A stretch of DNA of 64,000 nt from Candidatus Aenigmatarchaeota archaeon (GCA_041489155.1 JBGPQP010000003.1:1-64000), one strand, 5' to 3'; counted from the first letter of the stretch, positions 1 through 64,000 are shown. The notes: generated by a model from the letters alone, not told the origin. Made by a program: numbers and translations.

Positions 1-442
1 AGGAAAGGAGCTGTGGAGATTCATGACAGGCGGCAAGGTTTTCGGAGGCTCTGTGGTGTGGAATAACAGGCTGTTTTTCGGGTCCTATGACTGCCGCTTG
101 TATTCTCTTGACATGCAGGGCAGGGAAATATGGAGCTTCGCGACGTCCAACCTTTCCATGGTTTTTCTTCCGCCGCCGCATGACGCCTTCGAGCTGAAGG
201 TCAAAAAAAGCGCTGTCCCGGAGGACGCGGTTTCCGAGGAAAAATACAGAAAAAAAAGAGGCGAAGAAACGATTTCCCTGTCGGATTATCATGTGACTTC
301 CGAATATTCAACAACGTCAGAGTACAAACATAAAAGCGACTACGACACGAGTTTCGTGATGTTTGAAAACGTTTTCGAGGTTGAAAACATATGGATTTCG
401 GATTCGAAGGCTTTGAAGCCGAGCTTGAAGACTTCGAAGTGA
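1..442 (+). CDS. PQQ-type beta-propeller repeat protein, paralog 1 (5' truncated by window edge)
   Basis: Frame open from position 2 (GKELWRFMTGG...); last blade FFGSYDCRLYSLD..GREIWSF; C-terminal tail shared with the next two ORFs. Confidence 0.85.
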   Translation, partial: GKELWRFMTGGKVFGGSVVWNNRLFFGSYDCRLYSLDMQGREIWSFATSNLSMVFLPPPHDAFELKVKKSAVPEDAVSEEKYRKKRGEETISLSDYHVTSEYSTTSEYKHKSDYDTSFVMFENVFEVENIWISDSKALKPSLKTSK

Positions 443-1737
443 AGAAGGTCAAGAAATGGGACAGGGTTTTCAAGATAGGCGAAGGCGGAAGCTTCTGCTT
501 CACCATGATGCATGAAGGCGTGATATACGCTTCCAGCGGAGACCATTACGTTTACGCGATAGATGCAAAAACGAGCAGGGAGATATGGAAGTTCCGCACC
601 AACGACTGCAATTACGGCTCTCCCTCGACGGATAGCAGGCTTGTTTTCATCCCCTCTTATGACAACCACCTCTACGCGGTCGACATCAAAACCGGCAGGG
701 AGGTCTGGAGATTCCGCACGTCAGGCAAGCTCTTCAGCACCCCCGGCGTTGGCGGAGGCATGGTGGTTTTCGGTTCGGAGGACGAAAACCTGTACGCGCT
801 TTCCACCGATACGGGCAAGCTCTTGTGGCGCTTCAAGACTGGCGGTTTCGTCGCCTCCTCGCCGACATTACACGAAGGCAGGGTTTTATTCGCTTCGTGC
901 GATCATAATTTTTACTGCGTCGACGCGAGAACCGGCAAAGAAATCTGGAGGTTCGCCACGGGCGACGAAATACAAGTCAACAGGCCGGTTACGATAAGCA
1001 ACGGCAGGATGTACTTCTCTTCGCTGGACAATTACCTTTACTGCCTCGACGTCAGGAACGGGAAGGAGATATGGCGTTTCAGGACGGGTAAATACGGAAA
1101 CGTCACATCACCTTCGCTATACAAGAACAGGCTTTACCACCCATGCAGGGACGGCATTGTTTACTGCCTTTCGCTTGAAGGCAAGGAGCTATGGAGATTC
1201 CAGGCAGGGGCTTTCGTGGCAAGGGTTCTGGTGAAGGACGACGTGGTGTATTTCGGTTCTGAGGACACGTATTTCTATGCAGTTGATGTGAATACCGGCA
1301 AGGAAATATGGAGATTCAAGACGGGAGGAAGCGTCTACGACGAGGCAAAAATAACAGGCAACGTCTTATGCTTCGGCGGCTGGGACTGCAATTATTACGT
1401 GCTTGATGTTAGAACAGGCAAAGAGATGTGGCGCTTCCAGAGCAGCAGCCAGCAGCAGTCCTACGCCCCACCGATTGCCGACGAGTATGCGCTGGTTATA
1501 AGGAAAGCAACTCACATAGAAGACGCGATAAGTGAGGACAAATACGCCTCGAAGGCGGAGGGAAGCGTCTCGCTTTCTGACTATCATGTGAAGAGCGAAT
1601 ACTCGATGGAAAGCGAATACAAGCAGAAGTCTGACTACGGTGTTAAGTTTGTCATGTTTGAAGATGTTATGGAAGGAGAAGAACTATGGACGTTGGCTTT
1701 GAAGGCTTTGGCACAGCAGACTTTGATGTCGAAATAG
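391..1737 (+). CDS. PQQ-type 8-bladed beta-propeller protein, paralog 2
   Basis: Eight repeats of [VI]YFGSxDxx[LV]YC[LV]DxxTGKExWRFxT; SD-like GAGGTTGA upstream; no signal peptide. Confidence 0.9.
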   Translation: MDFGFEGFEAELEDFEVKKVKKWDRVFKIGEGGSFCFTMMHEGVIYASSGDHYVYAIDAKTSREIWKFRTNDCNYGSPSTDSRLVFIPSYDNHLYAVDIKTGREVWRFRTSGKLFSTPGVGGGMVVFGSEDENLYALSTDTGKLLWRFKTGGFVASSPTLHEGRVLFASCDHNFYCVDARTGKEIWRFATGDEIQVNRPVTISNGRMYFSSLDNYLYCLDVRNGKEIWRFRTGKYGNVTSPSLYKNRLYHPCRDGIVYCLSLEGKELWRFQAGAFVARVLVKDDVVYFGSEDTYFYAVDVNTGKEIWRFKTGGSVYDEAKITGNVLCFGGWDCNYYVLDVRTGKEMWRFQSSSQQQSYAPPIADEYALVIRKATHIEDAISEDKYASKAEGSVSLSDYHVKSEYSMESEYKQKSDYGVKFVMFEDVMEGEELWTLALKALAQQTLMSK

Positions 1738-3062
1738 AGGACATCGAGGTCAAGAAAGCTGGCAAGTTTGACAGGCTTTTCAAGATAAGGGAAGGCGGAA
1801 GCATATGCTACACCCTTCTTCGTGACAACAGACTATATTTCGGCGCATGCGATGGCTACGTGTATGCCATGGATGCCGGCAGCGGGGAGGAGCTGTGGCG
1901 CTTCAAGACTGGAGGGGTCATAGTCGGCAGGTGCGCGCTGGAAGGCGGAAAGCTTTTTGCAGGCTCCTACGACGGCAGAGTGTACGCCATAGATGCCGGA
2001 AGCGGCAAGGAGCTTTGGCGCTACAAAACTGGTGGCGAGATATACGGCGGTCCTGCTGCGCATGAAGGTAAGGTTTATTTCGGTTCCAACGACGGGTCTG
2101 TTTACTGTTTGAATGCCAAAACAGGAAAAGAGATATGGAGGTTCAGGACGGGTGACTGGGCGGCCTGCGCACCCTTGGTCCACGATAACAAGGTTTACAC
2201 GGGTTCCTTCGATTCGTATTTCTACTGCATAGATGCTGAAAGCGGTAAGGAGATATGGCGTTTCAGAACGGGCGACCACGTGCTGCTTGATTTACCTCCG
2301 CTTTTGCATGAAGGAAAGGTTTACTTCGCCTCCTTTGACAATTACCTGTATTGCTTGGACTGCGAAACAGGGAAGGAAGTCTGGCGTTTCAAAACAGGCA
2401 AATATGGCAACAACAACGCGCCAGTGGTTTATGAAAACATGCTCATACAAGGCACGAGAGACGGAATACTCTACGCAATAACAATGGAAGGCAAGGAAAT
2501 ATGGAGATTCAAGGCAATGGGCGAGGGCATACTCACAAAAGCTTCCGTTAAAAATGACAGGATATATTTCGGGACGGAATCGAACAACCTTTATGTTCTT
2601 GATTTGGACGGCAAGGAAATATCCAGATTCAGGGCAGGCGGCTTTGTGTACGACCCGCCGAACTTCTTTGGCAATTTCGCCCTTTTCGCCTCATGGGATT
2701 GCCACATCTACTGCGTTGACATAAAGACGATGAAAGAAACATGGAGATTCACCACAAGCACGGTTGTCCAGGCTGTTTATCCGCCTCCTTACAAGGGCTG
2801 GAAGGCGGAAGTGAAGAAGCAGACCCACATCGAAGACGCCGTTTCAGAAGAAAAATACAAAAAGAAAAAGGATGAAGAAAGCGTTTCGCTGTCGGATTAC
2901 CACGTCGCGTCGGAATACGCGACAACATCCGAATACAAACAAAAAAGCGACTATGACACGAGTTTCGTGATGTTTGAAGAAACGGCGAGGGAAACGCTGG
3001 AGCCGCAATTTTTAAATAAGCCGCACAATTTAGTTCTATGGACTTCAGGCGCGAGCAGATGA
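1686..3062 (+). CDS. PQQ-type 8-bladed beta-propeller protein, paralog 3
   Basis: Eight GKExWRF blades; N- and C-terminal extensions homologous to paralog 2. Confidence 0.9.
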   Translation: MDVGFEGFGTADFDVEIEDIEVKKAGKFDRLFKIREGGSICYTLLRDNRLYFGACDGYVYAMDAGSGEELWRFKTGGVIVGRCALEGGKLFAGSYDGRVYAIDAGSGKELWRYKTGGEIYGGPAAHEGKVYFGSNDGSVYCLNAKTGKEIWRFRTGDWAACAPLVHDNKVYTGSFDSYFYCIDAESGKEIWRFRTGDHVLLDLPPLLHEGKVYFASFDNYLYCLDCETGKEVWRFKTGKYGNNNAPVVYENMLIQGTRDGILYAITMEGKEIWRFKAMGEGILTKASVKNDRIYFGTESNNLYVLDLDGKEISRFRAGGFVYDPPNFFGNFALFASWDCHIYCVDIKTMKETWRFTTSTVVQAVYPPPYKGWKAEVKKQTHIEDAVSEEKYKKKKDEESVSLSDYHVASEYATTSEYKQKSDYDTSFVMFEETARETLEPQFLNKPHNLVLWTSGASR

Positions 3063-3997
3063 TAAAGAGGGCGTATGACAGGTCTTTTTTCCTCACGGTC
3101 AGGAACCCGCTTTACGTAGAGGGCATAAAGGCGATCATAGGCAGCCTGCTTAACCAGGACGTTGGCCAGGGCGACGTGACGAGCGAAGCGCTGCTTTCCG
3201 ACAAAAAAATAAAGGCGATCATCCACGCCAAGGAGCACGGCGTTCTGGCGGGCGGCGACGAATTCTCGTGGCTCTACGCCGAGAACGGCGTCGAAGTGAA
3301 GCGAAGGAAAAAGGACGGCGAAACCTTCGCCGCCAAGGACATTCTTTTCGAAGTCGAAGGCCCGGAAAAGGCGATATTGAAACTCGAAAGAACGGGCCTC
3401 AACATCCTCCAGCGCATGAGCGGCATAGCAACCGAGACGCGGAGGATAGCCGACAAAATAAGGAAGGAAGGCTTCAAGACTGCGGTCACTGCCACGAGGA
3501 AGACGCCGTGGGGCTACCTTGACAAGAGGGCGGTCACAGTAGGCTCGGGCTTTTCCCACAGGCTCGGCCTCCACGAGTCCGTCATGATAAAGGACAACCA
3601 CCTCGCCTCGCTGAAAAACCAGGGAATGAAAAACCCGGTAGACTTCGCCATCGACAAGGCATGGGAAAAGCGCAAGAGGAGCGTGTTCATAGAGATAGAG
3701 GTCAAGGACCAGAAGGAAGCGCTAGCTGCCGCGAGGAAGTTCAGGAAGTTGCAGGAGCAGTGGAGGGACAGCAAGCCCTGCATAATAATGCTCGACAACA
3801 TGGCGCCCGCCGATGTGAAAAAAATCGTGGCCTCCATGAAGAGGGCGAAGCTTTACGACTTCATCCTGCTCGAGGCGTCAGGCAACGTCAGCGAGGACAA
3901 CATCATAGACTTCGCCAGGGCAGGCGCCGACGCCTGCTCGCTGGGGAAAATAACCCATTCTATAAAAGTGATAGACATCAGCCAAAAAATAATCTGA
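3038..3997 (+). CDS. nadC: Quinolinate phosphoribosyltransferase
   Basis: GDVTS, ERTGLN..QRMSGIAT, TRKT, HRLGL, IKDNH, IEIEV, IMLDN, EASG motifs; start could be 3038 or 3059. Confidence 0.93.
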   Translation: MDFRREQMIKRAYDRSFFLTVRNPLYVEGIKAIIGSLLNQDVGQGDVTSEALLSDKKIKAIIHAKEHGVLAGGDEFSWLYAENGVEVKRRKKDGETFAAKDILFEVEGPEKAILKLERTGLNILQRMSGIATETRRIADKIRKEGFKTAVTATRKTPWGYLDKRAVTVGSGFSHRLGLHESVMIKDNHLASLKNQGMKNPVDFAIDKAWEKRKRSVFIEIEVKDQKEALAAARKFRKLQEQWRDSKPCIIMLDNMAPADVKKIVASMKRAKLYDFILLEASGNVSEDNIIDFARAGADACSLGKITHSIKVIDISQKII

Positions 3998-4017
3998 ATA
4001 TTGAGTTAGGTTTTTTG

Positions 4018-5349
4018 TTATTTCTGCTCTTCTTCGGCGTCTTCTGTGTTTATCTCTTTAATCTCCTCGGGCTTCAGCTCTGAAGCGTCCTCGGGAATCT
4101 CCTTGAGCTCCTCTTCCTTCAGTCCGGCTCTGGTTCCGCTTTCACCGGTTTCTGTATGGAATTCGTACATGGGCAGTTTCGCCATCTGCTTGGACGCGAT
4201 GTCGTTCCAGAGCTCGGCGAACCTGCTGTGCTTCGGTATGTCCGGGCCGAGGTTGCCGATTTTTATTATCGGCGAGTCCCAGACGAGCGCGAGGTCCGAG
4301 AGCCAGTCGTCCTCGGTCTCGCCTGACCTGTGCGATACGACGGGAATCATGCCGTTCTTCTTCATAAGCTTTACTACCTTGCTCACCTGGAGCAGCGTGC
4401 CGTACTGGTTCGGCTTTATTATCGCTGCATTGCTCGACCTCATCTGAACGCCCTTCGTTATCCTCTCGATGTTGGTGCAGTAAAGGTCGTCTCCGACGAT
4501 GAGCCTGTGCTTCAGCCGCCTGTGCAGCTCCGCGAAGCCGGCGAAATCCTCCTCGTGTAGCGGGTCCTCGATAAAATAGAGATCGTAAACTTCCGCAACC
4601 CTCGTAACGGCGTCAAGCTGCTTGTCCGGACTGAGCTTCTTGTTCATAGACTTGTAGACGTATTCCTTGCCATTCCAGAACGACGAAGCCGCGAAGTCAA
4701 TCCCCAGTTTAACCTGGAAATCCTCGGCCATGGATGAAAGCAAATCGAGCGTCTTCAGGTCATCGATTTTCGCTGTCCAGGCATTTTCGATGTTCCTGCT
4801 CAGCAGCCAGTCCTGCTTTTTCAGCTCTTCGCCAACGACTTTCCAGAACTCGTAGTTTATGCTTGTCGCCTCCATCGGCGTTTTCGCCCTGTAGGGCAGA
4901 ACCAGGAATTCCTGCCAGGTCGTCGCGCCGCCGTGCGCTCCGCCGCCTATCACATTGCCTATGGGGAATGGGAAGCGGTAGCGTTCCCTCGCGCCCCTCA
5001 GCCTCCAGAGCTCATTCGCAGTCGATGCCTTTGCTATCGCCAGCGAAAGCCCGAGCGCCAGGCTTATGCCAAGGTTTTTGTAGCCTTTCGAATTGTCTGT
5101 CTGCTCGATTATCTCGTCCGCGGTAATCCAGTCGCTCTCGTCGAGGCCGATGAAGTTCTTCCTGACCTTCGGGAAGATTTCTGTTATTTTCGCCATCGGC
5201 AGGTCCTTCGCCTCGTTCTTGCCCTTCGACGTCCCTGACGGCACCGTCGCCCAGTAGAAAGAGTTCGTCGTCTGCACCTTGACCTTCAGGGCGTGGTCGC
5301 CTTTGGCGTTGTAGACCGAGTAAACTCTCACGTCCTTTATCATGGTCAT
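4018..5349 (-). CDS. eno: Enolase (divergent, acidic C-terminal tail)
   Basis: VPSG, GGAH, QEF, DFAAS, IEDP, VGDDL, KPNQ, SHRSGETED; next to rpoK as is usual in archaea. Confidence 0.9.
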   Translation of the reverse strand: MTMIKDVRVYSVYNAKGDHALKVKVQTTNSFYWATVPSGTSKGKNEAKDLPMAKITEIFPKVRKNFIGLDESDWITADEIIEQTDNSKGYKNLGISLALGLSLAIAKASTANELWRLRGARERYRFPFPIGNVIGGGAHGGATTWQEFLVLPYRAKTPMEATSINYEFWKVVGEELKKQDWLLSRNIENAWTAKIDDLKTLDLLSSMAEDFQVKLGIDFAASSFWNGKEYVYKSMNKKLSPDKQLDAVTRVAEVYDLYFIEDPLHEEDFAGFAELHRRLKHRLIVGDDLYCTNIERITKGVQMRSSNAAIIKPNQYGTLLQVSKVVKLMKKNGMIPVVSHRSGETEDDWLSDLALVWDSPIIKIGNLGPDIPKHSRFAELWNDIASKQMAKLPMYEFHTETGESGTRAGLKEEELKEIPEDASELKPEEIKEINTEDAEEEQK

Positions 5350-5398
5350 CCTGATCCCACTAACCTGATTATAATTTTCATTCGCGGGTAGAAATAGC

Positions 5399-5578
5399 TT
5401 ATGTCGTCCTATTCTTGATCTCTATCGGGATCACGCCCGCGACCCACTCGATTTTCGCGATTTCCTTCGGGTCAGTCATGCCCTTCGGCAGCTTTATCAG
5501 TATCGGCGCTCCCTGCGCTATCTGCAGCGCCCTCGACGATATGATTCTCGCCCTTTCGTATCTCGTGTACTCTCTCAT
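5399..5578 (-). CDS. rpoK: RNA polymerase subunit K (Rpo6)
   Basis: TRYERARIISSRALQIAQGAP; GGTGA SD before ATG at 5578. Confidence 0.93.
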   Translation of the reverse strand: MREYTRYERARIISSRALQIAQGAPILIKLPKGMTDPKEIAKIEWVAGVIPIEIKNRTT

Positions 5579-5636
5579 GCATCTCACCTAATCATCTATT
5601 CGAACGACGCAGGTGGAACCTGCGTCCATCGCTCTT

Positions 5637-6440
5637 TCATCCTATATATCTGGTCTGCTCCTCGGCTTTCGTCCCCCTTTCCGCGGGTCCGGATTTCGTT
5701 ATTTCGGAAAGGGCGCGCCTCTGGAGCATCTCGACCTTCTTTATGAACTGTTCCATTTCCTTTACTTTCTTGTCGAGCTTCTTCATGTCAATTTGTATGT
5801 TCAGTATCTTGTTAAGCACATTTAAAATGTTTTCGGCTGCCTTGGGATCGGTCACGATGGGGAAGCCGGTCGTCTGGCCGAGCAGGCAGAGGCCTTCCTT
5901 GTCCTTCTGCTTCCACAGGCCGAGTAGCAATCCGACTGCTCCCACTATGTAGCCGACCTTGTCCCCGGCGTCGAAATTTATCTTGAATTTCTTGTACTTC
6001 TCCATCATCTTCTCGCTGGTGGCGGCGCCTACCACCTTGCTCTGCCCTTCCAGTTCTCCTGTGGTCAGGCCGCCTATCGTTATCACCTCGGTCACGCCGA
6101 GCTTCTCGGCGAAGTCGAGAATCTTGTCCGAAACCTCGTAGTGCCCCTGGGGCGAAAGCGACTGGCAGTCGCCGACTATCATGATGAGATCTCTTTGTCC
6201 CTTCTTTTTCGCCTTCCAGTAAAAGAACTCATTCTTGAGCAGGTGGATTTCGTATTTCTTCTGAAGCATTACGAAAGGAAAAAACCATTCCGAGTGCAGT
6301 TCGGCGAACTTTTTCGCCTTCAGCTCCTCCACTAGATAGCCGACTGCGACCCTTCCTATGTTGCCCACGCCCGGCAATCCCTCGATGAGAATGGCGTTCT
6401 TGAACTTTGGCGGCTTGCTCGTTATTTTTATTGAAGTCAT
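5637..6440 (-). CDS. Proteasome assembly chaperone (PAC2/PbaB family)
   Basis: LIEGLPGVGNIGR, GDCQ, ITIGG, DPKAA; SD GGTGA before 6440. Confidence 0.88.
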   Translation of the reverse strand: MTSIKITSKPPKFKNAILIEGLPGVGNIGRVAVGYLVEELKAKKFAELHSEWFFPFVMLQKKYEIHLLKNEFFYWKAKKKGQRDLIMIVGDCQSLSPQGHYEVSDKILDFAEKLGVTEVITIGGLTTGELEGQSKVVGAATSEKMMEKYKKFKINFDAGDKVGYIVGAVGLLLGLWKQKDKEGLCLLGQTTGFPIVTDPKAAENILNVLNKILNIQIDMKKLDKKVKEMEQFIKKVEMLQRRALSEITKSGPAERGTKAEEQTRYIG

Positions 6441-6548
6441 GAAAATCACCCCTGCTGGCTCGCTGGCGAGCAATAAGTTATTTGGTTTATCTCGTATTTA
6501 TACATTATTTATATATTAAATCCTTCAACCATAAAAGGTTAAAATAAA

Positions 6549-6743
6549 GCCCCGGTAGTCTAGTAAGCTCTTTTCAAGAAAGAGCTTAAGCAGAAAGGAT
6601 ATAGAGCGTATGACGCATACATAGTATGCGTCTATCGAAACTCCGCTTCGCTGCTTTTGCTTCCACATGAAAAGGGCTTGGGCGAAGGCCAAGGATATCG
6701 GACTCTCGATCCGATGACCCGGGTTCGACTCCCGGCCGGGGCA
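6549..6743 (+). tRNA. tRNA-Glu(CTC) with non-canonical D-loop intron (about 6564-6685)
   Basis: Acceptor GCCCCGG/CCGGGGC; anticodon arm TCGGA-CTCTCGA-TCCGA; T arm CCGGG-TTCGACT-CCCGG; D arm interrupted by 122 nt with BHB-like junction. Confidence 0.88.
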
Positions 6744-6852
6744 CTAACCTATTTAAATACCGAGGGCAATACAATAAAACAAAACTGATGAAACAGGCTG
6801 GAAAACTGACAGGGTTGGTTTTGGTTTGAATTTAAATTCTTGGGTGATTTAT

Positions 6853-7500
6853 ATGATGCCAGAAATGAATGAGAGAAAGATAGAGAAGCTGAAGACCGGG
6901 ACGACGACGCTGGGCATACTGGGAAAGGATTTTGTCGTTCTCGCCGCTGAAAGGAAGGCGACGATGGGATACCTTGTGGCGAGCAAGAACACGAAGAAGA
7001 TAATGCAGCTTGAGGACCACGTCGGCATGACCATCGCAGGCGACGTCGGCGACGCGCAGGCGCTCGAGAGATACATAAAGGCGGAGATAAGGCTATACGA
7101 ACTCGAGGAAGCGAGGAGGATACCGGTCAAGGCACTCGCTACTCTGGTTTCCAACATACTTTATGCCAGAAGCTATTACCCGTATTACGTGCAGCTGCTC
7201 ATAGGCGGCCACGACGGGAAGCCCAGGCTTTTCTCATTCGACCCGAGCGGCTCGATCATAGAGGAGAAGGATTACTTCTCGACGGGCTCGGGCTGTGTCA
7301 TGGCGCTGGGCGTGCTCGAGGACAAGTACAAGGAGGGGCTCGACTTGGAGACCGCCAAGAAGCTGGCGGTCCGCGCCATAAAAGCAGCGATCGAAAGGGA
7401 CATAGCTTCCGGAGGTTCCGGCATAGACGTCGTAGTCATAACGGCTAGGGGCTTCGCGAGCCTTGCGGAAGACGAGGTAAAGAACCTCATGAAGAACTGA
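6853..7500 (+). CDS. psmB: Proteasome beta subunit
   Basis: Propeptide then KTG/TTT catalytic Thr; AGDVGDAQ, GSG, RDIASG. Confidence 0.95.
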   Translation: MMPEMNERKIEKLKTGTTTLGILGKDFVVLAAERKATMGYLVASKNTKKIMQLEDHVGMTIAGDVGDAQALERYIKAEIRLYELEEARRIPVKALATLVSNILYARSYYPYYVQLLIGGHDGKPRLFSFDPSGSIIEEKDYFSTGSGCVMALGVLEDKYKEGLDLETAKKLAVRAIKAAIERDIASGGSGIDVVVITARGFASLAEDEVKNLMKN

Positions 7501-7580
7501 TTGAGCGAACCGGATTAAACCATTATGTTTTCAACCTGATGAAAAAACACGAGTTCAAATTTTGACACACAGGAGATACC

Positions 7581-9455
7581 ATGAGCGACATTCTGAAGGA
7601 GCTGCAGAAGACGCTGCCAAAGGACGCACAGATAACCGAAGTGAAATTCGAGGGGCCGGAAATCGTGCTCTACACCAAGAACCCGGACTTCTTCCGCGAC
7701 CATGACCGCGTCGTGAGGGAGATGGTCTCGAACCTCAAGAAAAGGATAGAGGTAAGACCGGATCTCTCGATAACGATGGACATGGAGAAGACCAAGAAGA
7801 AGATAAAGGAAATCGTCCCCGAAGAGGCTGGCATCCGCGAAATCTATTTCGAGCCGGAGCTGGGGAAGGTCGTGATAGAATCCCAGAAGCCGGGCATGGT
7901 CATAGGCAAGGGCGGCGAGACCTACAAGAAAATCAAGAACGAGACGCTCTGGTTGCCGAAGATCGAGCGCGCGCCCGCGATCGAGAGCGCGATAGTCCGC
8001 GCTGTCCGCAACCTTCTGCACACCGAAATCGACTACCGCAAGAAGTTTCTTAATTCGATAGGCCAGAAAATAAACGCGCCGAAGAAAGAGATTTCTGACC
8101 GCTGGGTCAGGCTTGCCGCGCTGGGCGGTTTCCGCGAGGTCGGCCGCTCGTCAATGCTCGTCGAGACGCCGGAATCCAACGTCATCCTCGACTGCGGGGT
8201 GAACGTCGCGTCAGACAGCTATCCTTACTACAACGTCCCGGAATTCAACATAGAAAAACTCGACGCCGTTGTCATCTCGCATCCGCACCTCGACCACTGC
8301 GGCTACGTGCCCTGGCTGTATGAAAATGGCTACAACGGCCCGCTTTACTGCACCGCGCCCACGCGCGACCTGATGGTTCTGCTGTGTCTCGATTATGTTG
8401 ACATATGTCATAGAGAGGGAAAGGACGTGCCCTACACGAAGCGTTCGGTCGAAAAGGTCGTGAAGCACACGCTCGCGCTGGAATACGGCGAGGTTTCTGA
8501 CATGACGACGGACATGCGCCTTACGTTACAGCCGGCAGGCCATCTGCTCGGCTCTGCGCTGACGCACCTGCACATAGGCGAGGGCCTGCACAACATCCTT
8601 TACACTGGCGACCTGCTCTATGGCCAGTCCATGCTTTTCGAGCCCGCGTACACGAATTTCTCGCGCGTCGAGACGCTGATAATCGAATCCACGTATGGCG
8701 GGCAGAGCGACCTGAAGCCGTCCAGGAAGGAGGCCGAAGATAAGCTCATGCGCGTCGTGAATGAAACCATGGAAAAGGGAGGCAAGGTTCTCATCCCCTC
8801 GTTCGCGGTCGGCAGGGCGCAGGAAGTCATGTGCATACTCGCCGCGAACAATTTCCAGCATCCGGTCCACATGGACGGCATGCTGTGGGACGCTACGGCG
8901 ATACACACCGCGTACCCTGAGTATCTTTCTCGCTACCTCCAGAGGCAGATTTTCCACCAGGGCAGCAACCCATTCATTGCGGACATTTTCAAGCGCATAA
9001 CGGCCTCGAAGGAGCGCGAAGCCGCCATCGGCTCGAGCGAGCCGGCCGTAGTCGTCGCGACATCGGGCATGCTCGTGGGCGGGCCTGCGCTGGAATATCT
9101 CAAGGCGTTTGCTGCCGATAAAAAGAACACGCTGCTTTTCGTCGGCTACCAGGCAGAAGGCTCGCCGGGACGAAGAATACAGAAGGGCTGGAGAGAAGTC
9201 CCGATAACGACGGAGAACGGCAAGACCAGGACCATAAACATGGAAATGACTGTCGATACCGTTGAAGGCCTTTCCGGCCACTCGGACAGGAAGCAGCTCC
9301 TCAATTTCGTAAACAGGCTCGCTAGCAGACCGGATAGGATAATCTGCAACCACGGCGACGGCTACGCGACGATGGAGCTCGCCAGGGACCTGCACAAGTA
9401 CCACAAAGCCGAAACTGTTTCCCCGAAGAACCTCGACGTGCTGAGGCTGAAATAA
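7581..9455 (+). CDS. fttA: beta-CASP ribonuclease aCPSF1 / termination factor FttA
   Basis: N-terminal KH domains, GGFREVGRS, HPHLDH, GHLLGS, SGHSD; follows psmB as is conserved in archaea. Confidence 0.93.
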   Translation: MSDILKELQKTLPKDAQITEVKFEGPEIVLYTKNPDFFRDHDRVVREMVSNLKKRIEVRPDLSITMDMEKTKKKIKEIVPEEAGIREIYFEPELGKVVIESQKPGMVIGKGGETYKKIKNETLWLPKIERAPAIESAIVRAVRNLLHTEIDYRKKFLNSIGQKINAPKKEISDRWVRLAALGGFREVGRSSMLVETPESNVILDCGVNVASDSYPYYNVPEFNIEKLDAVVISHPHLDHCGYVPWLYENGYNGPLYCTAPTRDLMVLLCLDYVDICHREGKDVPYTKRSVEKVVKHTLALEYGEVSDMTTDMRLTLQPAGHLLGSALTHLHIGEGLHNILYTGDLLYGQSMLFEPAYTNFSRVETLIIESTYGGQSDLKPSRKEAEDKLMRVVNETMEKGGKVLIPSFAVGRAQEVMCILAANNFQHPVHMDGMLWDATAIHTAYPEYLSRYLQRQIFHQGSNPFIADIFKRITASKEREAAIGSSEPAVVVATSGMLVGGPALEYLKAFAADKKNTLLFVGYQAEGSPGRRIQKGWREVPITTENGKTRTINMEMTVDTVEGLSGHSDRKQLLNFVNRLASRPDRIICNHGDGYATMELARDLHKYHKAETVSPKNLDVLRLK

Positions 9456-9499
9456 AAATAAAGCAAAACCTGATTGATTTCTTAATTCTGAATTTTCAA

Positions 9500-10432
9500 T
9501 TAACTCAGCCAGTAGGGTTTCTTGATTGATGAGAAGGTGTGAACCGCTGCCTCAATGCCGCGTGCGCAGGCAACGGCGATGACCTTGACTTCGCCATTCA
9601 CATCGCCTGCGGCGAACACACCCGGGATGGAAGTTTCATAATTGCTTGAAGTCTTGATGCTGCCGTCCTTGTTCTGCTCGATGCCGTTGTCCTGCAAGAA
9701 TTTATTTACCGTCGAGAAGCCGATGGCCGAAAAGATGGCATCGGCCCTGTTTTCAGAAGCACGATTGGTTTTCCTGTTCACTATCGTGACCTTTGAGACT
9801 TTGTCCTTGTCTTCGATGCCAACAAGCTCGGAGTTATAATGAATGATTATGCCTTTTCTCTCGGCTTCCTTCACCGACTCTTCAGTCGCTCTGGCGTATT
9901 CGTATCTTACAACAATCCCGACATTGCCTGCAACTTCCTTCAGCTGCAGGGCGATGTCAAAGGCATTCTGCCCGCCGCCGATGACAACGACGTTCCTGCC
10001 CCTGAACTGTGACAGGGACCCGATTTTGTAGAAAACGCCTTCGCCCCTGTAATTCGAGAGGACGGAGAGCTTGTTCGGAACGTTGAGCAGCCCGGTGCAG
10101 ATGATGATGCGCTTGGCCTGATAAACCGCGTTGTTTGTTCTGAGCTCGAGGTGGCCTTCCTTCCTCCCGATTTTAAGCGCCTCCTCATTGCAGCGGATTT
10201 CGGCGCCTGCATTGATGGCCTGCATTTCCAGAAGCCGCGCGAATTCCTTTCCCAAGACGCCGACGGGAAAGCCGGGATGGTCTTTGATGAGCTTGTCAGG
10301 ATAGAAAATAAGCGGCTGGCCGCCGGGTTTTTCGTACTGCTCTATCACGAGGGTCTTCAGGCCTCGGTTCGACGTGTTTGTCGCGGCTGTAAGGCCGGCC
10401 GGGCCCGCTCCTATTATTACGATGTCATACAT
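9500..10432 (-). CDS. Thioredoxin-reductase-like FAD/NAD(P) oxidoreductase without CxxC (ferredoxin-NADP reductase-like)
   Basis: GAGPAG, GGQP, VIGGG, GVFAAGD; no redox CxxC. Confidence 0.8.
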   Translation of the reverse strand: MYDIVIIGAGPAGLTAATNTSNRGLKTLVIEQYEKPGGQPLIFYPDKLIKDHPGFPVGVLGKEFARLLEMQAINAGAEIRCNEEALKIGRKEGHLELRTNNAVYQAKRIIICTGLLNVPNKLSVLSNYRGEGVFYKIGSLSQFRGRNVVVIGGGQNAFDIALQLKEVAGNVGIVVRYEYARATEESVKEAERKGIIIHYNSELVGIEDKDKVSKVTIVNRKTNRASENRADAIFSAIGFSTVNKFLQDNGIEQNKDGSIKTSSNYETSIPGVFAAGDVNGEVKVIAVACARGIEAAVHTFSSIKKPYWLS

Positions 10433-10492
10433 TCTTCAAACCCAGAGCTATGCTTATAGCAACAATTAAAAAGTAAAGGGAAATGGAATCCC

Positions 10493-10843
10493 TTACCTCA
10501 GAACCCTCGCGTGCTCGGGCGCCAGAATGAGCCAGTCCTGTTCTACGCCGATTATCTCGCCGTTCTGCGCAAGGACCGTCTTCTTCAGCTTCTCCACTGC
10601 GCGCTTGAGTTCTCCGAGGTCTTTTTCCTTTAGTGCCTTTATCTTCAGGAAGACCAGCGAACCCTCGCGTATGGACTTGAGAATCCTGTCGGTGTCCGCG
10701 AAGTCGTCGAGCTTCTCGATAGATATGCCTATCTTTCCTGGCATTCTCGACTCTGAAACCCCGACCTCAACGAAGTCTTCCTTGGGCACGTCTTCGCTAT
10801 TCATGTCCCTGACTATGGTCCTTTTGAGCCTGTCCAACACCAT
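10493..10843 (-). CDS. sepF: Cell division protein SepF family
   Basis: Size and LKRAVEKLKK...GEIIG....LILAP pattern of archaeal SepF. Confidence 0.8.
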   Translation of the reverse strand: MVLDRLKRTIVRDMNSEDVPKEDFVEVGVSESRMPGKIGISIEKLDDFADTDRILKSIREGSLVFLKIKALKEKDLGELKRAVEKLKKTVLAQNGEIIGVEQDWLILAPEHARVLR

Positions 10844-10945
10844 ATCAACCCCTCCCTGTCAATAGAACAACATCATGTCCGCATGTTGCTAAAAATATAT
10901 GGCAGGGAAGATTTATAAAAGCTTGTCTGCGGCGAACAGAGAGAG

Positions 10946-11203
10946 CTAACCGCATTGCTTGCTCAGTTCCTCGAGCTTCGATACGACATCCCAGATTTTC
11001 GTCCTCGCGTAAAGGGACAGGTTCGGGTCGTTCGACGCGTCGTCGAGCATGCTTATCATGGTCGAAATTTTCACGCCGTCCGATTCGTTCTCGCTCTTTA
11101 TGGAATTTATCGATTCCTCTATCGTGCTCTTCACGTTCCTCGGGACGCCGCGGTCCTTCATTACCTCTTCAAGCAGCTCGATCGCCTTGTCTATCTTCCC
11201 CAT
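10946..11203 (-). CDS. UPF0147 family protein
   Basis: DRGVPRNV...LDDASNDPN....RTKIW. Confidence 0.88.
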   Translation of the reverse strand: MGKIDKAIELLEEVMKDRGVPRNVKSTIEESINSIKSENESDGVKISTMISMLDDASNDPNLSLYARTKIWDVVSKLEELSKQCG

Positions 11204-11228
11204 GCTATCACTCTTACATGCGAATGAA

Positions 11229-11585
11229 TTAGTCTTCGTTTTCTTTCGTCTCCGGTGGTTTCACGTGAATAAGCCTGGTCCTGAGCTCGTCGATTTTTTC
11301 CTTAAGCCTTGCTTCCTGCTTTTCGAGCGTCTTGACGCGGAGGTTGATCATGTTTTCCTTTTCTTCTAGGTCTTTCTGCACGTCGGCGGTGTCCATCCTT
11401 ATCATTATCGTGCCGGAAAGCTTGTAGACGGATTTCTCTTTTGTTTTTTTAACTTCCTCCAGCGCCCTCTTTATTTCGTTGAGCTCGAGGGCGAGCGTCG
11501 TCTTCTGCGTCATTACGTTCTGTATCTGCTGGGTGTAGAGCTGGGCCTGATGCAGAACCTGACCGGACACTTCTTTTTCAGCCAT
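11229..11585 (-). CDS. pfdB: Prefoldin beta subunit
   Basis: Coiled coils flanking VYKLSGTIMI hairpin; superoperon context. Confidence 0.88.
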   Translation of the reverse strand: MAEKEVSGQVLHQAQLYTQQIQNVMTQKTTLALELNEIKRALEEVKKTKEKSVYKLSGTIMIRMDTADVQKDLEEKENMINLRVKTLEKQEARLKEKIDELRTRLIHVKPPETKENED

Positions 11586-11589
11586 CACA

Positions 11590-11745
11590 TCACCTTGCGT
11601 TTATCCTTTTTACGGTGGAAGGCCTCTTCTTCTCAAGAATCCTGTAGCCGCAGTAGGGGCATATTATCTTCTTCGCCTTCTGCAAGTCGATTTCAACCGG
11701 CTTGCCGCAGTTGAGGCATTTGTAGCCGTAATCCTTCTTTTCCAT
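11590..11745 (-). CDS. rpoP: RNA polymerase subunit P (Rpo12), 51 aa, below the ORF track cutoff
   Basis: Hand translation MEKKDYGYKCLNCGK...IICPYCGYRILEKKRP; lies between rpl37ae and pfdB. Confidence 0.92.
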   Translation of the reverse strand: MEKKDYGYKCLNCGKPVEIDLQKAKKIICPYCGYRILEKKRPSTVKRINAR

Positions 11746-11755
11746 AACACCAACT

Positions 11756-11974
11756 TCAGACCCCCGGCTCGTAGGCCTTGCCCGCGAACTTAAGGCCGCA
11801 CTTCTTGCAGTACCATATGCCGGGATTTGGCCTCTTCATTCCGGCTTTAAGGCAGCGCGGGCAGACTTTCTTTTCTTTCTGGGCTTTCTCGATTTTCAGC
11901 AGCCTTGTCTTTATGCCCCTGCCGTACCTTACGCCGAACCTTCCAGTCGAGCCGACTTTCTTTGTCCTTCCCAT
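11756..11974 (-). CDS. rpl37ae: Ribosomal protein L37Ae (eL43)
   Basis: TKKVGSTGRFGVRYG, CPRC, GIWYCKKCG..FAGKAY. Confidence 0.95.
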   Translation of the reverse strand: MGRTKKVGSTGRFGVRYGRGIKTRLLKIEKAQKEKKVCPRCLKAGMKRPNPGIWYCKKCGLKFAGKAYEPGV

Positions 11975-12031
11975 GTTACCACGTTCTATCGCTTTGCAGA
12001 TTATTAATTTTGATTGTTTTTATTTCGAAGC

Positions 12032-12808
12032 TTATAAGCTTTTCTTCACGAGCTCGCGTATCCTCCTGCCTTCTTGTGCCGAATGCTCGACCGCCTGTTC
12101 TATGATGTCCATGGTGAGCAGGCCGACGCTGCCCTTCTGTATCGCGCATATCCTGCCGTCGTGCGTCGTCGTGACCGTTATCCTCCCTTCCATAGCATCC
12201 TCTTCCTCGAGGCTCGGATCGGTTACGAGTTTCCCGTCAAGTATCGCGCACGTGACCGGAATGGGAATCTCCTTCAGCGGAAGCTTCTCGTGCGTTTTCT
12301 CGTAAACTATTTTTTCATCCTCGTACTTCGGCATCCTCGCGGCCATCAGGGCGGCGATTGCCGCGATGCCGGCGGCGTCTATGAGGTTGCCGTCCTGGCT
12401 CAGCGGCTGGATGTCTATCAGCACCATCCAGACCTTCTCGCCTTCCTTTATGCAGAGCTTCGCGTTGTCTATGCACTTCGACTCGCGTATGCCGCGATCG
12501 ACGATTCTGGCGAGTTCTATCGCGCTTTCCCTCGGCGGGCCGAGCTCGAACTCCGGCGAGGCCAGCGGCGAGAATTCCGCGTTCACCATCAGCACGCCCT
12601 CGTTGGGCGTGTCGGGGAACGGCTCGCCCACTTCAAGCTTGACGCCTGCGATGACCTCGGTGTCGCCTATCTTGACCCTTGCCGAGCCCTCTGCCTGCTC
12701 GATCGGGTTTATTTCTATCTCTATCTTCCTGTATTCGTTGATCTTTCTGCCGTCGAGCCTCATGCCCTTGGAAACGTGACTTGCTATGTATCTTGACTGG
12801 AAGCTCAT
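12032..12808 (-). CDS. rrp42: Exosome complex protein Rrp42
   Basis: RLDGR, PFPDTPNEG, ELARIVDRGIRES, DGNLIDA. Confidence 0.95.
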   Translation of the reverse strand: MSFQSRYIASHVSKGMRLDGRKINEYRKIEIEINPIEQAEGSARVKIGDTEVIAGVKLEVGEPFPDTPNEGVLMVNAEFSPLASPEFELGPPRESAIELARIVDRGIRESKCIDNAKLCIKEGEKVWMVLIDIQPLSQDGNLIDAAGIAAIAALMAARMPKYEDEKIVYEKTHEKLPLKEIPIPVTCAILDGKLVTDPSLEEEDAMEGRITVTTTHDGRICAIQKGSVGLLTMDIIEQAVEHSAQEGRRIRELVKKSL

Positions 12809-13503
12809 TCAAATCCCTCCTTTGACCATTTTTCAAGCAGCGCCTTCCTCTGGTGCTCGTAAAGGACCTCGCATCCCTTCACTGCGAGCCTTATCACGCC
12901 TTTAATGTCGTCCTTGGTTATATGGCCGTCCATCTGAAGCAGCGTGAACTTCTTCTCGCGCGGCATGTACGCTACCGGAAGATCGCATTCTGTCACCTCT
13001 TCCTCTTCCCCTGTCAGGTCGAGCGCATAATGCCCCTCGACCTTGCCTGCCGCTATCGACGTCACCAGGTCGCGCATCTGCACGCCCGCGTCGGCTAGTG
13101 CGAGGCTGGCTGCGTTTATGCCTGCCGTGCGCGTGCCTGCGTTGGCCTGCAGTATCACGATGTAGACGTCGATGGTCGTGCGAGGGAAGTCCCTGAGGAA
13201 CAGCGCAGGTTCGAGCGCCTCCCTCGTGACTTTCGAGATTTCCGTGCTCCTCCTCGAGGGCCCGGGCCTCACGCGCTCTTTCGTCGAGAACGGCGCCATG
13301 CTGTAGTTGCACTGCACTATCGCGCGGTCGCTTTCCTGCATGTGGCGCGGGTTAAGCTCGCGTGGGCCGTACGCTGCCGCGATGGCGATGGTCTTGCCTA
13401 TCTTCACCATCGCAGAGCCGTCAGCATGTTTTAGCACGCCGACTTTCATCTGTATCGGCCTCATTTCATCCGCTTTTCTTCCGTCTCCTCTTTCCATAAT
13501 CAT
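12805..13503 (-). CDS. rrp41: Exosome complex exonuclease Rrp41
   Basis: RGDGR, YSMAPFS, RRSTEISKV, AGTR, LLQMDG. Confidence 0.95.
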   Translation of the reverse strand: MIMERGDGRKADEMRPIQMKVGVLKHADGSAMVKIGKTIAIAAAYGPRELNPRHMQESDRAIVQCNYSMAPFSTKERVRPGPSRRSTEISKVTREALEPALFLRDFPRTTIDVYIVILQANAGTRTAGINAASLALADAGVQMRDLVTSIAAGKVEGHYALDLTGEEEEVTECDLPVAYMPREKKFTLLQMDGHITKDDIKGVIRLAVKGCEVLYEHQRKALLEKWSKEGFE

Positions 13504-13513
13504 TTCCTCCTCT

Positions 13514-14332
13514 TCACTTGCCCTCGCTGAGAAGCTTCGCGATGTGGTCTGTCAGGCCGGATATCTGCGAATTCTCCTCGATTTCAAGTATTGCTTTCGC
13601 CGCAAGATTTTCCCTTTCTCCCTGCATCCATATGACCCCGTTCTGCCCGACGGAAATCCTGCAGCCTGTTTTATCCTTTATCATGTTTATCATCGAGCCC
13701 TGCTTGCCTATCACTCTCGGGACTTTCACTGGCGATATCTTTATCACCCTTCCGCTCTCGAATTTCCTGGTACTCATGCCCTTCATGGATATCTTTATGT
13801 CCTTCATGGGCGTCACTTCCATTACCTCCGCGTATATCATGTCACCCACCGCGTATATCTTCGAGAGGTCCGTCCTCGACGGCTCTATGAAGCCCCTCAC
13901 GCCCGAAAGCGGCATGAACGCCTTGTACGGCGAGTTGACGTCGATTGTCCATCCCGAATACTGGACTTCGAGGACCGTGCCTATCACCATGTCGCCAGCA
14001 TCCGGCATGTATTTGCCTGAAAGCGGCACGACGTCTATCACGCGCCCCCTGTAGTAGATAATGCCGAGCCTTTTCGAGTATATGGAATTGCCGTCCCTGT
14101 AGCAGTTCCTTCCCGGAAGGTAATCCATGGATTCGACTATCCTGTCTCCCGGCAGGACGACTTTCCTTTCGTTTTTCGGCAGTGGTCCTTCGGGTTTGAC
14201 CTCGTCCGCGGTCATTACCTGCGTCTCCTTTTCCTCTGCCGTTATTTCTGTCGTTCCGATTTCGTCTTTTTCGATTTTTTCCAGTTCCTTTTCGAATGTG
14301 TCAACCAATTCCTTTCCCTCTATCAAAGTCAT
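13514..14332 (-). CDS. rrp4: Exosome RNA-binding protein Rrp4
   Basis: VLPGD, S1 domain, KH domain PVKVPRVIGKQGSM; acidic N-terminal extension. Confidence 0.93.
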   Translation of the reverse strand: MTLIEGKELVDTFEKELEKIEKDEIGTTEITAEEKETQVMTADEVKPEGPLPKNERKVVLPGDRIVESMDYLPGRNCYRDGNSIYSKRLGIIYYRGRVIDVVPLSGKYMPDAGDMVIGTVLEVQYSGWTIDVNSPYKAFMPLSGVRGFIEPSRTDLSKIYAVGDMIYAEVMEVTPMKDIKISMKGMSTRKFESGRVIKISPVKVPRVIGKQGSMINMIKDKTGCRISVGQNGVIWMQGERENLAAKAILEIEENSQISGLTDHIAKLLSEGK

Positions 14333-14347
14333 AGTATCACCGATCGC

Positions 14348-15052
14348 CTATATCTTGTGCTCCTTAACGATTTTAACATCAACCCTGCCGGCAGTCAGCT
14401 TGTTCAGCTTGTCGTAAATGTCCGCCTGCATGCCCGCCGGTATTTCAATCAGCGCTATCCACGCCGTGCTCGTCCATTCCTCCTTCTTCACGTCCGTTAT
14501 TTCCCTCACGATCGAATTCGCCTTTCCGGCGTATTCGATGGGAACCTTCAGCGCGACCTCGATCCTTTCAAGCGATATGGGAAGGACCTCCTGTATCTTG
14601 TCCAGGACGAGCTTTACCTGCTCCTTCGCGGGCTTGAACGGGTCGATCATCGCCTTCGTCTCGGCCATCGCGTTCAGTATCCTCGAAACCGGATGGGGCA
14701 TTTTAGTCCTCGGGTCCATGCCCTGCCTGGCGATGATGGTCGCGATTTCTTTCTTCTTCTCCTCTATGAACCTGTGCCTCTGCTCCGTCGTAAGCTGGAT
14801 GTCGCCTTCCTTGAGTATTTTTGTTGCCACTTCCCAGATGTTCGTCGTCCCGAAGCCCTTGTGCAGCTCCTCCGCAGAGTGGCGGTCGCCGTTCCTGGAG
14901 TCCTTGAACACTTCCTTTACAGCCAGAATGCTGTCGACGTCTATCGTCTTCCCTCGCCTGAATTCAAGCGCCTTGTCGGGATCGACCAGAATCTCGAAGT
15001 TCATGCCGGCTTTCGTTATCCGCGCTATGACTGCCTCGTCAACAGAAACCAT
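14348..15052 (-). CDS. Ribosome maturation factor SBDS/SDO1
   Basis: FEILVDP, GDIQLTTEQR, DPRTKMPHP. Confidence 0.95.
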   Translation of the reverse strand: MVSVDEAVIARITKAGMNFEILVDPDKALEFRRGKTIDVDSILAVKEVFKDSRNGDRHSAEELHKGFGTTNIWEVATKILKEGDIQLTTEQRHRFIEEKKKEIATIIARQGMDPRTKMPHPVSRILNAMAETKAMIDPFKPAKEQVKLVLDKIQEVLPISLERIEVALKVPIEYAGKANSIVREITDVKKEEWTSTAWIALIEIPAGMQADIYDKLNKLTAGRVDVKIVKEHKI

Positions 15053-15098
15053 AGAACCACCCTTCGCTTCCCTTCCGCGTAACCGCCTGAAAAACCGC

Positions 15099-15800
15099 TT
15101 ACTGGTATTTGTCGATCTCGCCAGCAGAAACTTTCTTTATGCCCTTTTCGGTTATCACCGCGATCTCGATGTTGTCGTTCGTCACGCTTTTCTCTCCTGC
15201 CTTTAGCGCCTTGACAACGAGTTTGAGACCGTCTTTCACCGGCATCTTGTCTTTGTAGCCCGCTTTTATCACGGCCTTCGCTTTCTCGGAGCCTCTGCCT
15301 ATCGCCTGTGCCTTCCACTGCAGCATCGTTCCGGACGGGTCGGTTTCGTAAAGGTTCGGTCCGTCGACGTCGACGCCGCCTGCGAGCAGCCCTATGCCGA
15401 ACGGCCTGATGCCTGCGTACTGCGTCGCCATGTGCTTGTGGTTTGCCAGGTATTTCGCCGTGGTGTGAACCGATACAGGCTCTCCGTAGGTGATCCTGTT
15501 TACCTGCGCCTTGACCCTGGCCATTTCAACCAGGTATCTCGCGTCCGCCAGAATGCCTGAGCCGACTATTGCTATGTGATCGTCTATCACGAATATCTTC
15601 TTGTAATTGTCGCTGACGCTTAGGGGAGCGGATGATTTCGTGGCTCCCAGTATCACGCTGTCGTTCACAACCAGTCCTACTGCTGTGCTGCCCCTTCTGA
15701 CGGCCTGCCTCGCGTATTCCACTTGGAGCAAGCGACCGTCGGGCGAAAAGACGATTATCGTCCTGTCATACGCCATGTAATTGGGCGGTGAAGGTTGCAT
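15099..15800 (-). CDS. psmA: Proteasome alpha subunit
   Basis: YDRTIIVFSPDGRLLQVEYA, RPFG, TDPSG. Confidence 0.96.
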   Translation of the reverse strand: MQPSPPNYMAYDRTIIVFSPDGRLLQVEYARQAVRRGSTAVGLVVNDSVILGATKSSAPLSVSDNYKKIFVIDDHIAIVGSGILADARYLVEMARVKAQVNRITYGEPVSVHTTAKYLANHKHMATQYAGIRPFGIGLLAGGVDVDGPNLYETDPSGTMLQWKAQAIGRGSEKAKAVIKAGYKDKMPVKDGLKLVVKALKAGEKSVTNDNIEIAVITEKGIKKVSAGEIDKYQ

Positions 15801-16007
15801 TTTCCAAACCTCCTATATTAAACATGAATTGATTCTGATTTTCTGATTGACCCCGTAACCCAGTTTTAATTATTCAATTATTTTGACTTTTATATATAAA
15901 AACCTTCCTTGACCGGATTAACGGAGTTTCGTAATATTTAGAGGCGAACCTTCTTTATAAATCTTCGGAGCAACTTAATTATTAAGTTCGATAGCAGGGG
16001 TGTTGTT

Positions 16008-16547
16008 ATGAAAAAGGTTCTGATTGCTTTGGCAGAGGGTTTCGATGAGATAGAGGCGCTCGCGACGGCAGATATACTGCAGAGAGCGGGCATTCAAGTC
16101 GTGCTTGCAGGCCTTCCGGGAACGATGATAAAGGGGAGGTCGGGCATAAAAGTCGTCGCTGACAAGAGGATAGACGAGATAAATTCCAGCGAATTCGACT
16201 GTCTTGTTTTGCCTGGCGGCAACCCCGGCTACATAAACCTCGGCAAGTCGAAAAGGATAATTGAAATCATAAACGAGTTCGACAGGCAGAAAAAACAGAT
16301 AGCCGCGATATGCGGAGCGCCTTCAATCCTCGCGAAGGCAGGGATTCTCGACGACAGGAGGGCGACTATATTCCCCGGCATGGAAAGGGAAGTCCCGAGG
16401 CCGAGGACAGGAAAGGTAATCGTCGACGGCCACATAATAACCTCGCAGGGACCGGGAACGGCGATAGACTTCGCCCTGGAGATCGTCAAGAACCTTGTAG
16501 GCAAGGCACAGGCCGAAGAAGTCAAGCGGCAGATAGTATACTGCTGA
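16008..16547 (+). CDS. DJ-1/PfpI (YajL-like) family protein
   Basis: GFDEIE, LPGG, AAICGAP, TSQGPGTA. Confidence 0.92.
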   Translation: MKKVLIALAEGFDEIEALATADILQRAGIQVVLAGLPGTMIKGRSGIKVVADKRIDEINSSEFDCLVLPGGNPGYINLGKSKRIIEIINEFDRQKKQIAAICGAPSILAKAGILDDRRATIFPGMEREVPRPRTGKVIVDGHIITSQGPGTAIDFALEIVKNLVGKAQAEEVKRQIVYC

Positions 16548-16628
16548 ACCGGGAAGCAAAATTCTTGAATTCAGCTCCTCGCATTCTCAGTTTTATTTTT
16601 AATGCAACCAGCTGTAATAATCATAGAC

Positions 16629-16702
16629 GGGCCCATAGCTCAACCGGATAGAGCGACCGGCTTCGGACCGGTAGGTTGGGGGTTCGAATCCCCTTGGGCT
16701 CA
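16629..16702 (+). tRNA. tRNA-Arg(TCG), intronless
   Basis: GGGCCCA/TGGGCTC acceptor; ACCGG-CTTCGGA-CCGGT anticodon arm; GGTTCGAATCC T arm. Confidence 0.95.
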
Positions 16703-16703
16703 T

Positions 16704-17126
16704 ATGCGATACAAGAAGAGCGGCGCAGCTTTTGTCATCCGTCTGGACAAAGGCGACAAGATAAACGAAAAGCTGACGGAATTCTGCGCAAAGGAGAAAA
16801 TAAAGGCCGGCCATTTCGAAGGCATAGGCGGCGTGAGCAGGGCGGAGGTCGCATACTTCTCGCCGCAGGACAAGCAATATCATGCTAAAGTTTTTGACAG
16901 GCCGCCGATGGAAGTCCTTTCGCTTAAAGGCAACGTATCGTTGGCTGATGAAAAGATAAGGATACACGCGCACATGCTTTTCAGCGACTCTTCATTCAGC
17001 GTTTTCGGCGGCCATCTCAATGAAGCGATAGTGTGGCCGATGTGCGAGATAATTTTTGTTCCGCTCAAGGCGAAACTGCAGAGAAAAAAGGATAAGGAAA
17101 CCGGGCTTTTCATGCTAAATATATAA
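16704..17126 (+). CDS. PPC/DUF296 domain protein
   Basis: VIRLDKG, GIGG, EVLSLKGN, HAH, GGHL; the upstream part of the track ORF is the tRNA. Confidence 0.88.
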   Translation: MRYKKSGAAFVIRLDKGDKINEKLTEFCAKEKIKAGHFEGIGGVSRAEVAYFSPQDKQYHAKVFDRPPMEVLSLKGNVSLADEKIRIHAHMLFSDSSFSVFGGHLNEAIVWPMCEIIFVPLKAKLQRKKDKETGLFMLNI

Positions 17127-18266
17127 TCAAACGCCTTCCGGCCTTTCGCCGAGGGTGACGGAGAATTTCTTGAACTCGCCGTCCCTGTACACCTCGACCT
17201 CGACCTTTTCGTCCGGCTTGTACTTCAACAGCGCGTTAAAGAGGCCTGCGTTATTCTGTATTTTCTGGCCTCCGATGTCGACTATGATGTCGCCAAGCAC
17301 GAAGTCCTTTTTGCCGGGCGTGGAGATGGTTTCCATAAGGCCCGCTTCCCTGGCCGGGCTGTACCCAAAGAAGTCGACTATGAGCACCCCGTAATCGACG
17401 CCTAGGCTCCACGTATTTACCATGTTCTCGTTGACGTCGACGGTCGTGACTCCGAGCCACGGCCTCGTCACCTTGCCGCTCTCTATTATCTCCTTGTAAA
17501 TCTTACTGACAGTGTTTATCGGGATGGCGAAGCCTATGCCTTCCGAGCCGCCGGACTGCGAGATTATTGCGGTGTTTACTCCTATTACCTTTCCTTCCAT
17601 GTCTATCAGCGGGCCTCCGGAATTGCCGGGATTGACCGCTGCGTCGGTCTGGATCACCTTTTCTATTATGTAGCCGCTTTCGGATTCCAGCTGCCTGTTG
17701 ACAGCGGATACTATGCCGAGCGTTATGGTGTTCTGTAGCCTGAACGGGCTGCCTATGGCGACGACGAATCTGCCTTCCCTCACGTTGTCAGAGTCGCCTA
17801 TCTCGACCGCCTTCAGCCTGCTGGATGGCGCTATCTTCAGCACAGCGACGTCATTCAGCGGGTCCGCACCCCTCAGCGTCGCGGCGTATTCCTCTCCGTT
17901 CTGCAGGACAACGGTGATGTTGGACGCGTCTGCGACCACATGGTTGTTCGTGACGACATACCCGTCTTCAGACACGATGAAACCCGAGCCTGAGGCCTGG
18001 GAGGCGGTGACGCCAAAAATAGTTTGCGTGTATTTTACCGAGTTTATGTAGACAACAGAGCCGTTGGTTTTGCCGAGGATGCCTGTTATCGTCTGCTCGA
18101 GCGAAATCGTATCGTTGGAATAGAATCTCTCTACTATGACATTCGGCCCGCCTTCGGCCTGCGATGGCGCGAGGAGGTAGAATGTAACGGCTGAGCCGGT
18201 TATGCCGCCCAGAAAAGCGGCTATTATAAGGAAATAAAAAATATGGGTTGCTTTTACGGATTTCAT
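17127..18266 (-). CDS. htrA: HtrA/DegP-like membrane-anchored serine protease with PDZ domain
   Basis: N-terminal TM; GSGF, TNNHV, DVAVL, QTDAAVNPGNSGGPL. Confidence 0.93.
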   Translation of the reverse strand: MKSVKATHIFYFLIIAAFLGGITGSAVTFYLLAPSQAEGGPNVIVERFYSNDTISLEQTITGILGKTNGSVVYINSVKYTQTIFGVTASQASGSGFIVSEDGYVVTNNHVVADASNITVVLQNGEEYAATLRGADPLNDVAVLKIAPSSRLKAVEIGDSDNVREGRFVVAIGSPFRLQNTITLGIVSAVNRQLESESGYIIEKVIQTDAAVNPGNSGGPLIDMEGKVIGVNTAIISQSGGSEGIGFAIPINTVSKIYKEIIESGKVTRPWLGVTTVDVNENMVNTWSLGVDYGVLIVDFFGYSPAREAGLMETISTPGKKDFVLGDIIVDIGGQKIQNNAGLFNALLKYKPDEKVEVEVYRDGEFKKFSVTLGERPEGV

Positions 18267-18271
18267 GACAA

Positions 18272-18874
18272 TTATAATGTACGAATTTTTAAAAACTTTT
18301 CTCTTTTCTCAACCTCTTCCTCAAGATGATTTCTCAGCTTTACAAAAGCCTTCATCCTGTGGGAGATGCGATTCTTGTCCTTTGCCTTCATCTCGGCGAA
18401 TGTCTTCGAATGCCCGGCAGGTATGAAAATCCTGTCCCAATCGAAGCGTCTTTTGCCCTTCGGCCTTCTGGCTATTCTGCCGTCAATGCTGCCTGAAAAA
18501 GTCTTCATCTTATCCCCGTCGTAATACGCTACGTACGCTTCCGCCCTCGCTTTCTTGTCGAGGCCCACCATCCTGCAGACGCCGTCGATGCCTATGGTCT
18601 TCACGACCCAGGCGATGAACGGGCCCGGGAAGTTTTTCCACGACCTTATGTATAGCGAGGTGTCCTCCACTATCACGGGCTTTTTGAGCTTTTCATAGGC
18701 CTTCTTTGCCTTGTCCCTGACTATCTTTTTGGCCTTCATGGATTGTATTTCAACGATATCGACCTTTGCCTGCTTTATCAGGACATCCTCAAGCGGGGCC
18801 AGTATCTCTTTTGCTTCCCTGAACTTGTTCTTGTTTGTTGTGACGAAATGGACTTCCATTATCTTTTCCATCAT
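18272..18874 (-). CDS. rdgB: Non-canonical purine NTP pyrophosphatase (RdgB/HAM1)
   Basis: TTNKNK, EDTSL, FPGP, SHR. Confidence 0.9.
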   Translation of the reverse strand: MMEKIMEVHFVTTNKNKFREAKEILAPLEDVLIKQAKVDIVEIQSMKAKKIVRDKAKKAYEKLKKPVIVEDTSLYIRSWKNFPGPFIAWVVKTIGIDGVCRMVGLDKKARAEAYVAYYDGDKMKTFSGSIDGRIARRPKGKRRFDWDRIFIPAGHSKTFAEMKAKDKNRISHRMKAFVKLRNHLEEEVEKREKFLKIRTL

Positions 18875-18906
18875 ATTAAATAATGAACAGAAGCTAATTT
18901 AACTAT

Positions 18907-19836
18907 ATGAGGGGAACGTTTTATCTCATTCTGACAGGCATGTTTCTCGGCACGACGGGCATATGGGCGAAGCTCGTAGGCGCGAGCGTATCGCCGTTCC
19001 TGCTCACGATTTTCAGGACCATCCTGTCCGCGCTCATGATCGTGCTGCTGGTGATTTTTTCGAAAAACATAAAGACGATGGAGAACCTCGGCATGAGGAA
19101 GAAGGATTTGCCTCTTTTCCTTGCAGCGGGCTTTTTCGGCGTGACCATCGGCTTCGGCCTATACATCAAGTCTTTCTCTTTCATTCCTGTTGCGAATGCC
19201 GTCGCGCTCGTCTACGTCTACCCCGTCGTGACAGCGCTGCTTTCCTTTGTCTTCCTGCGGGAGAAGATAACCAAGCGAGAGATAGCCGCAGTTTTCCTCA
19301 TCCTTCTCGGCATATGGTCGATATACGCGCCCGAGATGAGCTTCGCTTCCAACGCCTTCGGCAACCTGCTCGCGCTGGCGGCGGGGATTGGCTATTCCGT
19401 CTTCATAGTGTTCATGCGCTATTTCGAAGCGAAGGGGATGCCATACTGGAAGGTCACGTTCTGGCCCCTTTTAATCGGAGGCGTGATACTCTGCTTCCTG
19501 CTACCCCTCGAATCACTCGCATTCTCGCCGTCAGGCCTCGTCCCGCTTTTCATTCTGGGCATAGCGCTTTCCAGCTTCTTCGGCTACATCCTTTATGCGG
19601 AAGGCCTGAAGACGGTCAGGGCGCACGACGCTGTCATAATCGCCGCCCTGCTTGAACCCTTGACAGCAATACTACTTGCCCTCTTTCTGCTTGGCGAAGC
19701 GCTGCCGCCCTACGTCGCGATAGGCGCCGCGCTGATCATCGCTGCCAACGTCATCGTAGGCAGGGAGCACAAGAAAAAGCGCATGGAAAAGCACAAGCAA
19801 AAAAGCGGCAAGCCTGGTTTCGGATGGGTGTGGTGA
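18907..19836 (+). CDS. EamA/DMT family transporter
   Basis: About 10 TM segments, duplicated EamA pattern (FLREK; LEP...LLGE). Confidence 0.88.
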   Translation: MRGTFYLILTGMFLGTTGIWAKLVGASVSPFLLTIFRTILSALMIVLLVIFSKNIKTMENLGMRKKDLPLFLAAGFFGVTIGFGLYIKSFSFIPVANAVALVYVYPVVTALLSFVFLREKITKREIAAVFLILLGIWSIYAPEMSFASNAFGNLLALAAGIGYSVFIVFMRYFEAKGMPYWKVTFWPLLIGGVILCFLLPLESLAFSPSGLVPLFILGIALSSFFGYILYAEGLKTVRAHDAVIIAALLEPLTAILLALFLLGEALPPYVAIGAALIIAANVIVGREHKKKRMEKHKQKSGKPGFGWVW

Positions 19837-19873
19837 GGCGACTTTTTATTAAACCAGCCGCCAATTTCTATGC

Positions 19874-21946
19874 ATGATGCTGGGGCGAATCTCGGGAAGC
19901 GTAACGACCAAGGACTTCAGCTTCAAGGCCGAGGCGAAGGTCAAGAAACTGCAGTACGTCGCGGTGAAGGATTATGAGGGCAAGTGGATCCTTAGCTACG
20001 TCGATTCGATAACGAATTACATGAACAACACCGTGGCGAAGGCGAAGGTCATAGGCTTCCGCGATTCTAGGAATTTCCTGAAACCGCTCGCGATCCCCTT
20101 CGAACCGGGCACGCCGGTCTACCTTGCCGACGACGAGCTGATAAAAATGACGCTCGGCCTGAAAGACGATGGTTTGTACATGGGCATTCTAGAGGGTTAT
20201 AACATCCCCGTCAACCTGCCGGTCAAGCATCTCATCACAAAACACGTCGCGATTTTGGCGAAGACAGGCACGGGCAAATCCTACGCGGCAGGCGTATTGC
20301 TAGAGGAGCTCGCCGAAAAAAACATTCCTGCGGTCATAATCGACCCGCACGGCGAATACCGCACGCTAGTTGAGGAGAACAAGAAGGAAAACGAGGTCTC
20401 GCAGATGAAGCGCTTCGGCATCGAGCCGAGGTCCTACAAGGACAAGATACAGGTTTTCGACCTCGGCGTCCAGAACCCGATAAAGCTTGATGCGAAGCTC
20501 ACCGCCGACGAGCTGTTCGAGATGCTGCCTACGAGAATCTCGCCCGGCCAGGAAAGCCTGCTGTACGCGGCGATAAAGAATCTGCTCGGCAAGGACTACA
20601 CGCTGAAGAACGTGGTCGAGGAGATTAATTCGACGGACAGCAGCGCGAAACGCAACCTTGCCTCGCTGCTGGAATATCTTGAAGGCACGAAGCTGTTCTC
20701 GGCGAACCCGACGAAGCCCGACGATCTCGTGAAGGAAGGGAAGCTCACGATAATCGACCTCAAGGAAGCGAACCCGGACATCCAGCAGATAGTGGTCTTC
20801 AAGCTCGCGAAGGAGCTTTTCAACGCGAGGAAATACGGCAAGATTCCTGAATTCTTCTTCGTGCTCGAGGAGGCGCACAACTTCTGCCCCGAGCGGGGGC
20901 TTGGCGAAGTCGCCAGCTCGAAAATCCTGCGCACTATCGCATCCGAAGGCCGCAAGTTTGGCGTAGGCCTCTGCATAATTTCCCAGAGACCTGCGAAGGT
21001 CGACAAGAACGTTTTGTCCCAGTGTTCCACGCAGATCATATTGAAAGTCACCAATCCGAACGACATCCGCGCGATAATGGATTCGGTGGAAGGGATAGAA
21101 CTCGGAACGCGCGAGGAGATCAAGGACCTGCCAGTGGGAATAGGCATGATCGTCGGCGTCACGGAGCAGCCCCTCATAATCGACATCCGAATTCGAAAGA
21201 GCCAGCACGGCGGCGAGGCGATAGTCAAGGCGATGGAGCCCGGCGAGGAGCCGGAAGGCGAGACGGCGACGTCGTATGAGAGCAAACTCCCGCTGTTCGC
21301 CCCGAGATTTTTCGAGGAAGATGTATTGCGAATCTTCAAAGGCGTCGATGACATCAAGTTCCTCAATTACCCGATGTGGAAAGCTTCCGCCGTCCGCCAT
21401 GGCGAAGACGTCGAGTTCTATGTCGACGGCATAACAGGCGAGCTCGCGTACGGCAGCGACTCCATCGAAACAAGCAGCGGCATAAACGACCTGCTCGAGC
21501 TTTCCAACGCGGAGAGGAGCGTGCTTCTCCACGTAATAATGAGCAAGGACAAAGGCGATTCCATAGAAAGAATTTCCAACGATTTGAAAATCCTGCTGAG
21601 CACCGCGCAATCGACGCTGAAGTCCCTGATGGAGAAGAAACTTGTCACGAGCGACGGCAGCACTTATCACGCGATTCCGAAACTCAAAATCCCCGCAGAT
21701 CCTTCACATATGAAAATCGACCGCAAGATAATCGAGCGCGACCGCGAGGGCGAGACGCTCGATTTCACCATAACGGCGGACTTCGTAAAGAAAGTCGCCG
21801 ACATCTGGGAGATGCGCGTGCTCGAGGTCAAACCCGTTTATTATCCTTATTGGGTCATCACGCACAAGAAGAAGAAATTCCTAGTCAACGCCCTCAGCAA
21901 CCGCTTGGAGACCGACAAGTCGAAGGCGATGAAAGGCAGTCTCTAA
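19874..21946 (+). CDS. HerA/FtsK-family ATPase with C-terminal extension (probable winged HTH)
   Basis: HAS-barrel-like N-terminus; AKTGTGKS, DPHGEY, EEAHNF, EGRKFG, SQRP. Confidence 0.88.
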   Translation: MMLGRISGSVTTKDFSFKAEAKVKKLQYVAVKDYEGKWILSYVDSITNYMNNTVAKAKVIGFRDSRNFLKPLAIPFEPGTPVYLADDELIKMTLGLKDDGLYMGILEGYNIPVNLPVKHLITKHVAILAKTGTGKSYAAGVLLEELAEKNIPAVIIDPHGEYRTLVEENKKENEVSQMKRFGIEPRSYKDKIQVFDLGVQNPIKLDAKLTADELFEMLPTRISPGQESLLYAAIKNLLGKDYTLKNVVEEINSTDSSAKRNLASLLEYLEGTKLFSANPTKPDDLVKEGKLTIIDLKEANPDIQQIVVFKLAKELFNARKYGKIPEFFFVLEEAHNFCPERGLGEVASSKILRTIASEGRKFGVGLCIISQRPAKVDKNVLSQCSTQIILKVTNPNDIRAIMDSVEGIELGTREEIKDLPVGIGMIVGVTEQPLIIDIRIRKSQHGGEAIVKAMEPGEEPEGETATSYESKLPLFAPRFFEEDVLRIFKGVDDIKFLNYPMWKASAVRHGEDVEFYVDGITGELAYGSDSIETSSGINDLLELSNAERSVLLHVIMSKDKGDSIERISNDLKILLSTAQSTLKSLMEKKLVTSDGSTYHAIPKLKIPADPSHMKIDRKIIERDREGETLDFTITADFVKKVADIWEMRVLEVKPVYYPYWVITHKKKKFLVNALSNRLETDKSKAMKGSL

Positions 21947-22671
21947 TTACTGATTTCGCATATCTCAGGCATCTTGCGCTTGTGCCTCGAGCGGTTGATC
22001 ATGTCCATGACCTTCGCCGCCTGCCTGGAAGTCTGCTGCTTGCCGTTTTCCATCGACCAGAGGATTAAATCGAGCTGCCCGTATCCCATCCCTATCTCCT
22101 TCTCGTCCGTCTGGCCTTTCCAAAGGCCGGCAGAAGGTTTCGCCTTTATGATTTCCTTCGGGATGCCGAGATGTTTCGCGAGTTCGACGATCTGCGTCTT
22201 GTAGAGGCCGCCTATCGGCTCTAGGTCGGCGGCGGCATCGCCGTGCTTCGTGAAGTAGCCGATCCAGAGTTCCGACCTGTTAGACGTGCCGAGGACGAGG
22301 TAATTGTGCTTGTTGGCGAAGTAGTAAAGTGCCGCCATTCTGAGGCGGGCCTTGAGGTTGCCGTGAATTTTTTTGCCGCCCGGCGGGAGGCTTTTCCTGA
22401 ATTGTCTGAACACGGGAGTTAGGTTGATCCGCCTGGTTTCGATGCCGAATTTTTTGGCGACGAGTTGCGCGAACTTCGCGTCTTTGGGGTTCGAATCGCA
22501 GGGCAGTATCACGCCAAGAACATTTTTCCCCAGCGCGCGCTTCGCGATGGCGGCGACTACGCTCGAGTCGACGCCGCCGCTCATGCCGACAACGACGCCT
22601 TTCGCGTTAGTCTCTTTGACCTTGGTGGCGAGCCATTTTTCAATCCTGTCGCTGGTATCGATGGGATTCAT
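21943..22671 (-). CDS. nadE: NH3-dependent NAD+ synthetase
   Basis: SGGVDS, NLKARLRM, GYFTKHGD, PSAGLW.GQTDE; no glutaminase domain. Confidence 0.95.
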   Translation of the reverse strand: MNPIDTSDRIEKWLATKVKETNAKGVVVGMSGGVDSSVVAAIAKRALGKNVLGVILPCDSNPKDAKFAQLVAKKFGIETRRINLTPVFRQFRKSLPPGGKKIHGNLKARLRMAALYYFANKHNYLVLGTSNRSELWIGYFTKHGDAAADLEPIGGLYKTQIVELAKHLGIPKEIIKAKPSAGLWKGQTDEKEIGMGYGQLDLILWSMENGKQQTSRQAAKVMDMINRSRHKRKMPEICEISN

Positions 22672-22708
22672 AACATCATAGAGAATAAATTAGATTCTTT
22701 ATTTAAAA

Positions 22709-23000
22709 TTAAAGGAATTTGATAAAATCGTCCCATTCCTTTTTAAACCATTCCTCTGCCAACTTTTTTGCCTTTTTGTATTCATAAGCTTTCATCAGCC
22801 TCATGTAACTAAATATGTTTAGATCTGGGTCAGGATCATCGCCGTGTTTAAATTTGTCATAAATTTTGTCCATTAGCAATTCGTACAAAAATTCTCCGTA
22901 TTTGCGCTCTTTCTTCCTTGGGCTACCTAAATATCCCGCTATCCCGATTAAACGGTATATCTCATCAAGGTATTTCTCCCCATTCTTTTTAGAAGGTCAA
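22709..23000 (-). pseudogene. Possible frameshifted AT-rich ORF remnant
   Basis: Protein-like segments EKYLDEIYRLIG...YELLMDK and FYDKFKHGDD...WDDFIKFL lie in different frames, joined at an AAAATTTT run. Confidence 0.35.
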
Positions 23001-23106
23001 GGAAACTTATAAGCGGCGCTGTACAGCTTTTTTTGGAGCAAGTTCAGCGATGGAGCTTGGACTGGAAGCTAATAAAAAGAAAAAGAAAGGAAGGCGATTA
23101 TGTAAA

Positions 23107-24378
23107 TTACTTCGCCTTCACGACGTCAATCACAATTCCGGCTGCGATGGTCTTGCCCATGTCGCGGATCGCGAACTTCGCAAGCTCCGGGAATTCTGAC
23201 TGCTTCTCCATCACAATAGGCTGCGTCGGCTGAACCTTGATTATCGCTGCATCGCCAGGCTTCAGCATGTCCGGGTTCTCCTGCAGGACAGCGCCAGTCT
23301 TCGGGTCGAGCTTCTTGACGAGTTCCATTATCCTGCCTGCCATGTGCGCTGTGTGGCAGTGGAACACCGGCGTGTAACCCTTCGTTATGACCGTCGGGTG
23401 CTGCAGAACGATTATCTGCGCGGTGAACTCTTTCGCGACAGTCGGCGGGCTGTTCAGATGGCCGGCGACGTCGCCGCGTTTAACGTCGGTCTTTGAAATG
23501 CCTCTTACGTTGAAGCCGACGTTATCGCCAGGCTCTGCTTTCGCAAGCTGCTTGTGGTGCATCTCGACCGATTTCACCTCGCCCTGCACTCCGGAAGGCT
23601 CGAAGATCAGCTTGTCTCCCGGCTTAAGTATGCCTGTTTCTACCCTTCCGACCGGGACAGTTCCAACGCCTGTTATCGTGAAGACGTCCTGCACCGGAAG
23701 TCTCAGCGGCTTGTGCAGCGGCTTCTCGGGCGGAGTGATCGCGATGTCAAGCGCCTCTACAAGCGTCGGCCCGCTGTACCAGGACATGTTGGTAGATTTC
23801 TTGAAAACATTGTCGCCCAGATAGGCAGAGCATGCCACCATCGGGATCTTGTCCGGCTTGTAACCAAGCGTCTGAAGCAGCTTCGTTACCTCGGTCTTGG
23901 TCTTCTCGTACGCGGCCTTCTCGTAGTTCACTGCGTCCATCTTGTTTATCGCGACTACAAGCTGGCCGATGCCAAGGACCTTTGCCAGATACAGGTGCTC
24001 TCTCGTCTGCTCCTGGATGCCATCCTTCGCGGATACGACAAGTATCGCTGCGTCGGCCTGGCTCGCTCCTGTGATCATGTTCTTGACGAAGTCCCTGTGG
24101 CCGGGGCAGTCGATGACCGTGAAATAGTACTTGTGAGTCTCGAATTCCTTGTGCATGAGGTCAATGGTCAAGCCTCTTTCCCTCTCTTCCTTGAGGTTGT
24201 CCATGACGAAGGCGAACTCGAACGTTTCCTTTTTCAGTTCTTTGGCCTTCTCCTTGAGCTTCCTGAGCTCCTGCTCCGGAATCGCTCCTGAATCGAAAAG
24301 CAACCTACCTATAAGTGTAGATTTGCCGTGGTCTACGTGACCAGACGTTATTATGTTGATGTGCGGTTTCTCTGCCAT
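23107..24378 (-). CDS. tuf: Elongation factor 1-alpha
   Basis: [36 protein letters not shown]. Confidence 0.98.
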
Positions 24379-24533
24379 GTCATCCCTCCCAAACGTTTTA
24401 TTAAGATCATCACGATCTTAACTGCTCATCTGACCTTATGGCCCGATGGGTTTTATACTATTGTATAAAGGATTTATATATAAATATTATTTATAAAGGT
24501 TTCGACGCAAAATATAGCCGATATCGCTCGTTT

Positions 24534-24902
24534 TTAGTCCTTGCCGACGCCTTCCCTGAGCATGCGCTCGCCCTTGCCGCGCTGCATGTAATACATGCCC
24601 ATGCCTATGAAGAGCATGCCCATCCCCACAAGAACGAAGGAAAGCCACGGGAAGCAGTTCTCGTCCACCGTTCCATCACAGTTGTCGTCCAGCGAGTTGC
24701 CGCAAACTTCGCTTTCCATGGGCACGACCGCGCCCTCGCACTCGCCCCAATTTCCTTCCTTGCAGATAGATCTGCCGGGTTCGCATATGCCCACGTCCGA
24801 GCCGCAGAGGCGCCTTTCGCCTTCCCTGCAGTCCTGTGCGCTGGCAGGAAACGCCATAATAATGACCAGAAACAGCGCCAGGGCAATGAAAGCGAATCTC
24901 AT
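24534..24902 (-). CDS. Small exported Cys-rich membrane-anchored protein with putative metal-binding motif
   Basis: Signal peptide ending ASA; EVCGNSLDDNCDGTVDE motif; C-terminal TM. Confidence 0.75.
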   Translation of the reverse strand: MRFAFIALALFLVIIMAFPASAQDCREGERRLCGSDVGICEPGRSICKEGNWGECEGAVVPMESEVCGNSLDDNCDGTVDENCFPWLSFVLVGMGMLFIGMGMYYMQRGKGERMLREGVGKD

Positions 24903-24945
24903 GTTTAGAAATTGGCACAGCGGAATTAAAACCATTTCATCCGGT

Positions 24946-27357
24946 TTATTTCATTATCTCCAGCGCGATCTTGAACTTCTCCGTTTCTGTCGTCTTCTCT
25001 TTAAGCTTCCCTATCTTCGCGCTCTCGATTTTCATGGTCTTCTGGATATCCCTGAGAACGGGCCTGACCGCGTTGGAAGCAATGGTCACGGCCTTAAGAG
25101 GCTGCGGCATAGGCATCGAGTTCGCCGACTTGAACTTCCTTATCGCCGCGATTACATCGATTGCCATGTCCCCCGCCTTCTCGGCCTTCCTGCTCGCGAG
25201 CGAGCTGTCCAATTGCGGCCATGCGGAGATGTGGATGCTCTTTTTGTCCTCGGCTTTAGCGAAATAAAGATGGTAAATCTCCTCGGTGATGTGCGGCATG
25301 ATGGGAGCCATGAGCTTCAGGATGGAGAGCAAAACGTAGTAAAGCGTATACTTCGCGGAGTCGACTTCCCACTGCTCATAAGCAGAGGAGTTGTAGAGCC
25401 TGTCTTTCGCGATTTCCAGATAATAATCGCAGAAAGTGTGCCAGAAGAAATTCTCGGTCTCGACCTTCGCTTTCGAATACTCGTATTTCCCGAAGGCGAT
25501 GGTCGAAGCCTTTATGATGTTGCTTATCTTCGAAAGAATCCACTTGTCAATTTCAGTGAACTTTTCCGGCTTATCCGGTTTGTAGTCTTTAAGATGCATA
25601 AGCGTGAATTTGGAGGCGTTCCAGAGCTTCGTCACGAACTTGCTGCCGGTGATGAAATCCTTTTCCTGGTACGGAAGATCTTCACCTAGCTTAGAGCCGG
25701 CTGCCCAGAAGCGCAGCGAATCGGCGCCGTATTTTTCGGTGAGCGTCTGCGGCTCGATTACATTGCCTTTGGATTTCGACATCTTCTTGCCGTGCGGGTC
25801 GAGCGCCCAGCCTGATATCATTATGTCCTTCCACGGATTGACGGTGTTGTGCATCTGGGACTTGACGACGGTGTTGAAGAGCCAGAAGGTTATGATGTCG
25901 TGCGCCTGCGGCCGCAAAGACATCGGATAAAGCTTCGCATAAACCTGGGGGAATAGCGAGGCAGCGATTTGCGGCGTTAACGATGAAGTAGCCCACGTGT
26001 CGAGCACGTCATGGTCGCCGCGGAAAGCGCGGGAGCCGCACTTGCAAGCGTGCTTGGGCTTGTCAACCATCGGGTCAACGGGCAGGTCGATTTCTTCGGG
26101 CAGCATGACCTCTCCGCATTTCTCGCAGAACCACACGGGTACAGGCACGCCGAAGCTCCTCTGCCTTGAGATGTTCCAGTCCCATTTCAGGCCCTTTATC
26201 CAGTTGTCGTAGCGCGAGCGCATGAAGGCAGGGTACCATTTCATCCGCCTTCCAGCATCAAGGAACTGCCTCTTGAGGTCGAGGTAGCGGATGAACCACT
26301 GCTCCGTCATCAGGATTTCCATTTCCGCTCCGCATCTCTCGTGGACGTTCACGACATGAGTGATCTTCTCTATCTTCTCTATGCGGTTTTCATGCTTCAT
26401 GTCATCGATTATGGCGTTCCTCGCCTCATGCGAGTTCATGCCGGCGTATTTCCCGGCCTTCTCGTTCAGCCTGCCGTCCTTGTTCATTATCTCTATCGGA
26501 GGGATCCTGTATTTCTCCATCCATTCCACGTCGTCCATGTCACCGAATGTGCAGTGATACACGGCGCCGCTCCCGAACGCCGGGTCGACGTCCGTGTTTG
26601 CCATGATGTCGACCTCGCGGTTGAAGAATGGTATCCTGGCCTTGGCGCCGATGAATTTTTTGTAGCGCTCGTCCTGCGGGTGGACATGCATCATGACGCA
26701 AGCGGGCAGCAGCTCAGGCCTCGTCGTCGCGATGGTTATCTGCTCGCCTATGCTTGTGTCGAATTTCATGTAGACGAAGCGCGATTCCTGCTGCTTGTCC
26801 TTCATCTCCACCTGCGCTATCGACGTCTGGCATTCGGGACACCAGAGGAACGGCGTGCGCTTTCTGTAAATCCTTCCGGCATTGTAAAGGTCGATGAAGG
26901 ATTTCTGCGAGATCTTCTGACAGTGCTCGTTTATGGTCGTGTAGTAGATCGACCAGTCGCAGCTCATGCCTATCCTCTTCCAGTCGTGGATGTACTTCGG
27001 CCTCACGGTCTTGAGCGTCTCGAGGACCAGATTGACGAATTCCTTCCTGCCCATCTCCGTCCCTTTGACGCCTTTTTCCTTCTCGACAAGGCGTATGGTC
27101 GCAAGGCCGTTGTCGTCCGTGCCGAAGGGATAGAATATCTCGAAGCCGTTCATGCGCTTGAAGCGGATGACGAAGTCCTGCTGTGAGTATGAGAACGCGT
27201 GTCCCAGGTGCATCTTGCCCGAAACAGTAGGAGGCGGCGTGTCTATCGAGAAAACCGGCTTCTCGCTTTCAGGGTTGAATTTGAAAATCCCTTCCTTCTC
27301 CCAATATGCCTGCCACTTCTCCTCGCTTTCGCGGAAATTGTAGTCTTTGGGGAACAT
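24946..27357 (-). CDS. valS: Valyl-tRNA synthetase (archaeal type)
   Basis: DTPPPTVSG..HLGH, WNISRQR, DVLDTW, KMSKS. Confidence 0.96.
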   Translation of the reverse strand: MFPKDYNFRESEEKWQAYWEKEGIFKFNPESEKPVFSIDTPPPTVSGKMHLGHAFSYSQQDFVIRFKRMNGFEIFYPFGTDDNGLATIRLVEKEKGVKGTEMGRKEFVNLVLETLKTVRPKYIHDWKRIGMSCDWSIYYTTINEHCQKISQKSFIDLYNAGRIYRKRTPFLWCPECQTSIAQVEMKDKQQESRFVYMKFDTSIGEQITIATTRPELLPACVMMHVHPQDERYKKFIGAKARIPFFNREVDIMANTDVDPAFGSGAVYHCTFGDMDDVEWMEKYRIPPIEIMNKDGRLNEKAGKYAGMNSHEARNAIIDDMKHENRIEKIEKITHVVNVHERCGAEMEILMTEQWFIRYLDLKRQFLDAGRRMKWYPAFMRSRYDNWIKGLKWDWNISRQRSFGVPVPVWFCEKCGEVMLPEEIDLPVDPMVDKPKHACKCGSRAFRGDHDVLDTWATSSLTPQIAASLFPQVYAKLYPMSLRPQAHDIITFWLFNTVVKSQMHNTVNPWKDIMISGWALDPHGKKMSKSKGNVIEPQTLTEKYGADSLRFWAAGSKLGEDLPYQEKDFITGSKFVTKLWNASKFTLMHLKDYKPDKPEKFTEIDKWILSKISNIIKASTIAFGKYEYSKAKVETENFFWHTFCDYYLEIAKDRLYNSSAYEQWEVDSAKYTLYYVLLSILKLMAPIMPHITEEIYHLYFAKAEDKKSIHISAWPQLDSSLASRKAEKAGDMAIDVIAAIRKFKSANSMPMPQPLKAVTIASNAVRPVLRDIQKTMKIESAKIGKLKEKTTETEKFKIALEIMK

Positions 27358-27423
27358 AATCTCGCCTTCTGGTTTTGCCGGTGAATAAAATCTACATTAT
27401 ATTTATGATTTAATAAAACAAGC

Positions 27424-27864
27424 CTATTTTAAAAGCGCTTTTTTGCGCGCCTCTTCTGCGACGTGTTTCAGGGGAACGAGTATTATGAGAACTATCGCCG
27501 TCGTCACGAAAGCCGCCAGGTAATAGCCTATGCCCACAGCGAGGCCTATAGCGCCGACAACCCACAGCTCAGCCGCGGTGGTGAGGCCGATCACTCTCTC
27601 TTCCGACTTGAATATGACTCCGCCGCCTATGAAGCCTATGCCCGTCACCACGCCGGCAGCGATGCGCGACGCATCGACGTTGTTGCCGCTGAAGCTGAAT
27701 GATATAACGGTGAACAGCGCGGCTCCCATGCAGACCAGCGAGTGCGTCCGCAAACCCGCGGGCCTCTTGTGGACTTCCCTTTCGTATCCCAGCAGCAGGC
27801 CAAGGCCTGCAGAAACGATTAGTTTCAGAACTAGTTCGATTTCCAGCGGAGAAAAGAAGGCCAT
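27424..27864 (-). CDS. MgtC/SapB family membrane protein
   Basis: GYERE..RPAGLRTH, SRIAAGVVTGIGFIGGG, GLTTAA. Confidence 0.92.
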   Translation of the reverse strand: MAFFSPLEIELVLKLIVSAGLGLLLGYEREVHKRPAGLRTHSLVCMGAALFTVISFSFSGNNVDASRIAAGVVTGIGFIGGGVIFKSEERVIGLTTAAELWVVGAIGLAVGIGYYLAAFVTTAIVLIILVPLKHVAEEARKKALLK

Positions 27865-27916
27865 AATAAAATTTTGTCCAAAGTAATTAATAAGCATTCC
27901 AGGACATACTAATTTT

Positions 27917-28876
27917 ATGAAGCATACCTTTCCGATAACCCTTGCGATAGTTCTTATTTTCATCCTCTCGCAGGTTATTGGCCTTTATGCAGTCAGCGCC
28001 AACACAGTCGTGTCACGAACGTCTGAAGGAGAAATCGTGGTGGAGCACGAGGACACGGCGATAGGCGAGCGGCCCGACATTCAGGGACCGGAGACTTTCG
28101 TCTACGTGCTGGTCGCGATATTGATAGGAACCGGCCTGATCCTTCTGCTGGTGAGGTTCAGGAAATTCCTGGTGTGGAAGGCCATGTTCTTCTTCGCCGT
28201 GTGGATGACATGTTCGATAACCATAGGCGTTTTCATCGATCCCACGGCAGCGTTCGTGATATGCTTTTTCCTCGCCTTTTTCAAGATATGGAGGCCCAGC
28301 ATATGGGCCCACAACATAACAGAACCTCTCATATACGCCGGCATCGCGGTCATTCTCGTTCCCCTGATAAACGTACTCTGGGTAACGCTGCTGCTGCTCG
28401 CAATATCGGCGTATGACATCTTCGCCGTGTGGTATTCGAAGCACATGATTTCCCTGGCCGAATTCCAGACCAAGAGCCGCGCCTTCGCGGGCATAATGCT
28501 TTCCTACAAAACCAAAACGAAGGAAACGATAAGGGATGCCGGAAAGGCGGCAAAGGGTGCAAAAGGAGGCGAGACGAAGGTCATCGAGGTCAGGGAGGAA
28601 ACCAGAAACGCGATACTCGGCGGCGGAGACATCGCGTTCCCGCTGATTTTCGCGGGCGTGGTAATGGACGGCATGATAAAGCTGGGCCTTGAAAAAACCC
28701 TCGCCTTCGCTTACTCCCTCATCATTCCCGCTGTCGTCGCTTTCGCGCTTTTCGGCCTGCTCGCCCTCGCGAAGAAAGACAGGTTTTATCCGGCGATGCC
28801 GTTTCTGACAGTTGGCTGTCTGATTGGCTATGCGCTTGTGTGGCTTGTTACTGCCATCCCGCCCGTTCTTGTCTAA
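27917..28876 (+). CDS. Presenilin-family (GxGD) intramembrane aspartyl protease
   Basis: YD in TM followed by KHM; LGGGD; PAMPF (PAL-like). Confidence 0.9.
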   Translation: MKHTFPITLAIVLIFILSQVIGLYAVSANTVVSRTSEGEIVVEHEDTAIGERPDIQGPETFVYVLVAILIGTGLILLLVRFRKFLVWKAMFFFAVWMTCSITIGVFIDPTAAFVICFFLAFFKIWRPSIWAHNITEPLIYAGIAVILVPLINVLWVTLLLLAISAYDIFAVWYSKHMISLAEFQTKSRAFAGIMLSYKTKTKETIRDAGKAAKGAKGGETKVIEVREETRNAILGGGDIAFPLIFAGVVMDGMIKLGLEKTLAFAYSLIIPAVVAFALFGLLALAKKDRFYPAMPFLTVGCLIGYALVWLVTAIPPVLV

Positions 28877-28907
28877 CCTTTAAAAACCAGAAACCCAAAA
28901 TCGTTCT

Positions 28908-30101
28908 ATGAAAGCGGATAAAGCGGTCATACTTTGCGCGGGCAGATCGACGAGGACCTATCCCCTGACTCTCGGCAGGCCCAAGCCTCTTCTCAAGGTC
29001 GCGAACAAGACCATACTCGAATGGAACCTCGGCCAGCTGCAGGACCTGGTCAGCGAGGCGGTTCTTGTAACAGGGTACAGGGGAGAGATGATAAGGGAGC
29101 GTATAGGCAAAAGATACGGCAAGCTGAAGATTACGTATGCCGGGCAGACCGAGCCGCTGGGGACGGGCCACGCGCTGCTGCAGGCGGAGAAATGCGCGGG
29201 AGAAAAATTCATAGTGATGATGGGCGACAATTTTTACAGGCGCGAGGACATCGCGAAATGCGCTAAAGATTTAGCGATGCTTGCGATGAAAGCTGAGAAT
29301 CCCGATGACTACGGCGTCATCAAAAAAAGCGGGAACGCGCTTTCAGGGATCATCGAAAAGCCGGAGAAGCCCAAATCCGACCTGGTCAACTGCGGGCTTT
29401 ACGTGCTGAACAGCGAGATTTTCGGCCTGCTGAAAAAGGCCGGCAGATCCAGAAGGGGCGAAATCGAGCTGACCGACGCCGTCAACGCCTTCGCCAGGCA
29501 CAAGTACGTCCGTGTCGTGGAAACGCAGAAGTGCTTCATGATAACCTATCCATGGGACCTGCTCTCGCTTAACGAGTTCCTCCTCTCGCAAACAAAGAGA
29601 AACATAAGGGGGACGAAGGAAGCGAACGTGACGCTGAAAGGCAACGTTTCGGTCGGCAAAGGCACGCTGCTCAGGTCTGGGACGTACATAGAAGGTCCTG
29701 CAGCGATAGGAGAGAACTGCGACATCGGGCCCAACTGCTACATCCGCAGCGGGACATCGATAGGCGACGGATGCAGGATAGGCAATTCAGTCGAGGTAAA
29801 GAACTCGATAGTAATGGACAACACGAGCATCGGCCATCATGCCTACGTCGGCGACTCGGTAATAGACGAAAACGTGAATTTCGGCGCCGGCACCAAGATC
29901 GCGAACCTGAGGCACGACGAAGCGAACGTCAAATCGATGATCAGGGGCGTCCTGCTCGACACAAACAGGAGGAAGTTCGGCAGTGTCATAGGCCGAGGAG
30001 CGCGCGTAGGCATCAATACTTCCATTTATCCGGGCAGGAAGCTCTGGCCCGGCACCACCACGCTTCCGGGAGAAGTCGTCAAGTATGACAAGGAAAAATA
30101 A
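28908..30101 (+). CDS. glmU: Bifunctional sugar-1-phosphate nucleotidylyltransferase/acetyltransferase (archaeal GlmU-like)
   Basis: AGRSTR..PLT..PKPL, EKP, RGEIELTD, hexapeptide repeats, NLRHD. Confidence 0.88.
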   Translation: MKADKAVILCAGRSTRTYPLTLGRPKPLLKVANKTILEWNLGQLQDLVSEAVLVTGYRGEMIRERIGKRYGKLKITYAGQTEPLGTGHALLQAEKCAGEKFIVMMGDNFYRREDIAKCAKDLAMLAMKAENPDDYGVIKKSGNALSGIIEKPEKPKSDLVNCGLYVLNSEIFGLLKKAGRSRRGEIELTDAVNAFARHKYVRVVETQKCFMITYPWDLLSLNEFLLSQTKRNIRGTKEANVTLKGNVSVGKGTLLRSGTYIEGPAAIGENCDIGPNCYIRSGTSIGDGCRIGNSVEVKNSIVMDNTSIGHHAYVGDSVIDENVNFGAGTKIANLRHDEANVKSMIRGVLLDTNRRKFGSVIGRGARVGINTSIYPGRKLWPGTTTLPGEVVKYDKEK

Positions 30102-30630
30102 AGGCAAGGAAAGCAAGAAAGATGACAGCAAAAGGAACACGCTCATTCTGGTCTGCGGCCTGCCCGGGACAGGCAAGTCAACAGTTTCAAAGGCAATCGC
30201 CGAAAGAACGAAGGCCCTGCTTTTCAACACGGACGTCGTGAGGAAAGAGCTGTTCTCCAGGCCGGCCTATACGCAGGAAGAGAAGGACCTCGTCTACAAA
30301 ATGCTTTTCGAGATGGCTGAAAAATTTCTGAAGCAGTCCAAGAACATCGTCCTCGACGGCACCTTTTACAAAGAGGAGCTGCGCAGCCGAGTGAAGGAAA
30401 TCGCGCAGAGAAATAGGAGCGCTTTCGCGATAGTCGAGGTCGTATGCAGCGAAAAAACTGCGAAGCGCCGCCTGGACGAGCGGGCGAAAAGCGAGAGCCT
30501 GAGCGATGCGGATTTCTGTGTCTATCGCAAAATCCGGGAACAATTCGAACCCATCCGCGAGAAGCACTTCGTGGTCGACACGGGCAAGAACGTCGGAAGA
30601 CAGATAGCAGGCTTTCTGAAAAATTTTTAA
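30085..30630 (+). CDS. P-loop kinase (AAA_33-like)
   Basis: GLPGTGKST, DVVRKEL, VLDGTF, SDAD. Confidence 0.85.
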   Translation: MTRKNKGKESKKDDSKRNTLILVCGLPGTGKSTVSKAIAERTKALLFNTDVVRKELFSRPAYTQEEKDLVYKMLFEMAEKFLKQSKNIVLDGTFYKEELRSRVKEIAQRNRSAFAIVEVVCSEKTAKRRLDERAKSESLSDADFCVYRKIREQFEPIREKHFVVDTGKNVGRQIAGFLKNF

Positions 30631-30687
30631 TCGCATATCATCAAACCGCTAGCACAATATTTAAACAGGCCGGCGCAAATATAGAAC

Positions 30688-31518
30688 ATGGGTTTGGATT
30701 TCAACAGGCTTTTCGGAAAATCAGTAAGGTACCCGCTGGCGAAGGACGCGTTCATACTCATGTTCGCCGTGCAGCTGGTTTTCGCGATAGCCGCATGGTT
30801 CGTCTCTGGCTACTTCCTTGGAGACATGAGCACAGTTTTTTCTGGCGAAGAGATTCCATCGCTGGAGAGCCTGATGCCATTCATGGTTTATTCCACGCCC
30901 CTGATGATAGTCACTTGGGTTTTCTTGATACTGCTGATGCCTGCCTATCTTGAAAATTCGTTGGCCTATTTCAGCGGCAAGAGGAAGGCGCTTTCCGGAG
31001 ACTTGGGAGCAATCAGAAAAAGATTCCTGCCGCTGCTGGCGCTCTTCCTCATACTCGGCCTGATACTCCTAGCCTGCTTCGGCGGCATTTTCCTCGTGGG
31101 CTTTGCCATGCTGACGGGAGCGAACTTCCTGCTTGTGGCCGTGGGCGGCCTGTGGTTCGCGGTCGGCCTTGTCGCGGGCGTTATAATCATGTTCATGACC
31201 ACTGTTTCACCGGTTCTCTCAGGGCTTGAGAAACACGGCGCCCTCGACGCGATAAAGAAGTCATGGAAAATCATAGGCAAGAACAAGCTCAACACATTCA
31301 TACTTTACGTGCTTCTGGGAGCGGTCGTGTTTGCGGTGACGGTTGTAGGCACGATGCCGGAGGCCACTTATACTGTCTTGTCAGGCGATACCAGCATGCT
31401 CTCCATACCGAGCTTCGTGTTCATGCTGGTCAGGACGGCCATCCAGACATACGTCGCTCTTCTGAGTTATGCAGCCCTGGTCGGTTTCTACACCGGAATA
31501 AAGAAGACCAAGACCTAG
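30688..31518 (+). CDS. Polytopic membrane protein of unknown function
   Basis: About 6 hydrophobic segments; 'AIKKSW' motif. Confidence 0.75.
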   Translation: MGLDFNRLFGKSVRYPLAKDAFILMFAVQLVFAIAAWFVSGYFLGDMSTVFSGEEIPSLESLMPFMVYSTPLMIVTWVFLILLMPAYLENSLAYFSGKRKALSGDLGAIRKRFLPLLALFLILGLILLACFGGIFLVGFAMLTGANFLLVAVGGLWFAVGLVAGVIIMFMTTVSPVLSGLEKHGALDAIKKSWKIIGKNKLNTFILYVLLGAVVFAVTVVGTMPEATYTVLSGDTSMLSIPSFVFMLVRTAIQTYVALLSYAALVGFYTGIKKTKT

Positions 31519-31535
31519 GCAAACGTTAAAGCATG

Positions 31536-31688
31536 CTAACGCGCCTGCTGCTTTCTGTGGGCGAAGTTGTCACACGCCCTTTCCTTTGGGTCCCAAACAG
31601 AGCCGTCGTTGTTGGCGCATTCCACCGCGGGCGGAAGCTGGCGTATCCTGAAGAAAACGCAATCCGAGCATTTCGCGTCGAAGCGCAT
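31536..31688 (-). CDS. 50-aa four-cysteine microprotein (not in ORF track)
   Basis: Hand translation MRFDAKCSDCVFFRIRQLPPAVECANNDGSVWDPKERACDNFAHRKQQAR; fills the intergenic gap; host codon usage; GTGAT upstream. Confidence 0.6.
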   Translation of the reverse strand: MRFDAKCSDCVFFRIRQLPPAVECANNDGSVWDPKERACDNFAHRKQQAR

Positions 31689-31732
31689 GAAATCACGATT
31701 AATTTTTATTTCCAAGGCTTAAATATTTGTTC

Positions 31733-33397
31733 ATGAAACTAAAAGACATCGTCCTCCAGTACGCACTGCAGAACGCAGTTTTCTACAAGGGCAAGGCGAA
31801 CGCTTCGGCGGTTCTTGGTAAGGTGATTTCGCACAGCCCGGAAGCGAGGACCAGGGTGAATGAAGTGCGCATGATGGTGGAGCAGGCAGTAAATGAGATA
31901 AACCACCTTTCCCTTGCTGAACAGGCAAAGAAACTCGAGGATATCGCTCCCGAACTGCTCGAGAAGCAGGAGAAGAAGCAGGAGGGCCTTTCCGGGCTTG
32001 AAGGAGCGGAAGAAGGGAAAGTCACGACAAGGTTCGCGCCTTCGCCGACCGGGCCCCTGTCGATAGGCCAGTTCATGCGCGCGGTTTTTCTCAGCCATTA
32101 TTACGCAAGGAGATACAAAGGCAAATTCATCCTTCGCATAGAGGACACTGACGCGAAGAAGATCGAAGCGAATGCCTACGAATGGCTGAAGGAGGATTTG
32201 GCAAGAATGGGCATAAAATGGGATTCGCTGGTCCTCCAGTCTGACAGGTTGCATGATTATTACAAGCACGCGAAACACCTCCTTGAAAAGGAAAGGGCTT
32301 ACGTGTGCACATGCCCGACCGAGACATTCAAGGAATACAAGCTTTCGAAAGCCGACTGCCCCTGCCGGGTGAATTCAAAAGAGAAAAACTTGGAACTGTG
32401 GGAGGCGATGCTCGCAGGCGGCATGGAGGACGGCTCGGCTGTATTGAGGCTGAAAAACAGCATGGCTGACCCGAACCCTGTACTGCGCGACCCGCCTCTT
32501 CTGAGGGTCAACAAGACCCCCCACCCCCTGAAGGGGACGAAGTACGCGGTCTGGCCTTTGTACAATTTTTCCTGCGCTGTCGACGACCATGAACTCGGAG
32601 TGACGCATGTCTTCCGCGGCAAGGAGCACGAGCACAACACAGCGGTGCAGAAGATGGTATCTGACATTTTCGGCTGGGGCTTCCCGGATGTCGTTAACTT
32701 CGGCATGATACGCTTCCCCGGCGGCGCGGTCCACACCAGGGACATCAAGGTGATGATAGCGAATGGCGAGGTCTCGGGCTGGGACGACCCGAAGCTCCCG
32801 ACGGTCCGCGCCATGCTGAGGCGCGGCTTCCATCCGGAAGCGATAAAGAACCTCGCCATGCAGTGCGGCCTCAGCAAGAACGACATCGAGCTGAGTTGGG
32901 AAAATCTCGACACGCAGAACAGGAAATTCATTGATCCCATCGCCAATAGGTACATGACCGTGATCGACCCTGTCAAGCTCCTGATAGAAGTTGCGCCTGA
33001 TAAACGCGAGGTTTTCGAAGTGCTCCATCCGGATTTCCCGGAGCGCGGCAAGAAGAAAATTCCTGTAGACCCGAAAAATATTTACATCTCCGGGAAGGAC
33101 AGTGCGGAGCTTAAAGGCAAGGTCGTCCGCCTGAAAGGCTATTGCAACGTTTCGCTTTCAAGGAAAACGAAGTGCGTGGGAGACGAAATCGTCCGCGACA
33201 TGCACAAGATACAATGGGTGAGCGAGCCGCACGTCAAGGTGAAGGTCGTCAACGCTGACGGCGTTTCCGAAGGCATAGGCGAGCCGGAGATGTCGAATCT
33301 GAAAGTCGGCGAAGTCATACAGATGGAACGCATCGGGTTCGGACGCGTGGACGCGAACGAGAACAAGCAAATAATCATATACTTCGCACACAAGTGA
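31733..33397 (+). CDS. gltX: Glutamyl-tRNA synthetase (archaeal, probably non-discriminating)
   Basis: RFAPSPTG, LRIEDTD, QSDR, WPLYNF, THVFRGKEH, GWDDPKLPT, QMERIGF, FAHK. Confidence 0.93.
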   Translation: MKLKDIVLQYALQNAVFYKGKANASAVLGKVISHSPEARTRVNEVRMMVEQAVNEINHLSLAEQAKKLEDIAPELLEKQEKKQEGLSGLEGAEEGKVTTRFAPSPTGPLSIGQFMRAVFLSHYYARRYKGKFILRIEDTDAKKIEANAYEWLKEDLARMGIKWDSLVLQSDRLHDYYKHAKHLLEKERAYVCTCPTETFKEYKLSKADCPCRVNSKEKNLELWEAMLAGGMEDGSAVLRLKNSMADPNPVLRDPPLLRVNKTPHPLKGTKYAVWPLYNFSCAVDDHELGVTHVFRGKEHEHNTAVQKMVSDIFGWGFPDVVNFGMIRFPGGAVHTRDIKVMIANGEVSGWDDPKLPTVRAMLRRGFHPEAIKNLAMQCGLSKNDIELSWENLDTQNRKFIDPIANRYMTVIDPVKLLIEVAPDKREVFEVLHPDFPERGKKKIPVDPKNIYISGKDSAELKGKVVRLKGYCNVSLSRKTKCVGDEIVRDMHKIQWVSEPHVKVKVVNADGVSEGIGEPEMSNLKVGEVIQMERIGFGRVDANENKQIIIYFAHK

Positions 33398-33417
33398 GCC
33401 TTTTAGAAAAAGGCTCA
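33395..33417 (+). terminator. 10-bp hairpin at the gltX stop (candidate terminator/processing element)
   Basis: TGAGCCTTTT-AGA-AAAAGGCTCA. Confidence 0.45.
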
Positions 33418-33613
33418 ATCGAAAAACTAACTTAAAACTTTAGCAGAAAACTATTTCTTGCAAAATAAACACATTAAATTGGAATTTTGTTCCAAATAAA
33501 TTATATTTTAGGTATTTTATACAATTATTTACCTAATTATTTGAATAAAATGTTAAAGATATGAAAATATGCATAAATAGAGAAATCTTTATTGCCATCT
33601 ACAAAAACCGGCA

Positions 33614-34447
33614 TCAGCCGAGCAGGCCCAGAATATCGAACAAGCTCATGCCCTTCGTCTGCAGCGTCACGAATTCCGCATCCTTGACTCCTGCAAGTTC
33701 TTTGGCCTTCTCTTTTGCGTCTTTTATCGTGCCTGTCGAGTCTATCAGACCCAGGTCGACAGCGTCCTTTCCGAGGAATATGTCTCCTGTGGATATCTCT
33801 TCTACCTGCGCTGGCGTAAGCTTTCTCTTCTCGCTCACGTCGCTGATGAAATATTTGAATATTTCATTGGTTATGTATTCAAGCTTGCCTCTCTCGCTTT
33901 CGGTCAGGTTGCGGAACGGCGAGCCCATGTCCTTCATTGCGCCTGACGTTATCTGCTCATAGGTGATGCCGTACTTCTCGAAGAGCTTCGAGAACTCGAG
34001 ATACGATGCGGTCACGCCCACTGATCCCGTAAGCGTGAGCGGGTCGGCCATTATGTGGTCGCAAGAGGAGGCGATCCAGTAAGCGCCGCTCGCCGCGACG
34101 TCGCCCATCCAGCAGAGCGTCGGCTTATTCATGTCGGCAACAGCGAAGGCGATTTCCCTCGACGCGACGACAGAGCCGCCCGGAGAATCGATTTCAAACA
34201 TCACTGCCTTTATGCTCGGGTCGTCTTCGGCCTTCTTTATCAGGTAAAACGCTTCCTCCGGCGTGAACGTATCGCTGAGCAGCTGCTGCCCGGAAGCGAT
34301 GACGCCCTGCACCCTGATTATGGCAATCTTGTTGCCGAAAGGCAGTTCAGTCGCCATGAAGCCAGCAGCGATAATTATGACAACGATTCCTATGCCGACA
34401 CCGATTCCCAGCAGAAACTTCCAGCCTTCCGTCTTGGATTTTTTCAT
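33614..34447 (-). CDS. sppA: Signal peptide peptidase SppA (S49)
   Basis: IDSPGG, AASGAYWIA, GSVGV, KDMGSPFR. Confidence 0.93.
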   Translation of the reverse strand: MKKSKTEGWKFLLGIGVGIGIVVIIIAAGFMATELPFGNKIAIIRVQGVIASGQQLLSDTFTPEEAFYLIKKAEDDPSIKAVMFEIDSPGGSVVASREIAFAVADMNKPTLCWMGDVAASGAYWIASSCDHIMADPLTLTGSVGVTASYLEFSKLFEKYGITYEQITSGAMKDMGSPFRNLTESERGKLEYITNEIFKYFISDVSEKRKLTPAQVEEISTGDIFLGKDAVDLGLIDSTGTIKDAKEKAKELAGVKDAEFVTLQTKGMSLFDILGLLG

Positions 34448-34495
34448 GATAATCAGATATGTAATCCTTTGCTTAAAAAATGCGGCAATCCTGGC

Positions 34496-35542
34496 TTAAC
34501 CCACGTCCACGCCGTTTACAATAATCTTCTGGACTTTCGTGACCTTGCCTATCACGCTGTGCGCGATGTTGTGTTTCTTAAGGACGTCAGCGATACGCTC
34601 GTAATCCTCCGGCTCCTCGCCTGGCGCGACGATTATGAAGCCGATTCCCATGTTGAACGTCCGGAACATCTCCCTGTCGCTAAGCAGGCCGTAATGCTGT
34701 ATAAGTTTGAACACCGGCTTTGTCGGTTTGGGGAGCTTGATGTCAAAGCCCACGCCGGCTTTGCTGCCTATACGTGCGAGTTTCGAGAACGCGCCGCCCG
34801 TGATGTGGGCGAGGCCATGAACCTTGCAGTTCTGCAGGATCTCGAGGACCGGTTTGACGTAAATCCTCGTCGGCTTGAGCAGCTCTTCTCCGACAGAGCA
34901 GTCAAGCTCCTTGACGTATGTGCCTATGTCATGCCTCTGCAGCAGAACTTTCCTTGCGAGCGAGAGGCCGTTCGAATGCACGCCTGAGCTCTCGAGGCCT
35001 ATGACTATGTCTCCTGGTATCATCTTTTCGCCGGTTATAATCCTGTCCTTGTAGACCATGCCTAGCGACATCGCGGCCAGGTCGAAGCCCTTTACGACGT
35101 CCGGCATTATCGCTGTTTCGCCACCGACGACAGCTACGCCAGCTTCTTTCGCCGCTTTCGCGAGGCCTTTTGCTATCTCGCTTATCATTTTCTCATCGGT
35201 TTTCTCCAGTGCGAGATAATCAACCATGGAAACAGGTTCAGCGCCCATGCAGATGAGGTCGTTCACGTTCATCGCCACGCAGTCGAAGCCGATGGTGTCG
35301 TACTTCCTCATGGCCTGGGCGATAAGCGTTTTCGTCCCGACGCCGTCGACATGTATCGCAAGCGTCTTGCCGCCGCCGATGTCGATGAGCCCTGCATAAT
35401 GCCCTATCTCGCTCAAAACCCTCCCGAACTTGTCCAAGCGCTGTGAAAAGGTCTGCTTGAAAATCTCGGCCATCTCACCGTGCGAGTGCTTGACCTTCTC
35501 TATGTCGACGCCCGCCTTCTCGTAAGTGAACTCGTCAGTCAT
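34496..35542 (-). CDS. purM: AIR synthetase
   Basis: YEKAGVD, DGVGTK, GGETA, SSGVHSNG, AHITGG, TFNMGIG. Confidence 0.96.
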   Translation of the reverse strand: MTDEFTYEKAGVDIEKVKHSHGEMAEIFKQTFSQRLDKFGRVLSEIGHYAGLIDIGGGKTLAIHVDGVGTKTLIAQAMRKYDTIGFDCVAMNVNDLICMGAEPVSMVDYLALEKTDEKMISEIAKGLAKAAKEAGVAVVGGETAIMPDVVKGFDLAAMSLGMVYKDRIITGEKMIPGDIVIGLESSGVHSNGLSLARKVLLQRHDIGTYVKELDCSVGEELLKPTRIYVKPVLEILQNCKVHGLAHITGGAFSKLARIGSKAGVGFDIKLPKPTKPVFKLIQHYGLLSDREMFRTFNMGIGFIIVAPGEEPEDYERIADVLKKHNIAHSVIGKVTKVQKIIVNGVDVG

Positions 35543-35600
35543 ATTGATAATATGAACCTCTCCGTTTTAAAGTTTCGCCGGAATGAGAAAATCAGATAAT

Positions 35601-36941
35601 TCATTTCTTGTTCAACGCCTTCAGCACGTCGTCCACCTGCTCCTTCGCGGTGCCGATGTAGTTGCGCGGGTCGAACAGGCGTTCGATTTCCTTCGCTGTA
35701 AAATGCTTCTTCACCTGCGAATTTTTCAGAAGGATGTCCTTGAGCGGCGCGCCTTTAGCGTACGACTCCATCGCCGCCTGACGCATTATCTCGTGTGCGT
35801 CCTGGCGGCCAATCCCTTTTTTGACCAGCGCGATCATTATCTTCTCGCTCATTACCAGTCCCTTGGTTAGATCAAGGTTTTCCTTTATTTTGTCGTGTTG
35901 CAGCTCGAGGCTTAGAAGAATGTCAGTAATCCTTCGCAGCATGAAGTCGAGCAGCATGAAACTTTCGGCGAAGATTATTCTTTCGTTAGCGGAATTCGAG
36001 AGATCGCGCTCGTGCTCGAGCGGGTTGTTGTCGAGCGCCACCATCACATGCGATTTCAAAACGCGTGCGAGCGAGCAGACGTTCTCTGACTTCCATGGAT
36101 TACGCTTGTGCGGCATGGTCGAGCTGCCGACCTGTTTGTTCTCGAAGCTCTCCAGCACCTCGCCGATTTCCGTGCGCTGGAGGTTGCGCACTTCTTTCGC
36201 GATTTTCTCGAGGGTCGAGCCGATGAGCGCGAGGACGAAGACGAGTTCCGCATGTCTGTCGCGCTGAATCACTTGTGTCGAAATCATTACCGGAGTGAGA
36301 CCTAAATCTTTCATCACCAGCGCCTGCAACTTGCGCGCGTTCTCGCCAAACGTCGCCTGCGTGCCGACAGCGCCAGTCATCTTGCCGACGAGAATCCTTT
36401 TTTTCGCCTGCTCGAGGCGGTCGATGTCCCTCTGTATCTCGCAGAGCCAGTTCGCGAATTTCAGGCCATACGTCGTGGGAACTGCGTGCTGGCCGTGCGT
36501 CCTGCCGATGCAGACAACGTCCCTGTTTTTCTTGGTGAGCGTCGCTAGCGTATCCTTCAACTTTTTCAGGTTGCTCTCGATTATTTCTATCGCGTCCCTC
36601 AGCTGGAGCGCGAGTGCCGTGTCCTCGATGTCATACGAAGTCGCTCCATAGTGCACGTATTTGCCGGCATCGCCCGCGACTTCCGTGAGCGCCCTGACCA
36701 TCGCCATCAAATCATGATGTATTTCCTCGTCGATTTCGTGCACGCGCTCGACTGTCACGAACTGCGTGTCCGCTTTCTTCGAGATTTCTGCGGCAGCGGC
36801 TTTCGGGATGTTGCCGAGCTGCGCATGCGCTTTCGCCAGCGAAGATTCGACGTCAAGCCATTTCTGTAGCTTCGCTTCTTCCTCGAAAACTTCGCGCATC
36901 TCGTCGGAACAATAACGGTACTCGATAGGATGTATTGCCAT
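35601..36941 (-). CDS. purB: Adenylosuccinate lyase
   Basis: HYGATS, GRTHGQHA, GSSTMPHKRNP. Confidence 0.96.
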   Translation of the reverse strand: MAIHPIEYRYCSDEMREVFEEEAKLQKWLDVESSLAKAHAQLGNIPKAAAAEISKKADTQFVTVERVHEIDEEIHHDLMAMVRALTEVAGDAGKYVHYGATSYDIEDTALALQLRDAIEIIESNLKKLKDTLATLTKKNRDVVCIGRTHGQHAVPTTYGLKFANWLCEIQRDIDRLEQAKKRILVGKMTGAVGTQATFGENARKLQALVMKDLGLTPVMISTQVIQRDRHAELVFVLALIGSTLEKIAKEVRNLQRTEIGEVLESFENKQVGSSTMPHKRNPWKSENVCSLARVLKSHVMVALDNNPLEHERDLSNSANERIIFAESFMLLDFMLRRITDILLSLELQHDKIKENLDLTKGLVMSEKIMIALVKKGIGRQDAHEIMRQAAMESYAKGAPLKDILLKNSQVKKHFTAKEIERLFDPRNYIGTAKEQVDDVLKALNKK

Positions 36942-36966
36942 GCCATCACACCTTTATATTCATATA

Positions 36967-37935
36967 TTATTGCAGATAACCTTTCTGCCTGAGATTCTTC
37001 GCGATTCTTTGCAGCACGTTTTCACGCGTAGTCTCGAAGCGGCTTCCGGTTATCTTCTCATATGCTTCGATATACCTTTTCGCCGCTTCAACCATGACTT
37101 CATTCGTCAGCTTCGGCGGGGTGCCATCGCCCATGTAGCCCTGGTTCGCAAACCACGTCCTTACATATTCCTTGTCGAGCTTCCTCTGCTCCTCGCCTTT
37201 CGCGAAAAGCTCGTCGTACGTGTCGCTGAACCAGAACCTCGAAGAGTCAGGAGTGTGGATTTCGTCCATGAGTACGAGCTTGCCGTCCAGCAGGCCGAAC
37301 TCGTATTTCGTATCGACAAGTATCAGGCCGTGCTTGGCGACAAAGCGCGAGCCGAAATCGAAAAGCTTCAGGCTGACCTCGGACAGCTGCTCGAAAAGTT
37401 CCTTCGAAATCAGGCCTTCCTTAACAGCGTCCTCGCCTGAGATTGGCCTGTCGTGCTCGCCTTTTCCCGCCTTCGTCGTAGGAGTGATTATAGGCCTGTC
37501 GAATTTCTGGTCCTTGTGCAGCCCTTCGGGCAAGCGAACTCCGCAGAAATCCCTGACGCCGCGCTGGTAGTTGTACCATGCGGATGTCGTCGTGACACCT
37601 GTTATGTAGCCGCGCACGACCATCTCGACCGGGACGGGCTGGCATTCCTTCACGACCATGACGTTCGGATCGGGGATGTCCAGCATGTGATTTTTTACAA
37701 CGCTTTTAGTCTTGTCGAACCAGAATGCAGCAAGCTGGTTCAAAACTTGTCCCTTGAAGGGAATCGTTCCCAGCACCTTGTCAAAAGCAGAAATCCTGTC
37801 AGTCGTTATTATGATTCTCCTGTCGGTGAGGATGTAATTATCCCTCACCTTTCCCTCATACTTCCTGCCCAGATTGAAATTCGTTTTTCCGAGGGCAAGA
37901 GGAATCTGGCTCCTTATGGCCGCCTCATCTATCAT
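36967..37935 (-). CDS. purC: SAICAR synthetase (long type)
   Basis: [32 protein letters not shown]. Confidence 0.96.
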
Positions 37936-38345
37936 TTCTTCCCCTTTTTCTTCGCGGGTTCAGCCCTGAGCCTGAGGATGCGTATCGCGAGTTCCGCCGC
38001 ATTCCTGCCGTTGTCTATCCCCACCGTCGCAACAGGCACGCCGCCGGGCATCTGCATCATCGAAAGCAGCGCGTCAAGCCCGTCCAGCTTCACCCCGACA
38101 GGCACGCCGATTACAGGCTTGCTCGTATGCGATGCGATGAAACCGGGCAGCGCGGCCGAAAGGCCGGCAATCGCGATTATTACGTCAGCGTCTGTGTTTT
38201 TCACGAGCCTCTCCGTCCCTTTGGGGTCCCTGTGCGCCGAGGAGACACGGATTTCGAAAGGGATTCTGCTGGTCTTCAGGACGTCTTCAGCGCGCCTCGC
38301 GACTTCCATGTCGCTCTGGCTTCCGCAAACTATCAGAACTTTCAT
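37932..38345 (-). CDS. purE: PurE (AIR carboxylase / N5-CAIR mutase family)
   Basis: [26 protein letters not shown]. Confidence 0.93.
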
Positions 38346-38412
38346 ATCTAATCTATCGGTAGCTGTTTTATAAAATTTTGGTTTTTATGCGCCTTCGCCC
38401 AAAATAATTAAT

Positions 38413-39819
38413 ATGCGACGCGAGCATGAACATGCGCAGCAGCATAAGATGCATCCTGTGCATCACATTGCCGTCCACGGCGCGCGCGGCACCAGCGTGT
38501 GGAAGAGGCTCGTGTTTGTCATCGTCTGCGTGGCGCTTTCGGTTCTCGTGTCGTCTTATTTCCTCGGCTTTGGCACGCAGCAGCAGATTGTACTTGCCCT
38601 GACATTTTCCGCTCTTGTCATGTGGCTTTCCGAGCTCGTTCCGCTCCATGTCACTGCGTTGCTCATACCGTTCCTGCTCGTGATACTCGGCGGCTTCAAG
38701 CCGGCGGAGGCATTCTCGCCATTTTTCGATTCCATAATCGTTCTCGTGCTCGGCGGTTTCGCCATCGCTTTTGCGCTCAGCAAATACAAAGTCGACGAGT
38801 ATCTGGGCCACAAGCTCGTGCATCGCGGCTCCGGGCCGCGCATGGTTCTACTGAGCCTCATGGCTGTGACGGCGTTCCTTTCCATGTGGATGGCGAACTC
38901 AGCGGCGGCAGCATTGATGATGCCGATAGGCATCATCATACTCAAAGAAAACAAGATGCTTCCAGGCAAATCGAAATTCGGGAAATCGATGGTTCTGGGC
39001 ATAGGCTTTGCCGCGACCATCGGCGGCCTCGGCACGATGGTTGGCAGCACGCCGAACGTGCTCGTCGCGAAGTTCCTTACCCAGGCCGGCTACTCATTCG
39101 GCTTCATCGACTGGTCATACTACGGCCTGCCGATGATGATAGCGCTTATAATCTCCACTTTCACAATCCTCACCCTTCTGTTCAAGCCCGAGGTAAAGAA
39201 AATAAGCATAAAGGATGTTGAAAAGAAGCTCAACATCAACCAGAAAAAAGTCCTGGCCATATTCCTGATAACGGTCATACTCTGGATCACGAGCGAGCTG
39301 CATAAGATAGACATAGGCACAATCTCGCTCGTTCCCATATTCCTGCTGTACGCTTTCGGTTTGCTGAAGACCGAAGACTTCAAAAAATTGGACTGGCCGG
39401 CGCTGATACTGATAGGCGGAGGCATATCGCTCGGCTATGCCATGCACACTTCGGGTCTTGACGTGACAATGGCCAATGCGCTGAACACCATGATAACGGG
39501 CCAGCCGGCTATAATGATAGCCATCGTCATAATAACCTTCGGCGTCGCGCTGACGGCTTTCGCCAGCAATACCGCAGCCGCATCGGTAATGGTGCCGATG
39601 ATGATACCTCTGGCTGTCGTTACGGGCATCAATCCGAGAACACTCGCCTTCCTTGCAGGCGTCGGAGTTTCGCTGGATTTCATAATGCCCAGCGGCACGC
39701 CGCCCACGACAATCGCTTATTCCACAAGCTACGTAAAATTGAAGGAGCTTGTGAAAGCCGGACTGCTCGTGTCGGCCGCAGCGATAGCGATATGCACGGC
39801 TATTGCTGTCGCTATCTGA
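38413..39819 (+). CDS. DASS/SLC13 family anion:sodium symporter
   Basis: LSMWMANS, GSTPN, ASNTAAA, GTPP; His-rich N-terminus. Confidence 0.9.
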   Translation: MRREHEHAQQHKMHPVHHIAVHGARGTSVWKRLVFVIVCVALSVLVSSYFLGFGTQQQIVLALTFSALVMWLSELVPLHVTALLIPFLLVILGGFKPAEAFSPFFDSIIVLVLGGFAIAFALSKYKVDEYLGHKLVHRGSGPRMVLLSLMAVTAFLSMWMANSAAAALMMPIGIIILKENKMLPGKSKFGKSMVLGIGFAATIGGLGTMVGSTPNVLVAKFLTQAGYSFGFIDWSYYGLPMMIALIISTFTILTLLFKPEVKKISIKDVEKKLNINQKKVLAIFLITVILWITSELHKIDIGTISLVPIFLLYAFGLLKTEDFKKLDWPALILIGGGISLGYAMHTSGLDVTMANALNTMITGQPAIMIAIVIITFGVALTAFASNTAAASVMVPMMIPLAVVTGINPRTLAFLAGVGVSLDFIMPSGTPPTTIAYSTSYVKLKELVKAGLLVSAAAIAICTAIAVAI

Positions 39820-39838
39820 AGCAATTGCGGCATATCAT

Positions 39839-39858
39839 GCTGAAGCCGGAGCTTCAGC
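39839..39858. terminator. Perfect 8-bp hairpin between convergent genes
   Basis: GCTGAAGC-CGGA-GCTTCAGC. Confidence 0.4.
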
Positions 39859-39923
39859 TAAGTTTGTCCGACCCAAATAACCCAAAAAATCGGGCTAAGT
39901 GTCTTGCAATTCCCGTCTTCTAC

Positions 39924-40100
39924 TTAGAATCTCTTCTTCTTGGCGAAGCAATCTCTGCAGAAAACCGGCCTGCCCTCTGTGGGCTTGAACGGGACTTCAC
40001 ATTCTTTTCCGCACTCAGAACAAACTGCCTTGTGCATCTCTCTTGGTCTGAAGTCTCTTCTTTCCGATCTTTCTCCGAAATGCCTTTCTCTAAATGACAT
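39924..40100 (-). CDS. CxxC-x17-CxxC zinc-ribbon protein, 58 aa (not in ORF track)
   Basis: Hand translation ...PREMHKAVCSECGKECEVPFKPTEGRPVFCRDCF; GGAG upstream. Confidence 0.92.
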   Translation of the reverse strand: MSFRERHFGERSERRDFRPREMHKAVCSECGKECEVPFKPTEGRPVFCRDCFAKKKRF

Positions 40101-40200
40101 CCTATCTTACTCCTGTTTATATTTAATTCATTATTTTGCCTAGCTGATTTAAATACGTTTATGTCTGAAATATGCGCCTGCCGGTGCAGCTTTATTAAAG

Positions 40201-40953
40201 TCAGAACTTCTTCTTCGCGTAGTTGACCGCGTTCCTGAAAATCGCCAAGCCGTCGCCTTCCTCGGGCAGATTCGCGGTCCTCGTCCAGTACGGATGCATG
40301 TATTTCGTGACGAATTTCTCTGGGTGCGGCATTAGTCCGAACACGTTGCCTTCCGTGTTGCAGATGCCGGCGATGTCGTTCATCGAGCCGTTCGGGTTGT
40401 CTTTGTATCTAAAGACGACCTGATCATTTTCCTCGAGCTTGCGTATTGTTTCAGGCGGCGCGACGAACTTGCCCTCGCCGTGGTTTACGGGCACGAATAT
40501 TTCGCTTTTCATGCCTTTGGTGAAAACGCACCGCCCCTTGTTTACGTGCTTCAGCGTCACCCACCTGTCTATGAAATAGCCGGAATCATTCACAGCGAGG
40601 GTCACCTCCTGCTTCCCGAAGCCTGCGAACGCGGGCAGAAGGCCCGCCTTGACTATCGCCTGGAAACCGTTGCATATGCCCATGACGAGCTTGCCGCCCT
40701 CTATGAATTTCACCATGTCTCTGCTCAACTTGTATCTTATCATGTTCGCGAGAATCTTCCCTGACGCAACGTCGTCGCCGTGCGCGAAGCCGCCTGGTAT
40801 TGCGAGAATCTGGAAGTCCTCCAGAGAGACTCGGCCCTTTATTATTTCATTTATATGCGCGAGCGAGACCTGCGAGCCGACGAGTTCGAAAGCATGCATC
40901 GTCTCCTCGTCGCAGTTCGTCCCGTCCACGCGCAGCACCAAAGTTCTGACCAT
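40201..40953 (-). CDS. purQ: FGAM synthase glutaminase subunit
   Basis: GTNCD, PGGF, GICNGFQ, HGEG, NPNGS, MPHPE. Confidence 0.96.
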   Translation of the reverse strand: MVRTLVLRVDGTNCDEETMHAFELVGSQVSLAHINEIIKGRVSLEDFQILAIPGGFAHGDDVASGKILANMIRYKLSRDMVKFIEGGKLVMGICNGFQAIVKAGLLPAFAGFGKQEVTLAVNDSGYFIDRWVTLKHVNKGRCVFTKGMKSEIFVPVNHGEGKFVAPPETIRKLEENDQVVFRYKDNPNGSMNDIAGICNTEGNVFGLMPHPEKFVTKYMHPYWTRTANLPEEGDGLAIFRNAVNYAKKKF

Positions 40954-40963
40954 TTTTTCACCA

Positions 40964-43318
40964 TCACCAGTCGAAAGTCGATTTCCATGCCCCTTTCAGG
41001 CCGTCGATTTTTTCGTTCACGATTTCTTTCCCGCCGAGGCCGGTGACCATTAATTTCTTGTCGCCCGTCACCTCGCCGATTTTTGCGAATTTGCAGCCGG
41101 ACATGATCTTCTCGAAAGCCTTTTCCTCCGCTTTCTCGACTTCAACAATGAAACGTGAATTGCTCTCCGCGAAGAGAAGCTTGTAGTTCTTTTTGACGCC
41201 GTTTTGAGGGACGCTTCTTAGGTCGATGCTCATGCCCAGATCGCCTGCGAAGCACATCTCCGCGGCAGCGATTGCAAGCCCGCCCTCCGAGCAGTCGTGG
41301 CATGCGCGGACGAGACGCATGTCCATCGCCTTTGTCAGCGAAGCCATCGCTGTCCTTGCAGCCGGCAACTCGACTCCGGGTATCTCGCCGCCTTTCAGCG
41401 CCTTGATCATGTGGTAATGCGAACCGCCCATCTCGTCTTTCGTTTCGCCTATCAGATAAATTGGATTTCCCTCTTCCTTAAGATCCATCGTCACGGCTTT
41501 CCTCACGTCAGGCATTATCCCCACGGCGGTCACGACGAGGGTGTAGGGTATCGAAATGGTCTCCTTCCCGCCTATGCTGTATTCGTTGTAGAGGGAATCC
41601 TTGCCGGATATGAACGGCGCCTGGAAGCCCATCGATCCGTCGTAGCAAGCCTTCACTGCCTCGACCAGTGCGCCGAGCCTGTCAGCCTTCTCCGGGTTGC
41701 CCCAGGAGAAATTGTCGAGCAGCGCTATTCGCCGCCCGCCGCAGCAGACGTTGTTCCTGATGGCCTCGTCTATCGCGGAGAGCGCCATGTTGTAAGGGTT
41801 GCCAGAGAAGCGCGGATTGTAACCATTCGAAACGACGACTCCGTCCCATTTGCCGTAAACAGGCCTGAGCACGCAAGCGTCTCCAGGCCCGCCAAAGCCA
41901 TGCAGCGGCTTTATCGCCATCTTCGCCTGCACCTCGTGGTCATACTGGCGGATGATCCATTCCTTGCTGGCGACGGTCGGCGAGGCGAGTATCTTCTTCA
42001 GGGCATCACCGAAATTTTCCTCGTCCAGGATGTCGGAGTCTTTTCCCGAAACGAATTTTAATTCAGCCTTTCTGGAAACTTTCGGGATTCCATCATGCAG
42101 AAATTCCATCTCTATTTCAGCGATTTTTTCTCCTTCGAAAGTGAGCGTGAGTTTTTTGTCGCCCGTGAATTCTCCTATAACAGTCGCTTCGGTATTCTCG
42201 TTCCTGAAAATTTCCAGAACTTCGTTAACATTCGCTTCCGGTACAGCAAGCAACATCCTTTCCTGCGCCTCTGAAACCCAGATTTCCCATGGCTCGAGGC
42301 CCTCGTATTTCAGCGGGACTTTTTCAAGCCAGACTTTCACGCCGGTTTTCTTGCCCATTTCTCCCACCGCCGATGAAAGCCCGCCGCCGCCGCAGTCAGT
42401 CACTGCCGAATAAAGCGGCCTGCTGCCCTTGTCCCTCGCCCCTATCAGGCCGTCGAGAACGCGTTTCTCTTCGATTGCGTTGCCTATCTGCACTGCGCCG
42501 CTCGACGTCTTCTCCGACTCTGTGGACAGCTCTAGCGAGGCAAAGGTAACGCCGTGTATGCCGTCGCGGCCTGTTCTTCCTCCGGCAAGCACTATCTTAT
42601 CACCCGGTTTGGGATCGTGCACGTACCTGTCCTTTGGCATTATGCCAAGGCAGCCCGCGTATACCAGAGGATTGCCGATGTAGCCTTCATGAAAGCCGAA
42701 GCCGCCATTCGCCGTCGGAATGCCCATCCTGTTGCCGTAGTCGCGGATGCCTGCGACGACGCCTTTCATCAGGCGCTTCGGATGGAGAACGCCCTTCGGA
42801 AGTTTGCTGTGGGGATAGTCGGGCGGGGCGAAAAACAAAACGTCCGTCGAAAGTATCGGCTTCGCCCCCACGCCCATCACATCGCGGAATACGCCGCCAG
42901 ACCCGGTTCCTGCGCCGCCGTACGGGTCGAGTGCGCTCGGATGGTTGTGCGTCTCTACCTTGACGGCGATGTTGTGTTCGCCATCGAAGGTCACGATGCC
43001 CGCGTTGTCCTCGAAAACATGCACGCACCAAGGCAGCGCGAGTTCTTTAGTCGCCCTGATTATGTAGGATTTCAGGAGGCTTTCTATATTCTGCCCTTTG
43101 TATTCGATGCTCCCGCGGAAAGTCTTGTGCACGCAGTGCTCGGACCAGGTCTGCGCGAAGGTTTCGAGCTCCGCGTCGGTGGGGTTGCGTCCGAGTTTTG
43201 TGTAATAGTCCTGTATTTTTTTCATCTCTTCTGCGTTGAGCGCGAGCATGAACTTCCGCGAAATGCCTACAAGTTCCTTTTCATTCTTCCCAAGTATTAC
43301 GATTTCCCCAGCTTTCAT
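40964..43318 (-). CDS. purL: FGAM synthase synthetase subunit
   Basis: QTWSEHC, ETHNHPS, TGRDGIHG, ISGKDS, HDCSEGG. Confidence 0.96.
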   Translation of the reverse strand: MKAGEIVILGKNEKELVGISRKFMLALNAEEMKKIQDYYTKLGRNPTDAELETFAQTWSEHCVHKTFRGSIEYKGQNIESLLKSYIIRATKELALPWCVHVFEDNAGIVTFDGEHNIAVKVETHNHPSALDPYGGAGTGSGGVFRDVMGVGAKPILSTDVLFFAPPDYPHSKLPKGVLHPKRLMKGVVAGIRDYGNRMGIPTANGGFGFHEGYIGNPLVYAGCLGIMPKDRYVHDPKPGDKIVLAGGRTGRDGIHGVTFASLELSTESEKTSSGAVQIGNAIEEKRVLDGLIGARDKGSRPLYSAVTDCGGGGLSSAVGEMGKKTGVKVWLEKVPLKYEGLEPWEIWVSEAQERMLLAVPEANVNEVLEIFRNENTEATVIGEFTGDKKLTLTFEGEKIAEIEMEFLHDGIPKVSRKAELKFVSGKDSDILDEENFGDALKKILASPTVASKEWIIRQYDHEVQAKMAIKPLHGFGGPGDACVLRPVYGKWDGVVVSNGYNPRFSGNPYNMALSAIDEAIRNNVCCGGRRIALLDNFSWGNPEKADRLGALVEAVKACYDGSMGFQAPFISGKDSLYNEYSIGGKETISIPYTLVVTAVGIMPDVRKAVTMDLKEEGNPIYLIGETKDEMGGSHYHMIKALKGGEIPGVELPAARTAMASLTKAMDMRLVRACHDCSEGGLAIAAAEMCFAGDLGMSIDLRSVPQNGVKKNYKLLFAESNSRFIVEVEKAEEKAFEKIMSGCKFAKIGEVTGDKKLMVTGLGGKEIVNEKIDGLKGAWKSTFDW

Positions 43319-43319
43319 T

Positions 43320-43802
43320 TCACAGCCTCTTGTAATTGTAAGTCTGTATCAGCCTGTTAGCAAGGCATTTTTCGCATATGTTTTTGATTTCCTTTTCCGT
43401 CAGGCTGCCGCTTATAACGTAAGTAGTTCCGGTCCTGACTTTCGCTCCATTTATGCCCATGACTTCTATCGCCTTCGCCACCGAAAGGCCGACGACATCC
43501 ATGACGCCCGGCCTGAAAAACACTTCCACAACCCAGACGCCCCGCTTTTTTACGAGATTTTTCAGGTGTTTGCCGTCGAAGGCTGAGAAATTGAAATACT
43601 GTATTATGCTGTCCGCGAGAAGTTCCCTGCCTGCTTTTTCGATGTCTTCTCTGTTCACATCGCCTTCTATCACGTAAGTCTGCAGCGTTTTTACTTCGCT
43701 GACCTTGGAAATTCCAAGGCCGATGATGTCGGCTTTCGTGTTCTCCCCAAGCGGATCCCTGTAACCGTCCTTGTAGCCCACTCCAGCAACCCACATAAGC
43801 AT
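43320..43802 (-). CDS. purS: PurS-like subunit with two tandem PurS domains
   Basis: DPLG...LLADSIIQ and PGVMD...LANRLIQ halves; directly upstream of purL. Confidence 0.8.
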   Translation of the reverse strand: MLMWVAGVGYKDGYRDPLGENTKADIIGLGISKVSEVKTLQTYVIEGDVNREDIEKAGRELLADSIIQYFNFSAFDGKHLKNLVKKRGVWVVEVFFRPGVMDVVGLSVAKAIEVMGINGAKVRTGTTYVISGSLTEKEIKNICEKCLANRLIQTYNYKRL

Positions 43803-43936
43803 CAATACATTAACTATGCCCGACTGTTATAAAAATCTGAGTTTTCCGCTGCATGTCAGCGGTTTTTTCAGAAAATAGTTCGGGTTCCGTACGATAAAAT
43901 TATAAAGCCTTCCGACACCATAATATTCTAATAATT

Positions 43937-44515
43937 ATGTCCGGCTTCATGAAGCACATACTGAGAAGGGAGATGCTTTCCCAGAGAAACAAGCAGAAAG
44001 GAGAGGTGAAACTGGAAAAGGACGCCATGATAAAAGAGAAACTCCTCTCGCTTAACGAATACAAGAAATCAAAGATAATCCTTTTCTATGTGTCTATAAG
44101 GGGCGAAGTCAAAACCGAAGACATGCTGTCCCAGGCCCTCAGGGAAGGCAAAAGGGTTCTGGTTCCGTTCGTTAACGTGAAGAAAAAACTGATGTTGATT
44201 TCAGAGATACACGACCTTAACGAGCTTTCGCCGGGAGCGTTTGGCATACCTGTCCCCACGCATCCCAAGAAATTCCCCCTTGACAAGATAGACCTTATGG
44301 TAGTCCCCGGCATAGCCTTTGACAGGAAGGGCAACAGGGTCGGCTACGGGACGGGCTTCTACGACAGATTCCTCAAGAGGCTCAAGAGGAATGTGCCCGT
44401 CATCGCGCTGGCTTACGACTTCCAGATAGTCCCGAAGATAATGCCCGACAAATACGACGTCAGGATCCACAAGATAGTCACCGAGAACGAAGTCATCAGC
44501 TGCAGGAAAAGGTAA
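43937..44515 (+). CDS. 5-formyltetrahydrofolate cyclo-ligase
   Basis: VVPGIAFD..GNRVGYGTGFYDR. Confidence 0.93.
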   Translation: MSGFMKHILRREMLSQRNKQKGEVKLEKDAMIKEKLLSLNEYKKSKIILFYVSIRGEVKTEDMLSQALREGKRVLVPFVNVKKKLMLISEIHDLNELSPGAFGIPVPTHPKKFPLDKIDLMVVPGIAFDRKGNRVGYGTGFYDRFLKRLKRNVPVIALAYDFQIVPKIMPDKYDVRIHKIVTENEVISCRKR

Positions 44516-44518
44516 CTT

Positions 44519-45823
44519 CTATTTTTTCAGGTCAACGTTTTCATTGAACTCGCGACCCATTCTTGCTTTCTTCCTGAACCATATCTCTCTCGCTTCCGCG
44601 ACCGTGAAGAGCGAGCCGGTGACAAGAATCAGATCGTTTTTTCCCGCAAGCTGCATCGCCTTCCTCACAGCGTCCTTCACGTCGTAGATAACGAGAAAGT
44701 CCTTGCCTTGTTTTTTCACTTCCTTCGCAAGTTCGCAGGGATCCGCTCCTCTCCCCAGCACCTTGTGCTTCGTGAGAATGAAAAAGTCTGTCTTTCTGCC
44801 CGTCTCATGAAGCATTTTTGGTATGAGCTTGTCTTCTGACGCGCTGAAGACTGTGTAAAGTTTCCTGTATTTTATCAGGTCGAGCGAGTTCATAAGATGT
44901 CTCATGGAATCGGAATCCTTCGCCCCGTCGAGCAGGATTTTCTTTCCCCTTCCAACCATTTCGAACCTTCCCGGCCATTTCACTTTTTCAAGACCTTTCT
45001 TTATCGCTTCATTTGGAATCTCTTCTTTCATCGAATTCAAAGCGGTAAGAGCGCAGGCGATATTCTTCAGCTGGTATGTGCCTGCAAGGGGAACGAAGAT
45101 TTTCATGCCCCTGAATTTAATCTCGTTGCCGCGCAGAAATGATTTCGCGCCTCTAAGCCTTTTCGCGCGCACGAATTTCGCTTTCCTGTCCTTGCATATT
45201 TTCCTGAGGACGGCGATGGCGTCGGGATTCTCGGCTCCGGTGACCAGAACTCCTCCTTCGTTCAATATGCCTGCTTTCTCCCTCGTTATTTTTTCCACAG
45301 TGTCACCGAGTATCCTGATGTGCTCCAAAGAGACGTTAGTTATTATTGAAACCTCCGGCTTGACTGTGTTCGTCGCATCCAGCCTTCCGCCGAGCCCTAC
45401 CTCAAGGACGGCGATGTCGATTTTTTTCTCCCTGAAATATTCGAACGCCATCGCTGTCACGAATTCGAAGAAAGTCGGGCATTCAAAATCCCTGCTCACA
45501 TCGTCTGCGAAGGGTTTGATTTTTTCAACGAGCCTTATGAAATCGCTTTCCGGAATCATCTGCCTGTTAACCTTGATACGTTCCCTGAAATCGAAAAGGT
45601 GAGGTTTTGTGAAAACGCCCGTCCTGTAACCCGCTTCCTTCAGAACCGAGCCTATCATTACAGTCGTAGAGCCCTTGCCACTCGTCCCGCCGACAAGGAC
45701 TGAGCGGAAGCTGTCCTGCGGGTTGCCGAGGAGTTCTAGAAGTTTTTGTATTCGCTCCAGGCCAAGCTTTATGCCGAACCTGTTCAGTTTCTGGATGTAG
45801 TCGGTCGCCTCTATATAATTCAT
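44519..45823 (-). CDS. folC: Folylpolyglutamate/dihydrofolate synthase
   Basis: GTSGKGST, RERI, LEVGLGGRLDATN, WPGRFE, TGSL. Confidence 0.93.
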   Translation of the reverse strand: MNYIEATDYIQKLNRFGIKLGLERIQKLLELLGNPQDSFRSVLVGGTSGKGSTTVMIGSVLKEAGYRTGVFTKPHLFDFRERIKVNRQMIPESDFIRLVEKIKPFADDVSRDFECPTFFEFVTAMAFEYFREKKIDIAVLEVGLGGRLDATNTVKPEVSIITNVSLEHIRILGDTVEKITREKAGILNEGGVLVTGAENPDAIAVLRKICKDRKAKFVRAKRLRGAKSFLRGNEIKFRGMKIFVPLAGTYQLKNIACALTALNSMKEEIPNEAIKKGLEKVKWPGRFEMVGRGKKILLDGAKDSDSMRHLMNSLDLIKYRKLYTVFSASEDKLIPKMLHETGRKTDFFILTKHKVLGRGADPCELAKEVKKQGKDFLVIYDVKDAVRKAMQLAGKNDLILVTGSLFTVAEAREIWFRKKARMGREFNENVDLKK

Positions 45824-45848
45824 AAAAGAAATAATTGCTCTCCGCTTT

Positions 45849-47411
45849 TTAATGCTTGAACATGCGCCTGCCGGTGAAGATCATCGCAACGCCTGCGCTG
45901 TTGCATGCCTCTATAACTTCCTTATCCTTGACTGAGCCGCCCGGTTGGATTATGAAGCGAAGCCCGTTTTTTGCTGCTTCCTCTATCGAGTCCGGAAACG
46001 GGAAAAACGAATCGCTGGCAAGGACGCATTTCGAAATTTCGCTTTCGCTTAGTTTCATGCTACTCAGGTTTTCTTTCGCCTTTTCCACCGCTATTTTCAA
46101 CGAAGTCACGCGGTTAGGCTGGCCCGCGCCCATACCGATTATGTGATACAAGCCGTGCCTGTATTCGCGCGCAATCACGACTGCGTTCGACTTCGTGTGC
46201 TTGCATGCGAGGCAGGCGAAGAGCGCGATATCCTTTTTGGCGTCTGGGAACCCGCTTTTCGTCACGGTCTTGAACTCGCTTTTACCCGCGTAGCCGATGT
46301 CGCTTTCCTGTTCGAGGACCGCTGCCTTCAGGAACCTGTAATTTTTCCCGCTCTGGGAGAAATCTCCGAGTTCGATGAGCCTCAGGTTCTTTTTTGCGTC
46401 CAGAATCTTGATGGCGTCGGCATCAAATTCCGGCGCGATTATTACCTCGACAAATTTGTCCTTGAGGAATTCTGCCGCATCCTTGTCGACCGGTTTCGTA
46501 ACGGCGACCACGCCTCCGAACGCTGATATGGGGTCGCCTTTCCAGGCGTTTTCCAGTGCCTCCCTCGCGTTCTCGCCGGTGGCGTAACCGCACGGGTTGG
46601 TGTGTTTTATTATGGCGGCGCCTGTTCCGTCCATGAGATCTCCTGCAGCGTCGACCGCGCTCTGGGCGTCAAGGTAATTGTTGTAAGACATCTCCTTGCC
46701 CTGGAGCTGTTTGGCGCTGGCTAGCGAGATTCCCTTGCCCGCGAAAATCTTAGCCTTCTGATGCCAGTTCTCTCCGTATCGCAGCGGCCTGCCGCCCGTG
46801 AATTTCAGGCGCAGGACTTCTTCGCTTGCGAATTTCCTCGAAAGGAAGCTCTCTATGTCGCCGTCGTAATCTGCTGTCATGCTGAAAGCTTTCAGTGAAA
46901 GAAGCTCTCTCGTTTTCAGGTCGACGTCCTTCCTTCCGTTCAGCTGCTTCACTATCATTTCATAATCATTAGGATCGGTCACGACCACCACGTCCCTGTA
47001 ATTCTTCGCCGACGAGCGAATTAGGGCAGGGCCACCTATGTCGATATTCTCGATGATTTCCTCGAAAGACGCGCCGGCTTCAGCAGTCTTCCTGAACTGG
47101 TAAAGATTCACAACGACCATGTCTATAGGCGATATGCCATGCGCCTTCGCCTGCTCCATGTGCCTACTGTCATCTCTGCGTGCGAGAATGCCGCCGTGGA
47201 CTTTCGGATGCAGCGTCTTTACGCGGCCATCCATCATCTCGGGGAAGCCAGTGTGCTCCTCGATGAGTTTGACTTTGACTCCGTTCTCTTTCAGAATTTT
47301 CGCAGTGCCGCCGGTCGAAATTATCTCAACGCCGAACTTCTCAAGGGCCTTCGCGAAATCGACTATGCCCGTCTTGTCGGTTACAGAAATCAAGGCGCGC
47401 CTGATTCTCAT
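45849..47411 (-). CDS. purH: Bifunctional IMP cyclohydrolase / AICAR transformylase
   Basis: STGGT, GRVKTLHP, IDIGGP, LRYGEN, KHTNPCG, ASDSFFPF, QPGGS. Confidence 0.96.
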   Translation of the reverse strand: MRIRRALISVTDKTGIVDFAKALEKFGVEIISTGGTAKILKENGVKVKLIEEHTGFPEMMDGRVKTLHPKVHGGILARRDDSRHMEQAKAHGISPIDMVVVNLYQFRKTAEAGASFEEIIENIDIGGPALIRSSAKNYRDVVVVTDPNDYEMIVKQLNGRKDVDLKTRELLSLKAFSMTADYDGDIESFLSRKFASEEVLRLKFTGGRPLRYGENWHQKAKIFAGKGISLASAKQLQGKEMSYNNYLDAQSAVDAAGDLMDGTGAAIIKHTNPCGYATGENAREALENAWKGDPISAFGGVVAVTKPVDKDAAEFLKDKFVEVIIAPEFDADAIKILDAKKNLRLIELGDFSQSGKNYRFLKAAVLEQESDIGYAGKSEFKTVTKSGFPDAKKDIALFACLACKHTKSNAVVIAREYRHGLYHIIGMGAGQPNRVTSLKIAVEKAKENLSSMKLSESEISKCVLASDSFFPFPDSIEEAAKNGLRFIIQPGGSVKDKEVIEACNSAGVAMIFTGRRMFKH

Positions 47412-48022
47412 GTGAGTACCCTCACCTTGTTGCCCTCTACCTTGAGCTTGCCGGAAGAGAAAAGCTTTATTGCTTCAAGAATTACATCCTGCTCTGCCTT
47501 CTGCACTTTCGCTTTCAGCGTTTCGGCTGTCTCGTTTTCGTCGACAGCGACTGGCCTCTGCATTATTATCGGTCCCCTGTCCACGTCCGGCGTGACGAAG
47601 TGCAGCGTGCAGCCTGTGACCTTCAGGCCCAAGTTGAGCACTTCCTCATGGACGTTTATGTCCCTGCCGCCTGAAAACAAAGGCAGCAGCGACGGGTGGA
47701 TATTCATTATTTTGTTATCGTAATGCTTGCAGAACCACGGCGAAAGGACTTTCATGAAGCCTATGAGCAGAATAAGGTCAACGCCTCTCTTGTCGAGTTC
47801 GTGCGCAGCAGCCTTGTCGAACAGCACCTGCTTGCCTCCCTCGTACTCGAGGAATATCGCGTCAATGCCGTGCGATCTCGCCCTTTCAAGAATCGGCGCG
47901 TCCTCCTTGTTCGAGACGACGCAGACAATCTGCGCGTCCAACTGCCTCTTTTCGATCGCGTCTATAATCGCCTGCATGTCCGTTCCTTTTGTCGAACCCA
48001 GTACGCCAAGTTTTATCGTCAT
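47408..48022 (-). CDS. purN: GAR transformylase (folate-dependent)
   Basis: NIHPSLLP, GCTLHFV, DRGPII. Confidence 0.93.
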   Translation of the reverse strand: MTIKLGVLGSTKGTDMQAIIDAIEKRQLDAQIVCVVSNKEDAPILERARSHGIDAIFLEYEGGKQVLFDKAAAHELDKRGVDLILLIGFMKVLSPWFCKHYDNKIMNIHPSLLPLFSGGRDINVHEEVLNLGLKVTGCTLHFVTPDVDRGPIIMQRPVAVDENETAETLKAKVQKAEQDVILEAIKLFSSGKLKVEGNKVRVLT

Positions 48023-48111
48023 CACACACCACCCACCTACCAAATTAGTATGATATATAATCCAAATTGTTTTTGTCTTTTAAAAATTAAATTCTATAAA
48101 ATCCTGAGAAA

Positions 48112-48336
48112 TTATAACTGTACCTTTAGCCCAGCTTGTCTATTGTTCATCTTTTCAATGATAGCTTTAATAGCAGGTTCATATGAGCCCGAGATAGTGA
48201 GTGTGGCTTCTCGTTCGTCAATCCCCATGTATGGCGGACAACAATTCCTTCTTAAGTAATTTGACTTGATCATATCTCTTGCGACGTATAATTGGCCTAT
48301 GTACCTTTTTGAGTTGACAGCGAGCTTAAAACTCAT
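48112..48336 (-). CDS. AT-rich orphan protein, 74 aa
   Basis: ORF fills an AT-rich gap; TATTTAAATA box about 25 nt upstream. Confidence 0.5.
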   Translation of the reverse strand: MSFKLAVNSKRYIGQLYVARDMIKSNYLRRNCCPPYMGIDEREATLTISGSYEPAIKAIIEKMNNRQAGLKVQL

Positions 48337-48378
48337 CTTAACTTAAAGGTAGTTAAATTATTTAAATATTGCGTACAG

Positions 48379-49230
48379 CTATTTCTGGAGCATTCTCTCC
48401 GCAGAAATGACGGTGTTCTCGAGGACCATCGCGACCGTGAGAGGGCCGACGCCGCCGGGTACGGGCGTGATGTAAGAGGCGACGTTCCTAACGCGGTCGA
48501 AATCTACGTCGCCGAGTATCCTGCTGCCCATGCGGTTCGTCCCCACGTCGATGACTACCGCGTCCTTCTTGACCATATCAGCCGTGACGAAATTCGCCTT
48601 ACCCACCGCAGCGAAAAGAATGTCCGCATTTTTCGTGTGGCTTTTCAAATCGCTTGTCTTCGAGTGGCACATCGTCGCTGTGGCGTTCCTTTTTATGAGC
48701 ATGAACAGCAACGGCTTGCCCACGATGTTGCTCCTGCCGATGACGACGGCGTTCTTTCCCTCGATGGGAATGCGTTCATGTTCGAGCATCTTCATTATAC
48801 CCTTCGGCGTGCAAGGCTCGAATGTTTCGTCGCCTGCCATGAGCCTGCCGAGGCTGCAGGTGGTCAGGCCGTCAACATCTTTCGTGATTGTTATGGTATC
48901 GAGGATTTTCTGCTCGTCCATCTGCGAGGGCAGCGGAAGCTGCACGAGTATGCCGTGGACATACCTGTCTGCGTTGAGTTTTTCTATGAGCCTTATCACG
49001 TCCTCCTGCTTCGCATTTCTGCCGAACATGTGGAGTTCGGCTTTCATCCCGGTCTCTTCCGAAGCCTTCATTTTTGCCTTTACGTAAATTTCCGAAGCGG
49101 CGTTGTCGCCGACAAGAAGTATGTCAAGTTTCGGCGTTATGCCTTTCTTTTTCAGAGTATTGATGCGGCTCCTGAGTTGGCCGAGAATTTCAGCTGAAAT
49201 CTTCCTGCCATCAAGAATTTTCGCTGCCAT
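48379..49230 (-). CDS. folD: Methylene-THF dehydrogenase/cyclohydrolase
   Basis: GILVQLPLP, KDVDG, PCTP, GRSNIVGKP, TPVPGGVGP. Confidence 0.96.
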   Translation of the reverse strand: MAAKILDGRKISAEILGQLRSRINTLKKKGITPKLDILLVGDNAASEIYVKAKMKASEETGMKAELHMFGRNAKQEDVIRLIEKLNADRYVHGILVQLPLPSQMDEQKILDTITITKDVDGLTTCSLGRLMAGDETFEPCTPKGIMKMLEHERIPIEGKNAVVIGRSNIVGKPLLFMLIKRNATATMCHSKTSDLKSHTKNADILFAAVGKANFVTADMVKKDAVVIDVGTNRMGSRILGDVDFDRVRNVASYITPVPGGVGPLTVAMVLENTVISAERMLQK

Positions 49231-50537
49231 TATTTCGACCTTATCGCTTCCATGTGCCTTATGCGTTTCTCGATGAGCGCTCTGGTGCCTATGTCGGGCC
49301 TGTGGAACACGTTCCCCTTCACGGACCTTATTGCTTCTTCTGCAATCCTCTCAGCCTGCCAGAAATCGCTGGAAATGCCGACGAAAGCGATTGCCCTCGA
49401 GCCGCTCATGTAAAGCCCGTCAGGTTTCTGGTCAACTGACGCGAAGTACATCCTGGCGGCAGTCGAAGACGGGACTTCTACCTTCTCCCCCCTGACGGGG
49501 TTGTCCGGATAGCCTTTCGGTACCACGTATTTGCAGACAGTCGCTTTTTTATCGAACATCGCTCCGGTTTTCGAAAGGTTGTTTATGACGCCGTAACACA
49601 GGTCTATGAAGTCGCTTGTGAGTATCGGAAGCACGTTCATCGTTTCCGGGTCGCCGAGCCTCGCGTTGTATTCGAGAAGCTTGATGCCGTCTTTCGTTAC
49701 CATGAAGCCTCCGTACATGACCCCCCTGTAAAGCGTTCCGGTCTCTTTCAGTATCGCTTTCGCCACCAGTTCGGTTATCCTGTGGGCCTCTTCTATCTCG
49801 CTTTTAGTGATGAAAGGTAGCAGATGGTCGGAGCAGGAATACGAGCCCATGCCGCCGGTGTTCGGTCCCTCGTCGTTGACGTACGCGCGCTTGTGATCTT
49901 GGGCAGGCGGGCTGTCGAGCACGAAGCGTCCGTCCGTGAAGCTCTGCAGAGAGAACTCCTCGCCCTCCAGCTTCTCTTCCACTATCACCGAGGCATGCTG
50001 TTTCAAAACCTCTTCCGCATACCTCAGGGCGTCATTAACGTCCTTCAGGTGTTCGCCGTGCACCATCACTCCCTTGCCACCCGTGAGGCCGTCGGGTTTC
50101 ACGACGAATGAATCGAGCGACTGCAAAAACTCTTTAATGCCATCCATGCTGGTGAAGGCCCTGAACTCCGGCAGGCCCGGAACCCTGTGCTTTTCCATGA
50201 GCAAACGAGCGAAAGATTTCGAGGTCTCGAGTCTCGCCAAGTCCTTCGTCGGGCCGACCGAAGGGATGCCGATCTTCGCCAGCGCGTCCACCACGCCGTA
50301 GTCAAGCGGCGCCTCAGGGCCGACGACGCAGAAATCCGCGGCAACATGCCTTGCGAAACTGGTTATCCTTTCAAGGTCCTTGTAATCGCCCTGCTCGCAT
50401 TTCTGCGACAGCGAGCGGATCCCCGGGTTGTTTGATTTCATGTAGGAAAAAAGCTCGTGATGCTGCGGAGAATTGCGTATCGCCTCGGCGATCGAGTGTT
50501 CCCGGGCGCCGTTGCCGACGAGCAGCACTTTAATCAT
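49230..50537 (-). CDS. purD: GAR synthetase
   Basis: GAREH, GPEAPL, GGKGV, QDHKR, GPNTGGMG, EYNARLGDPE. Confidence 0.96.
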   Translation of the reverse strand: MIKVLLVGNGAREHSIAEAIRNSPQHHELFSYMKSNNPGIRSLSQKCEQGDYKDLERITSFARHVAADFCVVGPEAPLDYGVVDALAKIGIPSVGPTKDLARLETSKSFARLLMEKHRVPGLPEFRAFTSMDGIKEFLQSLDSFVVKPDGLTGGKGVMVHGEHLKDVNDALRYAEEVLKQHASVIVEEKLEGEEFSLQSFTDGRFVLDSPPAQDHKRAYVNDEGPNTGGMGSYSCSDHLLPFITKSEIEEAHRITELVAKAILKETGTLYRGVMYGGFMVTKDGIKLLEYNARLGDPETMNVLPILTSDFIDLCYGVINNLSKTGAMFDKKATVCKYVVPKGYPDNPVRGEKVEVPSSTAARMYFASVDQKPDGLYMSGSRAIAFVGISSDFWQAERIAEEAIRSVKGNVFHRPDIGTRALIEKRIRHMEAIRSK

Positions 50538-50589
50538 ACCAAGATATTCGATTACTGGTTTTTAAAAATAATGCAGACAGATTGTTAGT

Positions 50590-51243
50590 ATGGAACGCGA
50601 CAGAGGCAACATCGAGCCGAAGAAAATCCAGGAGTTCGCCGACCTACGCGGCAAGGAAGTCCTTGAGATCGGCTGCGGAGACGGGCGCATTTCGCGGTTT
50701 CTCGCGAAGGCCGCGAAAAGGCTGACCGCGATAGACCCTGATGCAAAGGCGATAGAGAAAGCGAAACTCAAAACCGCTGACGCGGATTTCAGGGTCGGCT
50801 CAGGTGAGAGCTTGGAATTCGGGAACGAGGCTTTCGATATCGTCGTCTTCACCCTCTCTCTCCATCACCAGGACGCAGCTAAGGCGGTGGCAGAAGCGCG
50901 CAGGGTTTTGAGGAAAAACGGCCAGTTGCTAATCATCGAGCCTGCACATGACGGCGAGGTTCAGAAACTTTTCAATCTGCTGCGGAGTGAGAGGCACGAT
51001 CTTAAAAACGCGCTCGAAACGATAAGAAAAAGCGCCTTCTTTCCCGAAAGGGAAGAGACGTTTTTCACCACGTGGTCCTTCGCTGACAGGGAGGAATTGT
51101 ACCAGCGCTATTTCGAGCATTACGGCGCGCCGAGGGATGAAAGGATAATCTACGAGATAAACAGCTTCCTCGGCGCGAAGATAAACGAGAAGCCCATCAT
51201 CCTCAGCGACAAGCTGCTGATTTTTTCCCTGCGGAAGAAATGA
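50590..51243 (+). CDS. Class I SAM-dependent methyltransferase
   Basis: VLEIGCGDG, FDIV, LHH, RVLRKNG. Confidence 0.88.
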   Translation: MERDRGNIEPKKIQEFADLRGKEVLEIGCGDGRISRFLAKAAKRLTAIDPDAKAIEKAKLKTADADFRVGSGESLEFGNEAFDIVVFTLSLHHQDAAKAVAEARRVLRKNGQLLIIEPAHDGEVQKLFNLLRSERHDLKNALETIRKSAFFPEREETFFTTWSFADREELYQRYFEHYGAPRDERIIYEINSFLGAKINEKPIILSDKLLIFSLRKK

Positions 51244-51285
51244 ATCGGTTTTCATTTTATATGCTCATTTTCATAATTTTTCTTT

Positions 51286-52260
51286 ATGATATGCCTAGGC
51301 ATAGAATCCACCGCGCACACCTTCGGCATCGGCATCTGCGACGGTAAAGGCAAAGTTCTCGCTAACGAACGCTCGGTTTACAAGCCGAAGGCTGGCTGGG
51401 GCATCATCCCGATGGATGCGGCGAAGCATCACGAGGAAGCTAAACAGCCAGTGCTTCGTGCGGCGCTGGAAAAGGCGAATTTGAGAGCGGAAGACATCGA
51501 CGTAATCGCATATTCGCGCGGGCCCGGACTGCCACCGTGTTTGTACAGAGGTCTGGAACTTGCAAAAGAGCTTTCACAAAAACACAAGCTTCCGGTTGTG
51601 GATGTCAACCACTGCATCGCGCATGTAGAAATCGGAAGACTCACTTCGAAGTTCAAAGACCCGGTCGTCGTTTACGTTTCCGGTGGCAACACGCAGATTA
51701 TCTCCTTCGCTTCCGGCCGCTACCGCGTGTTCGGCGAATGCATGGACATGGGAATCGGAAACGCTCTCGACAAGTTCGGCCGCGCGGTCGGCCTCGACTT
51801 CCCGCAGGCGCCGAAAATCGAGCAGCTGGCGAAGGGAGGCAAATGGACCGAGCTGCCATACGTCGTCAAGGGAATGGATCTTTCCTTCTCGGGCATCGTG
51901 ACAGAATGCATCAAAAAACATCATAAAGGCGAGAAGCTTGAAGATATCTGCTATTCGATTCAGGAGGTCTTCTTTTCAATGTTGACAGAAGTCACGGAAC
52001 GTGCGCTTGCGCATCTCGGCAAGGACCAGGTCCTGCTCACAGGCGGCGTCGCAGCGAACATGCGCCTGCAGGAAATGCTGAACAAAATGTGCGAAGAGCG
52101 AGAAGCGAAGTTCAAAGTGGTGCCGCGCGAATATTCGGGCGACAACGGCGCGATGATTGCATGGAATGGCATTCTTGCCAGCAAGTCTGGGCAGAAAAAA
52201 GAAGCGAAGGACATCGACCCGAGATGGCGCACGGACGACGTTGAAATACCCTGGCTCTAA
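51286..52260 (+). CDS. kae1: tRNA t6A threonylcarbamoyltransferase Kae1 (stand-alone)
   Basis: GIESTAHT, HCIAHVE, VSGGNTQ, KGMDLSFSG, DNGAMIA. Confidence 0.95.
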   Translation: MICLGIESTAHTFGIGICDGKGKVLANERSVYKPKAGWGIIPMDAAKHHEEAKQPVLRAALEKANLRAEDIDVIAYSRGPGLPPCLYRGLELAKELSQKHKLPVVDVNHCIAHVEIGRLTSKFKDPVVVYVSGGNTQIISFASGRYRVFGECMDMGIGNALDKFGRAVGLDFPQAPKIEQLAKGGKWTELPYVVKGMDLSFSGIVTECIKKHHKGEKLEDICYSIQEVFFSMLTEVTERALAHLGKDQVLLTGGVAANMRLQEMLNKMCEEREAKFKVVPREYSGDNGAMIAWNGILASKSGQKKEAKDIDPRWRTDDVEIPWL

Positions 52261-52267
52261 ACTCCCT

Positions 52268-53680
52268 TCATTTTGCCTTGCGGTTGTTTATGTAGAAAGC
52301 GATGTTTCTCTCGTCACGATCAGCGCTGCAGGAGATGAACTTTTTCTTTACTGGGTATATGCCGTTGAAGCATGCCTTGCATGTGTCGGAGTGTCCTATT
52401 GCCTCGTCGAGCTCCTCTATAGTAGGATAGCAAACGCGGTCGGCATTAAGCTTCTTGGCCACCTTTTCTCCTATCTCTTCCACGGAACCGGTCAGCCCCT
52501 GGGCGGCGAACGTTTTGCCGCTTGGATCTTTCACGCACGGGTGGGAGAGAGGCGGGCAGGATATGACGGTGACGATTTCTTTCGCTCCCGCGTTCCTGAG
52601 CTTGTAAATCATGCCGTCCCTCAGGACGGTTCCCCTCACGATCGAATCATCACCGATAGCGACCTTTTTCCCCTTTATGAATTCCTTGTTCACGAAGAAC
52701 TTGACGCGTGCGGCCATTTTCCTTTCCTCCGGGTTCTCGACTTGGAAAGTCCTTTTGGCCCCCGGGTTCTTTATGAAAATTTCTTCGAAAGGTATGAATG
52801 CTTTCTTGATGTCGCAAAGACCCTGATGATATCCGATTGCAACGCCTCTCCCTGAATCCGGCGAAGCCAAGACTAAGTCGACGTCGAGAGGGTACCTTCT
52901 GGCGAGTTTTTTGCCGAGGTCTTTCCTCACGGCGTAGACATTCCTTCCCTCGATAACCGAGGTCGGGTCGGCAAAATACACCCATTCGAACGCGCAGTGC
53001 GCATGCACGTCTTTCTTGAGAACGCGCGTCTCCATGCCGTCTTTGGATATGACTATTATTTCCCCTGGTTCCACGTCCTTTATCAGTTCCGCTTCCAGCA
53101 AGTCCAGCGCCTTGGTTTCGGAGGCTATCACGTATGTCTTGCCCTTTTTGCCTAGGCACAGCGGCTTAATCCCTTTCGGGTCCCTGAAGGCTATCAGGTA
53201 AAACTTCCCGCCTTTTCTGGCGGCTATGACCACGTTGTAAGGGCCCCTGCCCTCGAGCTTTTCCATCACTTTCTCGGCAGCCGAGTAGAAATTTCCCGTT
53301 TCCTTGAGATAATCCAGGAACAATGTCCTCATCACGCTGTCATGCTTTTTCTCGCCGAAGCCCAGCAGCACGCCGTCCATTGCCAGGGAGATGTCGACGT
53401 TCTGGTCGCCCCACTGCTCTGTGGGCTGCAGGTCCCCGCTCCTTTCATAAAGCGTGTGGCCTATGCCGATGAACGGGCTCATTTTCTCCAGTTGCGCGAG
53501 CTTGTCCTTGAGGAAGTAATAAACAAGGCCCTCTCCAGTGAGCGTGCGGAAGTACTTGCTGTCGTTGACGCTCACACCGCAGCCCTCTTCTCCTCTGTGC
53601 TGCAGGGCTGTGAGGCCGTAAAACAAGTCGCTCATTATGTTCTTGCCGTCGACAGAAAAGATCCCGATTATTCCCGACAT
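52268..53680 (-). CDS. purF: Amidophosphoribosyltransferase homolog with degenerate glutaminase domain
   Basis: LQHRG, RDPKGIKPL, CAFEWVYFA, PDSG, DDSIVRG, CKACF; N-terminus MSG rather than MCG. Confidence 0.9.
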   Translation of the reverse strand: MSGIIGIFSVDGKNIMSDLFYGLTALQHRGEEGCGVSVNDSKYFRTLTGEGLVYYFLKDKLAQLEKMSPFIGIGHTLYERSGDLQPTEQWGDQNVDISLAMDGVLLGFGEKKHDSVMRTLFLDYLKETGNFYSAAEKVMEKLEGRGPYNVVIAARKGGKFYLIAFRDPKGIKPLCLGKKGKTYVIASETKALDLLEAELIKDVEPGEIIVISKDGMETRVLKKDVHAHCAFEWVYFADPTSVIEGRNVYAVRKDLGKKLARRYPLDVDLVLASPDSGRGVAIGYHQGLCDIKKAFIPFEEIFIKNPGAKRTFQVENPEERKMAARVKFFVNKEFIKGKKVAIGDDSIVRGTVLRDGMIYKLRNAGAKEIVTVISCPPLSHPCVKDPSGKTFAAQGLTGSVEEIGEKVAKKLNADRVCYPTIEELDEAIGHSDTCKACFNGIYPVKKKFISCSADRDERNIAFYINNRKAK

Positions 53681-53767
53681 TTTATTATCTTGACAGCGAT
53701 ATTTTTAAATCTGTGTGTCGGCGCATAGACGGAATTGAGGCTTTGAGACTAGTCGGATAAAAAAGAT

Positions 53768-53950
53768 TTAACAGGGAGTTGGTGCTTCTTTAATTTCTTG
53801 CGCTATCTTGCTGAGACCCTTTCTGGCGACGTGTGGATAGATAATACCGGTTTCAACGTAAGGCTGCCTTGCAAGCACGGCATCAGCCTCCATTTGAACA
53901 AAAAATTTTCTGAGGCCAAATTTACTGTCTATTTCTTCCGGGGTCATCAT
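53768..53950 (-). CDS. AT-rich orphan protein, 60 aa
   Basis: GGTGG SD and TATTTAAATA box upstream. Confidence 0.5.
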   Translation of the reverse strand: MMTPEEIDSKFGLRKFFVQMEADAVLARQPYVETGIIYPHVARKGLSKIAQEIKEAPTPC

Positions 53951-54064
53951 ACCACCTGATAGATTCTTGAAATCTAATATTTAAATACTTGATTAATGTA
54001 ATTTCTTTTTAGTGATTACAAAATAAAACAGTTCGCTTTTATTTTCCTCTGTCATTTTATATCC

Positions 54065-55348
54065 ATGAGAGTCGCGATTTTGTCGGATTTCCACTTCGGT
54101 TTCGGGGATGGCAGCGAACGGGCGAATGACCCGTACGACGCCTTCAAGGAAGCGATAGAGAAAGCGATGGGCTGCGACCTGATAATCTTCGCGGGCGACA
54201 TCTTCGATAACCGCAGCCCCGACGCAGAGACCCTGACCAGGGCGATGGAGCTGATGATACCTCCGCTGCTCACGCAGACGGGCGTTAAGCTGATGCAGGG
54301 CATAGGCAAGGATGTTTCGAAGGTTTCTGAAATGGCGCTCATGGGCATCCCCATCGTCGCGATCCACGGGACGCATGAAAGGCGAACGAAAGGCCTGCTC
54401 AATCCGGTCGAAGCGCTGGAGAAGGCGGGCTTCCTGATATATTTGCACTGCAACGGCGTCGTTTTCGATAAGGACGGCACGCGCGTCGCGATACAGGGCA
54501 TGTCAGGCGTGCCAGACCAGTACGCGGAAAGCGTATTGTCAAACTGGAATCCCGCGCCGGAGCACGGCTGCTTCAACATCCTCATCCTTCACCAGTCGAT
54601 AACAGAGTTTCTCTACGCACCGCACACACTCGACCTGAACAAGCTCCCGAAAGGCTTCGATGTCTATGTCGACGGCCATATCCACGAGGCGAAGGAAAGC
54701 GAATACGCAGGAGGGACGTTCCTGCTTTCCGGTTCGCTTGTCCCGACGCAGATAAGAGAGGAATCGGAGAAGCCGAAGGGCTTCTGGATAATCGAAACCT
54801 CGCTGCGCGACGAGATAAAGGATTCGCCCGTCCTCCAGAAAGCGAGAAAATACCTCAAGAACGGCTACGCAATCTACTGGATCGAGCTTGGGCACCAGAG
54901 AAAGGTTTACGTGCGCTCATTCGAAAACCCGGACATCGAAACCGTAGAGGCCGAGCTGGGCAAAATCGTGAAAGAAAACCCGCAGAGGAAGCCCATCGTA
55001 AGAATCGACTTCAAGGGCAGGGTCAGCCCGACGCTCGCGGATGAGATAGAGATGAAATTCGGCGCAAAGGCGATACTTTCGCTGAAAAGGGAAAAAGAGG
55101 AAAAGGCGCTTCCCACCAAGACGCTGGAGGAGCACAAGCTGTCGGTCGAGGAGCTGGGCAGGAAGATACTGATGGAGAATCTTGCGAAAGCAGGTCTTGA
55201 GACCAAGGCTTTCGAATCCCTTTTCGAGCTGCTGTCCGCAGGCAAAAGCGATGAAGCGATGGCGCTGCTCGAAAAAGCGTCGCTCAAAGAGGAAAAACCG
55301 AAAAACGTCAAACAAACTAGGCTTTTTCTGGCAGGCAAGAGGCAGTAG
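54065..55348 (+). CDS. mre11: Mre11-family DNA repair nuclease
   Basis: SDFHFG, AGDIFD, IHGTHE, LHQS, GHIH. Confidence 0.88.
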   Translation: MRVAILSDFHFGFGDGSERANDPYDAFKEAIEKAMGCDLIIFAGDIFDNRSPDAETLTRAMELMIPPLLTQTGVKLMQGIGKDVSKVSEMALMGIPIVAIHGTHERRTKGLLNPVEALEKAGFLIYLHCNGVVFDKDGTRVAIQGMSGVPDQYAESVLSNWNPAPEHGCFNILILHQSITEFLYAPHTLDLNKLPKGFDVYVDGHIHEAKESEYAGGTFLLSGSLVPTQIREESEKPKGFWIIETSLRDEIKDSPVLQKARKYLKNGYAIYWIELGHQRKVYVRSFENPDIETVEAELGKIVKENPQRKPIVRIDFKGRVSPTLADEIEMKFGAKAILSLKREKEEKALPTKTLEEHKLSVEELGRKILMENLAKAGLETKAFESLFELLSAGKSDEAMALLEKASLKEEKPKNVKQTRLFLAGKRQ

Positions 55349-55413
55349 AACAAATAAGCAATTTATACTATGCGAACCCAACAATATATATAAAGGCTGT
55401 ATAGGGTGTCATT

Positions 55414-55983
55414 ATGGTCGAGTTTCACATAAAGGTCGAAAATGTAGTCGCCTTTGCTGTTTTAGGCAAGAGAATCGTGCTCAACAAGCTCGTTGAAAAA
55501 ATGGGCAACACCGAATACGAGCCCGAACAGTTCCCGGGCCTCGTCTACAGGATAAAGGACCCGAGGGCGGCTGCGCTTATTTTCTCGTCAGGCAAGATAG
55601 TCTGCACCGGAGCGAAGAGCATAGCTATGGCAAAGGAAGCCATGAGGAAAATCGTGCAGGACATAAAGAAGACAGGCACCGCCATGCCGACGAAGTTCAA
55701 CATAAACATAGAGAACATAGTCGCGTCGACTAAAATCGACGTCAAGCCAAGGCTCATGCTCGAGGAAATCGCCATGTCGCTCGAGGAAGTGGAATACGAG
55801 CCCGAACAGTTCCCCGGCCTTGTTTACAGGATGAAGAGCCCGCGAACCGCTTTCCTGCTTTTCGGCTCGGGCAAGATAATCTGCACGGGCGGCCGCAGCC
55901 TGGAGGACATAAACACTGCACTGAACAACTTCAAGAAGCGGCTGGAAGGGATAGGCCTGAAAATCAAGCCGGCGAAAGACTGA
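55414..55983 (+). CDS. tbp: TATA-box binding protein
   Basis: Two repeats of ENxVA...EYEPEQFPGLVYR...SGKIxCTG. Confidence 0.97.
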   Translation: MVEFHIKVENVVAFAVLGKRIVLNKLVEKMGNTEYEPEQFPGLVYRIKDPRAAALIFSSGKIVCTGAKSIAMAKEAMRKIVQDIKKTGTAMPTKFNINIENIVASTKIDVKPRLMLEEIAMSLEEVEYEPEQFPGLVYRMKSPRTAFLLFGSGKIICTGGRSLEDINTALNNFKKRLEGIGLKIKPAKD

Positions 55984-56033
55984 TTCTCTGGCAACGCAAA
56001 TAACATTTAAGCAGCCGGGACAAATTCTTTAAC

Positions 56034-56945
56034 ATGGATGCTTTTGACAAGATAATCCGCGACATAAGGACCGTTAAAATCCAGGGCGCCGAGAATATCG
56101 CCATAAGCGCGGTCAAGGCACTCGAGTACCGCGGCTCAAAAATAAAGACGCATTCGGCGGCGAAGTTCTTTTACGAAATCGAGGCAGCGAAGCGCCAGCT
56201 TTTCGCTTCCAGGCCGACAGAACCGCTTATGAGGAATTCGCTTTTATACATAATCGATTCCCTGAAATCCGACAGCAACAGCGTTCTCGATCTCAAGAAG
56301 TCGCTGCGCAACCTTTCCATCGAGGTTTTGAACCACTTCGAACACGCGAGGCAGAGAATCGCGGAGATAGGGGCGAAGAAAATCGAGAACGGCATGATAG
56401 TCTTCACCCACTGCCATTCCTCGACCGTGATGCTGATCCTGAAGGCGGCGAAGGCGAAAGGCACGCGCTTCGCGGTTTACAACACGGAAGCTCGCCCGCT
56501 CTTGCAGGGAAGAATCACCGCGAAAGAGCTCGCCAAGATGAAAATCCCCGTCACCCATTTTATCGACTCCGCGGCAAGGATTGCGCTGAAGAAGGCCGAC
56601 ATCTTCCTTATGGGTTTCGACGCTGTGACGACGACGAGGGTCTACAACAAGATCGGCTCGGAGCTGTTCGCCATAATCGCAGACAAATACGATGTCCCGA
56701 TATACGCCTGCGGCGACGCGTGGAAGTTCGACCCGGAGGGCATCGCGGGCTGCGAGGAGAAAATCGAGCTCCGCCCTTCCAAGGAAATATGGCCCTCAGC
56801 GCCGAAGGGCGTCAAAATCGAAAACCCGTGCTTTGAAAAAATAAATCCCGAACTCATCACAGCGATAATCTCGGAGCTAGGCGTCTACACCCACGAGAAC
56901 TTCGTCGAGGAAGTGAAGAAGGCGTATCCGTGGCTTTCTGAATAA
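56034..56945 (+). CDS. eIF-2B alpha-like family protein, probable ribose-1,5-bisphosphate isomerase
   Basis: IQGA, RPT, THCHSS, EARP, GFD, NKIGS. Confidence 0.8.
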   Translation: MDAFDKIIRDIRTVKIQGAENIAISAVKALEYRGSKIKTHSAAKFFYEIEAAKRQLFASRPTEPLMRNSLLYIIDSLKSDSNSVLDLKKSLRNLSIEVLNHFEHARQRIAEIGAKKIENGMIVFTHCHSSTVMLILKAAKAKGTRFAVYNTEARPLLQGRITAKELAKMKIPVTHFIDSAARIALKKADIFLMGFDAVTTTRVYNKIGSELFAIIADKYDVPIYACGDAWKFDPEGIAGCEEKIELRPSKEIWPSAPKGVKIENPCFEKINPELITAIISELGVYTHENFVEEVKKAYPWLSE

Positions 56946-57048
56946 AAATAATGTCGATATATGCTGGTTTTATGGCAACAAAAAGCTTTAAATATCATGA
57001 ATCCAAGTATTAACTATCAATAAGTAATAAAATATAAATGGTGAGGAT

Positions 57049-57843
57049 ATGCCTGAGGTTTTTCAATACGGTTCTAATCTGAGCAAGGATCGCTTTACTA
57101 GTAGGATGTTGCAGGGTGAATATAGGCCCGTGAGTGATCTTGGCAGATATGATTTAAATGGGTGCGAAGTCGTATTTGATGTTCCCAGTCAAACCGTACG
57201 CGTAGCTGCTGACATGATACCTTCTCAGCCTTCTTCACGTGCTGTCGGAAGAGTTTGGGGCATAACAAAAAAACAATTTGAAACTCTCAAAGGATTCGAG
57301 GGTCCTCGTTATAGAGAGGAAAGAATACAGATACCCGGAGTTGGCAATGCAATAACGTTTGTTGGCACGGATGATGCCAGAAGAATTTTCAGAGCACAAC
57401 ATTCTGGCGAGTTGCCTACAGGAGAGTATCTTCATCACATCATAACCGGACTTAATGATCCTAACGTAAGAGCAGAAATAGAATATATAAGTCAAATTAT
57501 AGGAAAAGGAAGACCAAATCTCTCTGGAAGTAGAAGAGATGTCAGGCAAACCTTTGACAACCCTAGAGAATTTATGACATCTTCAATCGGAATCGACAGA
57601 AATTTAAGAGACGATTTGGGAGTAGGAGTAGGAGATTTTGTTCGGGTACATTATGATAGAAATTGGCTTAATCTTCAGGTAAGAAAGGCCCCAATAGAAT
57701 TAGTCGATTCTACTCTGTCACCCGTAACTCTTTCAAGAAAAGCTAGAGAATTTCTTGGCATGCGACCCGTTTCGCAAAGGGACGCGGAAAGCTTCAGAAC
57801 AATATATCCTGGATTATCCATCACCAGATTAGAAAATTTATAG
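57049..57843 (+). CDS. Gamma-glutamylcyclotransferase-like domain plus C-terminal double-psi-barrel-like domain (AT-rich)
   Basis: FQYGSNL, GRVW, LKGFEG..Y, P..EYL..I..G; C-terminal RDDLGVGVGDFVRV / SRKAREFLG. Confidence 0.7.
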   Translation: MPEVFQYGSNLSKDRFTSRMLQGEYRPVSDLGRYDLNGCEVVFDVPSQTVRVAADMIPSQPSSRAVGRVWGITKKQFETLKGFEGPRYREERIQIPGVGNAITFVGTDDARRIFRAQHSGELPTGEYLHHIITGLNDPNVRAEIEYISQIIGKGRPNLSGSRRDVRQTFDNPREFMTSSIGIDRNLRDDLGVGVGDFVRVHYDRNWLNLQVRKAPIELVDSTLSPVTLSRKAREFLGMRPVSQRDAESFRTIYPGLSITRLENL

Positions 57844-57892
57844 AACTGGTCTCTCAACCAAACTTTTTATGACCTCGTTCAATTCAATAACT

Positions 57893-59467
57893 ATGAGCTT
57901 CGTGAGCCATCCGATGATCAGGCCGAATGCGATAGAGTCGAGACTCTACCAGGAAGCGATAGTCGGCAGGGCGGCAGCGAACGACCTGCTCTGTGTGTTG
58001 CCAACGGGATTGGGCAAGACTCCTATAGCCATCGTTTTAGCCGTTCACCGCCTTGAGAAATTCCCGGGCTCTAAGGTACTGGTCATGGCGCCGACCAAGC
58101 CGCTGACCGAGCAACATCTGCATTCTTTCATGCGGGCGATAAATCTGCCGGATGAGGAGTTCGTCCTGGTCACAGGAAAGACAAAGCCTGGCAGCAGGCA
58201 GGAGCTTTACAGGAACGCCAGAATAATTTTTGCCACGCCGCAGACCATCGAGAACGATCTGGAAGGGGGAAGGATAAACCTGGAGGACTTCTCCCTCCTG
58301 GTCTTCGACGAGGCGCACCATTCGATAGGAGATTACGCTTACCCTTACATAGCTAAGGCGTATGCCGGGCAGGCGAAGAACCGCAGGATCCTCGGCCTGA
58401 CAGCATCCCCGGGCGGGACGAAGGCTAAGATAAAGGAGATCATGGACAACCTCGGCATCCGCGAGGTCGAGATACGGACGGAGAAAGATTTCGATGTGGA
58501 GCCGTGGGTGCAGGAGAAGCATGTGGAATGGGTCTACGTCAGGCTGCCGGACGCCTTCGTTGAACTGGGCAAAACGCTCAGAAAAGCCTATATGGACAGG
58601 CTGGAGAAGCTCAGGAAAATAGGCTTCAACAAGCCCGTCGGCATCATAAGCAAGCGTGACCTTCTGGCGCTGCAACAGAAGCTCATGGCCAGCCCCTCGC
58701 GCGACTACACCAAGTTCTGGGGCGTTTCGCTGGTCTCGCAGGCGATAAAGCTCGAGCACGCGCTCGGCCTGCTTGAGACGCAGGGCATAACATCGCTCTG
58801 GAACTACTTCAGGAAGCTGTCTTCAAGCAAGGCAAAATCGTCACGGAGCGTGCTGAAGGACAAGAACGTGATAAAGGCGATGAAGCTATCCGAAGCGCTG
58901 GAGGCCGAAGGCCGCAAGCATCCGAAGATGGCGAAGCTCAGCGAGCTCGTTAGCTTCCAGCTGCGCGAAAAACCCGCCTCGAAAATCATCCTGTTCGCGA
59001 ATTACAGGGAGATGGTCAGGGAGCTAGTCAAGACGCTGTCCAATGTTGAAGGCGCGAGGCCTGGCGAATTCATGGGACAGAAGGAAGGGATGACGCAGAA
59101 CGAACAGAAGCAGCGCATACAGGAGTTCAAGGACGGCATCTATAACATACTGGTAACCACATCAATCGGCGAGGAAGGAATTGACATACCGGAGATGGAG
59201 CTCGCGATTTTCTACGAGCCCGTCCCTAGCGAAATTCGTTCGATTCAGCGGCGCGGACGAGTGGGGCGAACGAAAGTCGGCAGGATAATCATACTCATGG
59301 CCAAGGGCACGAGGGACGAAGCGTATTACTGGACCGCGCAGAGAAAGGAAAGCATCATGAGGAAAACGCTGTACGAGATGAAGGAGGAATCACGATTCCC
59401 GGAGGTGCCGACGCGTCAAAGAAGAAAGATTGCCAAGAGAAATCAGAGTAGTTTATCGGATTTCTGA
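57893..59467 (+). CDS. hef: Hef/FANCM-like SF2 helicase without ERCC4 nuclease domain
   Basis: RLYQ, LPTGLGKT, DEAH, GLTASPG, HPK, EEGIDIP, QRRGRVGR. Confidence 0.88.
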   Translation: MSFVSHPMIRPNAIESRLYQEAIVGRAAANDLLCVLPTGLGKTPIAIVLAVHRLEKFPGSKVLVMAPTKPLTEQHLHSFMRAINLPDEEFVLVTGKTKPGSRQELYRNARIIFATPQTIENDLEGGRINLEDFSLLVFDEAHHSIGDYAYPYIAKAYAGQAKNRRILGLTASPGGTKAKIKEIMDNLGIREVEIRTEKDFDVEPWVQEKHVEWVYVRLPDAFVELGKTLRKAYMDRLEKLRKIGFNKPVGIISKRDLLALQQKLMASPSRDYTKFWGVSLVSQAIKLEHALGLLETQGITSLWNYFRKLSSSKAKSSRSVLKDKNVIKAMKLSEALEAEGRKHPKMAKLSELVSFQLREKPASKIILFANYREMVRELVKTLSNVEGARPGEFMGQKEGMTQNEQKQRIQEFKDGIYNILVTTSIGEEGIDIPEMELAIFYEPVPSEIRSIQRRGRVGRTKVGRIIILMAKGTRDEAYYWTAQRKESIMRKTLYEMKEESRFPEVPTRQRRKIAKRNQSSLSDF

Positions 59468-59479
59468 TCAGGTTAAATG

Positions 59480-60436
59480 TTATATTCGAATGTGGCGTAA
59501 TTCACCTCTCGTGTATAGTGTTCTCCGTAAACGAAACAAAGCCCTTTGCCTAAGCTGACTAATTCGTACAGGTGTGACATCATATTTCCAAGCAAGTTGT
59601 CTAGTTTTCCCTAAATCAATGTTATCAGTAAACTTGAAACTCACAACATCGCCATGTTTTCTGCCTTTTTCTACTGTTTTTATTATTCCAAATGATTCTA
59701 ATAGATGTTCTGGAACATCTGAAAGAGGACCATATTTAGATTCAACGTATTTTAAAATTTCAGACCTATCCACGGGTTCAGTAGTTAAATTGTTTCTATT
59801 AAAATCATAATATTTTTCAATTATTGAAAATTCTCTCTCGGGAAGTGAGGATAGAGCTGAGTTCAAAGCCATGCACAACCTTTCTTCAAAATCAATCTCA
59901 GATGATGTTTTTTTAGATAAAATTAAGTCTTTATACCACCACTGATCTTCTTCTGTGGGTACTGGCCATTTGTCCACCAAGTTTAAAATAATACCAGCCA
60001 GACATTTTCTCATATACAGATCGTAATTCTTATCTTTGCCCGATGTGTGTTTTCTCTGGTTACCTAAAAATTGTATAAACGCTTCCTGAATAATATCTTC
60101 CCTGTCCTCTTCTGTCGTATCCGACCTTTTTTTGTATTCCACACAATTGTCGAATATTCTCTTCATTATTTCCAAAACCTTACCGGTTTCCATGTTTTTT
60201 TCCAACTTTCCAATTCCATTAGTGTATCCTAAAATTTTCATTTCCTCTCTCGTGGTCAAACCAAGTTCTTTCCTAACATGGGAAGGATTGCTATCGAAAA
60301 AATGTTTATAAACATCACTATGTCCTGCATCGCTTATTTCATAGATATTAGGATTCCTTCGGTTTTTTGTACAAAATCCTAAGTAAAACTCTAAAAATTC
60401 ATCCCTCTTTCCCAAACATATTTCTGTATTTGCCAT
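59480..60436 (-). CDS. Sigma-70-like protein (regions 2 and 4), AT-rich
   Basis: REDIIQEAFI (r2.2-like); ALSSLPEREFSII..YY (r4.1-like); VTPVRISQLRQRALFRLR (r4.2-like HTH). Confidence 0.7.
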   Translation of the reverse strand: MANTEICLGKRDEFLEFYLGFCTKNRRNPNIYEISDAGHSDVYKHFFDSNPSHVRKELGLTTREEMKILGYTNGIGKLEKNMETGKVLEIMKRIFDNCVEYKKRSDTTEEDREDIIQEAFIQFLGNQRKHTSGKDKNYDLYMRKCLAGIILNLVDKWPVPTEEDQWWYKDLILSKKTSSEIDFEERLCMALNSALSSLPEREFSIIEKYYDFNRNNLTTEPVDRSEILKYVESKYGPLSDVPEHLLESFGIIKTVEKGRKHGDVVSFKFTDNIDLGKTRQLAWKYDVTPVRISQLRQRALFRLRRTLYTRGELRHIRI

Positions 60437-60548
60437 ATTTCCAATTCAAATTAAATTCTAAGATTTAAATAAGCTACTATCTTATAGTAGTTAATAATTA
60501 AAACACCACAAAAAGTTATTTTAAATCATGTAGCATAATAGTCTAATT

Positions 60549-61925
60549 ATGTATTCTCACGAAATACAGCGGCTTCTCGGGCACAAGAACATCGCCATTG
60601 GCGACAGGGTCCTCGTCCAGAAGGACGGCAAAAAGCACGAGGGCCTGCTCATGCCAAAGCCTTCCCACGGCGACGAGAGAACGGTTCTCATAAAGCTTGA
60701 CAGCGGCTACAACGTCGGCTTCGATATAACCGGCCTCGTGATTTCGAAGGCGCATTCGAAAGAGCCGAAAGACGTGAAAGAAGAGGCGAAATACGAATTC
60801 GGCAGGACGAACAAAGAGCTGCTTGAACTGAAGTTCGATGCGAACAAGCCTAAGGTCGCGCTAATCTCGACCGGCGGCACCATTGCTTCGCGGGTTGATT
60901 ACAGGACAGGAGGCGTCTACGCTGTCGAGAATCCCAAGGAGCTCCTGCACAACATACCCGAGCTTTCTCACATAGTTAATCTCGAGATGTTCAGCCCGAT
61001 TAAGAAGATGAGCGAGGATCTCGACCCTGAGGACTGGCAGCACATCGCCAGGGAGGTCGCTAAAGAGTTGAACGCCGGAAAAAAGGGTGTGATTGTAACG
61101 CACGGCACGGACACGCTGCATTACACTTCCGCTGCGTTATCATTTTTCCTTCAGAATCTCGGCAAACCCGTCGTCCTTGTAGGCGCGCAGAGGTCGAGCG
61201 ACCGGGGCTCGAGCGACGCCGGCCTGAACATCATCTGCGCGGCGCACGTCGCCGTGTCTGACATCGCCGAGGTCGGGACGTGCATGCACGGCAGCACGAA
61301 TGACGCATACTGCCATTTCATCCGCGGGACGAAGGTGCGCAAGATGCACACGACCAGGCGCGACGCCTTCCAGCCGATAAACGAGCCCGCGCTGGCGAGG
61401 GTCTTCGCTGATGGCAGGATCGATATAATCAACAAGAACTTCAGGAAAAGAGATGACAAGAAGAAGGTGGAGGTCGACGCAAAAATCGACCCGAACGTCG
61501 CGATACTCAAGGTCTATCCCGGCTCGCACTCGAATGTGATCGATTATCACATCAGGAACGGGTGTAAAGGCTTCGTCATCGAGGGGACCGGCATGGGCCA
61601 CGTGCCTACTGAAGTCTCGAAAAAGCCTTGGACCCTTGCGATAAAGAAGCACTCGGAAACCATCCCGTTTGTCATAACCTCCCAGACAATTTACGGCAGG
61701 GTAAACCCATACGTCTACACGAACCTGCGCAAGCTGTTCATCGATTCCGGAGCGATTCCTGGCGAGGACATGACCAGCGAAACTGCGTATGTCAAGCTCA
61801 TGTGGGTGCTCGGCAAGACAAAGAGTATGGAGAAGATACGCGAGATGATGCTTACGAACTACGTCGGTGAAATCACCAGCCGCACGGAAACCGACGCCTT
61901 TTCTGCAGAGGGATTGAATGAGTGA
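60549..61925 (+). CDS. gatD: Glu-tRNA(Gln) amidotransferase subunit D
   Basis: KLDSGYNVG, STGGTIASRVDY.TG, HGTDT, GAQRSSDR, RKMHTTRRDAF. Confidence 0.96.
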   Translation: MYSHEIQRLLGHKNIAIGDRVLVQKDGKKHEGLLMPKPSHGDERTVLIKLDSGYNVGFDITGLVISKAHSKEPKDVKEEAKYEFGRTNKELLELKFDANKPKVALISTGGTIASRVDYRTGGVYAVENPKELLHNIPELSHIVNLEMFSPIKKMSEDLDPEDWQHIAREVAKELNAGKKGVIVTHGTDTLHYTSAALSFFLQNLGKPVVLVGAQRSSDRGSSDAGLNIICAAHVAVSDIAEVGTCMHGSTNDAYCHFIRGTKVRKMHTTRRDAFQPINEPALARVFADGRIDIINKNFRKRDDKKKVEVDAKIDPNVAILKVYPGSHSNVIDYHIRNGCKGFVIEGTGMGHVPTEVSKKPWTLAIKKHSETIPFVITSQTIYGRVNPYVYTNLRKLFIDSGAIPGEDMTSETAYVKLMWVLGKTKSMEKIREMMLTNYVGEITSRTETDAFSAEGLNE

Positions 61926-63069
61926 GATTTTAACTAAAAAGTTGCACAAAAATTCAGATAGAAAATTTTCGCTTATTTTAGCTAAACCCAAAAATAAGGC
62001 AGACGTTCCTAAAAATTTGTGGGAAAAATCAAAAAGGATAGTGGTTAATCGATTTCGTGAAGAATATGTACCTCTTTATCTCTTAAATTCATATAAGATT
62101 AAGATAGATAAGTTGGTTGTGAACAACACATACGGAAGGCCTATTAAATTTGTTACGGAATTAACAGAGGATTTCGCAAAAATAATAGGTGCTATTTGTT
62201 CGGATGGCCATATAACAACTAAATCAAAAGCTGATTATATCATACAGTTGGTCGATTCCGACAAAACAGCAGTCATAGCTTTTCAGAAATGGATTGAAAA
62301 TATATTTGGTAGAAAGTATACTGTCAATAAGGACTATACATCGAACTCGTGGAGAATAGATATAAACAACAAGATCATAGGCCGTTACTTGGTTGATGTT
62401 ATAGGGCTCCCTACCAATAAAAAATCTGATACTGTAAGATCACCAAAAGTTATAATGAGAAGTACTTCAGATATTCAAAAGGCATTTTGCGTTGGAGCTT
62501 TAACTTTCGATGGAGGAATAGACATAAGCGGTAATATAGAATTTTTAACACGTAGCAAACAATTCTATTTGGATATTGTTAGAATCCTGAAAAGATTGAA
62601 TATCGATGCGTACTACAAAAAAACAAGCGATAAAAACGGATTTTGGAGGTTCCATTTGTGCAGATCATCCCCAGAATATAAAAAATGGTTGCAACTTTTT
62701 GAAAAGGGAACAGAGAAATGGGAAAAAATAAAAGAAAACGTAAATGGTTTCAAAAAGATACCAACTTCGGAGAACGAAGTTCTTGAAACATTCAGCAGAG
62801 TATTCCCCTCTAAAAACAGAAGCTTTGTAAACATCTCTGATTTTTTTAATTGCCTAAAGAAAGCTGGAAATTGTAATATAGAGGAACTAACGAAGAAATT
62901 AAATATAGATAAAACCACAACAAATAAATATAGAAAAGTTCTGAAAGATTGCAATATAATACGCGAAGAACACATTGAGGGCAAGAAATATAAAATAGAG
63001 ATATGCTTCAATAAAAATATACACGAATGGAGAATACCAAAAAGGTCTTATAATGGAATTGGATTATAA
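61918..63069 (+). mobile_element. Free-standing two-motif LAGLIDADG homing-endonuclease-like gene with C-terminal HTH
   Basis: AKIIGAICSDG and AFCVGALTFDGG; strongly AT-rich; no intein splice termini; overlaps gatD stop and gatE start. Confidence 0.82.
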
Positions 63070-64000
63070 AAAAATGGGTCTTAAATGTGGCATTGAGGTG
63101 CATAAACAGCTAGACACGGAACGCAAGCTTTTCTGCAACTGCAGGGCGCGCTTTTCCGAGGCGAAGCCGCAGGCAGAGGTTGTGCGGAAACTGCGAGTGG
63201 TCGCCGGCGAGACCGGCGAAATCGATGTGGCGGCGCTGGGTGAAGTTGCTAAAGGAATCGAATTCGTCTACAGGGTTTATCCCGATGAGACCTGCCTCGT
63301 CGAACTGGACGAAGAGCCAATTCATTCTCTTAATTCCGAAGCGCTTGATATTGTCCTCACCATAGGCGGACTTCTGAAGTGCGAGGTGCCAGAGGAAATC
63401 CACGTGATGAGGAAGACTGTTTTGGATGGTTCAAACACTTCCGGCTTCCAGAGGACGGCGATTGTTGGGTTGGACGGAAAAATGAAAACGTCTTTCGGCG
63501 AGGTCGGCATAGAAAACCTGTGCCTCGAGGAGGAGAGCTGCCAGATAATGGGGAGAGAGGGGAACCGCGTGTTTTATGGCCTGGACAGGCTTGGCATCCC
63601 GCTCGTCGAGATTGGCACTTCGCCCGATATCCGCTCGCCAGAACAAGCGAGAGAAGTCGCTGAGAAACTTGGCATGATAGTGCGCTCGACCGGGAAGGTG
63701 AAGCGAGGCCTCGGCACGATCAGGCAGGACATAAATGTTTCCATCGCGGGCGGCGCGAGAGTCGAGATAAAGGGTGTGCAGGAACTGAGGATGATTCCCA
63801 AGTTCGTCGAGAACGAGGCGCTGAGACAAAAGGCGCTGCTTGAGATAAGGAATGAGCTGAAGAAAAAAGGCTTCAAGCCGGTTAGGCCGAAAGTTGTTCA
63901 TGTTTCCCACATATTCAAAGGTTCTGAATCGAAGATAACGAAGGACAAGGCAACGTATGCGATTCTCATTCCAGATTTCGCGGGCTTCATGAAAAGGCAA
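63053..64000 (+). CDS. gatE: Glu-tRNA(Gln) amidotransferase subunit E (3' truncated; not in ORF track)
   Basis: Hand translation MELDYKKMGLKCGIEVHKQL...KLFCNC; CLVELDEEP, MRKTVLDGSNTSGFQRT, LDRLGIPLVEI, RGLGTIRQD. Confidence 0.95.
   Translation, partial: MELDYKKMGLKCGIEVHKQLDTERKLFCNCRARFSEAKPQAEVVRKLRVVAGETGEIDVAALGEVAKGIEFVYRVYPDETCLVELDEEPIHSLNSEALDIVLTIGGLLKCEVPEEIHVMRKTVLDGSNTSGFQRTAIVGLDGKMKTSFGEVGIENLCLEEESCQIMGREGNRVFYGLDRLGIPLVEIGTSPDIRSPEQAREVAEKLGMIVRSTGKVKRGLGTIRQDINVSIAGGARVEIKGVQELRMIPKFVENEALRQKALLEIRNELKKKGFKPVRPKVVHVSHIFKGSESKITKDKATYAILIPDFAGFMKRQ

Follow-up and report, generated by a model that had tools for sequence, protein, structure and literature searches.

The window analysed here, a stretch of 64,000 nucleotides from a Candidatus Aenigmatarchaeota archaeon, contains a short AT-rich islet lodged between two host core genes. 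The islet holds one gene, on the minus strand, whose product (P0001) resembles sigma factors of the sigma-70 family. The features of the locus are listed below, with coordinates given in the window and residues in P0001.

57869..59467, plus strand: Hef-like DEAD/Helicase_C helicase, host core gene forming the left flank (GC3 0.73)
59468..60548: AT-rich islet of 1.08 kb filling the slot from the helicase stop to the gatD start (GC 0.30-0.36 versus 0.53-0.57 in the flanks)
59480..60436, minus strand: sigma-70-family-like ORF P0001, 318 aa, ATG start (TIGR02937, hhalign)
59507..59608, minus strand: region 4.2 helix-turn-helix, residues 277-310, basic, pI 12 (profiles; VIA match to 3hug_A)
59609..59794, minus strand: insertion in sigma4, residues 215-276, modelled as two helices and a beta-hairpin (gap relative to 26 other sigma domains)
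59795..59896, minus strand: region 4.1 helices, residues 181-214, LNSALSSLPEREFSIIEKYYDF (Sigma70_r4 positions 1-18; hhalign; AF2 pLDDT 86-94)
59897..59956, minus strand: sigma2-sigma4 linker, residues 161-180 (20 aa), no sigma3 (17% identity to P0002)
59957..60181, minus strand: sigma domain 2 (r2.1-r2.4), residues 86-160, with DREDIIQEA and YDLYMRKCLAGIILNLV (hhalign 92-96%; VIA match to 3ugo_A; 42% identical to P0002)
60182..60436, minus strand: N-terminal domain, residues 1-85, family-specific (44% identical to P0002; AF2 pLDDT 36-63)
60463..60469, minus strand: TTTAAAT, TATA-like box with its centre 30 nt upstream of the ATG
60474..60490: perfect palindrome CTACTAT-N3-ATAGTAG (7+3+7), just upstream of the TATA-like box, with one site in the window
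60549..61925, plus strand: gatD, host core gene forming the right flank (GC3 0.74)

The host of this gene is clearly archaeal. Its genome (1.13 Mb in 39 contigs, 89.65% complete) encodes TBP, TFB, Kae1, aIF-2B, gatD and gatE, and a single large RNA polymerase subunit, of the archaeal Rpb1 type. No bacterial core RNA polymerase was found in this 89.65% complete assembly. The preliminary description, made from the sequence alone, took the host for an archaeon that initiates with TBP/TFB and placed tbp about 3.5 kb from the sigma-like ORF; both statements agree with what we found, tbp lying at 55414-55983.

A remote homolog of the sigma-70 family

The open frame at 59480-60436, also proposed there, is a real one: the chance of so long a frame at 34% GC is 7.5e-13, and the longest open frame in 1000 shuffles reached 185 codons. 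Its product resembles sigma factors in every profile library we searched, always below the curated threshold. TIGR02937, the NCBIfam model of the sigma70-ECF superfamily, aligns profile positions 23-164 of 165 with residues 103-306 at 37.5 bits (E 1.7e-9; cut-off 42.9), and P0001 scores 38 bits in a genome-wide search with the same model. Pfam Sigma70_r4 scores 19.1 bits with the full-length protein and 22.1 bits, split over two stretches, with its C-terminal 137 aa, both short of the cut-off of 24.1. Sigma70_r2 gives 14.8 bits against a cut-off of 24, and P0001 is this model's sole match in the genome. TIGR02985 also aligns across r2 to r4, the PHROG sigma factor families 351 and 1740 match weakly (E 6.6e-5 and 4.4e-4), and the FliA_WhiG and PRK06986 models of NCBIfam match in part, at 25 bits versus cut-offs of 190-201.

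Profile-profile comparison goes further. A profile built from P0001 and its single relative, P0002 (see below), was compared by hhalign with 30 sigma domains of the same phylum and scored 96.4% (E 1.4e-9) in one alignment over residues 106-305, passing through r2, r4.1, a gap and r4.2. Against ten bacterial sigma domains, all from one bacterial MAG (G371, flagged as unpublished), the same profile scored 92-93%, over r2 alone or from r2 through r4.1; region 2 by itself (residues 107-154) reached 92.2% against bacterial sigma domains. A profile search of the PDB returned 12 sequences at E <=10, 11 of them sigma factors, all weak (best E 0.074), and those language-model neighbours in the Atlas that were listed with families were all sigma clusters (score 0.92-0.93), several of them mostly viral.

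Judged by these profiles and by the structural model presented below, P0001 is distantly homologous to the sigma-70 family, has an ECF-like layout and reaches no curated threshold for membership. Its descent from this family is supported by profile-profile comparison, predicted fold and language-model neighbours. The motifs resembling r2.2, r2.3/2.4, r4.1 and r4.2 that were originally read from the sequence are all present in the order given, and profile methods map them to r2.1-2.4, r4.1 and r4.2.

Could P0001 be a generic helix-turn-helix regulator that resembles a sigma factor by chance? The Sigma70_r4 match, the sole one reported by Pfam, is sub-threshold, P0002 has no Pfam sigma match at all, and our control found sub-threshold TIGR02937 matches in model archaea too. 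We nevertheless hold this to be very improbable indeed. Sigma domain 2 is matched, and not just a helix-turn-helix: region 2 scores 92% by itself in profile-profile comparison, one alignment covers r2 to r4.2 in order, Sigma70_r2 matches P0001 and nothing else genome-wide, and sigma2 structures are matched by VIA.

Domain architecture and predicted fold

An AF2 model of P0001 was computed from an alignment of 28 sequences (P0001, P0002 and 26 of the 30 phylum sigma domains), and has a mean pLDDT of 73.3; without an alignment the pLDDT was 43 and the model unusable. Confidence is low in the N-domain (36-63) and higher in sigma2 (74-89), r4.1 (86-94) and r4.2 (90-95). When the model was compared with 48,161 chains using VIA-align, the top match was the sigma4 domain of Mycobacterium tuberculosis SigL (3hug_A, Z 8.7, rmsd 1.5, 77 of 80 residues), which covers 175..314 of the model, the insert being looped out. 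Domain 2 of sigmaA (3ugo_A) matches the range 87..161 over 64 residues (Z 6.2, rmsd 2.3), and sigma factors form the majority of the top 50 rows. Foldseek rows, too, are nearly all sigma factors, weakly matched (best E 0.057 in the PDB and 0.037 in BFVD). The structure check proposed at the outset recovers matches to sigma2 and sigma4 structures; since the AF2 alignment included sigma domains, these matches depend in part on the sequence comparison. The short linker between sigma2 and sigma4 and the lack of a sigma3 domain give the protein its predicted ECF-like layout.

Region 4 of P0001 really is split, according to both alignment and model: about 60 residues separate r4.1 from the helix-turn-helix. 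An insertion at this place had been noted from the outset with a size of about 50 aa; its presence stands, and its extent is nearer 60 (about residues 215-276). The insert, which has no Pfam match, is predicted to form helices at 224-235 and 243-248 and two strands at 251-256 and 264-269 that make a hairpin (pLDDT 82-93, in a part that only two sequences of the alignment cover). An alignment with RpoD offered another parse, in which KHGDVVSFKF would be the true r4.1, sigma4 would be whole and the LPERE... segment would be a duplicate. We rejected it because residues 251-269 form the modelled beta-hairpin and because in the VIA alignment the four sigma4 helices fall on 178-209 and 277-309. As for the N-terminus, the likeness to homing-endonuclease-associated repeats that had been suggested was not recovered: residues 1-86 had no Pfam match at E <=10 and no usable Atlas match, in searches that are weak ones.

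A family of two proteins

An exhaustive phmmer search of 1.84 billion representative proteins returned two: P0001 itself and P0002, a protein of 314 aa that is 34% identical to it and aligns end to end (E 1.2e-43). P0002 is encoded on a contig of 177,536 bases and is annotated as a sigma24-family protein in one source (JGI). It has the same N-domain and the same sigma4 insert and, independently of P0001, matches TIGR02937 at 31.6 bits (E 1.1e-7), below the cut-off of 42.9. Identity between the two is highest in the N-domain (44%) and sigma2 (42%), and falls to 29% in the insert, 26% in r4.2, 24% in r4.1 and 17% in the linker. That so complete an architecture persists at 34% identity speaks, with the long open frame, for a maintained gene. 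The r2.2 motif D-I-[IV]-Q-[EN] is common to both, and in the AF2 alignment of 28 sigma sequences no column but that of D114 is nearly invariant. The tryptophan pair found in r2.3 of primary-type sigmas is replaced by K-C in P0001 (MAFFT alignment).

Further relatives were sought widely. A word-indexed set of 5.8 billion proteins held none beyond P0001 and P0002, and metagenome contigs, searched with the family profile and with P0002, held none either. Searches of 2.9 million viral contigs and, by tblastn, of 50,697 phage records and of plasmid records gave no relative. Among genome contigs the sole match was a SigH-like sigma factor of Actinomycetota (residues 52-154, 26%). Closer to the host, a search of the 40 nearest genomes gave, beyond the genome itself, one match at chance level (G010, E 0.076, 11.3 bits), and the family profile found six other matches among the 371 genomes of the phylum, weak and partial (E 0.001-0.007) and about as many as expected by chance. 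The idea of a bacterial or phage sigma holds in part: profiles and predicted fold favour descent from the sigma-70 family, while viral contigs, phage records and plasmid records yielded no relative.

An AT-rich islet in a variable slot

The sigma-like ORF has a GC3 of 0.295, compared with 0.726 for the helicase, 0.741 for gatD and 0.721 for TBP. Helicase and gatD are neighbours in all four same-genus genomes as well, and what lies between them differs. In three of these genomes (G002, G003 and G004) the slot encodes a TPR protein; the three proteins are homologous to one another and have a twin-arginine-like N-terminus, and tblastn found no copy of this TPR gene in the sigma-carrying genome. 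The fourth (G001) has an 83-aa Cys-rich, zinc-ribbon-like ORF. The sigma-like gene is dispensable within the genus. No integrase, phage or other mobile-element gene lies beside the islet and no provirus was detectable; flanking direct or inverted repeats amount to short, imperfect pairs. The islet consists of one gene, with no anti-sigma or partner gene beside the ORF.

Since GC falls steeply at both gene boundaries, one may ask whether bacterial or phage DNA was joined to an archaeal contig during assembly or binning. This is next to impossible. In each of three samples, X2, X3 and X1 (which may be the source), Logan contigs bridge both junctions with 0-1 differences; among them, X2 contigs span 58900-59675 and 59895-61100 and X3 contigs span 59354-59663 and 60378-60643. 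At least two additional samples have contigs with the identical sequence. The flanks, moreover, are syntenic with the four same-genus genomes. A chimeric islet, named beforehand as what would overturn the observation, is not what the junctions reveal: the islet is real and the sigma-like gene is truly linked to the archaeal chromosome.

AT-rich islets are a general feature of this genome, since it contains 100 segments with GC below 0.38 (400-nt windows), amounting to 87 kb of 1.13 Mb, many of them at contig ends. The accessory gene pool is markedly AT-richer than the core (genome GC 0.493).

Two further single-gene islets lie close by. A plus-strand ORF with LAGLIDADG_3 and winged-helix domains (61918-63069, GC3 0.305) sits between gatD and gatE and overlaps the former by 8 nt and the latter by 17 nt. 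In the genomes G002 and G003 the next long ORF comes directly after gatD and overlaps it by 8 nt. The other islet (57049-57843, plus strand) encodes 264 aa, with GC 0.38-0.45, GC3 0.302 and host-like codon positions 1 and 2; it has weak matches to GGACT (E 0.0034) and CDC48_N (E 0.0035). We also observed that G004 has three gatD matches, one split in two frames (C2:296324-297698) and two full ones near contig starts (C3:1128-2501 and C4:1164-2537), which could be a strain mixture or a duplication in the assembly. Elsewhere in the window, the plus-strand segment 6676-6743 matches the Rfam tRNA model just at gathering score (29.7 versus 29 bits). ARAGORN does not report it, and the match could be false or reflect an odd or intron-bearing tRNA.

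Upstream region

An archaeal-style TATA box had been reported upstream of the gene, and TTTAAAT is indeed found at 60463-60469. Its position is consistent with a promoter, and if TTTAAAT acts as a TATA box, the 30-nt spacing to the ATG would imply a near-leaderless transcript. The adjacent palindrome is also present as reported, and does not exceed chance: a perfect inverted repeat of at least 7 bp with a spacer of at most 6 nt occurred in 1075 of 5000 shuffles (21.5%) of the 112-nt spacer, whose GC content is 20%. Genome-wide, the perfect palindrome occurs once, and 4 sites have at most 2 mismatches, compared with 0-9 in 20 shuffles. We accordingly rejected the palindrome as operator of a regulon, its 4 genomic sites being within the shuffle range.

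Sigma-like genes in related archaea and likeness to known systems

The preliminary description presented a sigma-like protein in an archaeon as a surprise, which was overstated: a sigma-like gene in a DPANN archaeon is a known phenomenon and not very unusual. The TIGR02937 cut-off is passed in 64 of the 371 genomes of the phylum, and 114 of 371 have a match at E <=1e-6; among the four same-genus genomes, none passes the cut-off. Sigma-70 genes (fam00359) in DPANN genomes were described by Castelle et al. 2021 (PMC8204110), whose text on these genes excludes mis-binning, reports that anti-sigma factors were not found and calls the mechanism unclear. A 2025 paper (PMC12647753) describes, in its account of these elements, rpoS-like genes on DPANN viruses or prophages. 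The phylum genes are far from P0001 in sequence: phmmer with P0001 matched none of 209 ORFs from 30 phylum sigma loci, and the two-member profile matched one (E 6e-4).

Several of these phylum matches deserve a remark of their own. Some genomes have two or three sigma matches side by side (G029:C20:14261-20852; G329:C76:3-2258; G256:C17:962-2467; G168:C6:46850-48160), and some adjacent matches lie in very long open frames (767 aa in G029, 699 aa in G328 and 842 aa in G024). Many keep primary-sigma motifs nearly intact, such as DLIQEGN.GL and FSTYATWWIRQA.

P0001 shares features with several known groups without fitting any of them. Like the fam00359 genes as presented in PMC8204110, it is a bacterial-type sigma gene in a small TBP/TFB genome without a nearby anti-sigma gene; compared with genes of that type it is far more diverged, falling below all cut-offs. 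Unlike other DPANN sigmas, P0001 has an N-domain, a folded sigma4 insert and a single known relative. ECF (group 4) sigmas have the same succession of sigma2, a 20-aa linker in P0001, and sigma4, with no sigma3, and ECF structures are its best matches: SigL (3hug, 6dv9), SigH (6jcx) and region 4 of E. coli sigmaE (2h27), with Z of 8.7, 8.3 and 6.7. ECF sigmas usually come with a co-encoded anti-sigma factor. P0001, in contrast, has no neighbouring anti-sigma gene and belongs to a genome without bacterial core polymerase; it also differs from ECF sigmas in its 85-aa N-domain, the 60-aa insert between r4.1 and the helix-turn-helix, and its sub-cut-off scores.

Sigma-28 factors of the FliA/WhiG type (1rp3, 9wsf, 6pmi) are its best PDB sequence matches, on r4.1 (LPERE) and r4.2, although these matches are partial and weak and P0001 lacks sigma3. 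Phage ECF-like sigmas are near in another sense, as the nearest Atlas clusters are 52-81% viral and the BFVD models matched include phage sigma factors; P0001, however, has neither a viral or phage sequence relative nor phage genes beside it. The rpoS-like genes of DPANN viruses, as PMC12647753 describes them, likewise tie a sigma gene to DPANN mobile DNA (a likeness in setting), whereas the P0001 gene has no detectable provirus around it. What is particular to P0001 is its degree of divergence, its two added modules and its clear hot-spot setting.

Possible role of P0001

Homology and architecture of P0001 are demonstrated at the level of profiles and models; what might such a protein do in an archaeal cell? 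The preliminary description proposed a repurposed sigma that might serve as a DNA-binding regulator, RNAP modulator or effector, a proposal that stays inferential. The role we regard as most likely, with about even confidence, is that of a putative accessory, sequence-specific DNA-binding transcription regulator. On this reading the gene was acquired horizontally, is accessory and dispensable, occupies a variable slot in an archaeon of about 1.1 Mb and would be expressed from its own TATA-type promoter; the basic r4.2 helix-turn-helix would bind DNA, and the well-conserved N-domain and sigma2 module would hold a conserved protein partner. P0001 would not replace TBP and TFB, with which, together with one archaeal RNA polymerase, the host would otherwise initiate transcription. 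It speaks against the regulator reading that the palindrome is within chance and comes without a regulon, which leaves the protein with no DNA target. That sigma2 is better kept than sigma4 is, in addition, a trait of core-binding sigmas, and judging from these sequences a contact with RNA polymerase would fit no worse than a plain regulator.

Such a contact is the essence of another proposal: P0001 might be a putative sigma-type factor that binds the archaeal RNA polymerase and modulates or redirects initiation alongside or against TFB/TFE. Sigma2 and the N-domain would sit on the clamp coiled-coil of RpoA', a homolog of the clamp helices found in bacterial beta', and sigma4 would read a promoter element. 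In bacteria, r2.2 contacts the beta' coiled-coil. That both family members retain D-I-[IV]-Q-[EN] in r2.2 with a nearly invariant D114, and that the N-domain and sigma2 are the best-kept parts, would suit this role; the 64 phylum genomes with a match above cut-off suggest some use for sigma factors in such cells. We still find it rather unlikely: in the MAFFT alignment P0001 has K-C in place of the r2.3 tryptophan pair, the single-gene islet has no anti-sigma or partner gene, and the queries used recovered no copy of the gene from the four same-genus genomes. A sigma-like gene that occupies a replaceable slot and was not recovered from same-genus genomes is not core machinery. A more specific form of the proposal strikes us as quite improbable, namely that N-domain and sigma2 bind the clamp coiled-coil of the Pol II-like archaeal enzyme and the split sigma4 reads DNA as part of a putative sigma-type promoter-specificity factor, the insert replacing the contact that bacterial sigmas make with the flap.

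P0001 might also have no host role at all, the islet being passenger DNA that dropped in recently, intact, from an AT-rich mobile-element or foreign pool and is perhaps nearing loss. The GC3 of 0.295 in a host with 0.72-0.74 points that way, as do the similarly low GC3 of the two nearby single-gene islets (0.305 for the LAGLIDADG ORF, 0.302 for the ORF at 57049-57843), the 87 kb of low-GC segments across the genome and the variation of slot content between species of the genus. However, the frame is intact and has a well-placed TATA box of its own, the identical sequence recurs in contigs of two or more other samples, neither flanking repeats nor an integrase or other mobile-element genes were seen, and the searches gave no phage, plasmid or viral relative. 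On balance this reading is doubtful, and we retain the accessory regulator as the preferred one.

PMC8204110 raises the question of what role sigma-like proteins play in archaea that have no bacterial polymerase, and the case of P0001 leaves the overall picture unchanged by itself. It does define a two-member family marked by an N-domain and a folded insert inside sigma4, in which sigma2 is better kept than the DNA-reading part. The locus is a clean, junction-verified example of a sigma-like gene in an archaeon, and it indicates that such genes can be strain-level, foreign-looking inserts and not core factors.
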